64,000 nucleotides of DNA from Candidatus Rickettsia vulgarisii. GTDB taxonomy: Bacteria; Pseudomonadota; Alphaproteobacteria; Rickettsiales; Rickettsiaceae. The notes beneath the pieces are model-generated. The model was not told the origin of the DNA. It did no database searches and saw only the letters and a program-made list of their open reading frames with translations. How positions within the stretch are numbered: position 1 is the first letter of the stretch; the number at the start of each line of letters is the position of its first letter. The stretch covers positions 1,501,168 through 1,565,167 of the forward strand of contig CP133317.1 in NCBI GenBank assembly GCA_050920655.1. Direction: 5' to 3'. The translations under genes were made by a program, and so were the position numbers. Positions 1 to 64,000 of the stretch are shown here, in pieces.

Positions 1-2
1 TA

Positions 3-116
3 GAAAATAAATTACCTATTTTCATGAGAATTAGTTTAATGATTTGCGCTAGTGGTGTAATCTTCTTTTATTTTATCCAGATGTATATTAAAAAATTCTT
101 GATCTATATTGGGTAA
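3..116 (+). CDS. 3' end of an upstream membrane-protein gene (partial, enters from the window edge)
   Basis: Open frame from the window edge to TAA at 114-116. The tail ENKLPIFMRISLMICASGVIFFYFIQMYIKKFLIYIG is one hydrophobic helix. Being another Mrp/Mnh subunit is only an inference from the neighbouring gene. Confidence 0.3.
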   Translation, partial: ENKLPIFMRISLMICASGVIFFYFIQMYIKKFLIYIG

Positions 117-143
117 ATTGGGAGTGAATATATAGTATATTAT

Positions 144-304
144 ATGTCATGGCGAGGAGACGCAAGGCGACTCGGCCATCCAGAAATACCTATAAACATT
201 GCGTCAGCTTGTTTCAGCATCTTATAAAGATCTCGAAACAAGCTGACGCATGACAGTAATGGAAACTGGATAACCACGCTCATTAGAATGGGCTTGTCAT
301 GACG
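144..304. repeat. RPE-like composite palindromic element (~160 bp)
   Basis: Left arm is ATGTCATGGCGAGGAGACGCAAGGCGACTCGGCCATCCAG. The central hairpin is GCGTCAGCTTGTTTC...GAAACAAGCTGACGC, and the right arm ends GTCATGAC. Same modular layout as the elements at 18376, 24225 and 55195. Confidence 0.75.
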
Positions 305-371
305 ATTACATTATAGTAACTACCTTAATAATTAAGACTATCACAGCAAGACCAATACAACATAGCTCATA

Positions 372-1925
372 ATGAATATAAATATGATTTTTAATATTTT
401 TAATAATAGTTTTTCTTTTGATTTTAGTTATGAGAATCAATTAATATCGGTAGCTTTTATTATTGTAGCATTAGTTACTAATCTATACGCAATGGGTCAA
501 AATAGAAAATCTGAAGTATTAGTAGGGAGTCTCTATTTAATTTTTTCTCTAATTTGCTTATTTGCTGGCGATTTAGTTTTAATGTTTGTTTCATTAGAAA
601 TAATGGTAATTTACGCTGGCTTATTGATTTTTTATGGTCATTATAAAAATAGCATGATAAATGCTCGACAATATTTTCTAACCCATTTGGTAAGCGGGAG
701 TTTAATCTTAATAGGGATTAGCTATATAATTACCAAGGATGCGGGCACGCAAATTACTTCCTTAACAAGTTTAATGGAAAGTGAAGGTAAAAATATCTAT
801 TATATTTTATTGCTCTCTGGCTGTCTTATTAACGTTGCCGTACCGCCTTTCTCTGGTTGGTTAGTTAATAGCTATACTAACTCTTCAAGTTCAGGATTAA
901 TATATTTAACCAGTTTTACTAGTAAAGTATCTATTATGATGATAGTTAAATTATTTGCTGGTTTAGAAATTTTAAAATTTTTTGGAATAATCACAATTAT
1001 TTATAGTGGCATATACGCTTGTATCGAAAATAATATTAAAAGATTAATATGCTATTTTACCGTTTCGCAACTTGGTTTTATGCTAATAGCTATAGGTACG
1101 AAATTAACTCATGAGCATGCAATTTTTGGTATAGCAGCTTTTCTTTTCGTTAATATTATATATAAAGCTTTGTTTGCTTTATATATGGCAATATTAATGG
1201 ATCAGGAGAATATAGAAGATTGTTCTGAAATTAAGGTATTAATCTCAATAAAGAGTCCTTTATTATGTAGTAGTTTAATATTAAGTATTTTCTTAATGAT
1301 CGCTTTTCCACCTCTAGCTGGCTTTACTACTAAAATTTTTATAATGTCTAATTTAAGCAAAGATTTTAGTTATTACATTATTTTTGCCCTAAAAATTATC
1401 ACTTGCTTAGCAGTATTTACTATTGTGAAATATAAAAATATTAAAGGTAGCTTTTCTCCTAAATTAAATATTTTTAGTAAGGCTAGCTTATTTATTGCTT
1501 TTTCAGTAACTTTTATAATTAGTTTTTGGTTAGAAAAATTTTTAAAATTGATAGGTTTGTCTTATCCAATGGAAGTTGCAGGCATTGGTATGATGGAAGT
1601 GGTGAAAGAATTAACTGTAATTTTCGTAGCCATTATATTAGCAATAATCTTTAATAGGTTGGTATCTAGGCGTTCAACAAGAAGTATAAATATGGATCTA
1701 TTCCGTATTATGGAGAATGCTTTACGTAATCTATATTCTAAATATCAACAAAGAAAAACACAGCAAGAAGAATATCATTATCTAAGAGAGAGTTATAATA
1801 TTTTAGATATCCTAGAGAAAGGAGCTTTACATAAAATAAAATCTCTACATAACCAGTCAGCTAGTATTTTTATAGTTATGGTAATGTTAATAGTTTTTAC
1901 ATTGTCACTAATTAGTAGCTTCTGA
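372..1925 (+). CDS. Proton-conducting membrane transporter family protein (NuoL/M/N - MnhD/MrpD-like antiporter subunit)
   Basis: 517-aa polytopic ORF. The segment VPPFSGWLVNSYTNSSSSGLIYLTSFTSKVSIMMIVKLF fits the W-L-P...K core of this family. Confidence 0.6.
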   Translation: MNINMIFNIFNNSFSFDFSYENQLISVAFIIVALVTNLYAMGQNRKSEVLVGSLYLIFSLICLFAGDLVLMFVSLEIMVIYAGLLIFYGHYKNSMINARQYFLTHLVSGSLILIGISYIITKDAGTQITSLTSLMESEGKNIYYILLLSGCLINVAVPPFSGWLVNSYTNSSSSGLIYLTSFTSKVSIMMIVKLFAGLEILKFFGIITIIYSGIYACIENNIKRLICYFTVSQLGFMLIAIGTKLTHEHAIFGIAAFLFVNIIYKALFALYMAILMDQENIEDCSEIKVLISIKSPLLCSSLILSIFLMIAFPPLAGFTTKIFIMSNLSKDFSYYIIFALKIITCLAVFTIVKYKNIKGSFSPKLNIFSKASLFIAFSVTFIISFWLEKFLKLIGLSYPMEVAGIGMMEVVKELTVIFVAIILAIIFNRLVSRRSTRSINMDLFRIMENALRNLYSKYQQRKTQQEEYHYLRESYNILDILEKGALHKIKSLHNQSASIFIVMVMLIVFTLSLISSF

Positions 1926-1944
1926 AATTCCTTTAAATCATTAC

Positions 1945-3259
1945 TTATACCTATTAGGTGAGGTATCCCTTTTGTTAGAAGGGGGAGTATGATTAATAGT
2001 GGGTACTTCAGTATTCAAGATCTCTATAATAGCTTGGTCCTTTTTCTCTATATTTAAATTGGTTAATTCCTTACTTGTTTGCGTTAATTGTTGTCCTTGA
2101 GGAATATTTTTTCAAATTCTTTTAGTTCTACATAAGAGCCATCAGACGTTACAATTTTCACATTATTTTTTGCAATTAAGTGAGTATTATTGGCTTTTAC
2201 CACCTGTTGCCAATTTTTATTTCCACTAGGGGGAAGGTAATGACCATCCTTATATTCTCCTTTTATGTTAGTGATTACTTCCATAGAATTCGTAGCTGCA
2301 GCAGCAACTCCATCATCTGTATTTCTACTACCTATGAAATAATCATTTCCTGGAAAAGACACATGATCCCAAGCAACAATTTTATATAGTTTAAAATTTG
2401 AGAAATTATCACCTGGTTCTTGGTAAATCTGTAGGATTAGATAATTGGGCTTTACCTGGATTGTCTTTTGCAGGTCTAACACGGTATTTTATACCATTTA
2501 TATTTTTTTCTTGATTAGTGCGTTCATCAAAAGGGTCATAATATATACAGGAAATATTAGAATAATTATTTGCGTTTTTCTCTATAATATTTTGTAATGC
2601 CTTATTTAAACATTCTCCCATTTTTCCTTTAAATCGACCTGCAAATGCACCGCATCCTATGCCTGGTAGGGTAACTATAGCAGATACTCCACTTTCTTAG
2701 CGCTTTCGTTAGCATGCGCTAAAATAGGGGGTAATCTTCTTTCTACTAATTTATTATATTTATCCTGATTAATTTTACTTCCAGTTACTAAGTTACTACT
2801 TCTTCAAAATCGGGAGTTACTCCTGGAACCTCATGTCCTTTAATAATATTACCTTGCAGTAATGCGCCAGGAGTAAATAATAGTTCAGCATTTAGAGGTG
2901 TTGTATGTTTAGAGAAATTTTTATCAGATGGAGACCATACGCCATTATCATATACCTTAACAGGCATAGTGATATTTATATCGCCTAATATTTGCAATTC
3001 TTTACGATTCCAATCTGTACCATTACATAATATTTCACTTTCAGCAAAAATTTTTGGCTTCTTAGTGGATAATAATAATTCTATAAATTGTTCATTATAT
3101 ATTTCTTCAAGAGAAGTTCCTGTCTTTATTATTTTATCTAAGGATTTTTTTAGATACCCTCCTGGCTCTATAGTTTTTGAGATTATATCATTTATATGAA
3201 ATTATTTTTTCCAAAGATTCTTGACTTAAAACTATATCATAACCTGGCTTTTCTTTCAT
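1945..3259 (-). pseudogene. Decayed gene of unknown function (at least 4 frame disruptions); possible macro/PARG-like loop
   Basis: ATG at 3259 gives MKEKPGYDIVLSQESLEK... The reading then hops frames through ...NDIISKTIEPGGYLKK..., the 69-aa ORF (2788-2997), GVSAIVTLPGIGCGAFAGRFKGKMGECL..., and the 132-aa ORF (2084-2482). Confidence 0.5.
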
Positions 3260-3482
3260 AATATTCTCTTTTTATAATTAACATTTTAAAGCATTTATTA
3301 CTATATGAACTAGAATTTAAAATATCTATATTTTAATTATATAATATTAAATTTTGTGTTTCAATTTTATTAATATCTTTCAACTATTTAATATTTATTG
3401 TACAATAAAATTGTATAGATAGGTTATAAAGGACCTTAATATATAATTTATACTTAGAGAAATATTTTTTAGGAGTAAGTAT

Positions 3483-3932
3483 ATGGATGAAGTAGAAAAA
3501 TTATTAAAAGAAAATAATTTGCAAAAAGCATTCGAAAACGTCTCTAAAGATAAACCTATGTCCTACCAATATGGTCCTTTAAATAAAAGTAAGGAACTCA
3601 AATATTTGAAGAAATCATTCACGATATAATTCAAGATTATGGAAATAACACTAAAAATATCACTTTCTCAAAAAAAATGGACAAATTTTATTAAATAGAA
3701 AAGGTGAATCAATAAATCTTAAAAACTTATTGGATAATGTTAATTTTAACCATTTATCTATTTCTAAGGAGGATATTCAAAAATATGCTACTAATACTAA
3801 AATAAATGCTTCTCCTTTAAGTTATGAGGAATTTCAGGAACGAATTAAAGAGGCGGACATTCAACAAGCAGTTAGCTTAAGTGCTGTTGCTTAGCGCAAT
3901 GCTGAATATAGCAATGGCTTCTCACGGCTTAA
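3483..3932 (+). pseudogene. Fragmented ORF of unknown function, abutting the IS insertion
   Basis: MDEVEKLLKENNLQKAFENVSKDKPMSYQYGPLNKSKELKYLKKSFTI stop, then continuation in other frames (...NRKGESINLKNLLDNVNFNHLSISKEDIQKYATNTKINASPLSYEEFQERIKEADIQQAVSLSAVA stop). Confidence 0.3.
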
Positions 3933-4897
3933 ATAACCCCGATTATGGATAAGAAATACATGGTTTATTAGGTTTAAGTTGGTAAGCAATAAGAGCAGAG
4001 AATAGAGAAGTAAAGAAATTAATAGGTGATCGATGTCTGGAAGGAGTAATATTAAAATTCTCTTTTATGTAGCCAAAAATGGTTTCGATAATGAATCTCT
4101 TCCTTAAAAGGATTTTATCCAAAAGAGGTAATAAATAGTTTTTCATATCCTTTCTTATACCGGTAATTATTATTAAACCTTGCTTATAAAGTTTTGTAAA
4201 CATTTTTTCTGAAATAAACCCCTTATCAGCATAACACTTACCTTTTAGACCTTTTTTGATAACCATTGCTTCAAATGCAATTCTGTCATCAACATTACCT
4301 TTGGTAATTTTAACAGCAATAATTTCTCCCTTATCATTGATTATCATATGAAGCTTGAATCCAAAAACCAATCGACAGAACTACGTCCCCTTTTTGCAAG
4401 ATTATTAAAAGTTCTGTTAGAATTAATTCTGATATTTTTACATACTGCAAAATGTGTGGAATCTGCATAATAAATTCCCGTTCTTTTTCCACTTAAGTAA
4501 TGTAACATCACAATCAATGGCAGAAATAATGAAGGAATAAGCTGAACAAATCTCTCATAACAAGGTGGATTCCTGAACAAATTACCATTAATAATAAAGT
4601 TTTGGTAATAAGCTTTTAAATGTTTATATGCACTAAAATGGTAAAAAATCATTATTGAGAGTTCTTCACTTAAGGAAAGCTTAACTTCTCTAAATCTTTG
4701 CTTATTACTTTTCAGCAATTGATGTTTTACCCATTTCTCATAAATTTTACAAAATTCATCGACTATACAAAATATTGTAGTATATTTACACATGTTATTA
4801 AACCTTTATTTTACTCCTTCAGTGCCCTATTTATATAAGGTTTAATAACTCTTGCAACCTTCCTTCCTCTCTATTCCTTATCCATAATCGGGGTTAT
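3933..4897 (-). mobile_element. IS982-family-like insertion sequence (~965 bp) with 26-bp terminal inverted repeats
   Basis: The left end is ATAACCCCGATTATGGATAAGAAATA (3933-3958). Its inverted partner at 4872-4897 reads ATAACCCCGATTATGGATAAGGAATA as reverse complement, one mismatch. The repeats enclose the transposase reading frames. Confidence 0.8.
3943..4793 (-). pseudogene. DDE transposase, IS982-like, split by a 1-nt frameshift
   Basis: N-terminal ORF (4344-4793) has IFCIVDEFCK and DSTHFAVC. C-terminal ORF (3943-4371) has GFKLHMIINDKGEII, GNVDDR and ADKGFIS. The junction ...SSVDWF/FGFKLH needs T6, but the strand carries T5 (plus-strand A5 at 4363-4367). Confidence 0.8.
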
Positions 4898-7443
4898 GTT
4901 AATAATCTTAATATTCCAGCTAATAAGACATTAACGGTTGGTGGAACAATAATTAACGCTTACAATATAAATTATGGTCTTAGCTCAACTTTAAATTGAC
5001 TAATACAGGTAATGTAACATTTAATAGTAATTTTAACTATACTAACATCAATGTGGCAGCTAACAGCGTTATTGATGCGAGATCTATAATTTTTGGGTCA
5101 AATAGTGCATTAAATCTAATCAATAGCAATGTTACGGCAGCATCTCTAATTGCTCCTACTTGTAGATAATACAGGTTTTAACTTTTTACAAGGTGATAGT
5201 ACAGTTAATGTACCAATGACTCAAAGTAATCACTTAGGACATTTATTAGCAGGTGGTTTTGCGCCTGGTGCTACTACAGGGCGGTTTATAGGTCCTGCTA
5301 TTCTTTCAGAAGGGATAGGAATGGGTGATAATAGTACTTTAATTTTAGATAGTAATGGTTGATGCTGCTTGGGGGGGGATAACAGGGCTTAAAATAGATA
5401 ATACAGGAGCTATAGCTATCCCTACTAACGCTATAATGAAGTTGGTTAATAATGATCCAATTTCTATTACCACTTCCTCTACACCAGTTTCACCTTCTAC
5501 ACCTGGAATTCTAGCAAATTTTCCACAGCCGATAGGGACATTGGAATTGGTAGGTAATGATGTTAATGTAATAGGAAGTAATTTTTCATTCAAGAACATC
5601 AGATTCAGTAACGTAGTGAGTCCATCAAAATTAACATTAGATCCAAGCATGAAATTAAGATGGAATAAACGTTAATAGTAATTATGGATCAAAGGATGCA
5701 ACAAAAGCTCCAAGAATAGTATTATCAAAAGATAGTACTATTTGATAGTGGTTATGATTCAAATCATTTAGTCAATATTCAGCTTGATAGAAATGCTACT
5801 TTAACTGTAAAAGAAGGAGCAAAACTATATTCATCTGTAACAACGACAACAAACTTGCAAGGCACAGCAAATCTTGAAGTTAGTGATATATATGGACCCG
5901 GATCAAAGGAAGTTAGATTAAAAGAAGTAAATATCAAGAATAATATTGCCAACCATGGTGATTTATAAGTAGGTAATCTAAAATTTAGGATCAAATACTT
6001 TAACTTTGAATGGTTCTAATTCTCCAAAATGGGGTGGTGGAGATACTATTAATACTGTTTTAACATCGGAAAAAATTTAGGGCATATTGATATTCAGGCG
6101 CCAGTTACAGAAGACGGACAGCTATTTAGTAATGTTATTATTGATGATAAAGCCTCATTCCCTTAAACAGAAGAAGATTATACCTTAGTAAAAACAAATG
6201 GTAATCTATCAGTTAGTGAAGATATATCGTCAATATTAGTAAGGACAAATAAACCTTATGTGCTTTATTTGTTAAAAATTTCTAATGGGGATATTCATTT
6301 ATATCGTCAAGATGATGCAGAAAGTCAAGCTATAGCTGATATTAGACTAGCGGGAGGAGATGACTTTGATGTTGAGAATGTATCATTATTAACTCAAATA
6401 GGTGAAAGAAGCGTTTTGTGGGATAGTCTTGGAGATTTCACAGATTCAGAAGAAAGGGGTAAATTATTAAGATACATAGTAAATAATGCAGATCCACAGA
6501 TAAATGAAATTCTTGCTCATGTTATGAATAATTTTGGCGATCAGGTTAATAATAGAATGTTGAGTCAAAATGTTCCATTAGCTCCTGTAGCATCTTGTGA
6601 TAACGATATTAGCGGCAAAAAATATGGAGTATGGTTTAGTCCATATTATAGTCGATCAAGTCAAGGTATGCTAGGAGGTTTAGAAGGGTATAGCACAAGA
6701 TCTCAAGGTGGAATAATAGGGGCTGATACTACAGTAAATGATGATCTAACAACAATTGGTTTAGCGGTAGCAAGAACTAGAACAGACGTAAAACTTAAAG
6801 ATTATATGCTGGGAGTAAAAAGTAAAGTAAAAGACTGGATCTTTAGTATATATGGATTGCAACAACTAAAAGATCAATGGTTTGTTCAAGGAGCCGCTAT
6901 GTATTCTACAGCAAGAGTTTAATGAATTAGGAATTTTTAAAACAGCCTTGTCCAGCTATAAATATAGAGCGTTAAGAGGTGAGATATTGTTAGGCTACAA
7001 TGCAATGTTGAATGATAAGACGGTTTTAACTCCAACAATAGGAATCAGACATAGTAGGTATAAGAATAGTAGTTATGATGAAACAGGTACAAATTTTTTA
7101 AATACTCACGTTTCTAATAAGTTAAGCCATAAGACAGAAGGAATTATTGGAGGAAAGATTTTAACAAATATAGATAGAGAGAATATAGTTATTACTCCTG
7201 AAGCTCATACAATAATCTCACGAGTTCTCTGAGCAAGAAGAAAGGAAAAACTAATTCGATATTTGATGGATGGCTGTTCCATTCTTTAATAGACCAGATA
7301 GAACGGCAAAAACATTGTATAACTTGGGAGCAAGCGTTACTGCTAAAAGAGGTAAAATGGAGTACAGTGCCGGTTATGATTCATACCTAGCTAAAAAATA
7401 TACTGCTCATCAAGGAACACTAAAAATAAGAGTTAATTTTTAA
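4898..7443 (+). pseudogene. Sca-type autotransporter, heavily decayed (passenger and beta-barrel both broken)
   Basis: Asn/Thr/Gly-rich passenger repeats occur in several frames (5150-6000). The barrel region carries KKYGVWFSPYYSRSSQG...GYSTRSQGGIIGADT (6260-6922), with further fragments up to the C-terminal ...LKIRVNF stop at 7441-7443. It is a paralogue of the barrels at 23115 and 40151. Confidence 0.7.
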
Positions 7444-7453
7444 GATTAATAAT

Positions 7454-7484
7454 AAAAAGAGGGAATATTATTCCCTCTTTTTAT
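7454..7484. terminator. Bidirectional rho-independent terminator between the convergent sca pseudogene and rpsD
   Basis: AAAAAGAGGGAATATTATTCCCTCTTTTT: an 8-9 bp GC-containing stem flanked by an A-run and a T-run. Confidence 0.6.
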
Positions 7485-7493
7485 TATTAAAAA

Positions 7494-8111
7494 TTATCTT
7501 GAATATAGCTCAACTACTAAATGTACTTCTGGTTCAAATGGATAAGGAACATCAGAAATTACTGGTGTTCTAATAAATTTTCCAGATAATGAAGTTGGAT
7601 CAAATGATAAGTAAGACGGAACAGTTCTCTCTTGTTTAGTTGCTGATTCAACTATAACAGGAATTTGTTTTGCTGAATCACGCAACTCAATAACATCACC
7701 TTCTTTTAGTCTCATACTAGGAATGTTAACTTTTTTGCCGTTTACTCTAATATGTCCGTGTGTAACAAATTGTCTAGCGGAAAAGATAGTTGGAGCAAGA
7801 TTCATTCTATAAACAACAGCATCAAGCCTTCTTTCTAATAAACCGACAAAGTTTTCTCCGGTATTGCCCTTCATTTTTAGAGCAAGAGCAAAAATATTCC
7901 TAAATTGTTTTTCATTAACACGACCATAATGGCATTTTAGTTTTTGCTTGGCCTTTAAGTGTAAACCATAGTCAGATGTTTTAATCATGGTATTTTGACC
8001 ATGTTGACCAGGGCGGTAATTTCTGGTGTTATAAGCGTCCTTACCAGTACCCCACAGACTTACTCCAAGTCTCCTACTTGTCTTATATTTAGAACTAATA
8101 ATTTTTGTCAC
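7494..8111 (-). CDS. rpsD: 30S ribosomal protein S4
   Basis: 205 aa. The sequence [10 protein letters not shown]...[16 protein letters not shown]...[11 protein letters not shown]...[21 protein letters not shown] is typical S4 with an S4 RNA-binding domain. Confidence 0.95.
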
Positions 8112-8148
8112 TCTTGTATCTCACAATTTCTTTAGCTAATGGAAAAGA

Positions 8149-8177
8149 AGTATATGTATTTTAAGAATTAAAGTCAA
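8149..8177 (-). promoter_or_regulatory. Sigma70-type promoter candidate for rpsD
   Basis: The minus strand reads TTGACT (8177-8172), a 17-nt spacer, then TATACT (8154-8149), about 38 nt upstream of the start codon. An AT-rich background raises the chance-match rate. Confidence 0.45.
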
Positions 8178-8346
8178 TAGACTTCTTCTACTCAATTTAA
8201 AGTATAAAATAAAATATAGTAGAGGATGAGTTTGTTAATAGTTATTTTTAGCACTTCTAATGTAGGTGATGCTTGTTACTTTTTTAGTATTTATGTTACA
8301 TGAAAATTACACCCATTTGTAATACATACAACAAAGTGAAATAGGG

Positions 8347-8374
8347 TATCATTCCAGCTTAAGCTGGAATGATA
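8347..8374. repeat. Perfect 28-bp palindrome (RPE-core-like hairpin)
   Basis: TATCATTCCAGCTT|AAGCTGGAATGATA. It resembles the CATTCC...GGAATG core of the RPE arms. Confidence 0.6.
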
Positions 8375-8412
8375 TATAATTTCTATAATTTCTATGCAAC
8401 AACGTCTAGAAT

Positions 8413-10356
8413 TTATCTAGTTCTTTCATCATTTCTGTCTTTAGAGGTAGAAACATTTATTTGAGGGGTAGACGGTGCTATTAGCTCCTTTACACTAACT
8501 TTCACACCATTTTGTTCTAACACCGCTCTTATTCGATCAGCTTGTTCACGAGAGTTTGCTTTAGCGCTAATTTCAAAAGTCCCTTGAGGTGGCTTTGTAT
8601 TAGTTTTTGTTTCTTGATTTTTAGTATTTAGCTGAGGAGATTTCGGTGTTTTTGATTCGTCTTGTTGTTTAGGTTGTCCACTTTGTTGTGATTATCTGCA
8701 GGATCGTTTGTTTTGCTTTGAGCAGCTTGTACTGCATTATGAATTATCTGATAAATCTACAAGCACATCTTCATTTTTTGATTTAGATTGTTCTTGGTTT
8801 TGCGGTTGAGGAGACTTCAGTTTATTATCTTGCTCTAAAGTCTTATCAGTTTTGTTTAGTGAATTCTTATTGAAGTTTCGTATCTCACTCATTAATGCCG
8901 GTATTCCAGTTAACTCTTCAGGAAGTTTATCAGGAAGTGCTCTATCATTAACAGGTTTTAGATTAGCTATTTTTTCTTGTTTTGGTGGAGATGGTGGCGC
9001 AGTGATTTTCGCTTCAAGATGTTGTTTTGGTCCTTGTTCAAGGGTTTGGCTTTTTGTTAATTTCTGTTCTACTGATAAATCAATGCCATGTCCTTTATTT
9101 ATAGCTACTTCTCGCATCATTTCTTGATATTTTTTACGAGTTACTGGCAGAGTATAAATTTTGCCGTTTTGTTCAATATAACCTACAGCTTTAGGGTCGT
9201 TACCATTAAACTTTATAGGGGGTGGAGAGCTTACTTCAAGTAGTTTTCCATTCTCATAATGAGCTGTAAAATAGACGGCTTTATTTTTATCAATATTTTT
9301 ACCATTTTGGTCTTTTACCGCTAAAGATAAATGCATTGTATCGTTATTATCTAATTTTAGTGGGAAATTAATAGTTCGGTAACTTTTAAGCTCTACATTA
9401 TTACCTTTACTATCTATTATTATATCGGGGGGAGTTACTTTGCGAGTTGATTCAGTTAATGTAGCAATTTCTTTGTTATCAGGACTTTTTACTATTTGAG
9501 ACCTAGTGCTAACATTGTCTTTCTCTAGTTCTGAGCCATCAGCCCATTGCATTGTTGAGAACCTATTTGCAAATTTTGTATGGATATCTTTGTAACCAGA
9601 GATTTCTACTTCTTCCAAAGACTTTTTTAACTCTGGAACTTTTAATGCTTGATTAATTTTTTCTTCATTCTCTTTATCTTTAGCAAATTCAGAGAATTTT
9701 TTAGGATCTTTAATATCTTCCTTTAAATGTTCAGCTATTAATTCTCTTTGTCTAGCTAGAAGTTCTCTGATAGCTTTAGTTATTGGATCTATTTCTTCTT
9801 CGGTAGAAGGAATGGGTTTTCTAGTTGTTGTGATATCAGAGATTGATCGGGGAATGAGATACTATCTACAGCTTCTTCTTGCTGGTTAGATTGTTGATTC
9901 TGGTTCATTACTATTCCGCTATCTTGACGTGAAAGTGGAGGTTGCTGCTCTTGTTCGATTGATACTTCTTGCTCAGGTGCTATTGGATCCAAGCTATAAT
10001 TTGCTGCTGGCACATATTCTCTATTTTCTAAAAAATCTTTACGAAATTGTTCTTTTCTTTCATCTTTCTGTTGATCAGTAAGTTGTGCAATTGTATTTTG
10101 ATCAGAAAAAAATTGCTCTACTGTAGCTACCCTCATATAACGTGCTACAGGATCATCTTCTTTATAATTTACAACAGTCCCTTTATCCAATAGATCTTTA
10201 GTTTTTTTTAAAGTCCTCTTCAGTTGTTTTCATTAAATAATCAATAACATCAGGATTTTGAGAATATGTTAATTTTTTTACATTTTTATATTCTTCTTCA
10301 CCAGTAACTATTTTAGGTTGTATTTGATCTTTTTCAGATTCATCTGTTTTGCTCAT
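8413..10356 (-). pseudogene. Large hypothetical protein gene with a beta-thymosin/WH2-like motif, interrupted by at least 4 frameshifts
   Basis: ATG at 10356 gives MSKTDESEKDQIQPK.... The frame breaks at the T8 run 10202-10209, continues in ORF 9789-10190, shifts again near 9790-9885 into the frame of ORF 8737-9618, and shifts at least twice more near 8690-8737. It finishes ...GTFEISAKANSREQADRIRAVLEQNGVKVSVKE... with a stop at 8413-8415. Confidence 0.6.
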
Positions 10357-10498
10357 CTCTCATCTCCATATTAGTATCCCTTAATATAATGGTAGTAAGT
10401 ATTTTCTTCTAAGACAATATATTTCATAAATAGCCATTGAAAAATCAAAGGTATTGAATAATTGTGTAATAATTATTTATTAAATATGAATGTATTTA

Positions 10499-11335
10499 TT
10501 AAGAAATATTAACCACATTTTGTGTTAAATATAATTTTACTAATTTTAAATAATCTTGAGGCGATAAATTTTCGGCCCTACAAGAAGAGTCTATTTTTAA
10601 TTCTTTTAGTAAATCTTCAATCTTAGGGGTAAGTCTTTTTAAAGATGATTTAATCATTTTTCGTCTTTCGCCAAAAGCAAGCTTAGTAATTAGTTCAATA
10701 GTTTCGATTAGTTCAGCATTAAAATCATTTTCTATAGGTATAAGTTTAACTATCGAAGAATGAACTTTTGGAGGTGGGTAAAAGGACTTAGGGCTAACGT
10801 CAAAGCATTTTTGAGTATGGCACAATAGTTGGCATATCACCGATAATCTTCCATAAGACTTAGTGCTGACAGGGGAGCATATTCGTTCTACAACTTCTTT
10901 TTGAAGCATAAGAGTCATACTATTTACTAAAAATGATTGTTTTAACCATTTAATTACTAGCTCTGTACCAATTTGATATGGTAAGTTAGAGATGATATTT
11001 ATTTTTTCATTTCCTAAAGATAATAGATCAAATTTAAGAGCGTCACCTTGGATTATATTTAAATTAGGAAATAATTCTTTGATTTCTTCAAGCAACGGAA
11101 TACATCTGGAATCTGTTTCGATGACAGTTAAAGATCTAGGTTTAGCTGCTAGAATGGCCCTAGTTAATCCAGCAGTACCTGGACCAATTTCTAAGGCGAT
11201 GTCATTTTTGTTAAGACCGCTTGCTCTTACTATTTTTTCGCACAGAGTATAGTCAAAAATAAAATTCTGACTATATTTCTTAAGGGCTGTAATACCATGT
11301 TTATGCGCATGTTGGGCAATAGAACCTAAAGTCAC
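10499..11335 (-). CDS. rsmA: 16S rRNA (adenine1518/1519-N6)-dimethyltransferase
   Basis: 278 aa. It has QNFIFD, the SAM motif [11 protein letters not shown], and NLPYQIGT. A 4-nt overlap with the upstream gene suggests translational coupling. Confidence 0.9.
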
Positions 11336-12222
11336 TGTGGTATCATAATTTTTATATACGCTTTCTTACGCATGTCATCTAGGTGTTTTTGAGCTTTTTG
11401 TGACATTTTCTTATTAGTTAAGAAATTTAATACATACTCATTTTCATCTTTTGTAATATTAACTAATTTTTTGTTGCACATTAATATTAATTTAAACCCT
11501 TCCTTTGTCTCAAAAACATTACTTTTTTCTTCTGTATTTAGATCTTTTAAAATTGTTCTTATTGAAGGATTTAATCTACTTATTTTTTGATTAATATTTT
11601 CTAATGTAGCAAAATTATCATAGGAAGATTTTTTTACATCATCACAGTTTTTAATGTTTTTTTGCAAATTATGCATTTTGCTTAAAGTTTTATCGCTCTT
11701 ATCTTTAGAAGTAAAAGATAATGCTGATATTTCTGCGTCTTTTGAATTGGTAGCAAGAAGTGCAGTGTTAATTTCCTTTGGGCTAATAGTAATAGATTTA
11801 GAGAAACCAGATAAGATATTCATCTTTATAATTTCTGCGCCAATTTGAAATTTAAAACTATTAATGTCAATAGATTTACTTTTTAAGAACTCAATTAAAT
11901 ACCCTTTTGGCATTTTATTATGTTGTTCTATTTCGCTAATTGCTTCATTTAACTCGTTATCTGAGGGTTTATTCTTTGTAGATTGATATAATAATACATC
12001 ATCTATTAGGGTCTTCATTGCAATTTTATTAAGCTGAGCATCCTTTTCATTTGAATTAATATTATTAAAAGCCTTGATCATACGCTTTCTAGCTTGAAAT
12101 TCATTTAAAGTAATGGGTTCGTTATTAACCAACGCGACTATTTTAGGTAGTTCCGCTTTTGCTATAGTTATGTTAAGTAACATAATGACTAAACATAATA
12201 AATTTTTCATATTTAAACTCAC
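11332..12222 (-). CDS. SurA-like periplasmic chaperone (no parvulin signature recognisable by eye)
   Basis: 296 aa with a signal peptide (LLNITIAKA). It sits between lptD and rsmA as in the conserved lptD-surA-(pdxA)-ksgA cluster, and the N-terminal region is SurA_N-like. Confidence 0.55.
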
Positions 12223-14387
12223 ATATTTAATATTTTCAATCCTATAGTAACAGTTGGCAGAGACGTTTTTTTAATCCCCCTCCTATTGTCTACCATATAA
12301 TCGTCAGAAAGCTGTGTGGATATTCTAACACAATCGTTTTGATATGTCACTCTGATACTCTGAGAAAGAATAGATAATTTAGTTTTTGGGGCATTCAGTC
12401 TCATGCCATAAGAAACTGACCATGTATCAGTTAATTGATACGATAAATTATAGTACATTTGTCGCAATTTATCATCAGCCATATTATTCATAGAATAATA
12501 TTTCTTTAAGTTTTTAATTTGTATAAAAGAAGTGGTAAATTGCAGCTTTTTAAGTGAGAGAGTACCGCCTATTTCATCTCTAATTGGTTCAAAATTTTTA
12601 TTTTTTCTAAATCTATAAAATAACTCAAGATTGCTAGAAAAACTGCTAGATATTTTTCCAACATTTTCCTGATAATGAATAGAATTACGAGGAAGATTAT
12701 TATTATAGGTTTGACCTAAAAATAGGTTAAAATAATTTTGTCCTGATAATAAGGAAGAGTTAATACCATAGCTTAATCTGTTACCAAATTCATGATTGTC
12801 AACTCCACTAAAATGGTTAGCAAGAAATAAATTATTTTCTGATAATTCATATCTATTATAATCAATAAAAGAGAATTTTTTATTAGAATTATGTTTGCGT
12901 CCTAAAGTTACAGATATAATTGGTTCAACCATTAGAGTAGATTTTTCAGAAATTGCCCCAGAGAGTGGATAGCGCCAAATATTTTGAATTTCAGGTATAT
13001 TTCTTGACAGTACTTTATTAGCTCTTGGATCATTTAGATAAGTATGGCTAATAAAATATAGATCAGTTCTATTACGGATAATAAAATTAAATAAGTGACC
13101 AGTTGGAGTTAAGAAGTTATTATCTAAAGAGATTTGAATAGAGGTTCTACCTAATTCTTTACCATTTCTTTCCTTATAGACTAAGGTATTATTTCCAATT
13201 ACTAACTTACTGGTTTCACTCTCATTTAAATTTATAACATTTTTTGTTTTTATCTTAGGATAAATTAATGGATTTGTATTGCTTGAATCATTTACATTAA
13301 GCCCTTCCAAGTAAATGCCTTCTAAAGAGAAATAATCATATATATTTATATTACGAAAATAAATTTTAGATGTTAGAGATGAAGTGTAATTTTTATAATA
13401 ATTTTTTAAATATGCCTGATCAGAAGTATGTTCTAACCTAAAACCATACTGATAATTTTCTCTACTAAAAGTACCATTAGAAAGTAAATAGTAAGAGTTT
13501 ATATTACGGTCTTTTAATAAGATATTTCCTTCTTTTGTTCTATAAGGTACTTTACCATAACTTGTCTCTATTGTTATATAATCAGTTTTATTAGGTTTAT
13601 AACGCCCTTCAATTTCATAAATATTATATTTACCAAAAAATCTTGGAATTAGAGTGAAATCTAAGTTAGGCAATACTCGATAATATAAAGGTATACCTAA
13701 GGCTTTATTTTTAAATTGAGGCATCAATATCCCTGACTTTGCTTTAGCTTTAGGTGTTGGATGAGAAAAATAAGGAGTATAAAAAATAGGGACGCCCCAA
13801 ACTTCAAAAAATAAGTTTCTGTAAGTCATTTGGCTATTATCAAGGTCAACTTGAGTTTTTTTTGCAGAAACTTGCCATATAGGCTTATTATTACATAGAA
13901 TTTTACATGGAGTAAAAGTACTATCTGTTAAATAGAAAAGATTATCACTAACTCTTTCTGCAAGTTTTGATACTAGAAGTGTATTGTCGCCAAAATATAA
14001 AATGAAGTCTGAAATTATTCCTGTTTTTAACTTATCTTTCAGAATAGCAGTTTCTCCTAAGATTACTTTATTCTCTTCATTTTTAATCATAACATTGCCT
14101 TCAGCCCAGAGTTTGTCGTTTTCTATGTCATAAATTAAAGTATTTGCTGTTAGAAAATAATCTTCTAATATGACTTCAACATTGCCTCTAGCATAAATTA
14201 GTTGCTGCTCTTTATTATACTCAACATAATCTGTTGATAAGAAATTAAAAGCTTTGCCTGCTTCCGATTTATCGATAGCAGATAATGTTAAGATAGGAAG
14301 TAAGATTGTTACAATAGTTAATAGATAGAAGAGAATTCGCATTAAGGATAATTTTGAAATATAATTTATTTTAAATATAGAGAACAA
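12219..14387 (-). CDS. lptD: LPS-assembly outer-membrane protein LptD (OstA/Imp)
   Basis: 722 aa. It has an OstA-like N-terminal domain (YARGNVEVILEDYFLTANTLIYDIENDKLWAEGNVMIKNE) and a long aromatic-rich beta-barrel. The ORF-track start is a TTG at 14387; the more likely start is the ATG at 14342 (MRILFYLLTIV... signal peptide). Confidence 0.85.
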   Translation of the reverse strand: MFSIFKINYISKLSLMRILFYLLTIVTILLPILTLSAIDKSEAGKAFNFLSTDYVEYNKEQQLIYARGNVEVILEDYFLTANTLIYDIENDKLWAEGNVMIKNEENKVILGETAILKDKLKTGIISDFILYFGDNTLLVSKLAERVSDNLFYLTDSTFTPCKILCNNKPIWQVSAKKTQVDLDNSQMTYRNLFFEVWGVPIFYTPYFSHPTPKAKAKSGILMPQFKNKALGIPLYYRVLPNLDFTLIPRFFGKYNIYEIEGRYKPNKTDYITIETSYGKVPYRTKEGNILLKDRNINSYYLLSNGTFSRENYQYGFRLEHTSDQAYLKNYYKNYTSSLTSKIYFRNINIYDYFSLEGIYLEGLNVNDSSNTNPLIYPKIKTKNVINLNESETSKLVIGNNTLVYKERNGKELGRTSIQISLDNNFLTPTGHLFNFIIRNRTDLYFISHTYLNDPRANKVLSRNIPEIQNIWRYPLSGAISEKSTLMVEPIISVTLGRKHNSNKKFSFIDYNRYELSENNLFLANHFSGVDNHEFGNRLSYGINSSLLSGQNYFNLFLGQTYNNNLPRNSIHYQENVGKISSSFSSNLELFYRFRKNKNFEPIRDEIGGTLSLKKLQFTTSFIQIKNLKKYYSMNNMADDKLRQMYYNLSYQLTDTWSVSYGMRLNAPKTKLSILSQSIRVTYQNDCVRISTQLSDDYMVDNRRGIKKTSLPTVTIGLKILNM

Positions 14388-14389
14388 AA

Positions 14390-14899
14390 ATGAATATAAT
14401 AACTAAAAAATTTATCTTTGTGCGTCATGGTAGTTCAGATTCTAATATTGAGAATTATGGGTTAAATGCAAATGGTAAAGAACAAGCTTTAGCTGCGGCG
14501 GTTAATATAGAAAAATATTTGCAAAAAACTTCTAATAAGATAGCTGAGGTTATTTCCAGCGAATTAAATAGAGCCAAAGAAACAGCTCAGATAATTAGTG
14601 AATATAATGGTAATCTTCCTGTTTCTTATAGTAATAACTTAAATTTAAGATATTTTAATGATCCCTCAGAAGAAGAAATAAGTTTTAATAAGAGAGTATA
14701 TAATACTATCTTTTCTTTAATATAATTACAAAATAAGCATAATAATTTAATAATAATTTCTCATATTGACGTTTTTGAGTCTATACAACAAGCTTTAATT
14801 AATAATGTCCTATTTAAAATCAATAAAGGCGAGCAAATGATTTTTAGTTATGATGGTTCTAAATGGAGTGTTAAAAGTTTATTAAAAGAAATTTCTTAA
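14390..14899 (+). pseudogene. Histidine phosphatase (phosphoglycerate-mutase-like) family gene with one in-frame TAA
   Basis: It has the FVRHGSSDSN catalytic motif. An in-frame TAA sits at 14723-14725, and the same frame continues (LQNKHNNLIIISHIDVF..., the second conserved His) to TAA at 14897-14899. Confidence 0.65.
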
Positions 14900-14997
14900 A
14901 TGTAGGAGATTGCTGAATTATCTTAGTGTCATAAGTATTCTAATATTATTATTCTTGTATAACCAACTATAGCTAATTCTATATAGAATAGATACAT

Positions 14998-15088
14998 ATG
15001 TCATGCGTCAGCTTGTTTTGGTCTTGTTGCATAGAGGTCTGTACTAACCGTCATAGCCACCGAGTATTGCGACTCTTCGCCATGACGA
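14998..15088. repeat. Partial or degenerate RPE-like element
   Basis: ATGTCATGCGTCAGCTTGTTTT...GCCACCGAGTATTGCGACTCTTCGCCATGACG. It contains inverted-orientation versions of the arm and inner-hairpin modules seen at 144-304. Confidence 0.6.
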
Positions 15089-15188
15089 TTGATAATATTT
15101 TTATCTCCATGCAATAATGATGAAAGCAGAGTTGTTATTGCTATCTTAATGATCTTTGCTATACCATGATAATTAAATATAAATTTAG

Positions 15189-15255
15189 GGTATCAAAATT
15201 CACCAAAATTCCACCTTAGAGAGTAAATGGTAACAGGCTTTAGAGGCAAAAGTGC
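15189..15255. repeat. Copy of a second, unnamed ~66-bp repeat family (inverted relative to 27035-27100)
   Basis: The reverse complement GCACTTTTGCCTCTAAAGCCTGTTACC...GGAATTTTGGTGAATTTTGATACC aligns at about 70 percent identity with 27035-27100. Confidence 0.5.
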
Positions 15256-15479
15256 AAAAAATATTTTTTTAAATAGCAATTTTGCTTAAAAATTAGAATA
15301 AACTAGAAAATCAATTAAGTTAGAGTTAGTTTGTTATAAATGAAAAAATATTAATATTTATGGAGAATAATTTTCACAGCAGATCTAATAAAGTAATTTT
15401 ATCAATTTCATTTCCTATTAGACATTTATAGATTGCAGTACGGTAATAGAAGTCAAGGCATCTATTCTATATATAAATA

Positions 15480-15510
15480 ATACTTGACTAAATTAGTAGG
15501 ATATTATAAT
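15480..15510 (+). promoter_or_regulatory. IscR type-1-like operator overlapping a promoter candidate for the isc cluster
   Basis: ATACTTGACTAAATTAGTAGGATAT (15480-15504) matches 23 of 25 positions of the E. coli IscR type-1 consensus ATASYYGACTRWWWYAGTCRRSTAT, as I recall it. It embeds TTGACT (15484-15489) and is followed by TATAAT (15505-15510) after a 15-nt spacer. Confidence 0.5.
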
Positions 15511-15538
15511 TATGTTTGCCATAGAATAGGATCATTAT

Positions 15539-15934
15539 ATAAAATTAACTACAAAAGCAAGATATGCTGTAGCAGCAATTTTAGAGATGGCGTCAAAAAC
15601 CCTAGGTACTCCAGTAACTTTATCCGAAATTTCAGTGCAACAAAATATACCGGTTAATTATTTGGAGCAAATTTTTGCAAGGCTTAAAAGAGCTAATTTA
15701 GTTAAAGCGATAAAAGGGCCAAAAGGTGGATATATTATTACTGATAAATTAAATAATATATAGACGCAGTTGATGAAAATATTGAAATGACTAGATGTTC
15801 AAAGGAATCAAAAATTGGCTGTATGCTAAATAAGGTACAATGTAATAATTTATGGTTTGGTCTTACTGAGCATATCAGAGATTAATTTAAATAATATTTC
15901 CATAGAAGATATCTTATTGTCAAATAATGAATAA
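15539..15934 (+). pseudogene. iscR: Rrf2-family regulator (IscR-like), decayed
   Basis: IKLTTKARYAVAAILEMASKTLGTPVTLSEISVQQNIPVNYLEQIFARLKRANLVKAIKGPKGGYII is the Rrf2 winged helix. ATA stands where ATG is expected. There is a TAG at 15761, a frame change into DAVDENIEMTRCSKESKIGCMLNKVQC (the Cys cluster), and a further stop and shift before 15934. Confidence 0.75.
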
Positions 15935-15954
15935 GTTTAATCTGAGATAGACTT

Positions 15955-17067
15955 ATGTTATATTTAGATCATAACGCAATTACTTGGATTCATCCTAAAG
16001 TTAGAGATTTTGTAATAAGTTTATTAGATGAGGCGGTATATAATCCCTCATCTATTCATAGTAATGGTCGTGGTGCTCGCGCTATAGTAGAAAAAGCAAG
16101 AATACAGATTGCAGAATCCGTTGGCATTGACATTAATTCTAGAGAGTATGAGCTTATTTTTACTTCTTCTGGAACGGAAAGCAATAATTTGTTGATGAAT
16201 AGTTATTTAGATGACAAGATTTTTATTTCAAGCGTCGAACATCTATCAATTTTTGCTCATAGTAAATATAGGAACAATATTAAGTTTATAAAAGTTGATA
16301 ATAATGGTATAATTGATATCAACGATTTAGATAAATTGTTATCTAATAGTACAAGTAGTAAGAAGCTTGTTTCAGTAATGCTTGCTAATAATGAAAGTGG
16401 AGTTATCCAAAATATTAGAGAATTAGCGGTTGTTGCAAGAAAATATGGAGCGGAGTTTCATAGTGACTGCGTACAGGCGTTTGGTAAAATCCCTGTTAAT
16501 ATCCCAGAATTAGGAATTGATTTTGTTACTCTTTCCTCTCATAAAATAGGCGGTATGCAGGGGAGTAGCGTGTTAATTGCTAAGAAAAATCATCCTCTTA
16601 AAGCGATGATGATTGGAGGAGGGCAAGAAAAAAATATTAGATCAGGAACGGAGAACGTGATAGCTATTGCGTCTTTTGGTCTTGCATCTGAGATAGTTGG
16701 GCAAGAAGTAGATGATAGATATCAAAAGATGAAGATGCTACAGGATTGTTTAGAAGAGAATTTGCTAAAATATAACGATATTAAGATAGTATCTAAAAAT
16801 GTTAAGAGGTTACCAAATACAACTCTTTTAATTATAACAAATAGCGATCCTCAGACTAAGTTAATAGCCTTCGATTTGCATGGAGTAGCGGTTAGTTCAG
16901 GTTCAGCTTGTTCTTCAGGAAAAGTTGGTAAATCTCACGTATTAGAAGCAATGGGATATAATGATGACGAATGCAAATCTTCACTAAGAATTAGCTTTAA
17001 TTATCAGCAGACTATTAAAGATGTGAAGAAGTTTATAGAAATATTCGAGAAAGTATATAATTTTTAA
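15955..17067 (+). CDS. Cysteine desulfurase, NifS-like paralogue
   Basis: 370 aa with [10 protein letters not shown] (PLP lysine) and SSGSACSSG (catalytic Cys). Confidence 0.85.
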
Positions 17068-17080
17068 ATTATTAATCGAA

Positions 17081-18337
17081 ATGACAAAGTTAGAACAATT
17101 AAAAGAAAAAGTAATATCAAGTGGTAAATCATTGCCAATTTATCTCGATTATCAGGCAACTACTCCAATGGATCCAAGAGTTTTAGAAGCAATGTTACCA
17201 TATTTTGGCGCTAAATTTGGTAATCCTCATTCTAGGAGTCACTCTTTTGGTTGGGAAGCAGAGGAAGCCGTAGAAGTAGCAAGAGAAAAAGTAGCAAAAC
17301 TTATTGGAGCAGATCCTAAAGAGATTATTTTTACTTCTGGAGCAACTGAATCTAATAATTTAGCTATTAAAGGTATAGCTAGATTTTATGGTAGTAAGAA
17401 AAAGCATATTATAACAGTAGTTAGTGAACATAAATGCGTTTTAGATGCTTGTAGACATTTGGAAGATGAAGGTTTTCAAGTAACGTATTTGCCAATTCAG
17501 ACCAGTGGTTTAATTGATTTAGAAACATTAAAAAATGCTATAACAGATCAAACAATGCTAGTATCAGTTATGGCTGTAAATAATGAAATAGGGGTAATTC
17601 AGCCAATTAAGGAAATAGGTCAAATTTGTCGAGAAAAAGGTGTGTTTTTCCATTCGGATATTGCCCAAGCTTACGGTAAAATGCCAATTGACGTTAATGA
17701 GTGTAATATTGATTTAGCAAGTATTTCATCTCATAAAATTTATGGTCCTAAAGGTATTGGAGCTTTATATGTTAGAAAAAGACCAAGAGTAAGACTAATC
17801 CCAATTTTAAATGGCGGTGGGCAAGAAAGAGGAATGCGTTCTGGAACTTTACCGACTCCTTTAATTGTTGGCTTAGGTGCGGCGTCAGAAATAGCTCTTG
17901 CTGATATGGAAAAAGATAATCAGCATGTAGAAGAGCTTTTTAATAGATTTTATGATAAAATAACTAAAGAGATACCAGAAGTTTATTTAAATGGTGATAA
18001 AGAACATAGGTATAAAGGTAATTTAAATTTAAGTTTTGCCTATGTTGAAGGTGAATCTATGATTTTAGCAATTAAAGATTTAGCCGTTAGTTCTGGTTCA
18101 GCTTGTACTTCATCATCTTTAGAGCCGTCATATGTATTAAGAGCTATGGGAGTTGATGAGGAGCTTGCCCATACTTCTATCAGATTTGGCATAGGTAGAT
18201 TTACCACTATAGAAGAAATAGATTATGCAGTAGAATTAATAATATCAAAGATCAATAAATTAAGAGAACTAAGTCCTTTATGGGAGATGGTACAAGAAGG
18301 TGTGGATCTAAAAACAATAAAATGGGCAACGCATTAA
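17081..18337 (+). CDS. iscS: Cysteine desulfurase IscS
   Basis: 418 aa with [16 protein letters not shown] and [21 protein letters not shown], a typical IscS C-terminus. Confidence 0.95.
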
Positions 18338-18375
18338 ATTAATTTCTGATAGTGTGTTGTTAAAAAGTAAAGTCG

Positions 18376-18521
18376 ATGTCATTCCCGCGTAGGCGGGAAT
18401 CCAGAATTGATGTTATTGTTATCCCGAAAAAACTTGTTTCGGGATTCGTAATAGATGCTGAAACAAGTTCAGCATGACGTTATGGTCGTTTCCTAGATTC
18501 TTGTATACATGGGAATGACAT
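18376..18521. repeat. RPE-like composite element (146 bp) in the iscS-iscU spacer
   Basis: Left arm is ATGTCATTCCCGCGTAGGCGGGAATCCAG. The inner module is ATCCCGAAAAAACTTGTTTCGGGAT...GCTGAAACAAGTTCAGCATGACG. The right end is GGGAATGACAT. Confidence 0.8.
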
Positions 18522-18553
18522 TGAGTGTTGGATTTAAAAGATAGGAGAATAAC

Positions 18554-18934
18554 ATGGCATATAGCCAAAAAATAGTTGATCATTATGAAAACCCTCGTAA
18601 TGTGGGATCCCTGAATAAGGATGCTGCTGATGTTGGAACAGGATTAGTAGGAGCTCCTGCTTGTGGTGATGTGATGAAGTTACAAATTCAAGTTGCTGAA
18701 GATGGGACTATTACAGATGCTAAGTTTAAAACATTTGGTTGTGGTTCAGCAATTGCTTCAAGTTCTTTGGTTACAGAATGGATTAAAGGAAAATCTGTTG
18801 AAGAGGCAGAAGCTATAAAAAATACAGAGATAGCTAAGGAATTGTCATTGCCACCTGTAAAGCTTCATTGTTCAATGCTTGCGGAAGACGCTATCAAAGC
18901 GGCAATTGCTGATTATAAGAGTAAAAGATCTTAA
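18554..18934 (+). CDS. iscU: Fe-S cluster scaffold protein IscU
   Basis: 126 aa with GAPACGDVMKLQI, FGCGSAIASSS and LHCSMLAEDA. Confidence 0.95.
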   Translation: MAYSQKIVDHYENPRNVGSLNKDAADVGTGLVGAPACGDVMKLQIQVAEDGTITDAKFKTFGCGSAIASSSLVTEWIKGKSVEEAEAIKNTEIAKELSLPPVKLHCSMLAEDAIKAAIADYKSKRS

Positions 18935-18941
18935 TATTTTT

Positions 18942-19277
18942 ATGGATAAAAATATTTTATTACTAACTGATCGAGCAGTTAACCAAATAAAATTATTGCT
19001 AGCTAAAAGAGGTAAACCATCTTTTGGTATTAGAGTTGGCGTTAAATCTGGTGGCTGTTCTGGTCAGACATATTATGTAGAATATGCTGATGACAAAAAT
19101 AAATATGATGAAGTAATAGAAGTAGATACTGTTCGGATATTGATTGATCCTAAAGCCCTAATGTATATTATGAACAGCAAAATGGATTATGTAGAAGATA
19201 AATTCAAATCAGGATTTACCTTTAACAACCCTAATGCTAAAGGTACTTGTGGCTGTAATAAATCCTTTAGTGTATAA
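18942..19277 (+). CDS. iscA: Fe-S cluster insertion protein, IscA/HesB family
   Basis: The ATG at 18942 (MDKNILLLTDRAV...) gives 111 aa with GCSGQ and the C-terminal GTCGCNKSF. The ORF-track start at 18879 overlaps iscU and is unlikely. Confidence 0.9.
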   Translation: MDKNILLLTDRAVNQIKLLLAKRGKPSFGIRVGVKSGGCSGQTYYVEYADDKNKYDEVIEVDTVRILIDPKALMYIMNSKMDYVEDKFKSGFTFNNPNAKGTCGCNKSFSV

Positions 19278-19302
19278 ATATGTTGATTTAGGATAAGCTA
19301 TC

Positions 19303-20042
19303 TTATCCTAAAATGAGCCAAAGAAGCTTTTCTAATGCATTGCTTCTTGCTTTAAATGACGTATTCTTATCTTGAGGATCTATAACCCAACTTGCAAATG
19401 GAATATGTCTGTTATCTTTTGCAATCCAACCAATAACCATCCTATCCTTTTTCTCCTGGTCCTTCACCAAGTCCGGTTTTGCCATAAAGTTTCCAGCCAT
19501 CAAAGTAATCTTGTATGAATAATAATTTCTCTGTCATATTGTAAGCATGCGTACTTACAGGTAATTTTTTATCAACAAGTTTTTGTAAGAATTCTACTTG
19601 TTCTGCTGCAGATATTATTAACGCTCCGGCCAGTCTTTACGATTCATGCCAGTAATATCTTGGTTTCCAAACTCAAATTTATCTATATATTCTTTTATTT
19701 TTTCATATCCAAGTTTTTCAACTATATTACCAGAATACCAAACGCAACTGTCTAAGATCCATGTTTTTGGAGTGTGTGGCTTTTTCCAAAAACTTAAATA
19801 TGTTTCATAACCTGTTTTATAATGCCAGACAGGAGCATTTTCGTTTTCTAATATGCCAGAGTCAAATCCCATAAGGCTTAGAGTGCAATACTGAAATCAC
19901 ATCCTGGAGTATGCCTTATATTATAATCTCCTTCGCTTTTTAAAACTTTATCGTTCTCTTTAGCAAAAAAGCAACTTTCAACGGCGTACACTTGGGTGAT
20001 ATAAAAAACTGTTAAATATATAAATAAAATGATTTTTTTCAT
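19303..20042 (-). pseudogene. Class D (OXA-like) beta-lactamase remnant
   Basis: ATG at 20042 gives a signal peptide (MKKIILFIYLTVFYITQVYA). Fragments in 3 frames include ...WKKPHTPKTWILDSCVWYSGNIVEKLGYEKIKEYIDKFEFGNQDI... and ...GWIAKDNRHIPFASWVIDPQDK.... The position of the STFK active-site motif reads CDFS. Confidence 0.65.
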
Positions 20043-20084
20043 GATTTTTGAGATGCCTTACTAATTTTATAGATCTAAAAATGT

Positions 20085-21515
20085 TTAAAATTTGATATTT
20101 AAATATTTACTATTTAAATATTCGTATATTGCTTCGTCTGAGCTTTCTATACCAAAGCCTGAATTTTTTCGCCCAGAAAATGCCCCTGTAATATTCGCTG
20201 ACGGCATTGAATCATTAACTGATACCATACCAAAATCTAGTCTAGTTGCTACAGTTTGGGCTATAGAAATATCTTTCGAATAAACATACGATTGTAAACC
20301 ATACTCAGTATTATTAGCTCTTGCTATCACTTCTTCAATATTATCAAATTTATAGCAAGCTAAAACTGGACCAAATATTTCCGTTGTAAAGATTTTCATA
20401 TTATCTTGGCAATCACGAATAACTGTAGGTTCAAAGAAATTATTATGCGATTTACCGCCGCATAAAACTTTTGCTCCTTTGCTTTTAGCATCTTCAAGTA
20501 ACTTTACAATCTTATCTACGGCAGCTTTATTAATTAATGGCCCTATATTTGAGTCGGGAGCAAAACCATCTCCTACTTTAAGCTTAGAGAATTTATCGAG
20601 AATAATCTGTACAAAATCATCATAGATTGCTGTTTCTATAAAAATTCTGTTTGGAGAAGTGCAAGATTGTCCGCCTGATCTTATTTTGATAGATATAAGA
20701 TCAGAAGCAACTTTATCTAAATCCACATCCTTAAATATAATATAAGGAGCATTGCCGCCTAGTTCCATGGACAAACGCTTCATAGTAACGCCAGAGTTTT
20801 GATATAACAACTTTCCTACTCTTGTTGATCCAGTAAAGGATAATTTACGAATCCTAAAATCATTGCAAAATATTTGTCCAATATTACTAGCATTTCCTGT
20901 AATTATATTAAATACTCCAGTTGGAAGACCCGCATCGCTAGCCAATTTAACTAAAGCTAAAGCAGAGAACGGAGTAAATTCTGAAGGCTTAAGTATTACG
21001 CTACAACCAGCTGCTAAGGCCGGCGCAACTTTCCTAGTAATCATAGCATTTGGGAAATTCCAAGGAGTAATAGCGGCAATAGGACCAACAGGCTCCCATT
21101 CAGTAATAATTTTATGATTTATTTCTTTACCATTTCTGATTTTACCTTTAATCTCATGAATACTGCCAGCAAACCATTCAACAAAACCAGCTCCATATAG
21201 AATTTCTTTTTTAGATTCATCTAATGTTTTTCCTTGTTCTAAGGTAAGGATGTTTGTTAACTCATCAATATTTTCTAATATTAAAGAATGCCATTTTTTT
21301 AAGATTGTAGATCTTTGTTGAATTGGTACCTGAGACCAATTCTTAAAAGCTTTAACTGTACTATCTATAGCTTTAGCAATTAAATCATCAGAAAGATTAG
21401 GTACTGAGCCAATTTGTTGGTTAGTAGAAGGACTATTAACGGGAATTTGATCCTGACATTCTACCCAAAAACCATCTATATAATTTTTCTTATTAATTGA
21501 TTCTAACATTTCCAT
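20085..21515 (-). CDS. gabD: NAD(P)-dependent succinate-semialdehyde / aldehyde dehydrogenase
   Basis: 476 aa with ELGGNAP and GQSCTSPNR (catalytic Cys) and the ALDH fold pattern. Confidence 0.85.
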   Translation of the reverse strand: MEMLESINKKNYIDGFWVECQDQIPVNSPSTNQQIGSVPNLSDDLIAKAIDSTVKAFKNWSQVPIQQRSTILKKWHSLILENIDELTNILTLEQGKTLDESKKEILYGAGFVEWFAGSIHEIKGKIRNGKEINHKIITEWEPVGPIAAITPWNFPNAMITRKVAPALAAGCSVILKPSEFTPFSALALVKLASDAGLPTGVFNIITGNASNIGQIFCNDFRIRKLSFTGSTRVGKLLYQNSGVTMKRLSMELGGNAPYIIFKDVDLDKVASDLISIKIRSGGQSCTSPNRIFIETAIYDDFVQIILDKFSKLKVGDGFAPDSNIGPLINKAAVDKIVKLLEDAKSKGAKVLCGGKSHNNFFEPTVIRDCQDNMKIFTTEIFGPVLACYKFDNIEEVIARANNTEYGLQSYVYSKDISIAQTVATRLDFGMVSVNDSMPSANITGAFSGRKNSGFGIESSDEAIYEYLNSKYLNIKF

Positions 21516-21752
21516 ATTGCTACTTCTTATAATTTCAAAGGAATGTTATAGTGAGTGATTGCTCTAAAGCTTTATGGTTCTTTACCATGAGAGATAATGA
21601 TATTTTATATCTCTTTCCACCAATACCACCCGATCTGGTATAACATTTTTACCAGTGATAATAATGTTACTCATATAATACCATAAATTGTTAATAGAGT
21701 TAAGTTATTACTTAAGAATAAATTAATAAATAGTAATATTATTATTGGGGTT

Positions 21753-24191
21753 ATGATGACTTTATTTAATAAGAAATTGGCCCATAAATTATTGGCTTCA
21801 ACTTTATTATCAAGCTTGTTAAATATTCCTAGCTCATTTGCGGCTAAGGAGGTTGTCCTAACAGGAAACAGCAGTAGTCCAGTAGGAGTTTCTTTTAATA
21901 ACGGTGATACTATTAAATTTTACTAATCCAAATAGTCAATTCTTGGATATTACTAACGGAACTGTAATAGGAGCTGTAAATAATAATGGACAGAGTAACA
22001 CCAAGATTGATCTTAGCGGGACTCACGTTACTGTAGGTTCAATAGGTAATGGTGACTCATTGCAAATAAACATGCCTAATTCTGCTACTCTTACTTTTAT
22101 CTGGTCAAGCAGGTGTAAATGCTCCTGGAGAAAATGATTATAGCGCTTTAAATTATTATTCTAGGTGAAGGTTGTGGGGTAGATATTAACGCGCCGATTG
22201 ATTTTTCTGCACATCTTTCACAGGCTCTTTAAACTCTAGCGGTTTAGTTATCAGTAGTAATAATGTTAAATATTTAAAAGTAAATGGTTCATCAGTTAGC
22301 GAATTTGGGCAAAGAACTATTTTTTCAAATAGTTCTTTAACAGTTGGAACAGATAATATTAATTTTGGTAATGTGATTACATTAGAAGGGGAAAATGCCA
22401 CTTTAAATGTGACTGGTAATAATCAAACAATTATAGCTTCTAATATAGGATTTGACAATAATAATGAAATTATAAATGTAACAGGTAGTTTAACCATTAG
22501 AGGTCCATTTGGGCAACCTACTCCTATACCTAATATCAATGTTAATAATGGAGGTTTTCTTAGATTGCCACCTGAATTAAACATTCACTCAACAATGACA
22601 ATTAATAATGGCACTCTGATTATAGATGCCCCAATTATGTCTTTAGCACCTATCGAAAATTTAATCTTAAAGAACGCTACTATAGATCTTGGCTTAAATC
22701 AATTAAACTACAATGGTAATGCCACTACATCAGGTACAATGCAATTAGGGATACTTATGACGCAAGAACGGAACAATCAGGGAAAATTGCGGTACTTGGA
22801 GGAGGTCTAGATTTATCAACACTTGATTCATTGGTAATTAATATTGATCCTGAATCTGGCTTATATGATCTACCTAATCAAAAATATTTCTATACAATAA
22901 TTGACGCTGATGGTGGTATAGTTACCCCTGTTGATAAATCAAAAATAATATTAACAGGCGCCTCGGATGCTAACCGTTACGCTGAGTATTCTGTAGGTAA
23001 TGATTTAGTGTTGCATGTTGAAGATCGCTCTCAAGAAATATTAATAACTGATTTGGTTGATTGGACTATTGATCCTAAAATCAGCTTATTACTCAGGAGA
23101 CTACTTTTGTTCAGTTGCTTCAATTATTAAATAATGGTCAACTAAGTGACGCAATTATATTATTAAATGATCTTGGTTTATCAAATATAGAAAGAGCAAG
23201 AGAAACATTAGATAGAATCATTACAGCGGTTCCGCCAAGAGTTAATGATTATCATCAGCAAACAAGGACGACATTTCATTTAACTAATAGTGAGATTAGT
23301 AAAAGAATGACTCCTGTTTCTGCTGGTTGTGATGATTATAGTAAGTCGTATGGATTATGGGTAAGTCCAATATATAGTAGGGGTATTAAGAGAACTGAAG
23401 GTGGAGTAAGCGGTTATAGATCCAAAGCTCAAGGTATGGTGTTTTGGATAGATACCCTGATTAACGATACTTATCTGGTAGGTCTATATTATGGACAGAT
23501 TTATGATAAATTAACTTATAGGAATCTTAAATATGGAGATAATACCAAAGGTCTAACCAATATCTTCTCTCTATATGGAGCATATAATGAGCCAAGTAGT
23601 CCATGGTTTACCGAAGGGGTATTATCTTATGCTAATACTAGAATAAAGGATCGTTCTGGTCGTAGAATATATAATGGTAATATAGAAACAGCTTTAGGAA
23701 AATATAAATCAAGAGCATATAGCGGTCAGGTAATAGAAGGCTATAATTTTAACTTAGCAAATGGTTTGATGTTAAGCCCAGTAGCAGGTTTAAGATATTC
23801 ATATTTTAGAGATGCTAGCTATCAAGAGACAGGTACTAGATTCCAAAATTTATTGATGAAGGGTAAATCATACGGTAAATTTGAAGGGATATTAGGATTT
23901 AGAACTAGCGGTGGCGTTGAATTTATCAAGCTAGCCTTAATGCCAGAGCTACATGATTATTTGGATTACAATTTTACTAACAAAAGATCTCCAACAATAG
24001 CGGCGACAATACAAGGGATTAGTGCGCCATTGGCAACCAAACAATATAAAACATCAAGAGCGTTATATACAATAGGTGGTAGTTTAACAACCAAATATAG
24101 GAAGGTAGAGTTAGGCGTGGGATTTGACGCTTTCTTAGCTAAGAAATACTATGCTTATCAAGGCAGTTTAAAAGTTAGGGCGAATTTTTAG
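21753..24191 (+). pseudogene. Sca-type autotransporter: signal peptide and passenger broken by several frameshifts or stops, 358-aa beta-barrel ORF intact
   Basis: MMTLFNKKLAHKLLASTLLSSLLNIPSSFAAKE is the signal peptide, followed by a stop at about 21925. Passenger pieces lie at 21904-22137, 22373-22810 and 22831-23130. The barrel ORF 23115-24191 has YGLWVSPIYSRG...GYRSKAQG and ends ...SLKVRANF. Confidence 0.75.
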
Positions 24192-24199
24192 CTTCTCCC
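22691..24199 (+). repeat. 1509-bp segment identical to 39727-41235 (copy 1)
   Basis: The offset is 17036 throughout. The ORF translations are identical (99 aa and 358 aa), and every line I compared by eye matched. Identity starts at GGCTTAAATCAATT and ends 8 nt after the stop codon. Confidence 0.9.
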
Positions 24200-24224
24200 T
24201 TCCTTAACGCCATCCTACTTTCCA

Positions 24225-24369
24225 ATGTCATCCCCGCGTAAGCGGGGATCCAGCACTACTAGTCATCCTCCGTCAGCTTGTCTAGGATCTATTAGATGCT
24301 GAATCAAGTTCAGCATGACGTTATTGGCATTTCTGGATGGCCACGTCGCTAACGCTCCTTGCCATGACA
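24225..24369. repeat. RPE-like composite element (145 bp)
   Basis: ATGTCATCCCCGCGTAAGCGGGGATCCAG ... GCTGAATCAAGTTCAGCATGACG ... CTGGATGGCCACGTCGCTAACGCTCCTTGCCATGACA. It lies between the convergent sca and leuS genes. Confidence 0.8.
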
Positions 24370-24434
24370 GAATTCTATTGTTATTATAATATTATTATTT
24401 ATTCAAGATCTTATACGTTATTCTTTAAGTTATA

Positions 24435-26939
24435 TTATACTACGATATTAATTATCTTTTTAGGTACGATAATTATCTTTTTAGGTTCCTTATTGTCCAA
24501 ATATTTTTGAATAGATTCTAGTCCAGTAACAATATTCTTAATTTCCTCATCAGTTGAAGAAATTGGGAATTCATGAGTAGCTCTTAGTTTGCCATTTACT
24601 TGAACAGCGATAGTATAAGAATCCTCTACTAATAAATTTTCATCAAAAGAAGGCCAAGATTTCTTGTAAAGTCTTTCTTGATTGCCTAATTTTTCCCATA
24701 TTTCTTCTGTAATATGAGGAATAAAAGGATTAAGTAGTTGAACTAGAACATAAAAACTATCTCGAGCAGCATGAAAATCAGGAGTTTGTTGAGCCAGCTC
24801 ATCTGATAAAGCGTTAAATAATTCTCTCATTTTTGCGATAGCTTTATTGAGCTTAAAGAATTTAAGCTCTTCAGTAACATGTTTAATAGTATGATGAGTA
24901 AATCTTACTAATTTTGTAGCTTGGCTGTTAGTGCTATTAGAATTGTTGATTAATATATCTGCCATAGAAGATAATCTATTAATAAATCTAGAACATCCTT
25001 CAAGTCCAGCAGCTGACCATTCAAAATCTTTTTCTGGTGGGCTATCTGATAAAACGAATAATCTAATAGAGTCAGAAGAATGGTGAGCTAATATCGATTC
25101 CAAATCTACGACATTCTTTTTAGATTTACTCATTTTCTCCATGCGTCCTACAAAGATCTCTTGGCCAGTTGCCTTGCTTACCCATTTATCAGATTGTTTT
25201 TCTACTTCATCAGGGTGAAGCCAATTATTATTTTGGTCTTTAAAAGTAGAATGCAATACCATTCCTTGAGTTAGTAAATTCTTGAATGGTTCACGAACGG
25301 ATAAATAACCTTGCTCATTCATTACTTTAGTAAAAAATCTGGCATAAAGAAGATGCATTACAGCATGTTCAATACCTCCAATATATTGATCAACAGGCAA
25401 CCAATAATCACAGGCGTTTTTATTCACCATATCTTTTGCTTGCGCGTCACAGTAACGAGTGAAATACCAAGAAGATTCAAAAAATGTATCAAATGTGTCA
25501 GTTTCACGGGTTGCTGGTTTCTGGCATTTTGGGCAAGAAGTATGTTTCCAGTTTGGATGGGAATCTAAAGGATTTCCGTGTCCATCAAATTTAACGTCTT
25601 CTGGTAAGGTAGCAGGTAAATCTTTTTCTGGAACAGGTAGTATCCCGCAACTATCGCAATATATTATCGGAATAGGGCACCCCCAGAACCTTTGTCTGGA
25701 TACTCCCCAATCTTTTAATCGGTAGTTAATAGTACGTTTACCAATAGCAAGTTTTTCAAACTTTTCTATAACTCTTTCTTTTGCTTCTTGAACTGTTAGT
25801 CCATTTAAGAAATCAGAATTTACTATTATCCCATCGCCAGTATAAGCTGCTGATGATAAATCTATATTAGCAGCTTCTACTACTTGTTTTATAGGCAATC
25901 CTAGTTTCTTAGCTAATTCATAATCTCTTTCATCATGAGCTGGGCAACCAAAGATAGCGCCTGTGCCGTAATCCATTAAAACAAAATTAGTTATAATAAC
26001 TGGTAAAGTAATATTTGGATTAAATGGGTGAATAACAGATAGGTTAGTAAAGACACCATCTTTCTCCGCTTTTTCCACGGCGGCTGTGCTATGTAAATGT
26101 GAGCATTGCTTAATAAATGAGGAAACTTTATCATCAATATTTACTAATTGCTCAATGATAAGGTGGTTATAGGCTATTGCTACAAAACCAGCACCGAAAA
26201 TAGTCTCGGGTCTAGTAGAAAATACCTCTACTTGCTGATTATGACCTCTTATCTTAAAAGTAAAATTTGCGCCTAAGGATTTACCTATCCATTTTTCCTG
26301 CATTGATCTTACAGAATCTGGCCAGCCAGTTAGTTTAGGTATTTCATTTAATAATTCTTCAGCGTAATTAGTAATTCTTAAAAACCATTGCTTTAAATGT
26401 CTCTTTTCAACTAAAGCTCCTGAGCGCCAACCACGTCCATCAACAACTTGTTCGTTAGCAAGAACTGTATTATCAACAGGATCCCAATTAACTAAAGATT
26501 CTTTTTGATAGGCTAAATTTCTTGCGTAAAGTTCTAAAAAGAATTTTTGTTCATGCTTATAATAATCAGGATCGCAAGTAGTTATTTCCTTAGACCAATC
26601 ATATGAAAAGCCAATAGATTTTAATTGGTCTCTCATAGTCTTGATATTGTCATAAGTCCATTTTGCAGGATGGGAATTATTATTAATAGCGGCATTTTCT
26701 GCAGGCAATCCAAAAGCGTCCCAACCCATAGGATGTAATACATTGTAGCCTTGAGATGTCATAAATCTAGCTAGGCAATCTCCAATAGAATAATTACGCA
26801 AATGTCCGACATGAATTTTCCCTGAAGGGTAAGGTAACATTTCAAGTACATAATATTTGGGTTTTTTACTGTTGTCGGTAGTTACAAAAGCTTGTTCTTC
26901 TTCCCAAATCTTTTGCCATTTTTTTTCTATGTTTATCAT
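24435..26939 (-). CDS. leuS: Leucine--tRNA ligase
   Basis: 834 aa with HVGHLRNY (HIGH) and KMSKSKKN (KMSKS). An internal T8 run (26919-26926) remains in frame. Confidence 0.97.
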   Translation of the reverse strand: MINIEKKWQKIWEEEQAFVTTDNSKKPKYYVLEMLPYPSGKIHVGHLRNYSIGDCLARFMTSQGYNVLHPMGWDAFGLPAENAAINNNSHPAKWTYDNIKTMRDQLKSIGFSYDWSKEITTCDPDYYKHEQKFFLELYARNLAYQKESLVNWDPVDNTVLANEQVVDGRGWRSGALVEKRHLKQWFLRITNYAEELLNEIPKLTGWPDSVRSMQEKWIGKSLGANFTFKIRGHNQQVEVFSTRPETIFGAGFVAIAYNHLIIEQLVNIDDKVSSFIKQCSHLHSTAAVEKAEKDGVFTNLSVIHPFNPNITLPVIITNFVLMDYGTGAIFGCPAHDERDYELAKKLGLPIKQVVEAANIDLSSAAYTGDGIIVNSDFLNGLTVQEAKERVIEKFEKLAIGKRTINYRLKDWGVSRQRFWGCPIPIIYCDSCGILPVPEKDLPATLPEDVKFDGHGNPLDSHPNWKHTSCPKCQKPATRETDTFDTFFESSWYFTRYCDAQAKDMVNKNACDYWLPVDQYIGGIEHAVMHLLYARFFTKVMNEQGYLSVREPFKNLLTQGMVLHSTFKDQNNNWLHPDEVEKQSDKWVSKATGQEIFVGRMEKMSKSKKNVVDLESILAHHSSDSIRLFVLSDSPPEKDFEWSAAGLEGCSRFINRLSSMADILINNSNSTNSQATKLVRFTHHTIKHVTEELKFFKLNKAIAKMRELFNALSDELAQQTPDFHAARDSFYVLVQLLNPFIPHITEEIWEKLGNQERLYKKSWPSFDENLLVEDSYTIAVQVNGKLRATHEFPISSTDEEIKNIVTGLESIQKYLDNKEPKKIIIVPKKIINIVV

Positions 26940-27034
26940 ATTTTTATATTATGTAATTAAGGTGTGTTTTTAGATATCTATTTAAAAATGCTAGAATTTC
27001 AATAAGTTACGGTTATATCTTAATAATTTTTTTA

Positions 27035-27100
27035 CACTTTGGCTCCTAAAGCATATTGCTATGCACCCTACAAAGCGAAATTTTGTTGATTTTTGATACC
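27035..27100. repeat. Copy of the unnamed ~66-bp repeat family (see 15189-15255)
   Basis: CACTTTGGCTCCTAAAGCATATTGC...GAAATTTTGTTGATTTTTGATACC is about 70 percent identical to the reverse complement of 15189-15255. Confidence 0.5.
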
Positions 27101-27111
27101 ATTTTTATACA

Positions 27112-27149
27112 ATCGATGTCATTCTAGCTACAGCAGGGATGGCATCGAT
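27112..27149. repeat. Short RPE-arm-like hairpin
   Basis: ATCGATGTCATTCTAGCTACAGCAGGGATGGCATCGAT is an imperfect palindrome. It shares the GTCATTCTAGCTAC motif with the arms at 55195 and 63270. Confidence 0.5.
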
Positions 27150-27162
27150 TTATAAATATACC

Positions 27163-27678
27163 CTATTTCTCTTTAGAACTAATATGTAATTCTCTAGCTT
27201 TTCTTAAGATGGTATCTTCAATAATAATAGCTAGATTATTTGAATTATAATTATCTATCCAAGTATTATTTTTTAGTGTTTGTTCAAATACTCTTACTTG
27301 AATTGCATCAGGGCTGATAACATTATCTTTAATGATAATATTAACTTTAAATCTAAAATTTGGTTTATCTTTTGGGCTATACCATTCAGTTACAATAACA
27401 CCACCATTTGAATCAGCTGAAGCGAGAGGAATAGAGCTTAAGCTATTTATAGAAGCCTGCCATAAATATTTATTGATATGACTAAGTCCTGTTTTAGTGG
27501 ATTTGTTTTTTACTTTGCCTGGTCTAAATACTATTCCTTCTCCACCAAGAATAGAACCCATATCTTCCATTTCTTTTTCATGGATTGTTTGAGGGTAATC
27601 ACTAGCTACAGCCGTAGCGCCGCTATAAAATAGTAATGGAGTGATTATTCTGATTGCATATTTTAAGTATTTTTTCAT
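27163..27678 (-). CDS. DUF3576-type periplasmic/lipoprotein
   Basis: 171 aa with a signal peptide. NKYLWQASINSLSSIPLASADSNGGVIVTEWYSP...FRFKVNIII matches my recollection of the alphaproteobacterial DUF3576 core. Confidence 0.6.
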   Translation of the reverse strand: MKKYLKYAIRIITPLLFYSGATAVASDYPQTIHEKEMEDMGSILGGEGIVFRPGKVKNKSTKTGLSHINKYLWQASINSLSSIPLASADSNGGVIVTEWYSPKDKPNFRFKVNIIIKDNVISPDAIQVRVFEQTLKNNTWIDNYNSNNLAIIIEDTILRKARELHISSKEK

Positions 27679-27777
27679 AGATTTTTTTATTAATTAGTTT
27701 ATGTTGATGGTGTCATTTTCCATATTGCTGCATGGATCAAAAAAGAACGATAATATTTCATTTGGGAGGCAAAATTG

Positions 27778-28145
27778 ATGTCATTCCCGCGAAGGCGGGA
27801 ATCCAGAGTATATAATATTTTCATATAAGTCTAGCCAATTTGGATTTCACTTTTCTATTAAACGCAATTTCCAAGATCTATTCCATTTTTTAATAGATTT
27901 CTCCCTATATATATCCTCTTTAACATTATAAAATTCCTCTGTATATATGAGTAGTAGAACACTATATTTTTTTGTAAACCGCGCCATTAGCTTTTCTTTA
28001 TGTTAATAAATACGACGTTCTAAATTATTAGTAATACCTACATAAAGAGTACCATTCCTTTCAGATGCTAATATATAAACCCAATAAGAATTCATATCAA
28101 TAATATTTTACATTTTCTGGATTCCCGCCTACGCGGGAATGACAT
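27778..28145 (-). mobile_element. 368-bp element: RPE-type 29-nt terminal inverted repeats enclosing a GIY-YIG nuclease gene
   Basis: ATGTCATTCCCGCGAAGGCGGGAATCCAG (27778-27806) pairs with CTGGATTCCCGCCTACGCGGGAATGACAT (28117-28145), 28 of 29 complementary. The same 29-mer starts the 114-bp element at 58078. Confidence 0.6.
27847..28095 (-). pseudogene. GIY-YIG nuclease family (UPF0213/YhbQ-like) gene with a single in-frame TAA
   Basis: It translates to MNSYWVYILASERNGTLYVGITNNLERRIY(stop)HKEKLMARFTKKYSVLLLIYTEEFYNVKEDIYREKSIKKWNRSWKLRLIEK. The TAA at 28003-28005 sits where this family usually has Glu (YEHK). Confidence 0.8.
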
Positions 28146-28192
28146 AGGAATATAGGATGGCATAAGAATATAGAAATGACACAGATTTTATA

Positions 28193-28831
28193 CTACAACG
28201 CAACAGTAAATTCTGCTTCAGTTTTTGCTTTAATTTCTTCTATACCTACATCATCAGCTTTTTTAATTAGTACCATAGAGTCTCTAGTAATATCAAATAT
28301 TCCAAGATCAGTAATTACTCTGTTAACTACATTAACGCCTGTTAGAGGTAAAGTGCATTTTTTCAATAATTTGCTACTACTATCCTTAGCAACATGTTCC
28401 ATTAGTACGACTATTCTTTTAACGTTTGCTACCAAATCCATAGCTCCGCCCATGCCTTTTACCATTTTTCCGGGTATAGTCCAGTTAGCTAGATCACCAT
28501 TACTTGCTACTTGCATAGCTCCAAGAATAGTTAAATCTATATGAGATCCTCTAATCATAGCGAAAGATACCGCACTATCAAAGTAACTGCTTTCAGGAAT
28601 AGAAGTTATAGTTTCCTTCCCAGCGTTAATTAAATCTGGATCTTCTTCTCCTTCGAAAGGAAATGGTCCCATACCTAACATGCCATTTTCACTTTGCAGG
28701 ATAATATTCATATCAGGTGTAATATAATTTGCTACTAAAGTAGGTATACCAATACCAAGATTAACGTATAAACCTTCTTTCAGTTCTAATTGTGCCGCTA
28801 TTTGACACATTTGCTCTTTAGTCCATCCCAT
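28193..28831 (-). CDS. scoB: Succinyl-CoA:3-ketoacid CoA-transferase subunit B
   Basis: 212 aa with the active-site region LQSENGMLGMGP. Confidence 0.9.
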   Translation of the reverse strand: MGWTKEQMCQIAAQLELKEGLYVNLGIGIPTLVANYITPDMNIILQSENGMLGMGPFPFEGEEDPDLINAGKETITSIPESSYFDSAVSFAMIRGSHIDLTILGAMQVASNGDLANWTIPGKMVKGMGGAMDLVANVKRIVVLMEHVAKDSSSKLLKKCTLPLTGVNVVNRVITDLGIFDITRDSMVLIKKADDVGIEEIKAKTEAEFTVAL

Positions 28832-28834
28832 TTT

Positions 28835-29533
28835 TTATCTCTTTCTGGTTGTTCTACGTTCTATCCGTTTTTCATGATTTTCTCCTACTACTAGCCTATT
28901 TATGAAAATACTAGGAGTATGAATATTATTAGGGTCAAGCATACCAGTTTCTACTATTTCTTCTACTTCGCAAACAGTAGTGTGCGCGGCAGTTGCCATT
29001 ACTGGGTTAAAATTTCTAGCTGTTTTATTATAAATAACATTGCCGCTCTTGTCAGCTTTCCAACCTTTAATAATTGCTAGATCAGCGAAGAGAGACGTTT
29101 CCATTAAATATTTCTGGCCATTAAATTCACGTACTTCTTTGCCTTTTTCTACTATTGTACCAACGCCTGTACGGGTGTAGAAGGCTGGGATTCCAGCTCC
29201 ACCGGCTCTAATTCTTTCGGCTAAAGTTCCTTGAGGATTTAATTCAACTTTCAATGAACCATCTATATATTGTTGTTCAAAAATTTTATTTTCTCCTACA
29301 TAAGAAGAAATCATTTTTTTAATTTGTTTAGTTTTAAGTAATATGCCAAGACCAAAATCATCAACACCGCAATTATTGCTGATTATTGTTAAATCCTTAA
29401 CTTGTGATTTCAGGATAGCAACTATTAGATTTTCTGGTATACCGCATAGACCAAAGCCCCCAGCCATAATAGTCATGCCATCGCGAAGCAAGCCATCAAG
29501 AGCTTGTTCAGAGGAAGAATATATTTTACTCAT
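28835..29533 (-). CDS. scoA: Succinyl-CoA:3-ketoacid CoA-transferase subunit A
   Basis: 232 aa with [18 protein letters not shown]... and typical subunit A layout, immediately upstream of scoB. Confidence 0.9.
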
Positions 29534-29632
29534 ATTGCTTAAATAATATGTTTTAATAACATTATATAGATGAATTTAATGATGTGAAGAGTAATTTATA
29601 GCAATTAGCACTATTGCTTTAAAATGCTTGAA

Positions 29633-29673
29633 AAGAGATAGTGACGTTATTATTAGAGGTATCACTATCTCTT
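29633..29673 (-). terminator. Hairpin downstream of mraY (candidate terminator)
   Basis: A 12-bp perfect stem AAGAGATAGTGA / TCACTATCTCTT with a 17-nt loop. The T-tract on the minus strand is weak (TTTCAAGCATTTT). Confidence 0.4.
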
Positions 29674-29696
29674 AGGTATAGGAATTAAGTAAATTA

Positions 29697-30782
29697 CTAT
29701 CTCAATTTTAAGAAAGATAAGCCAATTAAAGCAAATATTATGGCAATAATCCAAAAACGTATTACTACTTTTGACTCAGACCAACCGCATTTCTCAAAAT
29801 GATGGTGAAGAGGAGCCATTTTAAATATCCTCTTTCCTCCTGTAGTTTTAAAATAATATACTTGAATAATAACTGACAAAGTTTCAATAACAAATAACCC
29901 ACCGATAATTGCAAGAACGATTTCATGCTTAGCAATAACGCTAACGGCTCCTAGCGCACCACCTAAGCTTAAACTACCGGTATCACCCATAAAAATTTCA
30001 GCTGGTTGGGCGTTAAACCATAAAAAACCTAAACTAGCTCCAACAATTGCAGCGCAAAAAATTGATAATTCAGAAATATTGGATACATGAATTATTTGCA
30101 AATAATTTGCGTAAAAACTATTACCTACCAAATATATAATCAGAGTAAAAGAAGCGGCTGTAATGGCTATTGGCACTATAGCAAGACCATCAAGACCATC
30201 TGTTAAATTAACAGCATTAGAAGCGCCAACTATTACGAACATAGAGAACGGTATATAAAATAATCCTAAATTAATTACTAGATTCTTAAAAAATGGTATA
30301 CTAAGTACATTACCATTATTTTCATTCAAGCTATTCAATAATAAACAAGCAACTAGACAAATAGAAAACTGCAGCAATAGCTTCATTCTCCCACTAATTC
30401 CGCCATGATGATTTTTTCTGATTTTAGCATAATCATCTAAGAAACCAATTATTCCAAAACCGATAAAGACAAAGAGTACTATCCATATATATTTATTGGT
30501 AAGATCAGTGAATAATAGAGTTGAGCAACAAACGGAAAGAATTATCATTATTCCACCCATAGTAGGAGTTCCAATCTTCAATTTATGGGTTTCTGGTCCA
30601 TCATCACGAATTGGCTGGCCATATTTTTGTAGATTTTGTAAAAATCTAATAATTTTTGGTCCTATTAGAAAAGAAATAATCAAGCTAAATAATATAGCAA
30701 GCACCATTCTGAAGGTAATATAATGCAGTAAATTAGCAATATGCCATGTGTGTATATAAGGAAAAAGAAGATTATATATCAT
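29697..30782 (-). CDS. mraY: Phospho-N-acetylmuramoyl-pentapeptide transferase
   Basis: 361-aa polytopic protein with [13 protein letters not shown] and [11 protein letters not shown]. Confidence 0.95.
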
Positions 30783-32143
30783 TACAATACCTTAAATTTT
30801 TGAATAATTTTATTAAGCTTAATACCTCTTGAACCTTTTATTAAAATCAATTCATCACTCCCTAATAATTCTCCTAATTCCTCTATCAATAAATCTACAT
30901 TTATAAAATGTTTCTTTTCAATTTCATTTGGCAATAATTCGTAAATATGTTTAACATTATTTCCTACTAAAAATACTTTGCTAGCGCCTGATTCAATAAT
31001 TGAAGGTACTAAAGATTTATGTAATTCTGGCGAATCTACTCCTAACTCTAACATATCACCTATTATTGCCACTTTCTTCTTAGCGCTAAGCTGTTTTAAA
31101 CACGACAAAGAAGCCTTTAATGATTCAGGATTAGCATTATAGTAATCGCAAATAATCCGAAAATTTAGACCATTATATTCAGCGCCAACTATCTTTCCTC
31201 GCCCTTCAGTTAACGATATCTTACTTAAATCAACCTGCTTAATATCTAATTTAAGAACAGATGCCACTGCAAGAGCCGCAGCATAATTTATAGCGTTATG
31301 CTCTGGTATAAACGGTATAGTAATATATAAAATATTCCCTTGTAATGAATATTTTAAATGTGCTTCGTCTCCAGTTTGCTCATACAGAGCTAACTGCGAA
31401 TCAGCGTCTTTAGATTTGCCAAAAGTAATAATATTATTTATGGATGACTTCTTGATATTTTGTAAAACACGAGGATAATATTGATTATCAATATTGATAA
31501 TTGCTGTACCAGCTTTCGGCATAGATTCAAAAATTTCACATTTAGCGTCTGCAATATCTGATACGGATTTAAAAAATTCAAGATGAGCTGCTGAGATTGT
31601 AGTAATAATTGATATATCTGGTTTAACCATTTTTGTTAGCTCCCTAATTTCTCCGGAAGCGTTCATTCCCATTTCAAATACGGCATATTCTATATCATCT
31701 GGCTGCGAAGCAAGATTGATTGGCACTCCTAAATTATTATTAAAATTTTCTCTGCTAGCAAAAGTTTTGCCAAAAGAACTTAATATAATCTTTAAAGCTT
31801 CTTTGGTACTAGTTTTACCACTACTACCGGTAACTCCAATAAAAATTGCTTTTGATTTTGTTCGCTTATACTCAGCCATTTGTTTTAAAGCTACTAATGT
31901 ATCAGGAACTAAAATAGCTTTATCTGCTTCTATCCCCTCTATCTTATGACTAATAATTACAGCGCTTGCTCCTCTATTTAAAGCATCTTTAGAGTAATCA
32001 TGGCCATCTTTATTACCTTTAAGGGCAATAAATAAATCTCCTTTTTCTACTGAGGTAGAATTAAATTGAACCTGTTCTCCACAAATATTTGAATTAATAT
32101 CTATTTTTAGCGCTAATTTTAAGTCTTCTGTAGACCAGATCAT
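30782..32143 (-). CDS. murF: UDP-N-acetylmuramoyl-tripeptide--D-alanyl-D-alanine ligase
   Basis: 453 aa with the [14 protein letters not shown]-loop and Mur ligase layout. It abuts mraY. Confidence 0.9.
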
Positions 32144-32279
32144 TTATTATATTCCGTATTTTAAAAACTATTTTATCTAGATAAGATCCTTATTATTCTA
32201 AAATATATTGATTATTAATATCTGTGAAGGAATTTTTCATATAAAGCTATAAATAACGCCATTAGATGTTTTTTCACGC

Positions 32280-33503
32280 TTAATTTTTGTTAGCGATTTT
32301 TAATGCCCATATTGTAATAAATGAAACTGCTGCAATATATATAGCTATAGAGATAGATATACCGGTAAAATGCCAAAGAGCGATGCAAATTGCCGGAGTG
32401 AAGCGTCCTATTATAGAACTACCTATACTACTGCCAATACCAGACAGTAAATATTTATCTGACTCATTAAATAAACTATTAACCCATATATTTACAGGAC
32501 AAGCAAAGGTAACACCTAATATTACTATCCATAAACGTACTAATACAACATACCATAAAGAAGAATGATCCAAATAAAACCATAATGGAATGATAGTAAT
32601 TAATAAAATATCGGCTGAAATAATCATTACCTTAATAGGATCATAGTTTTTTATTAAGCGATATGTTACCACAAACAGGATAGCGTCTATTATTAATAAT
32701 AAAGTATTATACGCCATCATAGTCTCTAAAGAGATTGAAGTAATAAGTGGAATAAAGCTATTCATTACTATAAAAAGGATTGCGTATGTCATATAAGAAA
32801 AGCCATTAATTATTGATACGCAAAGAATTTTTAATTTATTATTATTTATTAAATTTACAATATTACCTATTGTAATTTTTTGCTTAATTACGATAGGCTC
32901 CTTACTACAATAACGTCTAAGGTAATAACCAGCTATTCCTGTACTACCACCAAATAAAAAGCATAATCTCCAATAATCATGAAAATGATAGTCAATTAAT
33001 AACATACTAACAAACGAGGCTAGAATAATCCCTAGCATACTAGACACCTGATATACGCTAGAAGCTTTTAGAGCTTTAACATGAATTTTATTTTCTATAA
33101 TATATAATTTTGCTATAGAATTTTCCCCTTCAGCAAATATTCCTTGTAGCATACGGCAAATAGTTAGAGCACAAGGTGAAATCCAACCTATCATCTCGTA
33201 AGTAGGAAGAAAACCAATAAAGATAGTCGTAATTGATACGCCTATTAATGAGTAAGATAACGCCCTAGCGGCTCCATATTTTTGGGCAATAATACTAAAG
33301 ACTATTGAGCCTATTGGTCTAGTAAATATTGAGCTAGCAAATACGCTATACGCTAATATCAAACCGACTATAGGATCATTATTAGGAAAGAAAATTTTTG
33401 ATATAACAGGAGCAAGAAAAGCATAAATAGCTGTATCAAAATGATCTAAACCATTTCCTATTAAAATTGATATATCTTGTTTTGTTAACGAAGTTTTTGA
33501 CAT
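32280..33503 (-). CDS. MFS transporter, ProP-like (proline/betaine transporter paralogue)
   Basis: 407 aa with about 12 TM helices. The N-terminus GNGLDHFDTAIYAFLAPVISKIFFP and LPTYEMIGWISPCALTICRMLQG parallel the ProP-like gene at 61165. Confidence 0.7.
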   Translation of the reverse strand: MSKTSLTKQDISILIGNGLDHFDTAIYAFLAPVISKIFFPNNDPIVGLILAYSVFASSIFTRPIGSIVFSIIAQKYGAARALSYSLIGVSITTIFIGFLPTYEMIGWISPCALTICRMLQGIFAEGENSIAKLYIIENKIHVKALKASSVYQVSSMLGIILASFVSMLLIDYHFHDYWRLCFLFGGSTGIAGYYLRRYCSKEPIVIKQKITIGNIVNLINNNKLKILCVSIINGFSYMTYAILFIVMNSFIPLITSISLETMMAYNTLLLIIDAILFVVTYRLIKNYDPIKVMIISADILLITIIPLWFYLDHSSLWYVVLVRLWIVILGVTFACPVNIWVNSLFNESDKYLLSGIGSSIGSSIIGRFTPAICIALWHFTGISISIAIYIAAVSFITIWALKIANKN

Positions 33504-33530
33504 AATACTCCTAGCAAAATATTATAAAAA

Positions 33531-35033
33531 TTGAACTATACAATAATCGAGCTCAAATTGATAACAGCATTTAATTATTTTCTTGATAAAATTCAATCGC
33601 ATGAAATTACTGGACTATCTTGTGACTCTAGGTTAGTACAAAAAGGCAATATATTTTTTGCTTTTCAAGGTACAAATTCTAATGGTAATAAATTTATTGA
33701 TCAAGTCATAGGGAAGGGGATAAAGTTTATAGTTACTGATGATCCTCGAAGTCTAGAAAATCCTAATATTTTTACCAATCAAGTCAATATTGCTTTGGTA
33801 AGTAATGCTAGAGCAGCTTTAATAGAAGCGCTTAATATTCTTTACCCATTATTACCTAAACATATAGTAAGTGCTACTGGCACAAATGGTAAAAGTTCAG
33901 TAGTATCTTATTTCAGACAATTATGCTCATTGCTAGGGCATTCTAGCGCATCTATAGGTACTATTGGAGTTGAATGTTCAAAAGATATCCCTGCTATCTC
34001 TAAAACCCTTAATCAAATGCCTGCTTTAACTACTCCTGATCTTATTTCAATTAGACATATTTTACATATTTTAGCAGAGAATCAAGTTAATTACGTAGCG
34101 TTTGAAGCTTCAAGTCATGGGCTTGACCAAGGAAGGCTAGCAGGGATTAAAACTCACGCCGCTTGCTTTACTAGCTTTAGTCAAGATCATCTAGACTACC
34201 ATCAAAATATGGATGAGTATCTGTTAGCAAAACTAAGTCTATTTACCAATAACTTATTGCCATCAGCTTTTGCTATAATAAATTCAGAGATAGAGCAATT
34301 AGATTTTATTAAAAATTATCTACAGCAACATAATATAAAATTTTTAACCGTTGGAACTAATGGAGATATAGATATTACAAATACAAACCAATCAGTTCAT
34401 GGGCAGGATATTAATTTTACCTATCAAGGAAAAAAATATAATTTCAATACTAGAATTATTGGTAGCTTTCAAGCCAGCAATTTATTAATAGCAACTATGA
34501 TGGTTCATATTACTGGTTTCCCTTTTGAAGATGTAATAGCAAAGTTATCAGAAGTTCAAGCTGTTAAAGATAGATTAGAAAAAGTAGATAATAGTAATAT
34601 ATTTGTTGATTATGCTCATACCCCTGATGCTTTAGAAAAAACGTTATCAGAACTAAAAAAAATAAAACCTGTAAATGGTTCATTAAAAGTAATATTTGGT
34701 TGTGGCGGTGATAGAGATTCTAGTAAAAGGCCAAAGATGGGAGAAATAGCTAGCAAAATAGCTGATCAGATAATCATTGCTGATGATAATCCAAGGACTG
34801 AATTGCCAAGCTCAATAAGACAGCAAATTGTTCAAGGCATAACTAACCCTAACTATATGGAAATAGCAGATAGAGAAACTGCTATCACTCAAACTATAAA
34901 TAATCTGCAAAAAGACGATATTCTGCTAATTGCCGGCAAAGGTCATGAGGATTACCAAATCATAGGTACTAAAAGACTACCTTTTAGCGATTTTGATATC
35001 GCTAGGAAAGCGATGAAATCAAGAATTTCATAA
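33531..35033 (+). CDS. murE: UDP-N-acetylmuramoyl-L-alanyl-D-glutamate--2,6-diaminopimelate ligase
   Basis: 500 aa with a TTG start, ATGTNGKSS, and DDNPRTE (the DNPR motif of meso-DAP-adding enzymes). Confidence 0.9.
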   Translation: MNYTIIELKLITAFNYFLDKIQSHEITGLSCDSRLVQKGNIFFAFQGTNSNGNKFIDQVIGKGIKFIVTDDPRSLENPNIFTNQVNIALVSNARAALIEALNILYPLLPKHIVSATGTNGKSSVVSYFRQLCSLLGHSSASIGTIGVECSKDIPAISKTLNQMPALTTPDLISIRHILHILAENQVNYVAFEASSHGLDQGRLAGIKTHAACFTSFSQDHLDYHQNMDEYLLAKLSLFTNNLLPSAFAIINSEIEQLDFIKNYLQQHNIKFLTVGTNGDIDITNTNQSVHGQDINFTYQGKKYNFNTRIIGSFQASNLLIATMMVHITGFPFEDVIAKLSEVQAVKDRLEKVDNSNIFVDYAHTPDALEKTLSELKKIKPVNGSLKVIFGCGGDRDSSKRPKMGEIASKIADQIIIADDNPRTELPSSIRQQIVQGITNPNYMEIADRETAITQTINNLQKDDILLIAGKGHEDYQIIGTKRLPFSDFDIARKAMKSRIS

Positions 35034-35132
35034 TAAATTTTCTCTTGCTTATTTTTTTAAACTGTTGTTCTATATTTTAATTGTTAAATATATTTTAAAT
35101 TATTAATTGTTGTTAATTTATCGGTAGGTGTT

Positions 35133-36525
35133 ATGAGTATAGGTACAAATGTTCATGAAATTAGCAATATGACGATTCCGCAAACTAATTTAACTAAAGA
35201 GCAAAGAGAAGCTGTTGGGTTGCTTTCGGTTGGTACATTTTTAGAATATTTTGACCTTATGATTTATGTACATATGGGGGTAATATTAAATGAGTTATTT
35301 TTTCCAAAATTTGATCCTTTTATTACTGCAATGCTTACAGCGTTTACTTTTGTTCTACCTATGTTTTTAGACCAGTTGGAGCATTAATCTTTGGTTGGCT
35401 TGGTGATAAATATAGGGCGGAAATCAACAGTTATTATCACAACTCTTATAATGGCTATCGCTTGTCTTATCATGGCATTTTTACCAACTTATAACGAAAA
35501 AGGCGTTATTGTCTCATGCGTAATGATCGCATGCCGAATTATGCAAGGAATGGCAGCTATGGCAGAAGGTACAGGAGCAGAGCTATATTTAACAGAAGTA
35601 ATAAAACCACCATTGCGGTACCCTATAGTTGCCTTAATATCATTGTTCTATAGGGGCTACAGCAGCTTTAGGTATTGCTTCACTTATTACTCATTTAGGG
35701 TTAAGTTGGCGACTTGTATTTGGCTTAGGAGCAATAGTTGCTTTAATTGGTGCTATTGCTAAAACACCCCTTAGAGAAACGCCAGACTTTGCTGACGCTA
35801 AAAGACGCATAGTGCAAGTAGCAAAAGATTCAGGAAAAGATATTGAAATATTAAAAAATAGCCCTATTTGGCAAAAAAAGGTCAATAAAATAACAGCTAT
35901 TTCTTTATTTTTAATACAATGTTCTTGGCCGGTAGTATTTTATTTCACGTTTATCCAATGCGGCAATATACTTAAAACTCAATTTGGTTTTACAGCAGAA
36001 GAAGTAATTCATCAAAATTTCATTGTTTCTTCAGCTCATTTAGTTATCTGTTTCTTAATAGTTTATTTTAAGTTATAAAATATATCCTTTAAAAATTCTT
36101 AAAATAAAACTAATCTTATACACGGCATTTATTTTATCTTGTCCTTATTTGCTAAACAATATTACTTCCCCATTTCAATTATTATTAATTCAATTAACTT
36201 TAATATCTCTTGGACTCAGTGATTTTCCAGCAGTGCCTATTTTTTATATGCATTTTCCAGTTTTTAAACGCTATACTTGTGCCTGTCTAACTTATGCGCT
36301 AGGAAAAGGGCGCTAATGTATGTAATTACCTCTTTTGGTTTAGTTTATCTAATAGAACGCTTTGGTTATGGAGGGATGTTAATTGTAACTATTCCTGTGC
36401 TTTTAGGTTATAAATTTGGTTTATCTCATTTTGAAAAGCTTGAGAAAGAGGCTGGAAACTACCCAAAAAAGAAAAATTCCTTAGAGGAGAAAGAGGTTGA
36501 GAAAAAGATTTTTGCTTACAATTAA
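35133..36525 (+). pseudogene. ProP-like MFS transporter, fragmented (at least 4 pieces)
   Basis: The pieces 35133-35387, 35391-35762, 35812-36078 and 36277-36525 align in order with the intact paralogue at 61165. Examples: GTFLEYFDLMIYVHMGVILNELFF, LPTYNEKGVIVSCVMIACRIMQG, GFTAEEVIHQNFIV. Confidence 0.75.
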
Positions 36526-37087
36526 ATTTTTTAGACGCTAAAATACATAATTTACTTATTTCTTGCTCAAGATCCAACATATTAAAATGAGCCGCAAGAG
36601 CAAGAAATATTGCTATAGTTTCCTCAATAATTTTGTTAGCCTTCTCAGGGGATTTAGCAAATAATGTCTGCATATTATGCAGTCGGTCAAATTGTTTTAT
36701 AAATAATACACTATATTTCTTTTGCTTTAATAAAATATTTACTAACTCTATTGAACTAATTTTCCCATAAGATTTTATTCTAGTTAAATCCTCAACTTGA
36801 TTAGCAATCTGTTGATTAAAAATATTAGCTATCATTTGTTGAGTTAGGATAGTATCTTCCAAACAATCGTGGAGTAATGCGGTAACTATCAAGTCCGTCT
36901 TGAAATATTGCGGTATTTTAATCGCCATATATCTAGCAAACATGTCTACTTCTATAGGATGAGAATAATATGGTTTACCGGATTGTTGCATTTGGCTGCC
37001 ATGGTATTTTCTAGCGTAATATATTGCTTTTTTGACTTCAAGAAGATCAATTTTATTTTTAAAAGATTCATTCAAAACAAAAAGCAT
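36389..37087 (-). CDS. SpoT/RelA-like HD-domain protein ((p)ppGpp hydrolase-type fragment), probably N-terminally frameshifted
   Basis: ARKYHGSQMQQSGKPYYSHPIEV...LLHDCLEDT is the HD domain. An upstream ATG at 37151 (MEDINVWQTKFENCAYSKRLLDA) joins in frame if one base is removed from the A5 run 37079-37083. The 3' tail overlaps the proP remnant. Confidence 0.65.
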   Translation of the reverse strand: MLFVLNESFKNKIDLLEVKKAIYYARKYHGSQMQQSGKPYYSHPIEVDMFARYMAIKIPQYFKTDLIVTALLHDCLEDTILTQQMIANIFNQQIANQVEDLTRIKSYGKISSIELVNILLKQKKYSVLFIKQFDRLHNMQTLFAKSPEKANKIIEETIAIFLALAAHFNMLDLEQEISKLCILASKKFNCKQKSFSQPLSPLRNFSFLGSFQPLSQAFQNEINQIYNLKAQE

Positions 37088-37445
37088 CTAATAATCTTTT
37101 TGAATAAGCGCAATTTTCAAATTTTGTTTGCCAAACGTTAATATCTTCCATGTTTTTTAATTTATTAATATTAGTTTGCTTAACTAATATCACAAATAAT
37201 TGATAAATTACACTAGTTTTTCTATTAGATTAAAAAGATTGTTTAAGAACAGTTAGAGAAAGAATGGTATAGTTTTAATGTTGCATAGAGCAAGAAAAGG
37301 GGGAGGTTAAAAAGCCAATAGATTCATCTCTTAATATATACAAACATTTATACAATTTTTATTATCGATTGATAATTAATTATTATCTACTAATATCTTG
37401 GCAGCTTGTATACTTAAGCTAAATAGGCTTTTATTATAGCTAGAT

Positions 37446-37715
37446 TTATTCGCTTTCTTTTTCTGTATCGTCAGTATCACTAATTTCGGTACTATCGTTA
37501 TTTAACTCTTCTTGTTTAAGTAATTTACTTTTCTCCTCTATAGAAGAAATAAAAAAATAAGTAAATACTAGAAATCCAAGTATAAAAAATACGGAAAATA
37601 TAGCTGCATTTCTTTTTACAATAGCTTCTTCTTTATCTAAACGAGCTTCCTGTTCTTCATATGTTTCACCATGTTCATTACGCCATACTTCTTCATTTGA
37701 AACAGTTTCTCCCAT
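37446..37715 (-). CDS. Small hypothetical membrane protein with acidic termini
   Basis: 89 aa with one TM helix (AAIFSVFFILGFLVFTYFFISS) and an acidic C-terminal tail. I recognise no family. Confidence 0.35.
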   Translation of the reverse strand: MGETVSNEEVWRNEHGETYEEQEARLDKEEAIVKRNAAIFSVFFILGFLVFTYFFISSIEEKSKLLKQEELNNDSTEISDTDDTEKESE

Positions 37716-37789
37716 ATAGTTTTACTCTTTATAGTTTCGTAGCAATAAAATTATAATAAAATTTTTATATAAAAAATCAAACCATAAAG

Positions 37790-38917
37790 TTAAATATATT
37801 TATTAGTATCATTAATATTCAATTTATGAAGCTCATCAGTAGCAAAATTTATAAGTACTTTTTCCTCTATATTGCTGCGTCCAACACCACCTCCAATAAG
37901 ATATATAGCAGTTTTTGCGGCTTCTTGCTTATCATCTTCGGTCCAGCCGTTTTTTGGTTCTACGTCTCAGATTTACCGCTTTTAATAAGTGCAATAGTAC
38001 GCGCCATATATTTTCCTGCTAAACGTAGCGCTTGATTGTGTGATTCAAGCTTTAAATTAATATCCTGTCCATTATTAACATTAGCAAGAGCATTAATTAC
38101 AGGACCACGAAATAAATCTTCAGCGCGAACCTTGTTATTATCTAGCATGACAATTTCTTCTTTGCCGCTAATTTGTTCCATACGTTGTTTTGTAACCTTT
38201 AATAATGGTAAATCTTCACTATCTACTTGTATACATAGCTTACTAGCATGTCCATCTGTAATAAATTTCAGCTCTCCATCAGTGCCTATTTTTGCAATAG
38301 TATGGCCAATACCAAGTAAAGCAATATATTTATTGTATAAATTGTCCCTTGGAATTTTAGTACCATTCTGATTTATAAAATCTTGGTTAGCTCCATTTTT
38401 AACAGCTTCAAGCATACCTGCTAACATGGCGTTTCCGTCATTATGGACATATAAATCTATAGTGAATGGTGTTCTTTAGCATTTAATGCTTTTAGATATT
38501 CCTCTTTTAAATTAACATTATCAAAGTCATGTATCATTTTTCCAAGATGTGGGCTGCTTCCTGGTTTTATCTTGTCAAATGTATCAAAACGTCCAGGACT
38601 ACCAATACCTGCAGCAACTAAATGCCCTCCCATCTTTTTAGTTTGCTCTTTAACTAGAGCAAATAATTCAACAACTTGTTCGACATGTAGAGCTACCCCT
38701 TTTGAGCGGTCTGTTTAATTTCCCAGCTTGGTTTTTGAGCAAGAATACCATTCTCCACTTCAAAAAGCTGAGCTTCAATTTTAGTGCCGCCTACATCAAT
38801 ACCAAGAATATAATTTTTATTAATAGGAAATATTTTTACAGCAACCAAAAATATTAAAATTGCGATAAATAAATAATATATATTGAACTTAGAAAAAAGA
38901 CGTACCATAAGCGACAC
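37790..38917 (-). pseudogene. ROK/glucokinase-like sugar kinase, frameshifted
   Basis: ILGIDVGGTKIEAQLF (38693-38917) is followed by GIGSPGRFD and VHNDGNAMLAG in other frames, then LLGIGHT...ITDGHASKL (37960-38427), then IYLIGGGVG, ending at TAA 37790-37792. Confidence 0.55.
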
Positions 38918-39076
38918 CTATTTAATTACAATGAAAATAAAAACCAAAACACTGATAAGTCAATGCAAATTCTTTCTTTATTATGCTTCAGGAAAATTAG
39001 GGTAAATCTTGTGAAGATGGAGTGTGTTAATTCTAATTTAGGCAATATAACCACATAATAATTATAAAATATTTAA

Positions 39077-41227
39077 GTAATTAATTATAATACTACTATA
39101 CAAGCCTTAGTTGCTAATAACAATATTAGCAATATAACGATTGGACAAAATAGAACACTTTCTATTGGTTCAATAATAGGTTCTAGCGAGATAACAACTA
39201 TTAGTATTGCTGTTTCCAGTTCTTATAGTAGTATTCTTAATCTTACTGGTAATCTAGGTGAAAATGACGTTGCGCCTTCTAATGACTATAGTTCATTAAA
39301 AAATATAGTTATTTATAATAGTGTTTCTACACAGAGTAATCTAAAAGGTAGTTACTTAAATATTAATGCTCCAATTACTCTTGATGCAATTATAACTGCT
39401 AATAGTTATTGTCGTAGTAACTTGAACATAAATGACAATATTACACTTAAACTTAATAATACAATTATTATTAATAATATGAATATGAATGTAAATATTA
39501 AAGAAGGTCATTCTCTAACTTTAACTAAGGATCAAGGGTTAATTAGTAAGACAGGAGGAGAATTCATTTTTAACCTATCAGATAACAGCGCATTAAATGT
39601 TAATGGCAATAATATAACTTTTAATGGTCCTATTAATTTTAATGAGCTGGAGCTACTTTAAATATCAATGGAACTGGAACCACTATCAATAGCGATCAAA
39701 CTTTTAACAATTCCACAATCAACTTAGGCTTAAATCAATTAAACTACAATGGTAATGCCACTACATCAGGTACAATGCAATTAGGGATACTTATGACGCA
39801 AGAACGGAACAATCAGGGAAAATTGCGGTACTTGGAGGAGGTCTAGATTTATCAACACTTGATTCATTGGTAATTAATATTGATCCTGAATCTGGCTTAT
39901 ATGATCTACCTAATCAAAAATATTTCTATACAATAATTGACGCTGATGGTGGTATAGTTACCCCTGTTGATAAATCAAAAATAATATTAACAGGCGCCTC
40001 GGATGCTAACCGTTACGCTGAGTATTCTGTAGGTAATGATTTAGTGTTGCATGTTGAAGATCGCTCTCAAGAAATATTAATAACTGATTTGGTTGATTGG
40101 ACTATTGATCCTAAAATCAGCTTATTACTCAGGAGACTACTTTTGTTCAGTTGCTTCAATTATTAAATAATGGTCAACTAAGTGACGCAATTATATTATT
40201 AAATGATCTTGGTTTATCAAATATAGAAAGAGCAAGAGAAACATTAGATAGAATCATTACAGCGGTTCCGCCAAGAGTTAATGATTATCATCAGCAAACA
40301 AGGACGACATTTCATTTAACTAATAGTGAGATTAGTAAAAGAATGACTCCTGTTTCTGCTGGTTGTGATGATTATAGTAAGTCGTATGGATTATGGGTAA
40401 GTCCAATATATAGTAGGGGTATTAAGAGAACTGAAGGTGGAGTAAGCGGTTATAGATCCAAAGCTCAAGGTATGGTGTTTTGGATAGATACCCTGATTAA
40501 CGATACTTATCTGGTAGGTCTATATTATGGACAGATTTATGATAAATTAACTTATAGGAATCTTAAATATGGAGATAATACCAAAGGTCTAACCAATATC
40601 TTCTCTCTATATGGAGCATATAATGAGCCAAGTAGTCCATGGTTTACCGAAGGGGTATTATCTTATGCTAATACTAGAATAAAGGATCGTTCTGGTCGTA
40701 GAATATATAATGGTAATATAGAAACAGCTTTAGGAAAATATAAATCAAGAGCATATAGCGGTCAGGTAATAGAAGGCTATAATTTTAACTTAGCAAATGG
40801 TTTGATGTTAAGCCCAGTAGCAGGTTTAAGATATTCATATTTTAGAGATGCTAGCTATCAAGAGACAGGTACTAGATTCCAAAATTTATTGATGAAGGGT
40901 AAATCATACGGTAAATTTGAAGGGATATTAGGATTTAGAACTAGCGGTGGCGTTGAATTTATCAAGCTAGCCTTAATGCCAGAGCTACATGATTATTTGG
41001 ATTACAATTTTACTAACAAAAGATCTCCAACAATAGCGGCGACAATACAAGGGATTAGTGCGCCATTGGCAACCAAACAATATAAAACATCAAGAGCGTT
41101 ATATACAATAGGTGGTAGTTTAACAACCAAATATAGGAAGGTAGAGTTAGGCGTGGGATTTGACGCTTTCTTAGCTAAGAAATACTATGCTTATCAAGGC
41201 AGTTTAAAAGTTAGGGCGAATTTTTAG
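39077..41227 (+). pseudogene. Sca-type autotransporter, 5'-truncated passenger plus an intact 358-aa barrel ORF (copy 2)
   Basis: The frame is open from 39077 (no ATG or signal peptide) through N/T/I-rich passenger repeats to 39661. The rest is the identical repeat, with the same frame disruptions as copy 1. Confidence 0.7.
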
Positions 41228-41235
41228 CTTCTCCC
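39727..41235 (+). repeat. 1509-bp segment identical to 22691-24199 (copy 2)
   Basis: See copy 1. ORFs 39867-40166 and 40151-41227 translate identically to 22831-23130 and 23115-24191. Confidence 0.9.
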
Positions 41236-41262
41236 CGATTCCGCGGGGATGGCATCAATTTT
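41236..41262. repeat. Solo RPE-arm fragment at the repeat boundary
   Basis: CGATTCCGCGGGGATGGCATC resembles the reverse complement of the ATGTCATCCCCGCG...CGGGGATC arm seen after copy 1 (24225). Confidence 0.45.
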
Positions 41263-41530
41263 ACTTTTCTATAGTGCATTACCATATAGTTTTCATTTCC
41301 ACATAACAACACTGCGATTACTAAAGCAAAATCCACATTGACTTTATGATCAAATGATTTTTGAAGATTTTAGCGATCCGCCAAATCAATTTTTACACAA
41401 AGCTGCTAATTATTTTCAGCATTTTAGTATTTTGAATAGGTAGTTAGAATAACATCTGGCTTTTCTTTGAAAATAAGCATACAGTCATTAATATAATTTT
41501 TACTCTATTTAAAAATTTTTCTTTTCATCT

Positions 41531-41558
41531 CTTGAACTGTTATAAATTAAAACTATAT
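41531..41558 (+). promoter_or_regulatory. RpoH (sigma32)-type promoter candidate for groES-groEL
   Basis: CTTGAA (41531-41536), a 16-nt spacer, then CTATATAG (41553-41560). This fits the alphaproteobacterial pattern CTTG-N17/18-CYTAT-N-T, about 40 nt upstream of groES. Confidence 0.45.
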
Positions 41559-41599
41559 AGAATGTACGTTAATCAAGTACAAATATATGGAGGTTAAAA

Positions 41600-41887
41600 A
41601 TGTCTTTTAGACCATTGCATGATAGAATTGCGGTAGAGCCAATTCAACAAGAAGAAAAAACTTCAGGTGGTATTATTATTCCAGATACAGCAAAGGAAAA
41701 GCCAATGCAAGGTGTAGTAATAGCCGTTGGCAAGGGTATTAGAGGAGAAAATGGTACTATTCATCCATTAGAAGTTAAAGTTGGTGATAAAGTCCTTTAT
41801 GGTAAATGGGCAGGAACTGAAGTGAAAGTTGGTGGTAAGGACCTGATGATCATGAAAGAAAGTGATGTTATGGGAATAATTGAATAA
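41600..41887 (+). CDS. groES: Co-chaperonin GroES
   Basis: 95 aa: [35 protein letters not shown]. Confidence 0.97.
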
Positions 41888-41911
41888 TTTTATTGTAAGG
41901 AGAAATATAAT

Positions 41912-43564
41912 ATGGCAGGAAAATCAATAGAACATGGGTCAAATGCCCGTACAAAAATGTTGCAAGGTATAGATATTTTAGCCAATACCGTAAAAGTAAC
42001 TTTAGGCCCAAAAGGTAGAAACGTTGCTGTTGAGCAATCTTTTGGCGCGCCAAGATTAACTAAAGATGGCGTAACCGTTGCAAAAGCAATTGAGTTAAAA
42101 GATAAAGCTCAAAATCTTGGAGCTCAGTTGGTAAAATCTGTAGCTAGCAAGACTTCTGATATTGCTGGTGACGGTACTACCACAGCTACAGTATTAACTC
42201 AAGCAATAGCTAGAGAAGGTAATAAAGCGGTAGCTGCTGGTTTTAATCCTATGGATGTAAAGCGTGGTATAGATTCATCTGTTAATTTAATAGTTGAAGA
42301 AATTAAAAAAGCTAGTAAAAAAATAAGCAATAAAGAAGAAATTGCTCAAGTAGGTACTATTTCTGCTAATGGCGATGAGGAAATTGGCGATAAAATCGCT
42401 GAAGCTATGGAAAAGGTTGGTAAAGAAGGCGTTATTACCGTTGAGGAAGCCAAAAATTTTAGCTTTGACGTAGATGTAGTTGAAGGTATGATGTTTGATA
42501 GAGGTTATTTATCACCATATTTTGTTACTAATTCTGAAAAAATGGTAGCTGAGTTAGATAATCCTTATATCCTTTTATTTGAAAAGAAATTATCAAATCT
42601 ACAACAAATGTTACCAGTACTTGAAGCTGTAGTGCAATCAGGTCGTCCTCTGCTTATAATAGCTGAAGACGTAGAAGGAGAGGCTTTAGCGACTTTAGTA
42701 GTAAATAAATTGCGTGGCGGTTTAAAAGTTGCTGCAGTTAAAGCTCCAGGATTTGGTGATAGAAGAAAATTCATGATGGAAGATATAGCTATCCTAACAT
42801 CTGGTCATCTTATCAGCGAAGATCTTGGTATGAAGCTTGAAAATGTTAATATTAGCATGCTTGGTACAGCTAAGAAGGTAACTATCTCTAAAGAAAACAC
42901 TGTTATAATTGATGGCGCTGGCGGTAAAGCGGATATTGAAAATCGTTGCGTGCAAATCCGTAAGCAAATTGAAGAAGTTACTTCCGATTATGATAAAGAA
43001 AAACTACAAGAGCGTTTAGCTAAACTTGCTGGTGGAGTTGCTGTATTAAAAGTTGGTGGCGCTACTGAAGTTGAAGTTAAAGAAAGAAAAGATCGCGTAG
43101 AAGACGCTTTGCATGCCACTAGAGCTGCTGTAGAAGAAGGAGTTGTTGCAGGTGGTGGAGTTACTCTATTTTATGCTGCAAGAGCTTTAGAATCATTAAA
43201 AGGTGCTAATGAAGATCAGCAAGCTGGTATTAATATAGTGAAAAAAGCTCTACAAGCTCCTGTAAGACAAATCGCTGAAAATGCTGGTGTGGATGGAGCC
43301 GTTGTGGTTGGTAAACTTACCGATAGCAAAGATAAGAATTTTGGCTTTAACGCTCAAGATATGAGCTATGTTGATATGATTAAAGCTGGGATTATCGACC
43401 CAACAAAAGTTGTGCGTACAGCTCTGCAAGATGCAGCATCAGTTGCTTCTTTAATTATTACTACTGAAGCTTTTATTATTGATGAACCATCTGATAAAGA
43501 AGAGCCTGCTATGCCACGTGGTGGTATGGGAGGAATGGGTGGTATGGGCGGTATGGATTTCTAA
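41912..43564 (+). CDS. groEL: Chaperonin GroEL
   Basis: 550 aa with [11 protein letters not shown] and the [14 protein letters not shown] tail. Confidence 0.98.
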
Positions 43565-43590
43565 CTATACATACACTTATTAATAATGCC

Positions 43591-43626
43591 AAAACAGTCC
43601 GCCTATGCTATGGCGGACTGTTTTTT
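43591..43626. terminator. Bidirectional rho-independent terminator (groEL / ABC ATPase convergent)
   Basis: AAAACAGTCCGCC-TATGCTAT-GGCGGACTGTTTTTT: a 9-bp GC-rich stem flanked by an A-run and a T-run. Confidence 0.7.
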
Positions 43627-43640
43627 ATCAATTTAGTAAA

Positions 43641-44395
43641 TTAAATTTCCCCAAAGCAAGTAACTAATTCTGTTTGAGTTAATCTTGATTTTGTAATTGA
43701 GTCGAATTCATTTACAAAATTTCCATCTTTTAATAACAATAACTTATCTCCATATTTAAGCGCATGCGCCATATTATGTGTAATCATAATACAGGTGGTT
43801 TTTTGTTGACATACAATTTCATCAGTTAATTTAATAATTAATTCGCTATTTGCGGGATCTAAAGCAGCTGTTATTTCGTCGAGCAATAATATTTAGAATC
43901 TTGAAGGATAGCCATTATTAAACTTAGAGCCTGTCTTTGTCCCCCAGATAAATTGCTGACTAATTCATCCATTCTGTTTTCTAACCCCATATTTAACATA
44001 CGTAATTTATCTTGAAATAATTCCATACGAAACTTGTTAGAAAAAAATTTGAAACTTCTGCGTTGACCTCGTTTAAACGCAAAAGTCATATTTTCAAAGA
44101 TAGTTATATTTTCGATTGTACCAATTTTATAATCTTGCATGACCTTTGATACTAAATTTGCTCTATGTATTTGCGGTATATTGGTAACATTTTTCCTATC
44201 AATAAGGATCTCTCTAGCATCAGGCCTCATAAAGCCTGATATAACATTTAATAGAGTTGATTTACCAGCGCCATTATTGCCTATAATTACTACAAATTCT
44301 TCTTTTTTAACATTTAGGTTTAATTGATTTAGGATTTTTCTCTCTAATTTTGTATTTTTGCCTAAGGTAACCTCAATATTGTTTAATTTTAACAT
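43641..44395 (-). pseudogene. ABC transporter ATP-binding protein, frameshifted
   Basis: The pieces are GNNGAGKSTLLN (Walker A), LSGGQRQALSL (signature) and, in another frame, LLLDEITAALDP (Walker B). The two ORFs are 43871-44395 and 43641-43886. Confidence 0.8.
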
Positions 44396-45228
44396 ACATG
44401 TCTCCTTGGCATATACATTATCATAATTACCATAATACCAGTAATTAGATTTAAATCTTTGATAGTGATACCTAATGCATCACTATATAGGGCAAAGCTG
44501 ATAAGCAATCTATATATAATCGAACCTACTAAGCAACTAGCTACTTGATTAATGGTGGATCTATATGGAAACACTTTTTCACCAATCATAACTGATGCAA
44601 GCCCTACAATTACTGTTCCTACTCCACTACCAACATCAGCAAAGCCTTGGTGTTGGCATAATAAAGAGCCTCCAAATGCAATTATAGCGTTGCTTAAGCT
44701 TAAGCCTATTATTGTCATTATCGTTATACTTACCCCACTATTTTGAGCTAATCTTTTATTTTGCCCAAGGACACGGAGAGCTAAGCCGAAATTTGTATTT
44801 AATAAATAATAATAAGGCAAGATATTAAGCTGACTATAATTAATATAAATATTGTTGAATGTAAAAATATTGTCTTTTTATCAAAGAGAGCAATATTAGG
44901 TATATCCCCCATAATATGTAAATTTATAGAATAGAGCATAAAGCTAACCAATATTCCAGCTAACAAATTGGTAACTTTAAATTTTGTGTATAATATTCCA
45001 GTTGTAATACCTGCAATACAACCGGCAAATACAGCTTGTAATCGTAGTAATCCAAGGGTTATATCCTGATTTTATTAATATACTAGAAACTGCAGATCCT
45101 AAAACAAAGCTACCATCACAAGTTAAATCTGGAAAATCTATAACACGAAACGTTAAATATATTCCAATAGCGACTATGCCGAATATGATGCCAATTTCTA
45201 CACTCATTATGATTTCGTTTAAAGTCAT
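44389..45228 (-). pseudogene. ABC transporter permease, fragmented
   Basis: Hydrophobic pieces at 44977-45228 and 44389-44820 are separated by a broken stretch. ATGA overlaps occur with both neighbouring genes. Confidence 0.7.
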
Positions 45229-46203
45229 AATGAACTCTTGCTAATGATTTTAGTAGCTTTAGATTTAAGATTATCAAAAAATTTAATACCAACTTTTTCT
45301 GCAGCATCTTCATTAAGATACAAATCAGTACTATTTGGAAATTCCACTGGAATGTCACCTAAATTTTCTCCATTTAAACTTCAAATAATAATTTTAGCGG
45401 TTTGTAGACCTATTTTATATTGATTAGGACCTAATGCTGCTAAAGCTCCTAATTCTACTGCGTCTGTGTATCGCTTACATAAATAGGTATTTTAACTTTA
45501 TTGCTAGCACTAATAATTACCTGCAGAGCAGAAAGAGCGGTATTGTCATTGCTAATAAAGATAGCGTCAACATTTTCTGCTAATTTAGTTGCTGCTTGAG
45601 CCACTTCTGAAGTTTTATTGGCAGATTGTAATATTAATTTAATATCTAGTTTTGGGCAGAGTTCTTCTAATTTAGTAATTAAACTTAAAGAATTTGTGTC
45701 ACTTGGGTTATATAGAAATCCTAAACGTTTTAAGTTGGGTTGAATTTGTTTAAACAATTTTATCTGTGGCTCTAATTCAATAAAGTTAGAAACTTCTGAA
45801 GTATTATTGCCTGGTTTCCTAAGATTTTGAACAAGCCCAGTTTTAATTGGGTCAGTAACGGAACTAAATACTAATTTTGTTTTATTTTCCTTGGCGTATT
45901 TCACAAAACTTTGCGCTAAAATAGTTGCAACGCCTACTATCACATCTCAGCATTTTGAGCAATAAATTTTGCCGCAATTTGTGAAGCTAACACAGGATTT
46001 GCTTGTTGTACTGATTCAACTCGTAAATCTAAATTTACTCCTTGTTTGTAACCATCCTCTAATCCATCAATAATTCCTTTTGTCGTCATATTTAGAGCTG
46101 GGTATTCTACTAATTGATTAATAAATACTTTCTTCATATTGCTTGTTGCAAACGTATTCATCGCGATGCAAATAAATACCAATAACGTTGATATTTTTTT
46201 CAT
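45225..46203 (-). pseudogene. ABC transporter substrate-binding protein (ABC_sub_bind / COG2984-like), at least 3 disruptions
   Basis: MKKISTLLVFICIAMNTFA is the signal peptide. Later pieces include LVEYPALNMTTKGIIDGL, SSVTDPIKTGLVQNLRKPGNN, LGFLYNPSDTNS and VDAIFISNDNTALSAL, with the C-terminal piece in a third frame. Confidence 0.75.
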
Positions 46204-46204
46204 T

Positions 46205-46504
46205 TTAAATTTCCATTTTTGTTTTTGATTTTTCCAGCAAATTTGCATAACCTTGGTAAGGTTCATCTTTCAAGAATCTTGCTACTCGTCCTATTGTTGT
46301 TAAGCTTGCTCCTATTTTAATATGAATTTCTCTATATGATAAACCTTGGTCTAGGTATTTGCATATTTGCCATCGTTCGGAAAGAGCATTTAATTCAGCT
46401 GGAGTGCATAAATCTTTTAAAAAGTTATAAACTTCCTTTTCTGTTTTAAGTAATAGTAAAATTTTACATAAATCTTTTATGTTATTATTATGATGATCTC
46501 CCAT
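46205..46504 (-). CDS. TrpR-related regulator, YerC/YecD family (intact)
   Basis: 99 aa. DLCTPAELNALSERWQICKYL and GASLTTIGRVARFLK match the YerC/YecD helix-turn-helix pattern. The stop lies 1 nt before the substrate-binding-protein start. Confidence 0.8.
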   Translation of the reverse strand: MGDHHNNNIKDLCKILLLLKTEKEVYNFLKDLCTPAELNALSERWQICKYLDQGLSYREIHIKIGASLTTIGRVARFLKDEPYQGYANLLEKSKTKMEI

Positions 46505-46519
46505 TAAATTACCTTAGTA

Positions 46520-46566
46520 CTGAATTACTGTACTACTATAGTAGTACAGTAATTCAGATAAGTCAA
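46520..46566 (-). promoter_or_regulatory. Perfect 38-bp palindrome (operator candidate) overlapping a promoter candidate of the regulator/ABC operon
   Basis: CTGAATTACTGTACTACTA|TAGTAGTACAGTAATTCAG spans 46520-46557. On the minus strand TTGACT (46566-46561), a 17-nt spacer and TACTAT (46543-46538) place the palindrome over the -10 and +1. Confidence 0.55.
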
Positions 46567-46623
46567 GATAAATAATATAAGACCTAAAGGTTATATAAAT
46601 GTATGATTGTGAAATGAGTCTAG

Positions 46624-47253
46624 TTATTGATTATTTAAATTAGACAAAAATTTATCTAAATCAACTCTCAATCTCTTTGATCGTTCAGCAATAATAATGG
46701 AATGAATGGTTTTAAGAGCAATATCAAAATTATCATTAACAACTACATAATCATAATGTCTTGCATATTCTATTTCCTTGGCAGCATTTTTCATGCGTAA
46801 TTCTATAGTTTCTTTATTATCTTGCCCTCTATTTTTAATTCTTTGTTTTAAGATATTAAGATCTGGCGGCAGAATAAAAATAGTTACTACATGGTCTAAT
46901 ATCTTTTTAATTGACTGCATACCTTGGTAATCTATGTCAAATAATACATCTAAATTATTATCTAAATATTTTGTTACAGTCTTTTTTAGAGTTCCGTAAT
47001 TATTGCCATAAACATTAGCATATTCAAGAAAAGCATTTTGTTTGATTAGCTCATTAAATTCGTCAGTGGTTTTAAAATAATAATCTACTTTATCTATTTC
47101 ACCAGGTCTTGGTGGTCGAGTTGTGGTTGAAATAGAAAGTTTTAAGTTGTTATCAATTTTTAGCAATGCTTTTGCCAAGCTTGATTTACCAGCAGCAGAT
47201 GGGGAAGATAAAATAATAACAAACCCTTTGTCTTTGATTAGCTTTTGCGTCAT
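46624..47253 (-). CDS. gmk: Guanylate kinase
   Basis: 209 aa with SSPSAAGKSS (P-loop), TTRPPRPGE and YYF. Confidence 0.95.
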   Translation of the reverse strand: MTQKLIKDKGFVIILSSPSAAGKSSLAKALLKIDNNLKLSISTTTRPPRPGEIDKVDYYFKTTDEFNELIKQNAFLEYANVYGNNYGTLKKTVTKYLDNNLDVLFDIDYQGMQSIKKILDHVVTIFILPPDLNILKQRIKNRGQDNKETIELRMKNAAKEIEYARHYDYVVVNDNFDIALKTIHSIIIAERSKRLRVDLDKFLSNLNNQ

Positions 47254-47395
47254 ATTCTTTTAAATTATTAAATTTAAGATTATTATAATCTAATTATTGG
47301 AAATAATAGAAATTGTTTTAATTCATTGTGACGCTTTTTAAATATTAATGAAGTAAAATAATTTAGGCCAGAAAATTAGATAAACTTATATATGG

Positions 47396-48016
47396 TTGAT
47401 AATTATGGTAAGAAAGTTATATATTCATGATACTAAAGGCAATCTCATACCCCGTACACCTTCTAAAGTTTTCTCACATGCAATGTATAAGCTATTATCA
47501 GAACGTAACTCACCAACTTTTAAACAAATAATACCTGAGATAATTGCGGATTTGCAGGAGGCTTTAATTTTTGGAGTATATGAAGCAGCTTTAGAATTAG
47601 CTTATCTATAGATAGAATAATAACAAATTTAGATGATAAAATAATATTAGGAGATAAATATGGAATTGGACAATTATATATGGCTATATATCAAAAATTG
47701 GTTCCACAATATGATAGTCATACTACTTTCTCATTAACTGATCTAGCGGAAGAATACGTTAAAGTTATTAATGAGAATAAATTAAAATATCATAATGAAC
47801 AAGAAACAGATGTTAGCGTAAAAAAGAAGCTGTAGAATATTTTATAGAGCAGATCAACACCATACTATAGAAGTGTTAGTAAATTGTAATTTTGACTCAC
47901 ATCAATTAAGTAATTCATATACGGAACGTGATGATGTTAGTCTAATTGGTAGTGATGAAAAAGAAACTGAGGGTAAAAGCGGATTATCTTGCTGCTGTTC
48001 ATGTATTATTATGTAG
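47396..48016 (+). pseudogene. Decayed hypothetical gene whose last frame ends in poly-Cys plus a CaaX box
   Basis: Pieces run 47396-47611, then DRIITNLDDKIILGDKYGIGQLYMAIYQKL...DVSVKK, then EAVEYFIEQINTIL. The last piece is ...EVLVNCNFDSHQLSNSYTERDDVSLIGSDEKETEGKSGLSCCCSCIIM with a stop at 48014-48016. Confidence 0.5.
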
Positions 48017-48032
48017 TTAAAATAAAATTAAT

Positions 48033-48477
48033 ATGACAATTAATCAAGATAATCAGTGTATTCTTAAAGAAGCTTTAAATTTTCTTCATGTTTCTGAGTT
48101 AAGAGCAATATGTTCAAAACTCTCTATTTTAGATAAAGGTAATAAAAAAACAAATTATTATACGTATATTGCATTTTGTTAAAACAGGTGAGATATTGCA
48201 GGAGCAAAAAATTCTAAGGATTTCTTGCGCTATGCGAGGTGTTGTATACCATTTGCATCCTAATACATTAATGTTGAAAGGGAGTTATAAGAATGACTTA
48301 CGGAATCGACAATTTTTTAAGCAGCTGATAGGTGAGCATTTTCATTTTACTGCTATAGCTATTGATTGGTTAAATGACAGGTGGATGCAAGGACTCCCCC
48401 CTCCCCCAACTTATCAAGAATTTTTGGAAAATTCATCGAGAAAGGCAAAAGTCTATAGCCTATTCTATATTATTTAA
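48033..48477 (+). pseudogene. Hypothetical gene with a SAP-like N-terminal motif, frameshifted at an A7 run
   Basis: MTINQDNQCILKEALNFLHVSELRAICSKLSILDKGNKK is followed by a shift at A7 (48143-48149). It continues IIIRILHFVKTGEILQEQK...FHFTAIAIDWLNDRWMQGLPPPPTYQEF. Confidence 0.5.
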
Positions 48478-48515
48478 TAAGTTATATATTTAGGTGAAAA
48501 ACCCATTAATATTTA

Positions 48516-48857
48516 CTAGTTATTGATATTATTACATTTGGCTTTTTTATTTTCCTTGTTAGATATTTCTAGTAATTTATCAAGAGATGTTAAGAGCCCT
48601 ACAGGATCATTTGCATGAAGTTCTTTGAGTTTTTTCAGATTTCCATAATATGATTGATAGTTTTTAAAATATAAGTCACAACTAACATCTACAAGGCAAA
48701 CTTCAACTGCTAAAGTTTTCTTATTAAGGTCTGATGAGTTAATATCGGCTAATTCTCTTTTAGCATCTCTAATTATGTTAAAAGCTTCTTGATAATTTGC
48801 TAAATTTAGTGCTTGCTTAGTTTGTGTTAATAACTCAAGAATTTTTTCCTTACTCAT
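48516..48857 (-). CDS. Hypothetical protein (helical, 113 aa)
   Basis: ORF only. The composition predicts a helical protein, and I recognise no family. Confidence 0.35.
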   Translation of the reverse strand: MSKEKILELLTQTKQALNLANYQEAFNIIRDAKRELADINSSDLNKKTLAVEVCLVDVSCDLYFKNYQSYYGNLKKLKELHANDPVGLLTSLDKLLEISNKENKKAKCNNINN

Positions 48858-49032
48858 ATTTTTAATTTATTTTAAGGAGAAACCAAACGCCAAACTTGAT
48901 ATATTCTATAAAATTATCTTTGGCAAATAATTATTGTTGGTTATTGCAATTTATTAAATGTAGTTATTTAATAAAAAATATTGCTATATAATTAATTCTA
49001 ATTCCTATTTTCATCTAAAATCATTTATTATT

Positions 49033-49571
49033 ATGGGTTTTCCGAAAGAAGTTTCTTTAAAAAATAAGCAAAATCTTATTATAGATAAAGCATCGTTATT
49101 AGATGCTGCAGAAATTGTTGATTTTCTTAATAAAGTAGGAGGGCAAACAGATTTTCTTACATTTGGAGAAAATGAATTTCCTTTTTCTGTAGAAGAAGAA
49201 AAAATTATAATTAAGGAATGTATAGGGTCAGATTTAAATTTAATGTTATTAGGAAAAATTAATACTAAAATAGTATCCCAACTTTTTCTACAGCGCTCTA
49301 GTAAAAAAAGATTAATACATATAGTGGATATTGGTATTAGTGTCTGTAAAAATTATTGGGGGAACTCAACTCAAAACATGTTGAATTTTGCTATAGGTTG
49401 GGCAAAAGATCATGGTATTACTAAAATACAGTTACAAGTACGAATTGATAATAAAGGGGCTATAGTTCTATATAAAAAATTGGGTTTTGTGATATAGAAG
49501 GGACAGTAAAACGAGCTTTAAAAATTAATAATAATTATTATGACAAATATATTATGGGGTTATTATTATAA
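49033..49571 (+). pseudogene. GNAT-family N-acetyltransferase with a C-terminal frameshift
   Basis: The GNAT core reads ...HIVDIGISVCKNYWGNSTQNMLNFAIGWAKDHGITKIQLQVRIDNKGAIVLYKKLGF. The expected tail DIEGTVKRALKINNNYYDKYIMGLLL is in another frame after about 49485. Confidence 0.6.
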
Positions 49572-49592
49572 AAGTTAAATTATTCAACAGAT

Positions 49593-50903
49593 TTATATTT
49601 CTCTAACAGGTTTGAAAGTTACTTCTCTTTTCTTAAAAAAACTCATCAAAGATTTTGGCTTTGATAAATCACGTTTATAAATTTTTCCAGTCATTTGTTC
49701 ATAATTAGAAATTAAGGATGTGATAACTTCATTATAATAGATTTTATATAGTCCTTGCATTGTTGCCATGGTTGTTAAATACCCCCATTTCATAACTTGC
49801 TGAGGTACCCTTGCCAATGCTTCAATACAAGCAATTGTTTCTTCGATTTCGGGATTACTGTGTTTGTATACATCAGCAACAGGCGCTAGATTAAACAGCA
49901 TGTCCTCAATCATTGCTTTAATCATTAATCCCATATATTGATCTTTCTTAAATCTTTGTATAAAGAGTAATTCTTTCTTATTGGCATTTAACAAGAATCT
50001 ATGTTTACTGACAAAGGCCAAAAATTTTGCAGTATATACTCTTATTCCTTTAATTTTATTTTTGTTATAAAATTTTATCTTTTCTTCATAAGTAATCATT
50101 TGTTTCATACCCAAAGATAAAAGATCAGTAAATAATTTGTTGCAGTGAGTAATATCGTTCCGACAAGCATTTTTAACATGAGGAGTTGCTTTTGTTCCAG
50201 CAAAATTTGCGGAATGACGACTTATTTGTTTGCCATGAGAATCTCTTTTTATATCAGCAAAATGTCCTAGTTCTTGAGCAGCGATAATCTGCATTCTAGC
50301 AACTGCTGCCCACCCATCCCCATAAGTTGGGTAGTCTTTGTTATTTTCAGCAAATGGATTTCCTCCACAAGAAACAAAAATAGCTACATTTTTTCCATCA
50401 GTACTTTGCATACCGCTATTGGAGCCAGCTTGTTGCCAGTCAACTATATCCATCATGTCACCAATATTATGAGAATAGGTGATAAAAACTTGGACTTTAT
50501 CATATAACAACCACCTGATTACTATAGGATGAGCTGATTGTACAAAGATTCGCGCTAAATTTTCAGTAACTTGTGGATTTACAGGTTGTAATTTTTGAAT
50601 TTGTTTTTTTAAGTCATTATAAATAAAAGCTAGCTTTTGATTAGTAAGGGATGATCCATATAAAGATTTAAATAACTTATTAGTTTCAGGAATTAATGTT
50701 GGATCTGTTATTTCTTCTTTACTTACCATCAAACTGAGATTGGATCTTGGATCTGAGAATCTAGCAAAATTACAGCTAGTATCAGTATCTATTCTAAGTT
50801 TTCCTGATTTAATTAATTGCTTAGCTAACTGCTCGTATTCCACTTGCATATCTGCTGGGTGAATATCAGGTACTTTGTCAAGAATATGATAAATTGAACT
50901 CAT
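49593..50903 (-). CDS. Hypothetical 436-aa protein with a degenerate zincin-like motif (QELGH)
   Basis: Intact ORF with no TM helix or signal peptide evident. IIAAQELGHFADIKRD (motif at 50262-50276) resembles HExxH with the first His replaced. Confidence 0.45.
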   Translation of the reverse strand: MSSIYHILDKVPDIHPADMQVEYEQLAKQLIKSGKLRIDTDTSCNFARFSDPRSNLSLMVSKEEITDPTLIPETNKLFKSLYGSSLTNQKLAFIYNDLKKQIQKLQPVNPQVTENLARIFVQSAHPIVIRWLLYDKVQVFITYSHNIGDMMDIVDWQQAGSNSGMQSTDGKNVAIFVSCGGNPFAENNKDYPTYGDGWAAVARMQIIAAQELGHFADIKRDSHGKQISRHSANFAGTKATPHVKNACRNDITHCNKLFTDLLSLGMKQMITYEEKIKFYNKNKIKGIRVYTAKFLAFVSKHRFLLNANKKELLFIQRFKKDQYMGLMIKAMIEDMLFNLAPVADVYKHSNPEIEETIACIEALARVPQQVMKWGYLTTMATMQGLYKIYYNEVITSLISNYEQMTGKIYKRDLSKPKSLMSFFKKREVTFKPVREI

Positions 50904-50954
50904 CAGAATATAAATTAATTAATGCTAATACTATATATTAATGAAAAATATAAC

Positions 50955-51479
50955 TTAAAGGAAGCTTCCAATTAATAATGTTTTTAAATATTTATTATAT
51001 TCATTAAATAATATTTTATATTTATTGTGCTCTATTAGTATCGGATGAGGTACGATAATAATATTATGGGTAGTTTTGGTTATATTATTTATAGCTACAG
51101 GCATATCATAAGAAGAATTGACTAATCGTATGGAACGAATATTATTATTTATAATAAACTCAACTACTTCTTGGATATCATCTTTTCCTGCATAGCTGCT
51201 ATTTGCATATATTACTTGGCTAGTTTTAACATTATATTCAGATAAGAGATTTTTTAATTGATTTTTTGACTCAATGCCAGCAATAAATAATATAGGAGCG
51301 TAACCGGCTTTTAATAGACTAATGCCAGTTTCTATTCTTTGTCTACCATCTAAAGATACTATAGCGTCAGTTGTAGTGCTATTATTGATTTTGTAAGATT
51401 CAACTGTATAAATATAATAAGCAAAGCCAACCACCCACAATAGAAATATTATAAAGATTGATAAAATAATATTTTTCAT
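50955..51479 (-). CDS. DUF218 (YdcF/ElyC/SanA-like) membrane-anchored protein
   Basis: 174 aa with an N-terminal TM helix, then DAIVSLDGRQRIETGISLLKAGYAPILFIAG...SSYDMPV, typical of DUF218. Confidence 0.7.
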   Translation of the reverse strand: MKNIILSIFIIFLLWVVGFAYYIYTVESYKINNSTTTDAIVSLDGRQRIETGISLLKAGYAPILFIAGIESKNQLKNLLSEYNVKTSQVIYANSSYAGKDDIQEVVEFIINNNIRSIRLVNSSYDMPVAINNITKTTHNIIIVPHPILIEHNKYKILFNEYNKYLKTLLIGSFL

Positions 51480-51529
51480 TTGTTAATCTTGTAATAAATT
51501 AATTTAATTAGAGTTTTAAAGGAAGCTTA

Positions 51530-51844
51530 TTATGATAATTTTAATCCTATCATAGAAACTACCATAGTTGCTATAAAGAAAACTCTTGTTAAGGAACATG
51601 GTTCATTAAAATATAATATTCCTACGACTACTGTTCCTATAGCTCCTATACCCGTCCAAATAAGGTAAGCTGTACCAAGGGGTAGTTTATCAAGGGTTTT
51701 ACTAAGACAAAAAAAGCTTAATAAAGAGAAAACTATAAAGCCTATAGTATGTTTTATATTTGTAAAACCTTCTGATAGTTTTAATGATATAGAGAAACCT
51801 ATCTCAAATAATCCTGCCAAAATAAGTAATATCCAAGTGAGCAT
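51530..51844 (-). CDS. sugE: SMR-family small multidrug/guanidinium exporter (SugE/Gdx-like)
   Basis: 104 aa with 4 TM helices and the membrane-embedded Glu in AGLFEIGF. The sequence includes LGTAYLIWTGIGAIGT. Confidence 0.85.
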   Translation of the reverse strand: MLTWILLILAGLFEIGFSISLKLSEGFTNIKHTIGFIVFSLLSFFCLSKTLDKLPLGTAYLIWTGIGAIGTVVVGILYFNEPCSLTRVFFIATMVVSMIGLKLS

Positions 51845-51847
51845 ATT

Positions 51848-52873
51848 TTATCTTCCTTTTTCTATGGATTTATCTTTTTGTTGTAGCTTTTTATTAGCCA
51901 TATTTTCATGTAATATAGAGTTTTTATTATTTATATTATCAATTTTTATATTAGATGCTTGTATTTCAGTATTTAGTTGATTTATTTTGTCTATTTCAGA
52001 TTTTGCTAATAATTGTTCTTTATATAAAAATTCCTTATTATTTTTATTTATATTAGTTTTTAACAAGTTAATTTTTTCTTGTTCATTTATTACAGATTTA
52101 TCAATACTTAAAATTCTTTCTCCAATAGTTTCACCAATTTTTGGAGTGTATTTTACTACTAAAATAGCAGCAGGTACAACCATTAGAGCGGAGGATGCTC
52201 CTGCTGTTGCGACGGTAATAGTTCCAACAGCTACAGTGCAAATAGCTGTAATTACCTTGCTAGTTACTTGTCGGAATATTTCAATTTTTTTATAATGAGT
52301 AGATGCAATATTTACTATTTTGTCAAAATCTGATTTAACTTGTTGATTTATTTCTATAAGATTTTGATGTTTTTTTAGAGCGCTCATTACTGTTGTTTGA
52401 AATATTTCTGGTTCAGTTTGGATAAGATTTATTATTTCATAAGAGTTCTTTGCTGAAAATAAATTTTTGAGAATTAGTTTTAAATTATTTTTTTCTTTAG
52501 TATTTACATTAGGAAAATGAATATTGATTAAAGTATCAATAATAATATTTTCTGATTTTTGTAAAATATTATCATCTTGAAAATCTGTTGTTTCAGGGGA
52601 AATTGCAACAGCAAACAATGTTAAAATTGTAGAAAAACTATCGTCTGTTAAAACCTTTTGGCCTAAGAAAGATTTTAACTTGTATATACAATCATTTAAA
52701 TGGATTCTAATTTTTGGTATGGATTTTAATCTAATTTTATGATCAATAGCTATAATACGAGCAAGTGTTACACAAGCGTGATTTGTTAAATTGTTAACAA
52801 AAGCAGTACTAATTATTTTTTCGGCTACAGCAAGATCTGCAGCATCAAAACTGTCAATAAACTTATCATTCAT
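51848..52873 (-). CDS. Hypothetical membrane protein (341 aa; TM hairpin plus a C-terminal coiled coil)
   Basis: Soluble N-terminal region of about 205 aa, then the hydrophobic hairpin ITAICTVAVGTITVATAGASSALMVVPAAILVV, then an Asn/Lys-rich coiled coil. It lies 3 nt upstream of sugE. Confidence 0.45.
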   Translation of the reverse strand: MNDKFIDSFDAADLAVAEKIISTAFVNNLTNHACVTLARIIAIDHKIRLKSIPKIRIHLNDCIYKLKSFLGQKVLTDDSFSTILTLFAVAISPETTDFQDDNILQKSENIIIDTLINIHFPNVNTKEKNNLKLILKNLFSAKNSYEIINLIQTEPEIFQTTVMSALKKHQNLIEINQQVKSDFDKIVNIASTHYKKIEIFRQVTSKVITAICTVAVGTITVATAGASSALMVVPAAILVVKYTPKIGETIGERILSIDKSVINEQEKINLLKTNINKNNKEFLYKEQLLAKSEIDKINQLNTEIQASNIKIDNINNKNSILHENMANKKLQQKDKSIEKGR

Positions 52874-52885
52874 AATTTGCGTTTT

Positions 52886-53527
52886 CTATTGATTTAGCGC
52901 TAATTCTCTAATTCTCATTGTAAGTTTTGCAAATATCATATCCGGAGCTTTTTGTGTAGATAATTTATAAATAATATCTGGTTCTAGTATATCTTCTTTT
53001 TGTACTTCTATAGATAAAATAATGGTATTTTCTGGCATATTTGCATAAATTTCTCTAATAATTTGTCCAAAAGTTAGAAAATCTTGAGTAGCAAATTTTA
53101 TTTTAAGATCATAATTTCGTATTTTTACCCCATATTTTTCTCCACCTATATGTGGTTTGATATTGCTAAGAAATTCCTGCTTAATACTTGTTGTAATAGG
53201 TTCGTTCAGATTATATTTTTTTGAAAGATTTGTTATTTTGTTCATTACTTTTGTTCTTTCTAAGCAACTTTGCTTATAAGACATTGATAATAGATTCTTG
53301 TATTTAACATATGTATTTAATATTTTATGTTTCGAGTTTTTTATAGAATAAAGTTTGAGTGTTTCTTGGGCTAATAACTCCTCAGTTTGATATGTTTTTT
53401 TAATGGAATATTTATAATCTTGATTAAAAATCTGTAATAAAAACAATAATGAAGAGATGCCTAGAAAATACATCACTAATTTAAAAAATATAATATTTTT
53501 TAAATGAATAATAAAAATTCTGAGCAT
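52886..53527 (-). CDS. Hypothetical bitopic membrane protein (213 aa), PilO/GspM-like layout
   Basis: N-terminal TM helix (IIFFKLVMYFLGISSLLFLLQIF), a coiled segment, then a C-terminal strand-helix-strand pattern: DLKIKFATQDFLTFGQIIREIYANMPENTIILSIEVQKE...AKLTMRIREL. Confidence 0.45.
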   Translation of the reverse strand: MLRIFIIHLKNIIFFKLVMYFLGISSLLFLLQIFNQDYKYSIKKTYQTEELLAQETLKLYSIKNSKHKILNTYVKYKNLLSMSYKQSCLERTKVMNKITNLSKKYNLNEPITTSIKQEFLSNIKPHIGGEKYGVKIRNYDLKIKFATQDFLTFGQIIREIYANMPENTIILSIEVQKEDILEPDIIYKLSTQKAPDMIFAKLTMRIRELALNQ

Positions 53528-53530
53528 TAT

Positions 53531-55084
53531 TTATCCTCCGTTTTTAGAAATTATTATCGATAAAGGTATAACAATTCTGTTAGATAAATTAACTATTTGA
53601 TCATTAAATATTGTAATATTAATATCTACGCTACCAAAGATTTTTGTACTATCATCAATTTGTTGTTTTAAAATCTTCATAGCATCTTCAATATTTGTGT
53701 TTTCAATAATAAATTTTAAAAATATTTCAGTTTTTGTATATGGGTTTGGGGATAATAAAGTGCTATCTATATCTAATCTTCCCCATTTTATACCTTCTAA
53801 AAATAAGCTAGGAGGCAATTCTTTAACAAATTTTTCCAATAAATCAAATGGTATTGATGTAGGTGTTTGCAATAATGATTCAAAAATATACAAATCAGCT
53901 AAATTAATAGTATTTTGAATATAAGGATATCTTTGTTTTACATTGTAATATTCTTGTTCAGCGCTAGAATAATGTGAATGTAAGGTGGTTAATTTTTTGC
54001 AGTTTTCTAAGGTTTTTATTTTAGTAATACAAGCTGTAACTATTAAAAATATAATTATAATATTAAGTGGTTTAAAAACCAAAGAGTTAAAAATATTGAG
54101 TTTAGAGATAAGTTTCAAATTTTTATTATATGCTGAATGAGCCTTTTGTTCATTAAATAATTTTATAATTAAAGGATCTGCAAATTTATCACCTTCATTA
54201 AAGGTTTTTCCTAATAGCTGATTATAGGACTTACATATTAATTTATGTTCACCAAATCGAGAATGTTCTACTAATAATTTAAAATTTTCTTCAGCTATAA
54301 TAATAATACAGACTTTGAGATTTAAATTTTCAATATTATTTTTATAATTTATTAAACAATCACTAACTTCTTGTTCAATTATACCCTGAATATATAACTC
54401 AGACTTATCGGCTGGATAATCAAATCTTTGTATCTCAATTATATTATTTTTATGTTTAATAGTTAGATTGATACCGCTACCTTTCAAAATGCATACAAAA
54501 ACTTGAAAATATTCAGTATAAATTCCTTCGTTAGCTTTAGTAATGATTTTGTCGATGATTGTTTTTAGCTCTAAAGCCAAGAAATAAATACCGCTAAATT
54601 GTAACTCGGAATCTACCACTATATAGTCAATTAACTTACTCAAATATGGAGTATAATCACTAGATACTATTAAAGTATCCCAAGTTTCGCTTGATTTGGT
54701 ATTGATATTATAAATGCTGTATCCTACTATATTATCTTTAGGGAAATATTCTTCTATAAATTTTCCAACAGGGTTAGTTTTTACTATTGAGTGTAGTACT
54801 GGAATTATCTCATGACGTAGAGTACATTCAGAATTATTTAATAAAAGAAAAACATAAAATTTTTTAAATCTTTGGAAAAAATCATTATATAGATTTAAAT
54901 TGTCTCGATTTTCTAAGGGGATAAATAAACTATCTACAATTTTTTTATTAATGATAGCGAAAAGAAAAGTACCTTTGTCACTCACTAAAATAATAATATT
55001 GCGTCTATATAAAAAATATCTAAAGGATTTTAGTATATGTATTATATGTTCCTTAATTTTTGGTAAATTAAATATATTAGGCAT
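53531..55084 (-). CDS. Hypothetical bitopic membrane protein (517 aa), PilM-PilN-fusion / GspL-like layout
   Basis: The cytoplasmic region of about 335 aa has repeated beta-strand-like hydrophobic blocks. There is a single TM helix (aa ~336-355), and the C-terminal domain of about 160 aa starts FVKELPPSLFLEGIKWG. Confidence 0.45.
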   Translation of the reverse strand: MPNIFNLPKIKEHIIHILKSFRYFLYRRNIIILVSDKGTFLFAIINKKIVDSLFIPLENRDNLNLYNDFFQRFKKFYVFLLLNNSECTLRHEIIPVLHSIVKTNPVGKFIEEYFPKDNIVGYSIYNINTKSSETWDTLIVSSDYTPYLSKLIDYIVVDSELQFSGIYFLALELKTIIDKIITKANEGIYTEYFQVFVCILKGSGINLTIKHKNNIIEIQRFDYPADKSELYIQGIIEQEVSDCLINYKNNIENLNLKVCIIIIAEENFKLLVEHSRFGEHKLICKSYNQLLGKTFNEGDKFADPLIIKLFNEQKAHSAYNKNLKLISKLNIFNSLVFKPLNIIIIFLIVTACITKIKTLENCKKLTTLHSHYSSAEQEYYNVKQRYPYIQNTINLADLYIFESLLQTPTSIPFDLLEKFVKELPPSLFLEGIKWGRLDIDSTLLSPNPYTKTEIFLKFIIENTNIEDAMKILKQQIDDSTKIFGSVDINITIFNDQIVNLSNRIVIPLSIIISKNGG

Positions 55085-55194
55085 AAGAATTAATTAATAA
55101 ATCCTAAATTTTTTACTATACTGATTAGAATCTTTTAAGTATAAAAGATTTTGCATTGTCTAGAAATAGTTGGTATAATAGCTATACAAAATTT

Positions 55195-55334
55195 ATGTCA
55201 TTCTAGCTACGGCGGAAATCCAGTGGTGCATGCTGTGTCATCCCGAACTTGTTTCGGGATCTATTAGATGCTGAAACAAGTTCAGCATGACATAATTGAT
55301 ATTTTCTGGATCCCCGTCGTAGCTAGAATGACAT
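55195..55334. repeat. RPE-like composite element (140 bp) upstream of alaS
   Basis: ATGTCATTCTAGCTACGGCGGAAATCCAG ... GTCATCCCGAACTTGTTTCGGGATCTATTAGATGCTGAAACAAGTTCAGCATGAC ... CTGGATCCCCGTCGTAGCTAGAATGACAT. Confidence 0.8.
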
Positions 55335-55415
55335 AAATAATCGTTTTAACTATAATCTAGTTAATACTTTAAAAATTTTAATTATTAACATTAAATTACT
55401 AAAAAATGAACATCC

Positions 55416-58073
55416 ATGACTAAGCTTACCACTGAAGAAATTAGAAGTAAATTTATAAATTATTTTGTTGCAAATAATCATGTCCATGTACCAGCTAGTT
55501 CTTTGATACCTCATAATGACCCAAGCTTAATGTTTGTGAATTCTGGGATGGTACAATTTAAAAATGTTTTTACAGGTCAGGAAGTTAGGGAATATAACAA
55601 GGCAACTACTAGTCAAAAATCCCTGAGAGCCGGTGGTAAGCATAATGATTTGGAGAATGTTGGTTATACAGCAAGGCATCATACTTTCTTTGAAATGCTA
55701 GGGAATTTTTCCTTTGGCGATTATTTTAAAGAAGAAGCGATTTACCATGCTTGGAATCTTTTGACTAAAGAGTTTCAAATCTCTAAAGAAAAATTATATG
55801 TAACAGTTTACCATACTGATGATGAAGCTGCTTCCTATTGGAAAAAAGTAGCTAATTTAACTGAAGATAGAATTATCAGAATTAATACTAATGATAATTT
55901 TTGGTCGATGGGAGATACAGGACCCTGTGGTCCGTGTTCAGAGATCTTTTATGATCATGGAGATAAGATTCCAGGAGGACTACCTGGAACAAAAGATCAG
56001 GATGGAGATCGCTTCATTGAGATTTGGAATATGGTATTTATGCAATATGAGCAACTAGATGCCAATACTAGAATAGAGTTGCCTAAAAAATCTATTGATA
56101 CTGGGATGGGGCTAGAACGTATAAGCGCTGTTATGCAGAATGTTCATGATAATTATGATATAGATTTATTTAAGGAAATAATTGCAAGTGCAGAGAATAT
56201 AGTAAAAGTAAAAATAGAAGGGGAAGCTAAATTTTCTTATCGAGTTATTGCAGACCATTTACGAGCCTGTGCTTTTTTAATTGCTGACGGTATTATGCCG
56301 TCAAATGAAGGTAGAGGATATGTCTTAAGACGTATTATGCGTAGAAGTATGAGACATGCTCATATACTTGGTAGCAAGGAACCGTTAATGTATAAGTTAC
56401 TTCCTAAATTAGTGGATTTAATGGGAGGAGCCTATCCAGAACTCCGAAGAGCTGAAGAGTTTATCGGTAGTATTTTAGAACAAGAAGAAATACGATTTAA
56501 GGCTACACTTGAGCGAGGCCTTAAGTTACTTGACGATAAAACGAAGCATTTAAGCAAAAATTCTGTTCTTTCAGGAGAAGTAGCGTTCAAATTATATGAT
56601 ACTTATGGTTTTCCAGTTGATTTAACTGCGGATATTTTAAAAAACAAACAAGTATCAATTGATATTGATGGCTTTAATAACAAGATGCAAGAGCAGAAGG
56701 AAAGAGCTAGGAAATCTTGGTTAGGTTCTAATGAATCTAAAACTGATAAATTATGGTTTGATATTCAGTCAGAGTTCGGTAATACTGAGTTTTTAGGATA
56801 TTCTTTAGATGAAGTAGAAGGTAAAATATTAGCTTTAGTTAAGGATAATGTTTTAGTTAATACTATAGATAATGTAGGCGATAAATTTACTATAATTAGC
56901 AATCAAACTCCTTTCTATGGTGAGTCTGGCGGTCAAATGGGAGATATAGGATATATCAAAACCGCTAATTGTAAAATTAAAGTAGTAGACACTTTAAAAT
57001 ATCTTGGTGGGATAATAGCTCATATTTGTATTTTAGAAGAAGGGATAGGCGTTAAAATTGGAGATACGGCAGATTTTATCATCGATACTAAATATCGTAG
57101 AAATTTAAGAATTCACCATTCCGCAACTCATATATTACATGCGGTACTGCGTGAAGTACTAGGTAAACATATTACTCAAAAAGGCTCTCTTGTAGCAAGT
57201 GATCGTTTACGTTTTGATATTAGTTATGGAACAGCCATAACTAAAGAACAAATTATCTTGATTGAAGATAAAGTAAACCAAATTATTATGGATAATTCAA
57301 AAGTTGTCACAAATTTAATGTCTAAAGACGAAGCTATTAAATCGAGCGCTATGGCTTTATTCGGCGAGAAATATGATAATGAGGTAAGGGTTGTATCAAT
57401 GGGTAGGGATGAGGCTAAAGATGGTTCGTACTCTCTAGAGTTATGCGGCGGTACTCACGTTGCTAGAACTGGTGATATTGGGATGTTTAAGATCATAAGT
57501 GAAAGTGCGATTGCTGCGGGTATTAGAAGAATAGAAGCGGTATGCGGCGAATTTGTCTTGAAATTAATTAGGAGCAATGACGCTATTATAGAAAATATCT
57601 CTACTGCTTTAAAAATCGGTAAAAATGAAGTTGCTGATAAAGTTAATGATCTAATTACTAGTAAAAAAGAACTGTCAGATCAAATAATGTCTTTACAAGT
57701 CTCGATGCTTGATTTGAATATTGAACAGATTAATAAAGAAGCTGCAGATCTGTCAGGTATCAAGTTTATTTATAAATTGGTTAACAATCTTGATAATAAA
57801 ATATTGCGTTTATCAGCGGAACAAATAGCTAATAAATTAGATAATTTAGTGATTGTTTATATAAATAATACTGGAAAATTATCTATTACAGTTGCAGTAA
57901 GTAAAAAAATTACTGACAAGGTGAATGCTGGTACTATAGCTAAATCAATTTCATTATTTTTAGATGGAACAGGGGGTGGTAGACAAGCAACTATTGCTCA
58001 AGCAGGAGGTGTGGATACTAGTAAGCTACCTGAACTAAAAGATATGATAATAGATTTGCTACAGAAGTTATAA
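55416..58073 (+). CDS. alaS: Alanine--tRNA ligase
   Basis: 885 aa with FVNSGMVQFKNVF, the WNMVFMQYE region, HHSATHILH...CGGTH (editing/zinc motif) and a C-terminal DHHA1-like GGGRQ. Confidence 0.97.
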   Translation: MTKLTTEEIRSKFINYFVANNHVHVPASSLIPHNDPSLMFVNSGMVQFKNVFTGQEVREYNKATTSQKSLRAGGKHNDLENVGYTARHHTFFEMLGNFSFGDYFKEEAIYHAWNLLTKEFQISKEKLYVTVYHTDDEAASYWKKVANLTEDRIIRINTNDNFWSMGDTGPCGPCSEIFYDHGDKIPGGLPGTKDQDGDRFIEIWNMVFMQYEQLDANTRIELPKKSIDTGMGLERISAVMQNVHDNYDIDLFKEIIASAENIVKVKIEGEAKFSYRVIADHLRACAFLIADGIMPSNEGRGYVLRRIMRRSMRHAHILGSKEPLMYKLLPKLVDLMGGAYPELRRAEEFIGSILEQEEIRFKATLERGLKLLDDKTKHLSKNSVLSGEVAFKLYDTYGFPVDLTADILKNKQVSIDIDGFNNKMQEQKERARKSWLGSNESKTDKLWFDIQSEFGNTEFLGYSLDEVEGKILALVKDNVLVNTIDNVGDKFTIISNQTPFYGESGGQMGDIGYIKTANCKIKVVDTLKYLGGIIAHICILEEGIGVKIGDTADFIIDTKYRRNLRIHHSATHILHAVLREVLGKHITQKGSLVASDRLRFDISYGTAITKEQIILIEDKVNQIIMDNSKVVTNLMSKDEAIKSSAMALFGEKYDNEVRVVSMGRDEAKDGSYSLELCGGTHVARTGDIGMFKIISESAIAAGIRRIEAVCGEFVLKLIRSNDAIIENISTALKIGKNEVADKVNDLITSKKELSDQIMSLQVSMLDLNIEQINKEAADLSGIKFIYKLVNNLDNKILRLSAEQIANKLDNLVIVYINNTGKLSITVAVSKKITDKVNAGTIAKSISLFLDGTGGGRQATIAQAGGVDTSKLPELKDMIIDLLQKL

Positions 58074-58077
58074 ATCT

Positions 58078-58191
58078 ATGTCATTCCCGCGAAGGCGGGA
58101 ATCCAGGAGATATAAAATTATATTCTACTATAAGATTTTGTATGAGTATAGAAAGAACTGGGTTCCCGCCTTCGCGGCGCGGGAATGACAT
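58078..58191. repeat. RPE-like element (114 bp), 4 nt after the alaS stop
   Basis: The left arm ATGTCATTCCCGCGAAGGCGGGAATCCAG is followed by a 51-nt AT-rich interior. The right arm is CTGGGTTCCCGCCTTCGCGGCGCGGGAATGACAT. Confidence 0.8.
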
Positions 58192-58234
58192 CCAGCTTTA
58201 ATTAAATCATTAGCTAATTTTTGCAATATCATTC

Positions 58235-59387
58235 ATGAATCATTTATCTATCTATATACATTGGCCATTTTGTTTATCAAAATGCCCATATTGTGATTTT
58301 AATTCACATGTTTCAGAAAAAATAGAGCATGATATATGGTTAAAATCTTATGAGCGTGAGCTCGAATATTTTAAAGATCTTATCAGTAATAAATATATTA
58401 AATCTATTTTTTTTTGGAGGTGGAACGCCATCTTTGATGAAACCATTTGTTGTTGATGGAATAATTCAAAAAATAGCAAAATTAGGAAGAATTGATCAGC
58501 AAACAGAAATTACTTTAGAAACTAATCCTACTTCCTTTGAGGCAAGTAAATTCCAAGATTTTAGAACAGCCGGAGTAAATCGTGTATCAATAGGTGTTCA
58601 GTCTTTAATTGAAGATGATTTGCGAGCTTTGGGTAGGCAGCATGATAAGAAGCAAGCAATTCAAACTATAGAGAAGGCTAATAGTTTATTTGAGAAGGTA
58701 TCTTTTGATTTAATTTATGCAAGAAGTAATCAGACTTTAGATAATTGGCAAAAAGAATTGATTGAAGCCATGCAGATGGCGTCAGGGCATATTTCCTTAT
58801 ATCAGCTTACAATAGAGAAAGGCACTTTATTTTATAAATTATTTAATGAGGGGAATCTTGTTATTCCGGAATCAGATATTGCGGCTGATATGTATGAGTG
58901 GACAAATTCATATTTAGAATCTAAAGGATATAATAGATATGAGATATCTAATTACGCTACCAAAAATAATGAATGTAAGCATAATTTAGCCTATTGGCAA
59001 TATGATAATTATTTAGGTATTGGCCCTGGCGCTCATAGTAGGATTAATATTTCAAATAATTTAAACTCTATAATGATGTGGCATAAACCAGATAAATGGT
59101 TACAAACGGTTAATGATCTAGGGGTTGGTACTCAAAGTATTAATCAATTATCTGAGCAAGAGATAATTGAAGAAATGCTAATGATGGGATTACGTCTTGA
59201 AAAAGGTATCAATCTTGATATTATGCAAAAAAGAATAGGCAAACAATTATCAGAAATTTTAGATATTGATAAAATAGCTTATTATCAAAAATTAGGTTTA
59301 GTGGCGAAGAATATAGAGAATAATCTTCGTCTTACAAGTAAGGGGTTAATGATGCATAGCTATATAGTTCCAAGGTTACTTTTATAA
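58235..59387 (+). pseudogene. hemW: Radical-SAM HemN/HemW-like protein (coproporphyrinogen III oxidase-like / heme chaperone) with one frameshift
   Basis: It has CLSKCPYCDF (CxxxCxxC). The frame breaks at the T9 run 58407-58415, where T8 would give ...KSIFFGGGTPSLM. The rest (58350-59387) is intact. Confidence 0.8.
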
Positions 59388-59447
59388 CATAGCTAATTGT
59401 CTACATCATTTAATTTACTCTATTTCAATTATCAATAAATAGTAAAA

Positions 59448-61076
59448 ATGACAAAATTTATTTTCGTGACTGGAGGAGTAGTTTCTTCCTTAGGTAAAGG
59501 TGTTGCTAGTGGTATTATTGGAGCGTTACTTCAAGAATATGGTTATAAAGTACGTTTAAGAAAACTTGACCCATATTTTAACTTAAATTCTGGTACCATG
59601 CAACCGAATGAACATGGTGAGGTTTTTGTTACTGAGGATGGAGCAGAAACAGATCTTGATTTAGGCCATTATGAACGTTTCACGGCGGTGGATACTTTAA
59701 AATCTGATCATATTACTGCTGGTAAAATATATTCAGATTTATTATCAGGTGAAAGACAGGGTGTATATTTTAGGTAAAACAGTACAAGTAATATCTAATG
59801 TTACTGATTTAATAAAGAAATTTATTACTTCTAATATTCAAAAAGAAGATTTTGTTATTTGCGAAATTGGTGGGACAGTAGGGGATATTGAGGCTCAACC
59901 ATTCTTAGAAGCAATTCGCCAAATTCGTAATGATCTTGGCAAAGAAAATACAGCTTTTATTCATGTAACTTTAGTTCCATATATGAAAGCTGCAAAAGAG
60001 CTTAAAACAAAACCAACGCAACGTTCTGTAAAGGAATTAAGAAGCGTTGGTATACAACAGCCAGATGTATTGCTTGTTAAGATCAGAAAAATCTCTTCCT
60101 GATAGCGCTAAACAAAAAATAGCACTTTATTGTAACGTAAGTGAAGATAGAGTGATTGAATCTTTAGATCAAAAAAATATTTATAAAGCTCTTACCTCTT
60201 ATAGAAGCGCAGGTTTATGCAAGCAAGGTTAAAGCATTTTAATATTGCTCTTAAAGCCACTCCTAATACAGAAAAATGGAATAATATTGTAAAACAAGTT
60301 TCTAGCTTAAAAGCAAATGTTACTATTGCTATTGTTGGTAAATATATGAAAACCAAAGATGCCTATAAATCTTTGATTGAATCATTAATGCATGCTGGTG
60401 TTTATAATCAATATCAGGTAAATATCAAATGGGTTGATGCTGGTGAGGTTACAGTAGAAAATGTTAAAGAAAAACTAGAGGATTGCTCAGGTATTCTAGT
60501 ACCAGGAGGATTTGGGGTACGTGATATTGAAGGTAAGATTTTAGCAATAAAATATGCAAGAGAAAATAAAATACCATTCTTAGGTATTTGTTTTGGTATG
60601 CAATTAGCATTGATTGAATATGCAAGACATGTGTTCTAGGAATAAAAGACGCTACTTCTTCTGAATTTGAAACAACAGGAACTAATATAATATGTCGCAT
60701 GACTGAATGGGTTAAGGACGGTATAGTAGAAGAGACAAATCAACAAATAGGTGGAACAATGAGGCTAGGAAGTTATCCATCTGTTATTGAAAAAGATACT
60801 CTTATTCATAAAATTTATAAAGCAACTGAAATTATTGAGAGGCATAGACATAGATACGCCTTTAATATTTCCTTTAAAGAACAATTTGAAAAGGCTGGTA
60901 TAATATTTAGTGGTTACGCCCCTGATAATAATAATGTAACTGAGATTATAGAATTGCCGAAACATCCATATTTTGTGGGAGTACAATTTCACCCAGAGTT
61001 AAAATCTAGAATATTTGATCTACATCCTTTATTTGTTAGATTTGTTAAGGAGTCAGTTAAAAACAAACAAAATTAA
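59448..61076 (+). pseudogene. pyrG: CTP synthase, at least 4 frameshifts
   Basis: Five collinear pieces carry [60 protein letters not shown] and VQFHPE. The breaks lie near 59768-59771 (T4), 60075, 60225 and 60634. Confidence 0.85.
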
Positions 61077-61109
61077 ACAACGTTAATTTTTAGTTGTATA
61101 TTAATAATT

Positions 61110-61156
61110 TTTGGTATAAAATAATAAAAATTAAATTTTTATTATTTTATACCAAA
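61110..61156. repeat. Perfect 47-nt AT-rich palindrome between the pyrG remnant and the proP-like gene
   Basis: TTTGGTATAAAATAATAAAAATT-A-AATTTTTATTATTTTATACCAAA: a 23-bp stem with only 2 G:C pairs. It could be a terminator or a regulatory hairpin. Confidence 0.6.
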
Positions 61157-61164
61157 GTACTAAT

Positions 61165-62523
61165 ATGGAGTTAATAGAATATCAATTAAGAAGATGTGAA
61201 AAACAGGCAATGGGTTTGTTGTTTTTAGGGACATTTTTGGAATATTTTGATTTAATGCTATATGTTCATATGGCAGTTTTACTAAATGATCTATTTTTTA
61301 AACCAACGGCCAATCAATTTTCTGCTTCGTTGCTCAGTGCTTTTTCGTTTTGCATGACCTTTGCGTTTCGTCCAATTGGGGCTTTATTAATTGGCAGGTT
61401 AGGCGACAGTATAGGGCGAAAATCAACAGTGGTAATTACTAGCTTTGCTATGGCTAGTTGTTGTGTATTAATGGCAAATCTTCCAACCTATGAACAAATA
61501 GGTATAACTGCTGCTTGGGCGGTAACAATTTGTCGTATTATTCAAGGCATATCTTCAATGGGAGAAGCAATAGGCGCTGAAATTTATTTAACTGAAACTA
61601 TAATGCCTCCGAAAGTTTACCCTATAGCTGGATTAGTATGTGTTTTTGCTAGTTTAGGAGGAGTTATAGCGTTAGCGGTAGCCAATATTTCTGTGACTAC
61701 AGGGTTTAATTGGCGGATAGCTTTTTGGTTTGGTGCTATTATTTCAGTCGTTGGAATGGTAGCTAGAACAGCTTTAAGGGAAACGCCAGAATTTGCTAAT
61801 GCTAAGAAACGTTTAGCAAATGTCTGGAAATCTCATGATTTTGATCCAAGGGGAATGGCTGAAATATCAATTAATAAAAAAGTAATGAAAGAAAGAATTA
61901 ACAAAAAAACAGCTATAGCTCTTTTCTTTGTTCAATTAACAACTCCTATAGCTTTTTATTTTGTTTTTGTCCATTGTTCTAATATTTTAAAAACCAAATT
62001 TGGTTTTACGGCAGCTGAAGTGATACATCAGAATTTGATTGTTACAATTGGTGATTTAATATGTTTATTACCTATTATTTATCTAACATGTATAATATAT
62101 CCTTTAAAGATTTTAAGAGTAAAATATTATATAGCTTTTTTATTAGTTTTAGCCTGTCCTTTTTTGTTAGATAACGCCACTAGTTATTTTCATATTTTGC
62201 TAATACAATTATTAGTATTTATACTTGTTCCATTAGATAATCCTGGCGCTCCTATTTTTTATAAGGCTTTCCCAGTATTTAAGCGTTTTACTGCTGTTGC
62301 TTTTTCTTTTGCTCTATCCAGAGCCATTATGCATGTTATTAGTTCTTTTGGTCTCGTTTATTTAGTAGAATATTTTGGTAATCAAGGGATATGGTTTTTA
62401 TTTGTACCAGTAATGATAGCTTATGGGTTTAGTTTGTCTTATTTCTTTAATTTTAAAAAGGAAGAAGGGTTGGCGAAGTGTATAGAAGACAGTAAAATTC
62501 CAAATTTGCAAACAATTTTATAA
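61165..62523 (+). CDS. MFS transporter, ProP-like (proline/betaine transporter paralogue), intact
   Basis: 452 aa with GTFLEYFDLMLYVHMAVLLNDLFF, GRLGDSIGRKSTV and LPTYEQIGITAAWAVTICRIIQG, and about 12 TM helices. Confidence 0.8.
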   Translation: MELIEYQLRRCEKQAMGLLFLGTFLEYFDLMLYVHMAVLLNDLFFKPTANQFSASLLSAFSFCMTFAFRPIGALLIGRLGDSIGRKSTVVITSFAMASCCVLMANLPTYEQIGITAAWAVTICRIIQGISSMGEAIGAEIYLTETIMPPKVYPIAGLVCVFASLGGVIALAVANISVTTGFNWRIAFWFGAIISVVGMVARTALRETPEFANAKKRLANVWKSHDFDPRGMAEISINKKVMKERINKKTAIALFFVQLTTPIAFYFVFVHCSNILKTKFGFTAAEVIHQNLIVTIGDLICLLPIIYLTCIIYPLKILRVKYYIAFLLVLACPFLLDNATSYFHILLIQLLVFILVPLDNPGAPIFYKAFPVFKRFTAVAFSFALSRAIMHVISSFGLVYLVEYFGNQGIWFLFVPVMIAYGFSLSYFFNFKKEEGLAKCIEDSKIPNLQTIL

Positions 62524-62639
62524 ACGGTTTTGCTGCTTATAAAAAGTTGAATTTACATCACAAACTTAAATTTTATTTAAGGAGTTTTTAATTATTACTT
62601 ACAACCTGCTGCCCAATTAATATATTAATTGGTAGGGTT

Positions 62640-62852
62640 ATGACAAAATTAATACCAAATATATTGACGGTAATTGTAGTTATATTTTATAGCGTTTATT
62701 CGTTAGCTTTTGTTGTCCCACCGCCACCACGCGTGCAAGATCCTCACGATACACGTGAGATAGGAGAATATTATGGATATGAGCTAGTAACTCATCCTAT
62801 TGTTCGTCCTGAGGAAAATAAACAACATAAAGATTCTAGCTATGACCAATGA
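62640..62852 (+). CDS. Small hypothetical protein with an N-terminal hydrophobic helix
   Basis: 70 aa: MTKLIPNILTVIVVIFYSVYSLAFVVPPPP..., with no recognisable family. Confidence 0.3.
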   Translation: MTKLIPNILTVIVVIFYSVYSLAFVVPPPPRVQDPHDTREIGEYYGYELVTHPIVRPEENKQHKDSSYDQ

Positions 62853-63246
62853 TCAAGAATATTTTGAAAAAGAGTTAGAATATACTATAGATCCTTATAA
62901 AGTTTATTCAGAGATTCAACAGCAGCAAGATATTGTTATAGTGGATGTTAGAAGTATTCAAGATTATGTACAAGGACATATTCCTACTGCTATCAGCTTA
63001 CCCAATTAATCAATATAATGATTTCAATGGAACAGAAATAGAATATACCCAGGTTTATGTAAAGATGTTATGAATTATGTTTATTGTTATGAGTCAACCT
63101 GTGATGCTGCTGCCAAGGCTTGTAAAAAATTTACTTCTTTAGGGTATAAAGTAAAAGAAATAAAGGGTGGTTTTGAGCAATGGCAAGAATATAAATACCT
63201 GTGGAGAAATAAAAACTTACTTCGTGGTACTGCCAAAAATAGTTGA
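62842..63246 (+). pseudogene. Rhodanese-like domain gene, disrupted
   Basis: MTNDQEYFEK...IVIVDVRSIQDYVQGHIPTAISLPN is followed by a stop at 63007. The remainder (VYCYESTCDAAAKACKKFTSLGYKVKEIKGGFEQWQEY) is in another frame. Confidence 0.55.
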
Positions 63247-63269
63247 TATTAAGGTCTTTTATAAACCCT

Positions 63270-63299
63270 ATGTCATTCCCGCCGTAGCTAGAATGACAT
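63270..63299. repeat. Short RPE-arm hairpin
   Basis: ATGTCATTC-CCGCCGTAGCTA-GAATGACAT: a 9-bp stem that mixes the two arm types seen elsewhere. Confidence 0.6.
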
Positions 63300-63386
63300 C
63301 CAATATATAGGTTATCTCATTTTACTCCATGTGACAACGCCAACATGAACTCACCATCATGGTTTTTATTGTCAGTTTTTATGATA

Positions 63387-64000
63387 TCAATTGACCATAA
63401 ACTGATTTAAAAACTTAAAATCCTCTGCTTCAAAATAAAAAACAGAAGGTAAATTTATTTTAGCAGTGAAATTATTATCATTGCTAACCTTTAACATAAC
63501 ATTGAGTTTTATAGTATTTTTCTCTTGAGTGATACGTGTTTTAAGTAAATTAACAATCTCTTCTAACTCATAATGATTCTGTGGATAGAGATTCATCTCT
63601 AATTTTCGTTCATTTACTAATTCATCAAAAGTAGCAAAGCTTTTAGCAATTAATCTTACCCCTCCTGCGTCTTTGAATAGATCACAATGAGCAACTACTA
63701 AACTTTGAACATCAAGCAAATGAACGTAATTCTTCAGGATTTCTTCGCTATAGATAGTTAGTTCAAAAATTCCAAATTGATCTGATAATTGTAAGGTTAT
63801 AAATCTTCCTTTAGCCGACATTCGAGAATCTTTCTTTTGTATTACCCCAGCTATTTTTATTTGGCTAGATCCATTTGGTATATCGCCATGTAGATTAAGA
63901 GATGTCATAATATTAAGTGACGATAATAAATCATGATATCGTGATAATGGATGTGAAGTAATAAACAAGCCTAATACTTCAAACTCATATAATGAAGTGT
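63387..64000 (-). CDS. dnaE: DNA polymerase III alpha subunit, C-terminal part (partial, continues beyond the window end)
   Basis: ...YEFEVLGLFITSHPLSRYHD... is followed by an OB-fold region (IKIAGVIQKKDSRMSAKGRFITLQLSDQFGIFELTIY). The frame is open to position 64000. Confidence 0.85.
   Translation of the reverse strand, partial: TSLYEFEVLGLFITSHPLSRYHDLLSSLNIMTSLNLHGDIPNGSSQIKIAGVIQKKDSRMSAKGRFITLQLSDQFGIFELTIYSEEILKNYVHLLDVQSLVVAHCDLFKDAGGVRLIAKSFATFDELVNERKLEMNLYPQNHYELEEIVNLLKTRITQEKNTIKLNVMLKVSNDNNFTAKINLPSVFYFEAEDFKFLNQFMVN

Follow-up and report, generated by a model that had tools for sequence, protein, structure and literature searches.

At positions 27778-28145 of the window (the whole stretch of 64,000 nucleotides analysed here), a hairpin repeat occurs twice in inverted orientation and encloses a small GIY-YIG nuclease gene, and the question is what this arrangement represents and how it is related to the short palindromic elements that carry the same repeat elsewhere in the window. 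A sequence-only reading of this DNA had regarded the gene as the possible autonomous parent of a MITE-like repeat family, or as a nuclease homing into the repeat, starting from the premise that RPEs have no identified mobilising enzyme. That premise is outdated, as an NTS-ssnA-NTS arrangement was published in 2025.

Ssn proteins are a family of GIY-YIG nucleases of ~95 aa (Chenal et al. 2025, Nat Commun 16:2388, PMC11893778). They bind the hairpin CGTCATTCCCGCGMAVGCGGGAATCYRG, known as NTS or SRM, solely as single-stranded DNA (ssDNA) and cut just 5' of it, and their genes are typically flanked by this hairpin, with a reported association of 42-71% (PMC11893778). Moreover, Rickettsia is listed among the SRM-rich genera, and both the NTS-ssnA-NTS architecture and its insertion-sequence-like look have already been remarked on (PMC11893778). 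The characterised enzymes come from Neisseria and Wolbachia. The kind of feature is, thus, already known, and, since both the architecture and the enzyme activity were published in 2025, the locus contributes no more than another, decayed instance in a Rickettsia-like genome. In all probability, it is a pseudogenised Ssn/SRM cassette, in which a GIY-YIG gene of ~95 codons is enclosed by inverted copies of its cognate hairpin.

A decayed Ssn-family gene between inverted hairpins

The minus-strand ORF between the arms encodes a GIY-YIG domain (Pfam PF01541, E 3e-18, residues 4-77). Homology to relatives of 95-96 aa spans positions 28092 to 27814 across both in-frame stops, and tblastn with a 96-aa homologue covers the same interval (28092-27814) with 69% identity. 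Since the position of the homologues' stop codon now reads TAC, the original CDS occupied about 27811-28095, with its end 1-4 nt short of the left arm, the spacing also seen in intact relatives (L087), and the reading frame would now continue into the arm. This copy of the gene is a pseudogene with three lesions, namely two nonsense codons and the loss of the terminal stop. The ORF had previously been delimited as 27847-28095 and considered to be disabled by one TAA; the GIY-YIG assignment and the TAA stand, but the extent of the gene and of its damage do not, since the CDS is longer and the TGA taken for the natural stop is a second nonsense codon beyond which homology continues (Table 1).

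The reconstructed protein has ~95 aa and a single domain, within the limit of <150 aa used for the Ssn family. Once repaired, it is 53% identical to N. gonorrhoeae SsnA over 90 aa (pairwise BLASTP, E 4e-35), and tblastn against an N. gonorrhoeae chromosome gives E 2e-24, the published threshold for an Ssn being E < 1e-10. The catalytic residues Y6, Y17, and E64 of SsnA are kept as Y7, Y18, and E65, in columns that are invariant in the alignment of homologues; mutation of Y6, Y17, or E64 in N. meningitidis SsnA abolishes cleavage (PMC11893778). A comparison with solved structures returned none for an Ssn and matched UPF0213 proteins only (E about 1e-5), so that the protein is far nearer to SsnA. 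These UPF0213/YhbQ-type proteins (PDB 1ywl, 1zg2) are likewise small, stand-alone GIY-YIG proteins of similar length, but distant ones. The locus therefore resembles the Ssn/SsnA system in its single-domain GIY-YIG protein, its preserved Y/Y/E triad, and the hairpin that flanks the gene at either end, and differs from it in that the window copy is a pseudogene. It is the one ssn copy within the 64-kb window.

Table 1. Positions of the cassette components and of the short RPE-like elements within the window.
Feature	Positions	Strand	Description and basis
Downstream arm (relative to the gene)	27778-27806	+	SRM/NTS-type hairpin ATGTCATTCCCGCGAAGGCGGGAATCCAG; motif match and folding
Upstream arm (relative to the gene)	28117-28145	-	SRM/NTS-type hairpin; minus strand reads ATGTCATTCCCGCGTAGGCGGGAATCCAG
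Ssn-family (ssnA-like) GIY-YIG nuclease pseudogene	27811-28095	-	Originally about 95 codons; Pfam, tblastn, alignment
First in-frame stop, TAA	28003-28005	-	Codon 31; homologues carry E or Q
Second in-frame stop, TGA	27847-27849	-	Codon 83; homology runs 12 codons further (NPNWLDLYENII)
Ancestral stop codon position	27808-27810	-	Now TAC
114-bp short element	58078-58191		SRM arms, AT-rich interior; intergenic, begins 5 nt past an ORF end
146-bp mosaic short element	18376-18521		Outer SRM arm; inner hairpin with the GTCAT...ATC frame and another stem; degenerate right arm
Mosaic short element, about 146 bp	24225-24370		Left arm an SRM variant, GTCATCCCCGCGTAAGCGGGGATC; right arm a different hairpin
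148-bp mosaic short element	55191-55338		Degenerate outer arms; two inner GTCAT...ATC hairpins
Solo symmetric hairpin	63271-63299		ATGTCATTCCCGCCGTAGCTAGAATGACAT

The arms are copies of one 29-mer in inverted orientation, with 28 of 29 positions matching, as had been noticed before, and the inverted repeat of the cassette reaches 44 nt with 86% complementarity. The recurrence of the 29-mer as the left arm of two short elements is also confirmed, exactly at 58078-58106 and with one mismatch at 18376-18404; in total, it has four matches within the 64-kb window, against none in 100 dinucleotide shuffles. As ssDNA, each arm folds into an 8-bp hairpin (-8.9 kcal/mol, z about -3.7). The published degenerate SRM motif, HGTCWYN(0-2)YYVSBRHN(0-5)WNVSBRGN(0-2)RNCYNB, matches the arms at 27779-27806 (+) and 28117-28144 (-) and has six matches in the window (both arms and four other sites), where 0.03 would be expected. 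The hairpin is thus present in both the 5' and the 3' flank of the gene, within the 500 bp used to define association in the Ssn family, and the only deviations of the arms from the strict NTS are at the first base and, in a single arm, at one loop base. The GTCAT ends point outward on both sides in the window cassette and in most of the sampled loci described below, whereas the nearest arms in N. gonorrhoeae (L097) face the gene. A scan of 27500-28400 for promoters and terminators detected no signals, none coinciding with the arms, which are thus not classic intrinsic terminators; moreover, the window contains no Rfam match at gathering thresholds and no match in a tRNA/tmRNA scan.

By analogy with the characterised homologues, the cognate repeat of the enzyme would be the SRM, an NTS/dRS3-type hairpin YGTCATTCCCGCG-loop-CGGGAATCCAG, which the intact protein would have bound as ssDNA alone and on the GTCAT...ATC strand alone, introducing a nick a few nt 5' of the hairpin. 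Inverted arms would then give one cut per strand just outside the cassette, predicted from the Neisseria enzyme at about 27775/27776 (top strand) and 28147/28148 (bottom strand). The short RPE-like elements, which end in the same hairpins, are candidate substrates of the Ssn family. The relation resembles that between REP repeats and their single-copy RAYT gene, in that a nuclease gene of low copy number is enclosed by its own repeat while many other copies of the repeat lack a gene.

Short elements sharing the arms

ATGAC-type palindromic elements comprise RPE-4, -6, and -7 of Rickettsia and the WPEs of Wolbachia (Matsutani et al. 2013, PMC3767692). Elements of this type are palindromes of about 70-190 bp in Rickettsia that include ATGAC. 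The short elements of the window fit this description, with lengths of 114-148 bp, GTCAT...ATGAC ends, and a Rickettsia-like host. Matched by description, the two share a size of ~110-150 bp, the presence of different element types at the same site in orthologues, and the hallmark ATGAC, which corresponds to the outward end (GTCAT) of the SRM hairpin. In contrast to RPE-1 to -3, which are known as in-frame insertions, all four short elements of the window are intergenic. Several of them are mosaics, with inner hairpins GTCATCCCGAACTTGTTTCGGGATC and GTCATGCTGAACTTGTTTCAGCATC; one of the three further hairpins with the GTCAT...ATC frame in their interiors matches the published SRM motif (24226). 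The solo hairpin at 63271-63299 looks like a fusion of a left arm and a right arm.

The same ATTCCC-N8-GGGAAT core flanks variable short segments in the dRS3/NIME repeats of Neisseria, which also form mosaic intergenic elements, although in another host and with other interior segments. The dRS3 repeat also serves as an attachment site for filamentous phages.

Short and long elements had been described as loosely similar over the first ~25 nt inward of the arm; this similarity fails to reach significance in the best local alignment (z = 1.6, p = 0.08). The sequence-only reading had itself named unrelated interiors as one of the outcomes that would contradict its proposal, and, when the four short-element interiors were aligned with the interior of the cassette, z ranged from -0.6 to 1.6. 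The short elements are, thus, not deletion derivatives of the window "parent", since their interiors are unrelated to it. Short SRM-armed elements of other Rickettsiales likewise have the arms alone in common with the cassette, and the interpretation of short elements as MITEs derived from the cassette by internal deletion was rejected because neither subterminal nor interior sequence is shared.

Spread and residence of the cassette

The sampled loci represent the 80 best among 338 hits, with arms sought at up to five mismatches to one consensus, so that the sample is biased towards canonical cassettes. Within it, 52 of 82 homologous genes carry the hairpin at either end, inverted as in the window, and the hairpin-flanked cassettes have a median length of 378 bp. 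The 82 genes belong to Rickettsiales, Patescibacteria, Bacteroidota, Desulfobacterota, Proteobacteria, Cyanobacteria, and others (MAG labels as given), and their hairpin association agrees with the 42-71% reported in PMC11893778. The co-occurrence of nuclease and arms, which the sequence-only reading had asked about, thus extends through many phyla and cannot be put down to coincidence at a single locus. SRM-type hairpins are frequent in the window (six motif matches), which could favour a chance enclosure of an unrelated small gene by two independent solo repeats; this explanation is refuted by the recurrence of the same arrangement and spacing in 52 of 82 homologous genes across phyla and has a negligible probability.

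The two arms of one cassette differ by 1.79 mismatches, against 3.01 for random pairs, a value reached in none of 2000 permutations. In 68 cross-genome alignments spanning the cassette, 48 left and 40 right ends of homology fall within 1 nt of GTCAT/ATGAC, and, in Rickettsiales, there are cassettes with 84-89% identity that lie within non-homologous flanks. Furthermore, in one locus (L087), sodB and mscS are separated by 603 bp containing a cassette, while the sodB-mscS spacers of relatives measure 40 bp and 28 bp. The SodB proteins of the lineages compared share only 82-89% identity, and the insertion is imprecise, with about 117 and 121 extra nt beyond the cassette. Because homology ends at the hairpins, the contexts are unrelated, and one filled site has empty counterparts, the cassette moves as an arm-to-arm unit over evolutionary time, between genomes and between sites. 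This evidence supports the evolutionary mobility of the cassette, not a mechanism for it.

The cassette is mostly a long-term resident, with a behaviour similar to that of RAYTs. Its G+C follows that of the host (r = 0.90), replicons in PLSDB records contain one or two copies, and one Ssn protein is found in the context sodB-ssn-mscS every time, across samples. Among the sampled loci, the closest pair on one contig (L051/L059) is 92% identical, and the closest pair from the same MAG on separate contigs (L039/L072) is 81% identical. No direct repeats indicative of target-site duplication flank the window element or the 52 inspected cassettes; the base adjoining GTCAT is biased to C or T and belongs to the SRM. 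Megablast of PLSDB with two Rhizobium cassettes and their flanks returned filled sites, IS4 and repeat matches, and no empty site, and a search for carriage by phages gave distant GIY-YIG matches alone (31-34% identical).

At the window site itself, no gene is present in the orthologous intergenic region of L081, the closest available relative, which contains, about equally far from the scoB stop, a decayed short element whose arms resemble the SRM. The intergenic regions compared are too diverged to establish the orthology of the arms. In a second relative (L096), no arm is present within 137 nt of the neighbouring gene. 

Transposition, homing, or a role in the host

The cassette could be an autonomous transposon and MITE parent, with the GIY-YIG protein as transposase, the hairpins as terminal inverted repeats (TIRs), and the short RPE-like elements mobilised in trans. 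The TIR-gene-TIR layout is that of an insertion sequence, homology between cassettes ends at the arm ends, similar cassettes occupy unrelated contexts, one filled site has empty counterparts, and short elements have the same arms; the insertion-sequence-like architecture was, moreover, noted in PMC11893778. Nevertheless, we consider this reading unlikely, as short elements and cassette have unrelated interiors, none of the 52 cassettes shows a target-site duplication, no near-identical multi-copy sets were found (best pairs 92% and 81%, one or two copies per replicon), the G+C is ameliorated to that of the host, and the locus of one Ssn protein is stable from sample to sample. Since DNA hydrolysis by GIY-YIG nucleases involves no covalent intermediate, strand transfer would need other factors. 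In addition, inverted arms would give one cut per strand, whereas IS200/IS605 elements are cut at both ends of one strand.

The cassette resembles the REP/BIME-RAYT systems in that a low-copy nuclease gene lies between inverted hairpin repeats with abundant copies in the rest of the genome, recognition of the hairpin takes place in ssDNA, a conserved 5' flank similar to a tetranucleotide adjoins it, and the repeats cluster into mosaics. However, RAYTs act through the tyrosine of a Y1 HUH domain and a covalent intermediate, as in IS200/IS605, in contrast to hydrolysis by GIY-YIG enzymes. Membership in REP/RAYT was, therefore, rejected, since the enclosed gene is GIY-YIG and not Y1_Tnp, and the likeness is functional and architectural only.

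Homing or gene conversion would involve a cut at SRM hairpins exposed as ssDNA and repair through arm homology, copying the gene between pre-existing arms. Almost all of the space between the arms is taken up by the gene, the orthologous region in L081 has a decayed short element with SRM-like arms and without the gene, and orthologues are reported to bear different ATGAC-type RPE groups at one and the same site (Matsutani et al. 2013, PMC3767692). Conversely, both cuts are predicted to fall beyond the arms, where resection would remove the homology needed, the compared intergenic regions are too diverged for arm orthology, L096 lacks an arm in the 137 nt next to the neighbouring gene, and neither an intron or intein nor a recognisable disrupted target is involved; these points make homing quite improbable. 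Homing endonucleases of the I-TevI type share the catalytic domain and a selfish-looking association between gene and cleavage site, but the window protein lacks a DNA-binding domain, an intron, an intein, and a phage context, and Ssn cuts ssDNA only. The gene was not assigned to these enzymes, as it is single-domain, lies in a chromosomal intergenic context, and scores 22 bits with TIGR01453 against a cut-off of 56. The proposal of a MITE parent or a homing nuclease is partly supported: the association with the arms, the homologues that cut adjacent to them, and the unit-like spread speak for it, and the unrelated interiors of the short elements, the decay of this copy, the gene-less short element of L081, and the lack of a target-site duplication speak against it.

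A role in the host, as proposed for Neisseria, would have Ssn restricting incoming SRM-bearing ssDNA, with the hairpins being regulatory or incidental. Deletion of ssnA in N. meningitidis increases transformation with NTS-bearing DNA about 5-fold (PMC11893778), and the stable loci and ameliorated composition of the cassettes would be compatible with such a function. However, the gene is dead in the window, the arms show no promoter-like or terminator-like signals, and the transfer of an arm-to-arm unit between unrelated genomes is left unexplained. Moreover, Rickettsia-like bacteria are obligate intracellular and are not known to be naturally transformable; altogether, this role is very improbable for the locus. 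The interpretation as a decayed Ssn/SRM cassette, mobile over evolutionary time, is thus preferred.

How RPEs, the WPEs of Wolbachia, and the dRS3/NIMEs of Neisseria proliferate is a 25-year-old puzzle, on which it bears whether Ssn spreads hairpin repeats. It is conceivable, though doubtful, that Ssn cassettes are, or recently were, a distinct class of autonomous mobile elements based on a GIY-YIG single-strand nickase and also the source and mobiliser of the ATGAC-type RPE-4, -6, and -7, the Wolbachia WPEs, and the Neisseria dRS3/NIME mosaics. If so, they would constitute the GIY-YIG counterpart of the RAYT/REP and IS200/IS605 systems. A literature search found no paper linking the RPE hallmark ATGAC to the outer end of the SRM, or the Ssn architecture to RPEs, and a search for GIY-YIG together with RPE or MITE found nothing relevant. 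If the link between ATGAC and SRM holds, it would provide a concrete, testable candidate enzyme for the proliferation of these repeats. Elsewhere in the window, a duplicated ORF pair (99 and 358 aa) suspected of being an insertion sequence proved to be an autotransporter beta-domain inside a perfect repeat of 1,509 bp.

Identity of the cassette

The sequence-only reading, which described inverted 29-mer arms bracketing a GIY-YIG ORF, is confirmed on this point. Four matches to the 29-mer occur in the window, as against zero across 100 dinucleotide-preserving shuffles; at 86% complementarity the inverted repeat reaches 44 nt, each arm forms an 8-bp G+C-rich hairpin (-8.9 kcal/mol, folded as single-stranded DNA), and the minus-strand ORF between them matches Pfam PF01541 (E 3e-18). 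Relatives of the window protein are 95-96 aa long and, with one of them as tblastn query, the window aligns at 69% identity from 28092 down to 27814. The same reading took a TAA as the single disabling stop and a TGA as the natural end of the gene; the TAA is confirmed as a nonsense codon but is not the only one, as the TGA is a second, in-frame one with conserved codons beyond it. Homology through both stops, together with the TAC now found at the homologues' termination position, places the original coding sequence at ~27811-28095, its end a few bases short of the left arm. The layout is alike in L087, an intact cassette between sodB and mscS, where the gene ends at 3291 and the arm starts at 3296. 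The window copy is thus a fossil with three lesions, and no second homologue was found by tblastn in the 64 kb.

Positions in the window of the arms, lesions and short elements
Feature	Position	Remark
29-mer arm ATGTCATTCCCGCGAAGGCGGGAATCCAG	27778-27806	left arm of cassette
29-mer copy, inverted, 1 mismatch	28117-28145	right arm of cassette
29-mer copy, 1 mismatch	18376-18404	
29-mer copy, exact	58078-58106	
TAA nonsense codon	28003-28005	E or Q codon in homologues (protein alignment)
TGA nonsense codon, in frame	27847-27849	twelve well-conserved codons beyond, NPNWLDLYENII
Lost stop, now TAC	27808-27810	homologues terminate at same position (protein alignment)
Short element, intergenic, SRM-type ends	18376-18521	
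Short element, intergenic, SRM-type ends	~24225-24370	
Short element, intergenic, SRM-type ends	55191-55338	
Short element, intergenic, SRM-type ends	58078-58191	

The arm sequence led to a paper describing the Ssn system (Chenal et al. 2025, Nat Commun 16:2388, PMC11893778). SsnA, a 94-aa GIY-YIG protein, binds a hairpin solely as single-stranded DNA, on one strand only, and cleaves a few nucleotides upstream of it; cutting needs three bases 5' of the palindrome and binding needs the C just 3' of it (PMC11893778). The hairpin is the Neisseria Transformation Sequence (NTS), CGTCATTCCCGCGMAVGCGGGAATCYRG, which includes the dRS3 core ATTCCC-N8-GGGAAT and whose degenerate form is the Ssn-related motif (SRM); SRMs lie near 71% of Ssn homologues and on both sides of 42%, Rickettsia is among the genera with >300 of them, and the authors remarked on the insertion-sequence look of NTS-ssnA-NTS and drew a comparison with REP/RAYT (PMC11893778). 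In the window, both arms fit the published SRM pattern, as do four further sites, 18377, 24226, 58079 and 58158-58190 (6 matches vs 0.03 expected), and the strict NTS pattern fails in the arms at the first base alone (T, not C) and, in the right arm, also at one loop base. Compared with SsnA from an N. gonorrhoeae chromosome, the repaired protein has 53% identity across 90 residues (E 4e-35) and retains, as Y7, Y18 and E65, the residues Y6, Y17 and E64 mutated in PMC11893778; solved structures give distant matches only (UPF0213 proteins 1ywl and 1zg2, E ~1e-5).

Relatives of the repaired protein were scanned in one genome per species, with 338 confirmed matches. The best 80 of these loci share 51-72% amino-acid identity with it and belong to Rickettsiales, Patescibacteria, Margulisiibacteriota, Bacteroidota, Desulfobacterota, Alpha-, Beta- and Gammaproteobacteria, Cyanobacteria and others. 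When an arm was defined by <=5 mismatches to a 24-nt core, with the plus arm <=200 bp upstream and the minus arm <=250 bp downstream, 52 of the 82 genes in these 80 loci carried arms on both sides, plus-oriented upstream and minus-oriented downstream, and a further 16 a single arm; the median arm-to-arm length of the sampled cassettes is 378 bp, against 364 bp in the window. The proposed co-occurrence of nuclease gene and arms thus extends beyond the window with similar spacing, and recognition of the repeat by the nuclease is supported by the published biochemistry on homologues (PMC11893778). By every defining feature checked, the locus is an Ssn/SRM cassette, though a dead one. The intuition behind the sequence-only reading is sound, and the finding is real but of a known kind, a rediscovery of a published system (PMC11893778). 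The remaining value lies in the explicit link between Rickettsia palindromic elements (RPEs) and SRMs, and in the possibility that Ssn mobilises hairpin repeats.

Host context and movement of the cassette

The cassette (window G+C 31%) has leuS, a DUF3576 gene and scoB/scoA as neighbours. The DUF3576 protein shares 88% identity with its counterpart in 'Rickettsia endosymbiont of Bryobia graminum', the closest relative available, and 57-63% with Candidatus Tisiphia proteins, which marks the host as Rickettsia-like. The Bryobia endosymbiont keeps the order scoA-scoB-DUF3576-leuS, with a scoB-DUF3576 spacer of 262 bp vs 514 bp in the window. In this spacer there is no ssn gene, but a short element of the 146-bp class is present in decayed form, its degenerate SRM-like arm similarly distant from the scoB stop, a likeness by position, as the spacers are too strongly diverged for arm orthology to be read from them. 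In a second relative (81% identity), the 137 nt of sequence available ahead of DUF3576 contain no arm.

Several observations favour movement of the cassette as a unit. Arms belonging to the same cassette differ less from each other than arms taken across cassettes (1.79 vs 3.01 mismatches, reached in 0/2000 permutations). In 68 blastn alignments spanning the unit between genomes, with positions relative to GTCAT...ATGAC, similarity begins at -1 or 0 in 48 and ends at 0 or +1 in 40. Between a Gammaproteobacteria MAG and a Patescibacteria MAG, for instance, the cassettes are 89% identical along 380 nt that run precisely from one arm to the other. Rickettsiales cassettes share 84-86% identity among three endosymbionts and 89% in another pair, with no detectable similarity in their 3-kb flanks. 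One filled site can be set beside empty ones: the L087 cassette lies inside a 603-bp sodB-mscS spacer that measures 40 and 28 bp in relatives (SodB 82% and 89% identical), but the insertion is not clean, with ~117 and 121 extra nt besides the cassette. Against an active transposon, cassette G+C follows host G+C (r = 0.90; 52 cassettes in the 80 homologue loci, hosts 29% to 67% G+C), records hold one or two ssn copies, nine contigs of different samples all carry one Ssn protein in the same context, and no target-site duplication was seen at the window element or the 52 sampled cassettes. The picture is that of a unit transferred and inserted repeatedly over evolutionary time, yet mostly resident, much like RAYT genes.

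As to mechanism, strand-specific binding of a single-stranded hairpin and a nick 5' of it have been demonstrated for homologues, and Nm SsnA cleaves 3 nt ahead of the NTS's first base (PMC11893778). With inverted arms, the left would be cleavable on the top strand only and the right on the bottom strand only and, judging from Nm SsnA, the nicks are expected near 27775/27776 (top) and 28147/28148 (bottom), just outside the cassette. IS200/IS605 elements are cut at both ends of one strand, whereas one cut per strand is predicted here. GIY-YIG enzymes are hydrolytic, so any spread would need host replication or repair functions, which makes nick-induced recombination or copying more plausible than classical transposition. 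The Y1 (IS200/IS605-type) enzyme class is an alternative candidate mobiliser of hairpin repeats. A Y1 transposase fragment (PF01797) adjoins scoA in the Bryobia endosymbiont (JAJIYR010000077.1, 1-245), ~1.5 kb from the orthologous site, and has no counterpart at the corresponding position in the window.

Cassette interiors of the 52 are consistently 5-10 G+C points below flanking DNA. In L002 (2876-3340), the 19-nt aaaaagaagcacaaaatga follows both an upstream solo minus-oriented arm and the cassette's own right arm, and the L002 and L087 cassettes (L087 3296-3341) stay similar for ~22 nt past the right arm; therefore, in this subfamily the unit that moves or is repeated may extend a little beyond the arms. 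Strings related to 'aaaagaagcac' recur in the L001 and L007 flanks. Two records listed in PLSDB as 'plasmid' are in fact complete N. gonorrhoeae chromosomes (2.17 Mb); in one (NZ_CP119142.1 1880219-1883488), the ssnA frame does not begin with an in-frame ATG, perhaps because of a frameshift, and the GTCAT ends of the nearest NTSs face the gene, whereas they face outward in most other phyla. Repeat DNA just downstream of the ssn gene of a Rhizobium tumorigenes plasmid (NZ_CP117266.1; locus positions 1100-1700) has matches in ~100 Rhizobium and Sinorhizobium replicons, in up to 18 places per record, and possibly represents the RIME-type intergenic mosaic elements of rhizobia.

Short elements and other hairpins

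The cassette had been proposed as parent of the gene-less short elements, a proposal that fails because the interiors of these elements and of the cassette do not align significantly (z -0.6 to 1.6). Short SRM-armed elements of other Rickettsiales likewise have the arms alone in common; therefore, the short elements are not deletion derivatives of the cassette. If they depend on Ssn, they would do so through their hairpins alone, in which case they would resemble REP/RAYT, where repeats depend on the enzyme in that way.

Three of the four short elements are mosaics, with inner hairpins that keep the GTCAT...ATC frame of the SRM but have other stems (GTCATCCCGAACTTGTTTCGGGATC, GTCATGCTGAACTTGTTTCAGCATC); strict hairpins of this type number 9 in the window vs 0.4 expected and fold well as single-stranded DNA. 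The interiors of the 146-148-bp elements (18405-18493, 24256-24331, 55224-55305) contain the stems CCCGAA/TTCGGG and GCTGAA/TTCAGC. These elements thus consist of three or four hairpins in series, each resembling a nuclease site, and recall BIMEs and NIMEs. The SRM has ATGAC as its outer end, which is the hallmark of RPE-4, RPE-6, RPE-7 and the Wolbachia WPEs, and orthologues can hold different RPE groups at one and the same site (Matsutani et al. 2013, PMC3767692); no paper stating the link between the RPE ATGAC and the SRM end was found in the literature.

In the right arm of the 114-bp element (58158-58190), 5 nt are inserted in the stem-loop (CCCGCCTTCGCGGCGCGGGAA), yet the arm still fits the degenerate SRM motif. 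Solo symmetric palindromes occur at 63271-63299 (ATGTCATTCCCGCCGTAGCTAGAATGACAT) and 8345-8375 (GGTATCATTCCAGCTTAAGCTGGAATGATAT), the former looking like a left-right arm fusion, as palindromic-core recombination of two arms would leave. A 1,509-bp direct repeat (100%; 22691-24199 and 39727-41235) codes for the C-terminal autotransporter beta-domain (PF03797) of two ORF pairs (99 + 358 aa). Within ~30 nt after each copy lies an SRM-type hairpin sequence (the 24225 element and a degenerate ...ATTCCGCGGGGATGGCAT, respectively), an arrangement that points to recent duplication or gene conversion beside the repeats.

Follow-up and report, generated by a model that had tools for sequence, protein, structure and literature searches.

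A conserved three-gene membrane module of Rickettsiaceae probably derived from type IVa pilus alignment proteins

The closest described systems to the locus analysed here are PilM-PilN-PilO of the type IVa pilus (T4aP), with structures from P. aeruginosa, T. thermophilus and M. xanthus (5eou, 2ych, 2rjz, 3jc8), and GspL-GspM of the type II secretion system (T2SS; EpsL 1yf5, GspL 4pht, PulL 5tkw). Type IV pili (T4P) are ancestral in the Rickettsiales and were repeatedly lost in the crown families (PMC9352585, PMC10847448), and in early-diverging or aquatic crown Rickettsiales T4P components were reported 'rarely' (PMC10847448). The secretome of the genus Rickettsia has been described as Sec, Tat, T1SS, T4SS and T5SS (summarised in PMC9992710), and a survey of Tisiphia genomes reported only the rvh T4SS and RAGE (PMC9997750). 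Here, we describe a three-gene module from a Tisiphia-type genome that probably encodes diverged type IVa pilus alignment proteins, kept as a repurposed and pilus-independent scaffold.

The module is located in the window, by which we mean the whole 64-kb stretch of DNA that was analysed, and comprises three minus-strand genes encoding proteins of 517, 213 and 341 aa (Table 1). A preliminary description had reported three intact ORFs with gaps of 3 and 12 nt between them and of 3 nt to an SMR/SugE gene; coordinates and gaps were reproduced exactly by the ORF listing, the peptide strings cited were found in the translated proteins, and the topology given for all three was upheld by a hydropathy scan. 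The statement that none of them belongs to a nameable family holds for the 517-aa protein, but the 213- and 341-aa proteins fall into RP854 and RP853, respectively. Since both of these are uncharacterised, the trio does not correspond to an already characterised family. The designation as an orphan operon was appropriate in that pilus or T2SS genes are not adjacent, but not in that the cluster is conserved across the Rickettsiaceae. Short, fragmented ORFs are present at roughly 35-49 kb of the window.

Table 1. Coordinates of the module, of its predicted domains and of neighbouring features in the window.
Feature	Position	Strand	Basis
517-aa gene	53531..55084	-	ORF; no Pfam or NCBIfam family
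Cytoplasmic actin-like (ASKHA-fold) domain, ~aa 26-300 of the 517-aa protein	54185..55009	-	AF2 model and Foldseek
TM helix, aa 335-353 of the 517-aa protein	54026..54082	-	Kyte-Doolittle scan
Predicted periplasmic C-terminal domain, ~aa 395-515 of the 517-aa protein	53540..53902	-	model secondary structure
213-aa gene, RP854 family (PF17460)	52886..53527	-	Pfam, 169.2 bits
341-aa gene, RP853 family (PF17542)	51848..52873	-	Pfam, 205 bits
104-aa SMR/SugE-type efflux gene	51530..51844	-	Pfam PF00893, 95.6 bits; NCBIfam SugE
Intergenic region shared with alaS, divergent	55085..55415	.	sequence, repeat and promoter scans
alaS, divergent neighbour	55416..58073	+	ORF listing

Searches with the 517-aa protein yielded full-length homologues at 23 genome loci, 18 of which harbor all three proteins, and the trio keeps its place next to alaS in Rickettsia, in Tisiphia and in deeper branches of the Rickettsiaceae. 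The alaS gene adjoins the module in 19 of the 23 loci and additionally in L026, L031 and L032. In comparison with the closest relative (L001), dN/dS was 0.14 for the 517-aa, 0.19 for the 213-aa and 0.17 for the 341-aa protein (alaS: 0.08, sugE: 0.11). Given these homologues and the low dN/dS, the three ORFs are real genes under purifying selection and not chance ORFs; intact and syntenic orthologues across the Rickettsiaceae are also what the preliminary description had asked for. In L008 gyrB follows the 517-aa homologue, in L011 the matches to the 213- and 341-aa proteins are fragmented, and in the deep relative L033 the 517/213 pair adjoins mraY-murF-murE-ftsI.

The SMR/SugE gene is found 3' of the trio in five loci (L001-L003, L005, L006) and not in Rickettsia proper. 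It is probably co-transcribed with the trio, but only the Tisiphia-type lineage shows this adjacency; a terminator-like site was not detected within the cluster. On the other side, the promoter of the module is presumably located in the region between the 517-aa gene and alaS, which contains a 148-bp palindromic element (55191-55338); the inverted repeats detected there measure 33 nt (91%) and 28 nt (86%). A promoter scan performed no better than chance (51 found vs 46 expected).

The 517-aa protein had no Pfam or NCBIfam match at E<=1, and a comparison with PDB sequence profiles yielded nothing at E<=10. Among 12 distant family members, Pfam/NCBIfam models of PilM, PilN, PilO, GspL or GspM were not matched either (E<=1 to 10), and Pfam membership in these families, as the preliminary description had proposed to search for, was therefore not found. 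In contrast to these profile searches, the AF2 model of the protein (pLDDT 75.5) gave PilM (5eoy/5eou) at ranks 1-8 of the Foldseek search against the PDB (E 3e-9 to 4e-8, prob 1.0, target-normalised TM 0.47-0.55), with ~350 columns aligned. Thermus PilM (2ych) was also among the matches, as were the cytoplasmic domains of EpsL/GspL/PulL (1yf5, 4pht, 5tkw; E 3e-7 to 4e-6), and FtsA structures (4a2a, 7q6f, 3wqt) came close behind PilM (E 1e-7 to 1e-6). The cytoplasmic domain is modelled as two β-β-β-α-β-α-β halves and by Foldseek has the ASKHA/actin-like fold of PilM.

The protein contains one TM (Kyte-Doolittle window score 2.47), which falls within a long model helix (aa 321-385). The modelled order of actin-like domain, TM, long helix and α-β-β-α-β-β domain is the single-chain layout of GspL, or of a fused PilM and PilN, with the periplasmic fold judged from the α-β-β-α-β-β pattern only. 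The C-terminal domain, which sits in the position of PilN or the periplasmic part of GspL, is modelled with a pLDDT of ~80-88 over most of its length and includes P412 and W434, which are conserved superfamily-wide. This region is homologous between the clade of the window and a second, distant clade (hhalign 99.2%, E 1e-19, 190 columns); compared by profile with the 213-aa family, it gave no similarity (E 0.23). Altogether, the family comprises 369 representatives at 50% identity that are homologous over their full length. The 517-aa protein, very likely a GspL-like fusion of PilM and PilN in the inner membrane, founds a family that so far has no annotation.

The nucleotide-binding loops of PilM (phosphate-1 DxG and phosphate-2 DxG) are not intact in this protein. 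Placed by secondary-structure position, without superposition, the phosphate-1 loop corresponds to S35-D36-K37-G38. Its Asp is retained in 39 of 52 sequences of the distant clade vs 37 of 106 in the clade of the window, and an Asp in the phosphate-2 hairpin was found in neither clade.

The 213-aa protein scored far above the cut-off of 25 bits for RP854, and the Pfam models of PilO and T2SSM were not matched. According to hydropathy and the AF2 model (pLDDT 69.5), it has an N-terminal TM (~aa 12-30), from which a long coiled helix leads to a β-β-α-β-β domain at the C-terminus. Its top Foldseek match was PilO in the model of the T4aP machine (chain 3jc8_Oa, E 3e-4), which is a weak match (TM ~0.3), and the PilO crystal structure 2rjz followed at rank 13 (E 1e-2) amid generic α/β phage tail-terminator folds with similar scores. 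RP854 could be aligned with the second gene of pilB-pilC-linked clusters (hhalign E 3.9e-4, 116 co-linear columns). Like PilO or GspM, it is encoded directly downstream of the PilM/N (GspL)-type gene, and in both clades an RP854-type gene adjoins the gene for the 517-aa homologue (5xx) in nearly every locus examined, the exceptions being L004 and L008. The 213-aa protein is predicted to be a PilO/GspM-like bitopic protein that is very diverged. In the papers searched, RP854 and the gene upstream of it were nowhere linked to the alignment proteins of pili.

The gene context of the distant homologues gives independent and decisive evidence for descent from a pilus scaffold. Their clusters have the order pilB-pilC-(5xx)-(~215)-(~300)-(ABC ATPase), with pilT/pilU next door. 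In L025, L028/L029 and L030, an MshEN+T2SSE ATPase and a T2SSF platform are encoded directly upstream of the 517-aa homologue. Of 31 metagenome loci, 20 have the platform gene immediately upstream of the family member, and 12 of these have the ATPase as well; six of the eight platform-only loci end at contig edges. The linked ATPase scored 489 bits as PilB and 485 bits as GspE, and the platform protein scored best as GspF (313 bits). Genes for pilT/pilU are near the family in 13 loci, among them L040 and L048, whose downstream PilT/PilU-family ATPases reached 477 and 397 bits vs an NCBIfam cut-off of 319. PilB, PilC and PilT are 53-82% identical among the distant loci. As PilT/PilU is present and a pseudopilin block between F and L is absent, the ancestral cluster was T4aP-like, and a T2SS was rejected. 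This linkage to pilB, pilC and pilT/pilU is confined to the distant homologues. Together with the structural matches, with PilM as the best for the 517-aa model and PilO as the top but weak one for the 213-aa model, it bears out the PilM-N/PilO (GspL/GspM) reading of the preliminary description.

The third gene differs between the clades. The 341-aa protein clearly belongs to RP853 (cut-off 25 bits). Its helical N-terminal domain of ~200 aa leads into a TM hairpin (aa 207-239), which is followed by a coiled tail rich in Asn and Lys. RP853 is present in Rickettsiaceae-type loci as a Rickettsiaceae-specific third gene, whereas the third gene of the distant clade (~300 aa) has a PilP/GspC-like layout of signal peptide, Pro-rich linker and β domain. 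The two are unrelated (hhalign E 0.29), and RP853 was rejected as the ancestral third gene. It was likewise rejected as a GspF/PilC-type platform (E 0.68) and, given its helical N-domain and TM hairpin, as a PilP/GspC component. RP853 is a lineage-specific replacement, and the ancestral module lacked it.

In the 64-kb window and the flanks of the Rickettsiaceae-type loci, neither PilB, PilC, PilT nor a homologue of the linked ABC ATPase was found, and the same holds for motor, platform, pilin, prepilin peptidase and secretin genes. This search covers 64 kb of the 1.67-Mb genome plus the locus flanks, and the absence of a pilus is otherwise taken from the literature. That the scaffold has lost its motor and platform neighbours suggests another job for it. 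In the ancestral state, a 517/213-type unit would have been part of a pilus cluster with motor, platform, third gene and ABC ATPase. In the derived state of the Rickettsiaceae, including this Tisiphia-type genome, motor and platform would have become unlinked while the pair stayed intact under purifying selection, and the ancestral third gene and ABC ATPase would have been replaced by the membrane protein RP853.

Judging from the models and by analogy, the 517-aa protein would cross the inner membrane once, with the actin-fold domain in the cytoplasm and the coiled coil and α/β domain in the periplasm. The 213-aa protein, also bitopic, would pair with it via coiled coils and periplasmic domains, as in PilN-PilO and GspL-GspM. 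With its nucleotide site decayed, the actin-fold domain may serve for docking, as it does in GspL, rather than as an ATPase. Its partner in the Rickettsiaceae would no longer be PilB/PilC, and the large cytoplasmic domain of RP853 is the obvious candidate. Read in this way, the three genes would encode a repurposed envelope scaffold. Descent from fused PilM+PilN (GspL-like) and PilO (GspM-like) proteins is very likely, and for the repurposed, pilus-independent role the balance tips slightly in favour.

A different possibility is that the module belongs to a type IV pilus or T2SS-like machine that is complete and functional, its remaining parts being encoded elsewhere in the 1.67-Mb genome and possibly too diverged to be annotated. 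The module genes themselves were missed by annotation, so other components might be as well, and all three genes are under purifying selection. Tisiphia branches early in the Rickettsia lineage, and it is in early-diverging or aquatic crown Rickettsiales that T4P components 'rarely' occur (PMC10847448). Moreover, one low-GC relative without adjacent pilB/pilC has a gene with a PF06750 prepilin-peptidase N-domain ~3.5 kb downstream, and therefore unlinked pilus genes can persist. However, PilB, PilC and PilT are highly conserved and easily detectable, yet none is present in the window or the Rickettsiaceae-type loci, and prepilin-leader ORFs were not found. The Tisiphia survey lists only the rvh T4SS and RAGE (PMC9997750), and the module is kept in the genus Rickettsia with its Sec/Tat/T1SS/T4SS/T5SS secretome (PMC9992710). 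The replaced third gene and the decay of the phosphate-1 motif in the clade of the window also speak against a complete machine, which we consider unlikely.

A role of the 517-aa protein in cell division or envelope growth, as a membrane protein of FtsA-like or other actin fold that resembles PilM/GspL only through the shared ASKHA fold, is quite improbable. FtsA structures do come close to PilM in the Foldseek search (E 1e-7 to 1e-6), pilus-family sequence membership is absent, and in L033 the pair stands beside mraY-murF-murE-ftsI. This is the only context with dcw-cluster adjacency, though, and full-length homologues lie between pilC and the PilO-like gene in at least 20 independent loci, with pilT/pilU alongside. 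The top fold match is PilM, the cytoplasmic domains of GspL are matched too, and unlike FtsA the protein has a TM and a ~160-aa periplasmic region. Least probable by our estimate, and indeed hardly credible, is that the trio no longer functions and has so far escaped decay. Its partner genes are missing, the nucleotide-binding motif is degraded, the 213- and 341-aa matches in L011 are fragmented and dN/dS is somewhat above that of alaS, but values of 0.06-0.29 are far below neutrality, invariant residues are maintained, and the 517-aa gene is intact even where it is parted from its partners. The ORFs are also intact over genera at roughly 30-85% protein identity, including pathogenic Rickettsia and deep Rickettsiaceae.

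The diverged pilus scaffold that we favour can thus be set against the known systems. FtsA has the ASKHA fold in common with the 517-aa protein. It is a bona fide ATP-binding protein that is peripheral, with a C-terminal amphipathic helix, and has neither a TM nor a periplasmic α/β domain. FtsA occurs in the dcw cluster, whereas the 517-aa family is found next to alaS or pilB-pilC, and in the dcw context in L033 only. On account of its TM, periplasmic domain and gene context the 517-aa protein was rejected as an FtsA. The 213- and 341-aa proteins belong unambiguously to RP854 and RP853, families that are annotated with neither a function nor a structure.

With GspL-GspM, the module shares an identical single-chain architecture followed by the gene of a small bitopic partner, significant fold matches to GspL cytoplasmic domains and, by inference for the 517-aa protein, a non-catalytic docking domain; the platform linked in the distant clade also scores best as GspF. 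It differs in that the T2SSL, GspL_C and T2SSM Pfam models are unmatched and that no GspE for the domain to bind was found in the Rickettsiaceae (64-kb window and locus flanks). In comparison with PilM-PilN-PilO, PilM and PilN are one polypeptide in the 517-aa family, PF11104, PF05137 and PF04350 are unmatched by profile, and the nucleotide site is degenerate, whereas PilM binds ATP (5eou, 5eq6). In the Rickettsiaceae, linked pilB, pilC, pilQ or pilin genes are lacking, and the third gene is RP853 and not PilP-like. On the other hand, the actin-fold domain of PilM is the best structural match, the partners in both systems are bitopic and, as modelled for the module, combine a TM and a coiled coil with an α/β domain in the periplasm, and distant family members occupy the PilM/N/O slot of pilB-pilC...pilT-pilU clusters.

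The three minus-strand ORFs beside alaS lie exactly where the preliminary description had placed them and with the same spacing (gaps of 3 and 12 nt), and a 104-aa SMR/SugE gene starts 3 nt after the trio. None of the three products had been thought to belong to a nameable family. This held for the 517-aa protein, for which no family match was obtained in Pfam or NCBIfam searches, and was incorrect for its neighbors, since Pfam places the 213-aa protein in PF17460 'RP854' with 169 bits and the 341-aa protein in PF17542 'RP853' with 205 bits, both uncharacterised families named after R. prowazekii genes. No terminators were found in a scan of the cluster and no Rfam RNA family was detected at 49-56 kb. 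A promoter scan (51 sites versus 46 expected) was uninformative in DNA this AT-rich.

Coordinates of the gene trio and of other features of the window
Feature	Position	Strand	Basis or description
517-aa gene	53531-55084	minus	ORF; one TM at aa 335-353 (hydropathy)
213-aa gene	52886-53527	minus	ORF; N-terminal TM (hydropathy)
341-aa gene	51848-52873	minus	ORF; TM hairpin at aa 207-239 (hydropathy)
DUF2748 gene	49593-50903		436-aa product, 646 bits; downstream of sugE
Membrane-anchored protein gene	50955-51479		174-aa product without family; downstream of sugE
Palindromic element	55191-55338		148 bp, nested; alaS/517-aa gene spacer
Partial copy of palindromic element	63279-63301		related 23-mer; none expected by chance
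358-aa ORFs	23115-24191 and 40151-41227		equal length
Short overlapping ORFs	43871-44395 and 44389-44820		first weakly similar to N-terminal part of ABC ATPase
Other 517-aa ORF	372-1925		polytopic membrane protein

The operon had been regarded as an orphan, which proved wrong, since homologues of the trio recur in Tisiphia, Rickettsia and deeper Rickettsiaceae loci. In a scan of species-representative genomes 23 loci were found, and all three homologues were present in the order 517-213-341 in 18 of them (tblastn), in most cases with alaS divergently adjoining. These loci stem from Tisiphia, from Rickettsia australis, tamurae, asembonensis, kotlanii and several endosymbionts, and from deeper Rickettsiaceae or Rickettsiales MAGs. 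By an exact database match the window belongs to a MAG named 'Candidatus Rickettsia vulgarisii', whose closest relatives are Tisiphia/Torix-type symbionts. Only in Tisiphia-type loci does sugE follow the trio. L001, the closest relative, has kept both the DUF2748 and the 174-aa membrane-anchored protein beside the cluster. An exception to the gene order is L011, where matches were fragmented. In L008 (6001-10196), a locus of a Tisiphia-type symbiont of Pseudomimeciton, an intact 517-aa homologue is followed by gyrB and the 213- and 341-aa homologues lie on another contig, showing that the cluster can be split without gene loss.

Further elements were observed in the window. The palindromic element next to alaS is reminiscent of Rickettsia palindromic elements and has arms of 33 nt (91% complementary) and 28 nt (86%). 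At least the first 120 residues are common to the two 358-aa ORFs, and this together with their equal length points to a recent segmental duplication or a repeated element, with copies about 17 kb apart. The two short overlapping ORFs resemble an ABC transporter gene that has been split or pseudogenised, in line with the gene decay noted earlier in this neighbourhood. The other 517-aa ORF was considered as a paralogue of the trio gene and ruled out, as its product is unrelated.

An AlphaFold2 model of the 517-aa protein, calculated with 26 homologues as input (pLDDT 75.5), consists of two β-β-β-α-β-α-β halves (aa 28-290), a long helix (aa 321-385) in which the TM lies, and an α-β-β-α-β-β C-terminal domain. 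When compared with the PDB by Foldseek, P. aeruginosa PilM (5eoy/5eou) ranked first (E 3e-9 to 6e-9), followed by the PilM chain of 3jc8 (M. xanthus), Thermus PilM (2ych) and an actin-like Bacteroides protein that is uncharacterised; matches also included the EpsL, GspL and PulL cytoplasmic domains (E 3e-7 to 4e-6). As a statement about the fold, the PilM/GspL assignment is solid. In the model of the 213-aa protein (pLDDT 69.5) a β-β-α-β-β domain comes after a long N-terminal helix. Its best PDB match (E 3e-4) was chain 3jc8_Oa, PilO in the model of the type IVa pilus machine, with low TM-scores; the PilO crystal structure 2rjz ranked 13th and generic α/β phage folds scored alike. The assignment of a PilO/GspM-type fold is suggestive only.

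Neither protein belongs by profile to a named pilus or T2SS family, both being too diverged for current HMMs, and PDB sequence-profile searches with the three trio families and the distant third gene gave nothing useful. When the C-terminal part of the 517-aa family was compared with the 213-aa family, no paralogy of the PilN/PilO type could be detected (E 0.23); for the distant clade the comparison gave only a weak match, confined to the TM/coil region (E 0.004). The 213-aa protein gave one PADLOC match, to PD-T4-6 (19.6 bits), which lies in its Lys/Asn-rich coil and was judged compositional, and PHROGs returned one match (E 0.0085) of unknown function.

An exhaustive profile search with the 517-aa protein yielded a family, here called 5xx, of 369 representatives at 50% identity, which falls into a Rickettsiaceae-like clade sharing 22-45% identity with the window protein and a second clade matching it over the full length at ~20% identity. 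The C-terminal TM and periplasmic part alone aligned between the clades with an hhalign probability of 99.2% (E 1e-19). The distant loci include one labelled 'Rickettsiales bacterium' and one labelled 'Rickettsiaceae bacterium'. The actin-fold phosphate-1 loop (G-D-[E/D]-G) is well preserved in the second clade and degenerate in that of the window, and the canonical phosphate-2 Asp is missing from both, which suggests that the actin-like domain of the window's clade acts as a GspL-like docking domain rather than an ATPase.

The gene context of the distant homologues is the deciding evidence for descent from a pilus system. In the second clade the 5xx gene directly follows genes for a PilB/GspE-type ATPase (MshEN+T2SSE) and a PilC/GspF-type platform protein, and is itself followed by a gene for a ~215-aa bitopic protein, a third gene (~290-370 aa; signal peptide, Pro-rich linker, β-rich domain) and usually, at the end of the cluster, an orphan ABC-2-type ATPase. 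Between the gene for the bitopic protein, second after 5xx is counted as the first, and the RP854 family, hhalign shows homology over 116 co-linear columns (E 3.9e-4). In a metagenome scan based on a 12-sequence alignment 31 further loci were detected; the platform gene lies directly upstream of 5xx in 20 of them, together with the ATPase gene in 12, while six of the other eight end at a contig edge, and the downstream genes are kept in nearly all 31. Two PilT/PilU-type ATPases (477 and 397 bits; NCBIfam cut-off 319) and a TPR protein are encoded just downstream on the opposite strand in 13 loci. For the upstream ATPase the PilB and GspE scores are equal, and for the platform protein GspF gives the best score, each below the equivalog cut-offs. 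Taken together with PilT/PilU, these assignments indicate that the second-clade machine is a divergent type IVa-pilus-like system.

In some low-GC members of this clade the adjoining ATPase and platform genes are gone and the last four genes are kept; one of these loci (L026) also adjoins alaS, and such members look like intermediate states. In one low-GC relative with the module and no adjoining pilB/pilC (JGI 3300059473), a 226-aa gene with only the N-terminal prepilin-peptidase domain (PF06750) lies ~3.5 kb downstream, after the ABC ATPase and PhoH. The orphan ATPase (~240 aa, DrrA/GldA/NodI-like, no adjoining permease) was found in L026-L030 and L037-L063, for example at 13569-14318 in L028 and 13145-13864 in L030; it is 54-67% identical between loci, lies directly 3' of the alignment module in most distant-clade loci and persists even in those without pilB and pilC.

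Within the window's clade the 5xx-~213 pair is always kept in deep members and the third gene varies, being RP853 in L031, a third ORF ending at the contig edge in L032, an unrelated 215-aa gene in L033 and absent in L034, which leaves the two-gene pair as the conserved core. In L033 (10001-18592) the pair lies between gene-transfer-agent/phage-tail-like genes and a mraY-murF-murE-ftsI cell-wall cluster. RP853 was ruled out both as an orthologue of the distant PilP/GspC-like third gene (hhalign E 0.29) and as a degenerate half of the GspF/PilC platform protein (E 0.68).

The PilM-N/PilO (GspL/GspM) architecture first guessed from the sequence is supported by the PilM/GspL fold and by the pilB-pilC linkage of the homologues. 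We therefore regard the 517-aa protein as a fused PilM+PilN (GspL-like) protein; the 213-aa protein is probably its PilO/GspM-like partner, the PilO-like assignment being weak. Three other explanations were considered less likely. One is a complete pilus encoded elsewhere in the genome. PilB, PilC, PilT/U and linked ABC homologues were found neither in the 64-kb window nor in any Rickettsiaceae-type locus, and no ORF of the window or of L001-L031 carries a prepilin leader motif. According to the literature, type IV pili were ancestral in Rickettsiales and were repeatedly lost in crown families (PMC9352585, PMC10847448), and a Tisiphia genome survey reported only the rvh T4SS and RAGE (PMC9997750). 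A division role like that of FtsA, which was matched by the 517-aa model at E 1e-7 to 1e-6, is likewise disfavored, PilM being the top match. The trio could also be a dead relic. Its dN/dS values versus the closest relative are 0.14, 0.19 and 0.17 for the 517-, 213- and 341-aa genes (alaS 0.08, sugE 0.11), and 0.23, 0.06 and 0.29 versus a 64%-identical relative; selection thus maintains the genes.

Under descent from a pilus scaffold, the 517- and 213-aa proteins would most likely form an inner-membrane heterocomplex via coiled coils and periplasmic domains, with the cytoplasmic actin-like domain serving as docking surface. In Rickettsiaceae its original clients are no longer linked and are reportedly absent, with RP853 now in third position. 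Anchored by its TM hairpin and carrying a large helical N-terminal domain, RP853 is a plausible new partner. Only tentatively, and with considerable doubt, we propose that RP855-RP854-RP853 would be a functional machine of its own kind conserved in all Rickettsiaceae, a scaffold of fused PilM-N and PilO minus the pilus, rewired to a new cytoplasmic partner for an envelope function specific to obligate intracellular life. RP853 might fill this role, as might another secretion ATPase, for example rvh VirB11, which shares its ATPase superfamily with PilB/GspE.

Few bacterial pathogens have genomes as reduced and as much studied as those of Rickettsia, and to our knowledge RP853-RP855 orthologues have no assigned function; our literature search on these genes and on Rickettsia PilM/PilO retrieved no paper tying them to PilMNO/GspLM. 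If two of them descend from a pilus scaffold, these conserved 'hypothetical' genes would acquire a structural identity, along with a model open to testing in which a membrane heterocomplex carries a docking domain on its cytoplasmic side. Such descent would also exemplify exaptation, the scaffold having outlived the loss or unlinking of the genes for motor, platform and filament, and bears on how ancestral machines are dismantled in intracellular lineages. In clusters of the order pilB-pilC-X-Y-Z-ABC with pilU, pilT and TPR on the opposite strand (L025, L028, L030, L036-L055), the genes in PilM/N/O/P position have no Pfam or NCBIfam family. Automated surveys would call such systems incomplete. 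Holosporales have been scored as having 'incomplete type IV pili' in comparative surveys (PMC9992710). The 5xx family supplies the missing PilM/N/O-type parts of a type IVa pilus cluster that is widespread in related bacteria and poorly annotated, and HMMs built from the family would sharpen the reconstruction of pilus loss across Rickettsiales.
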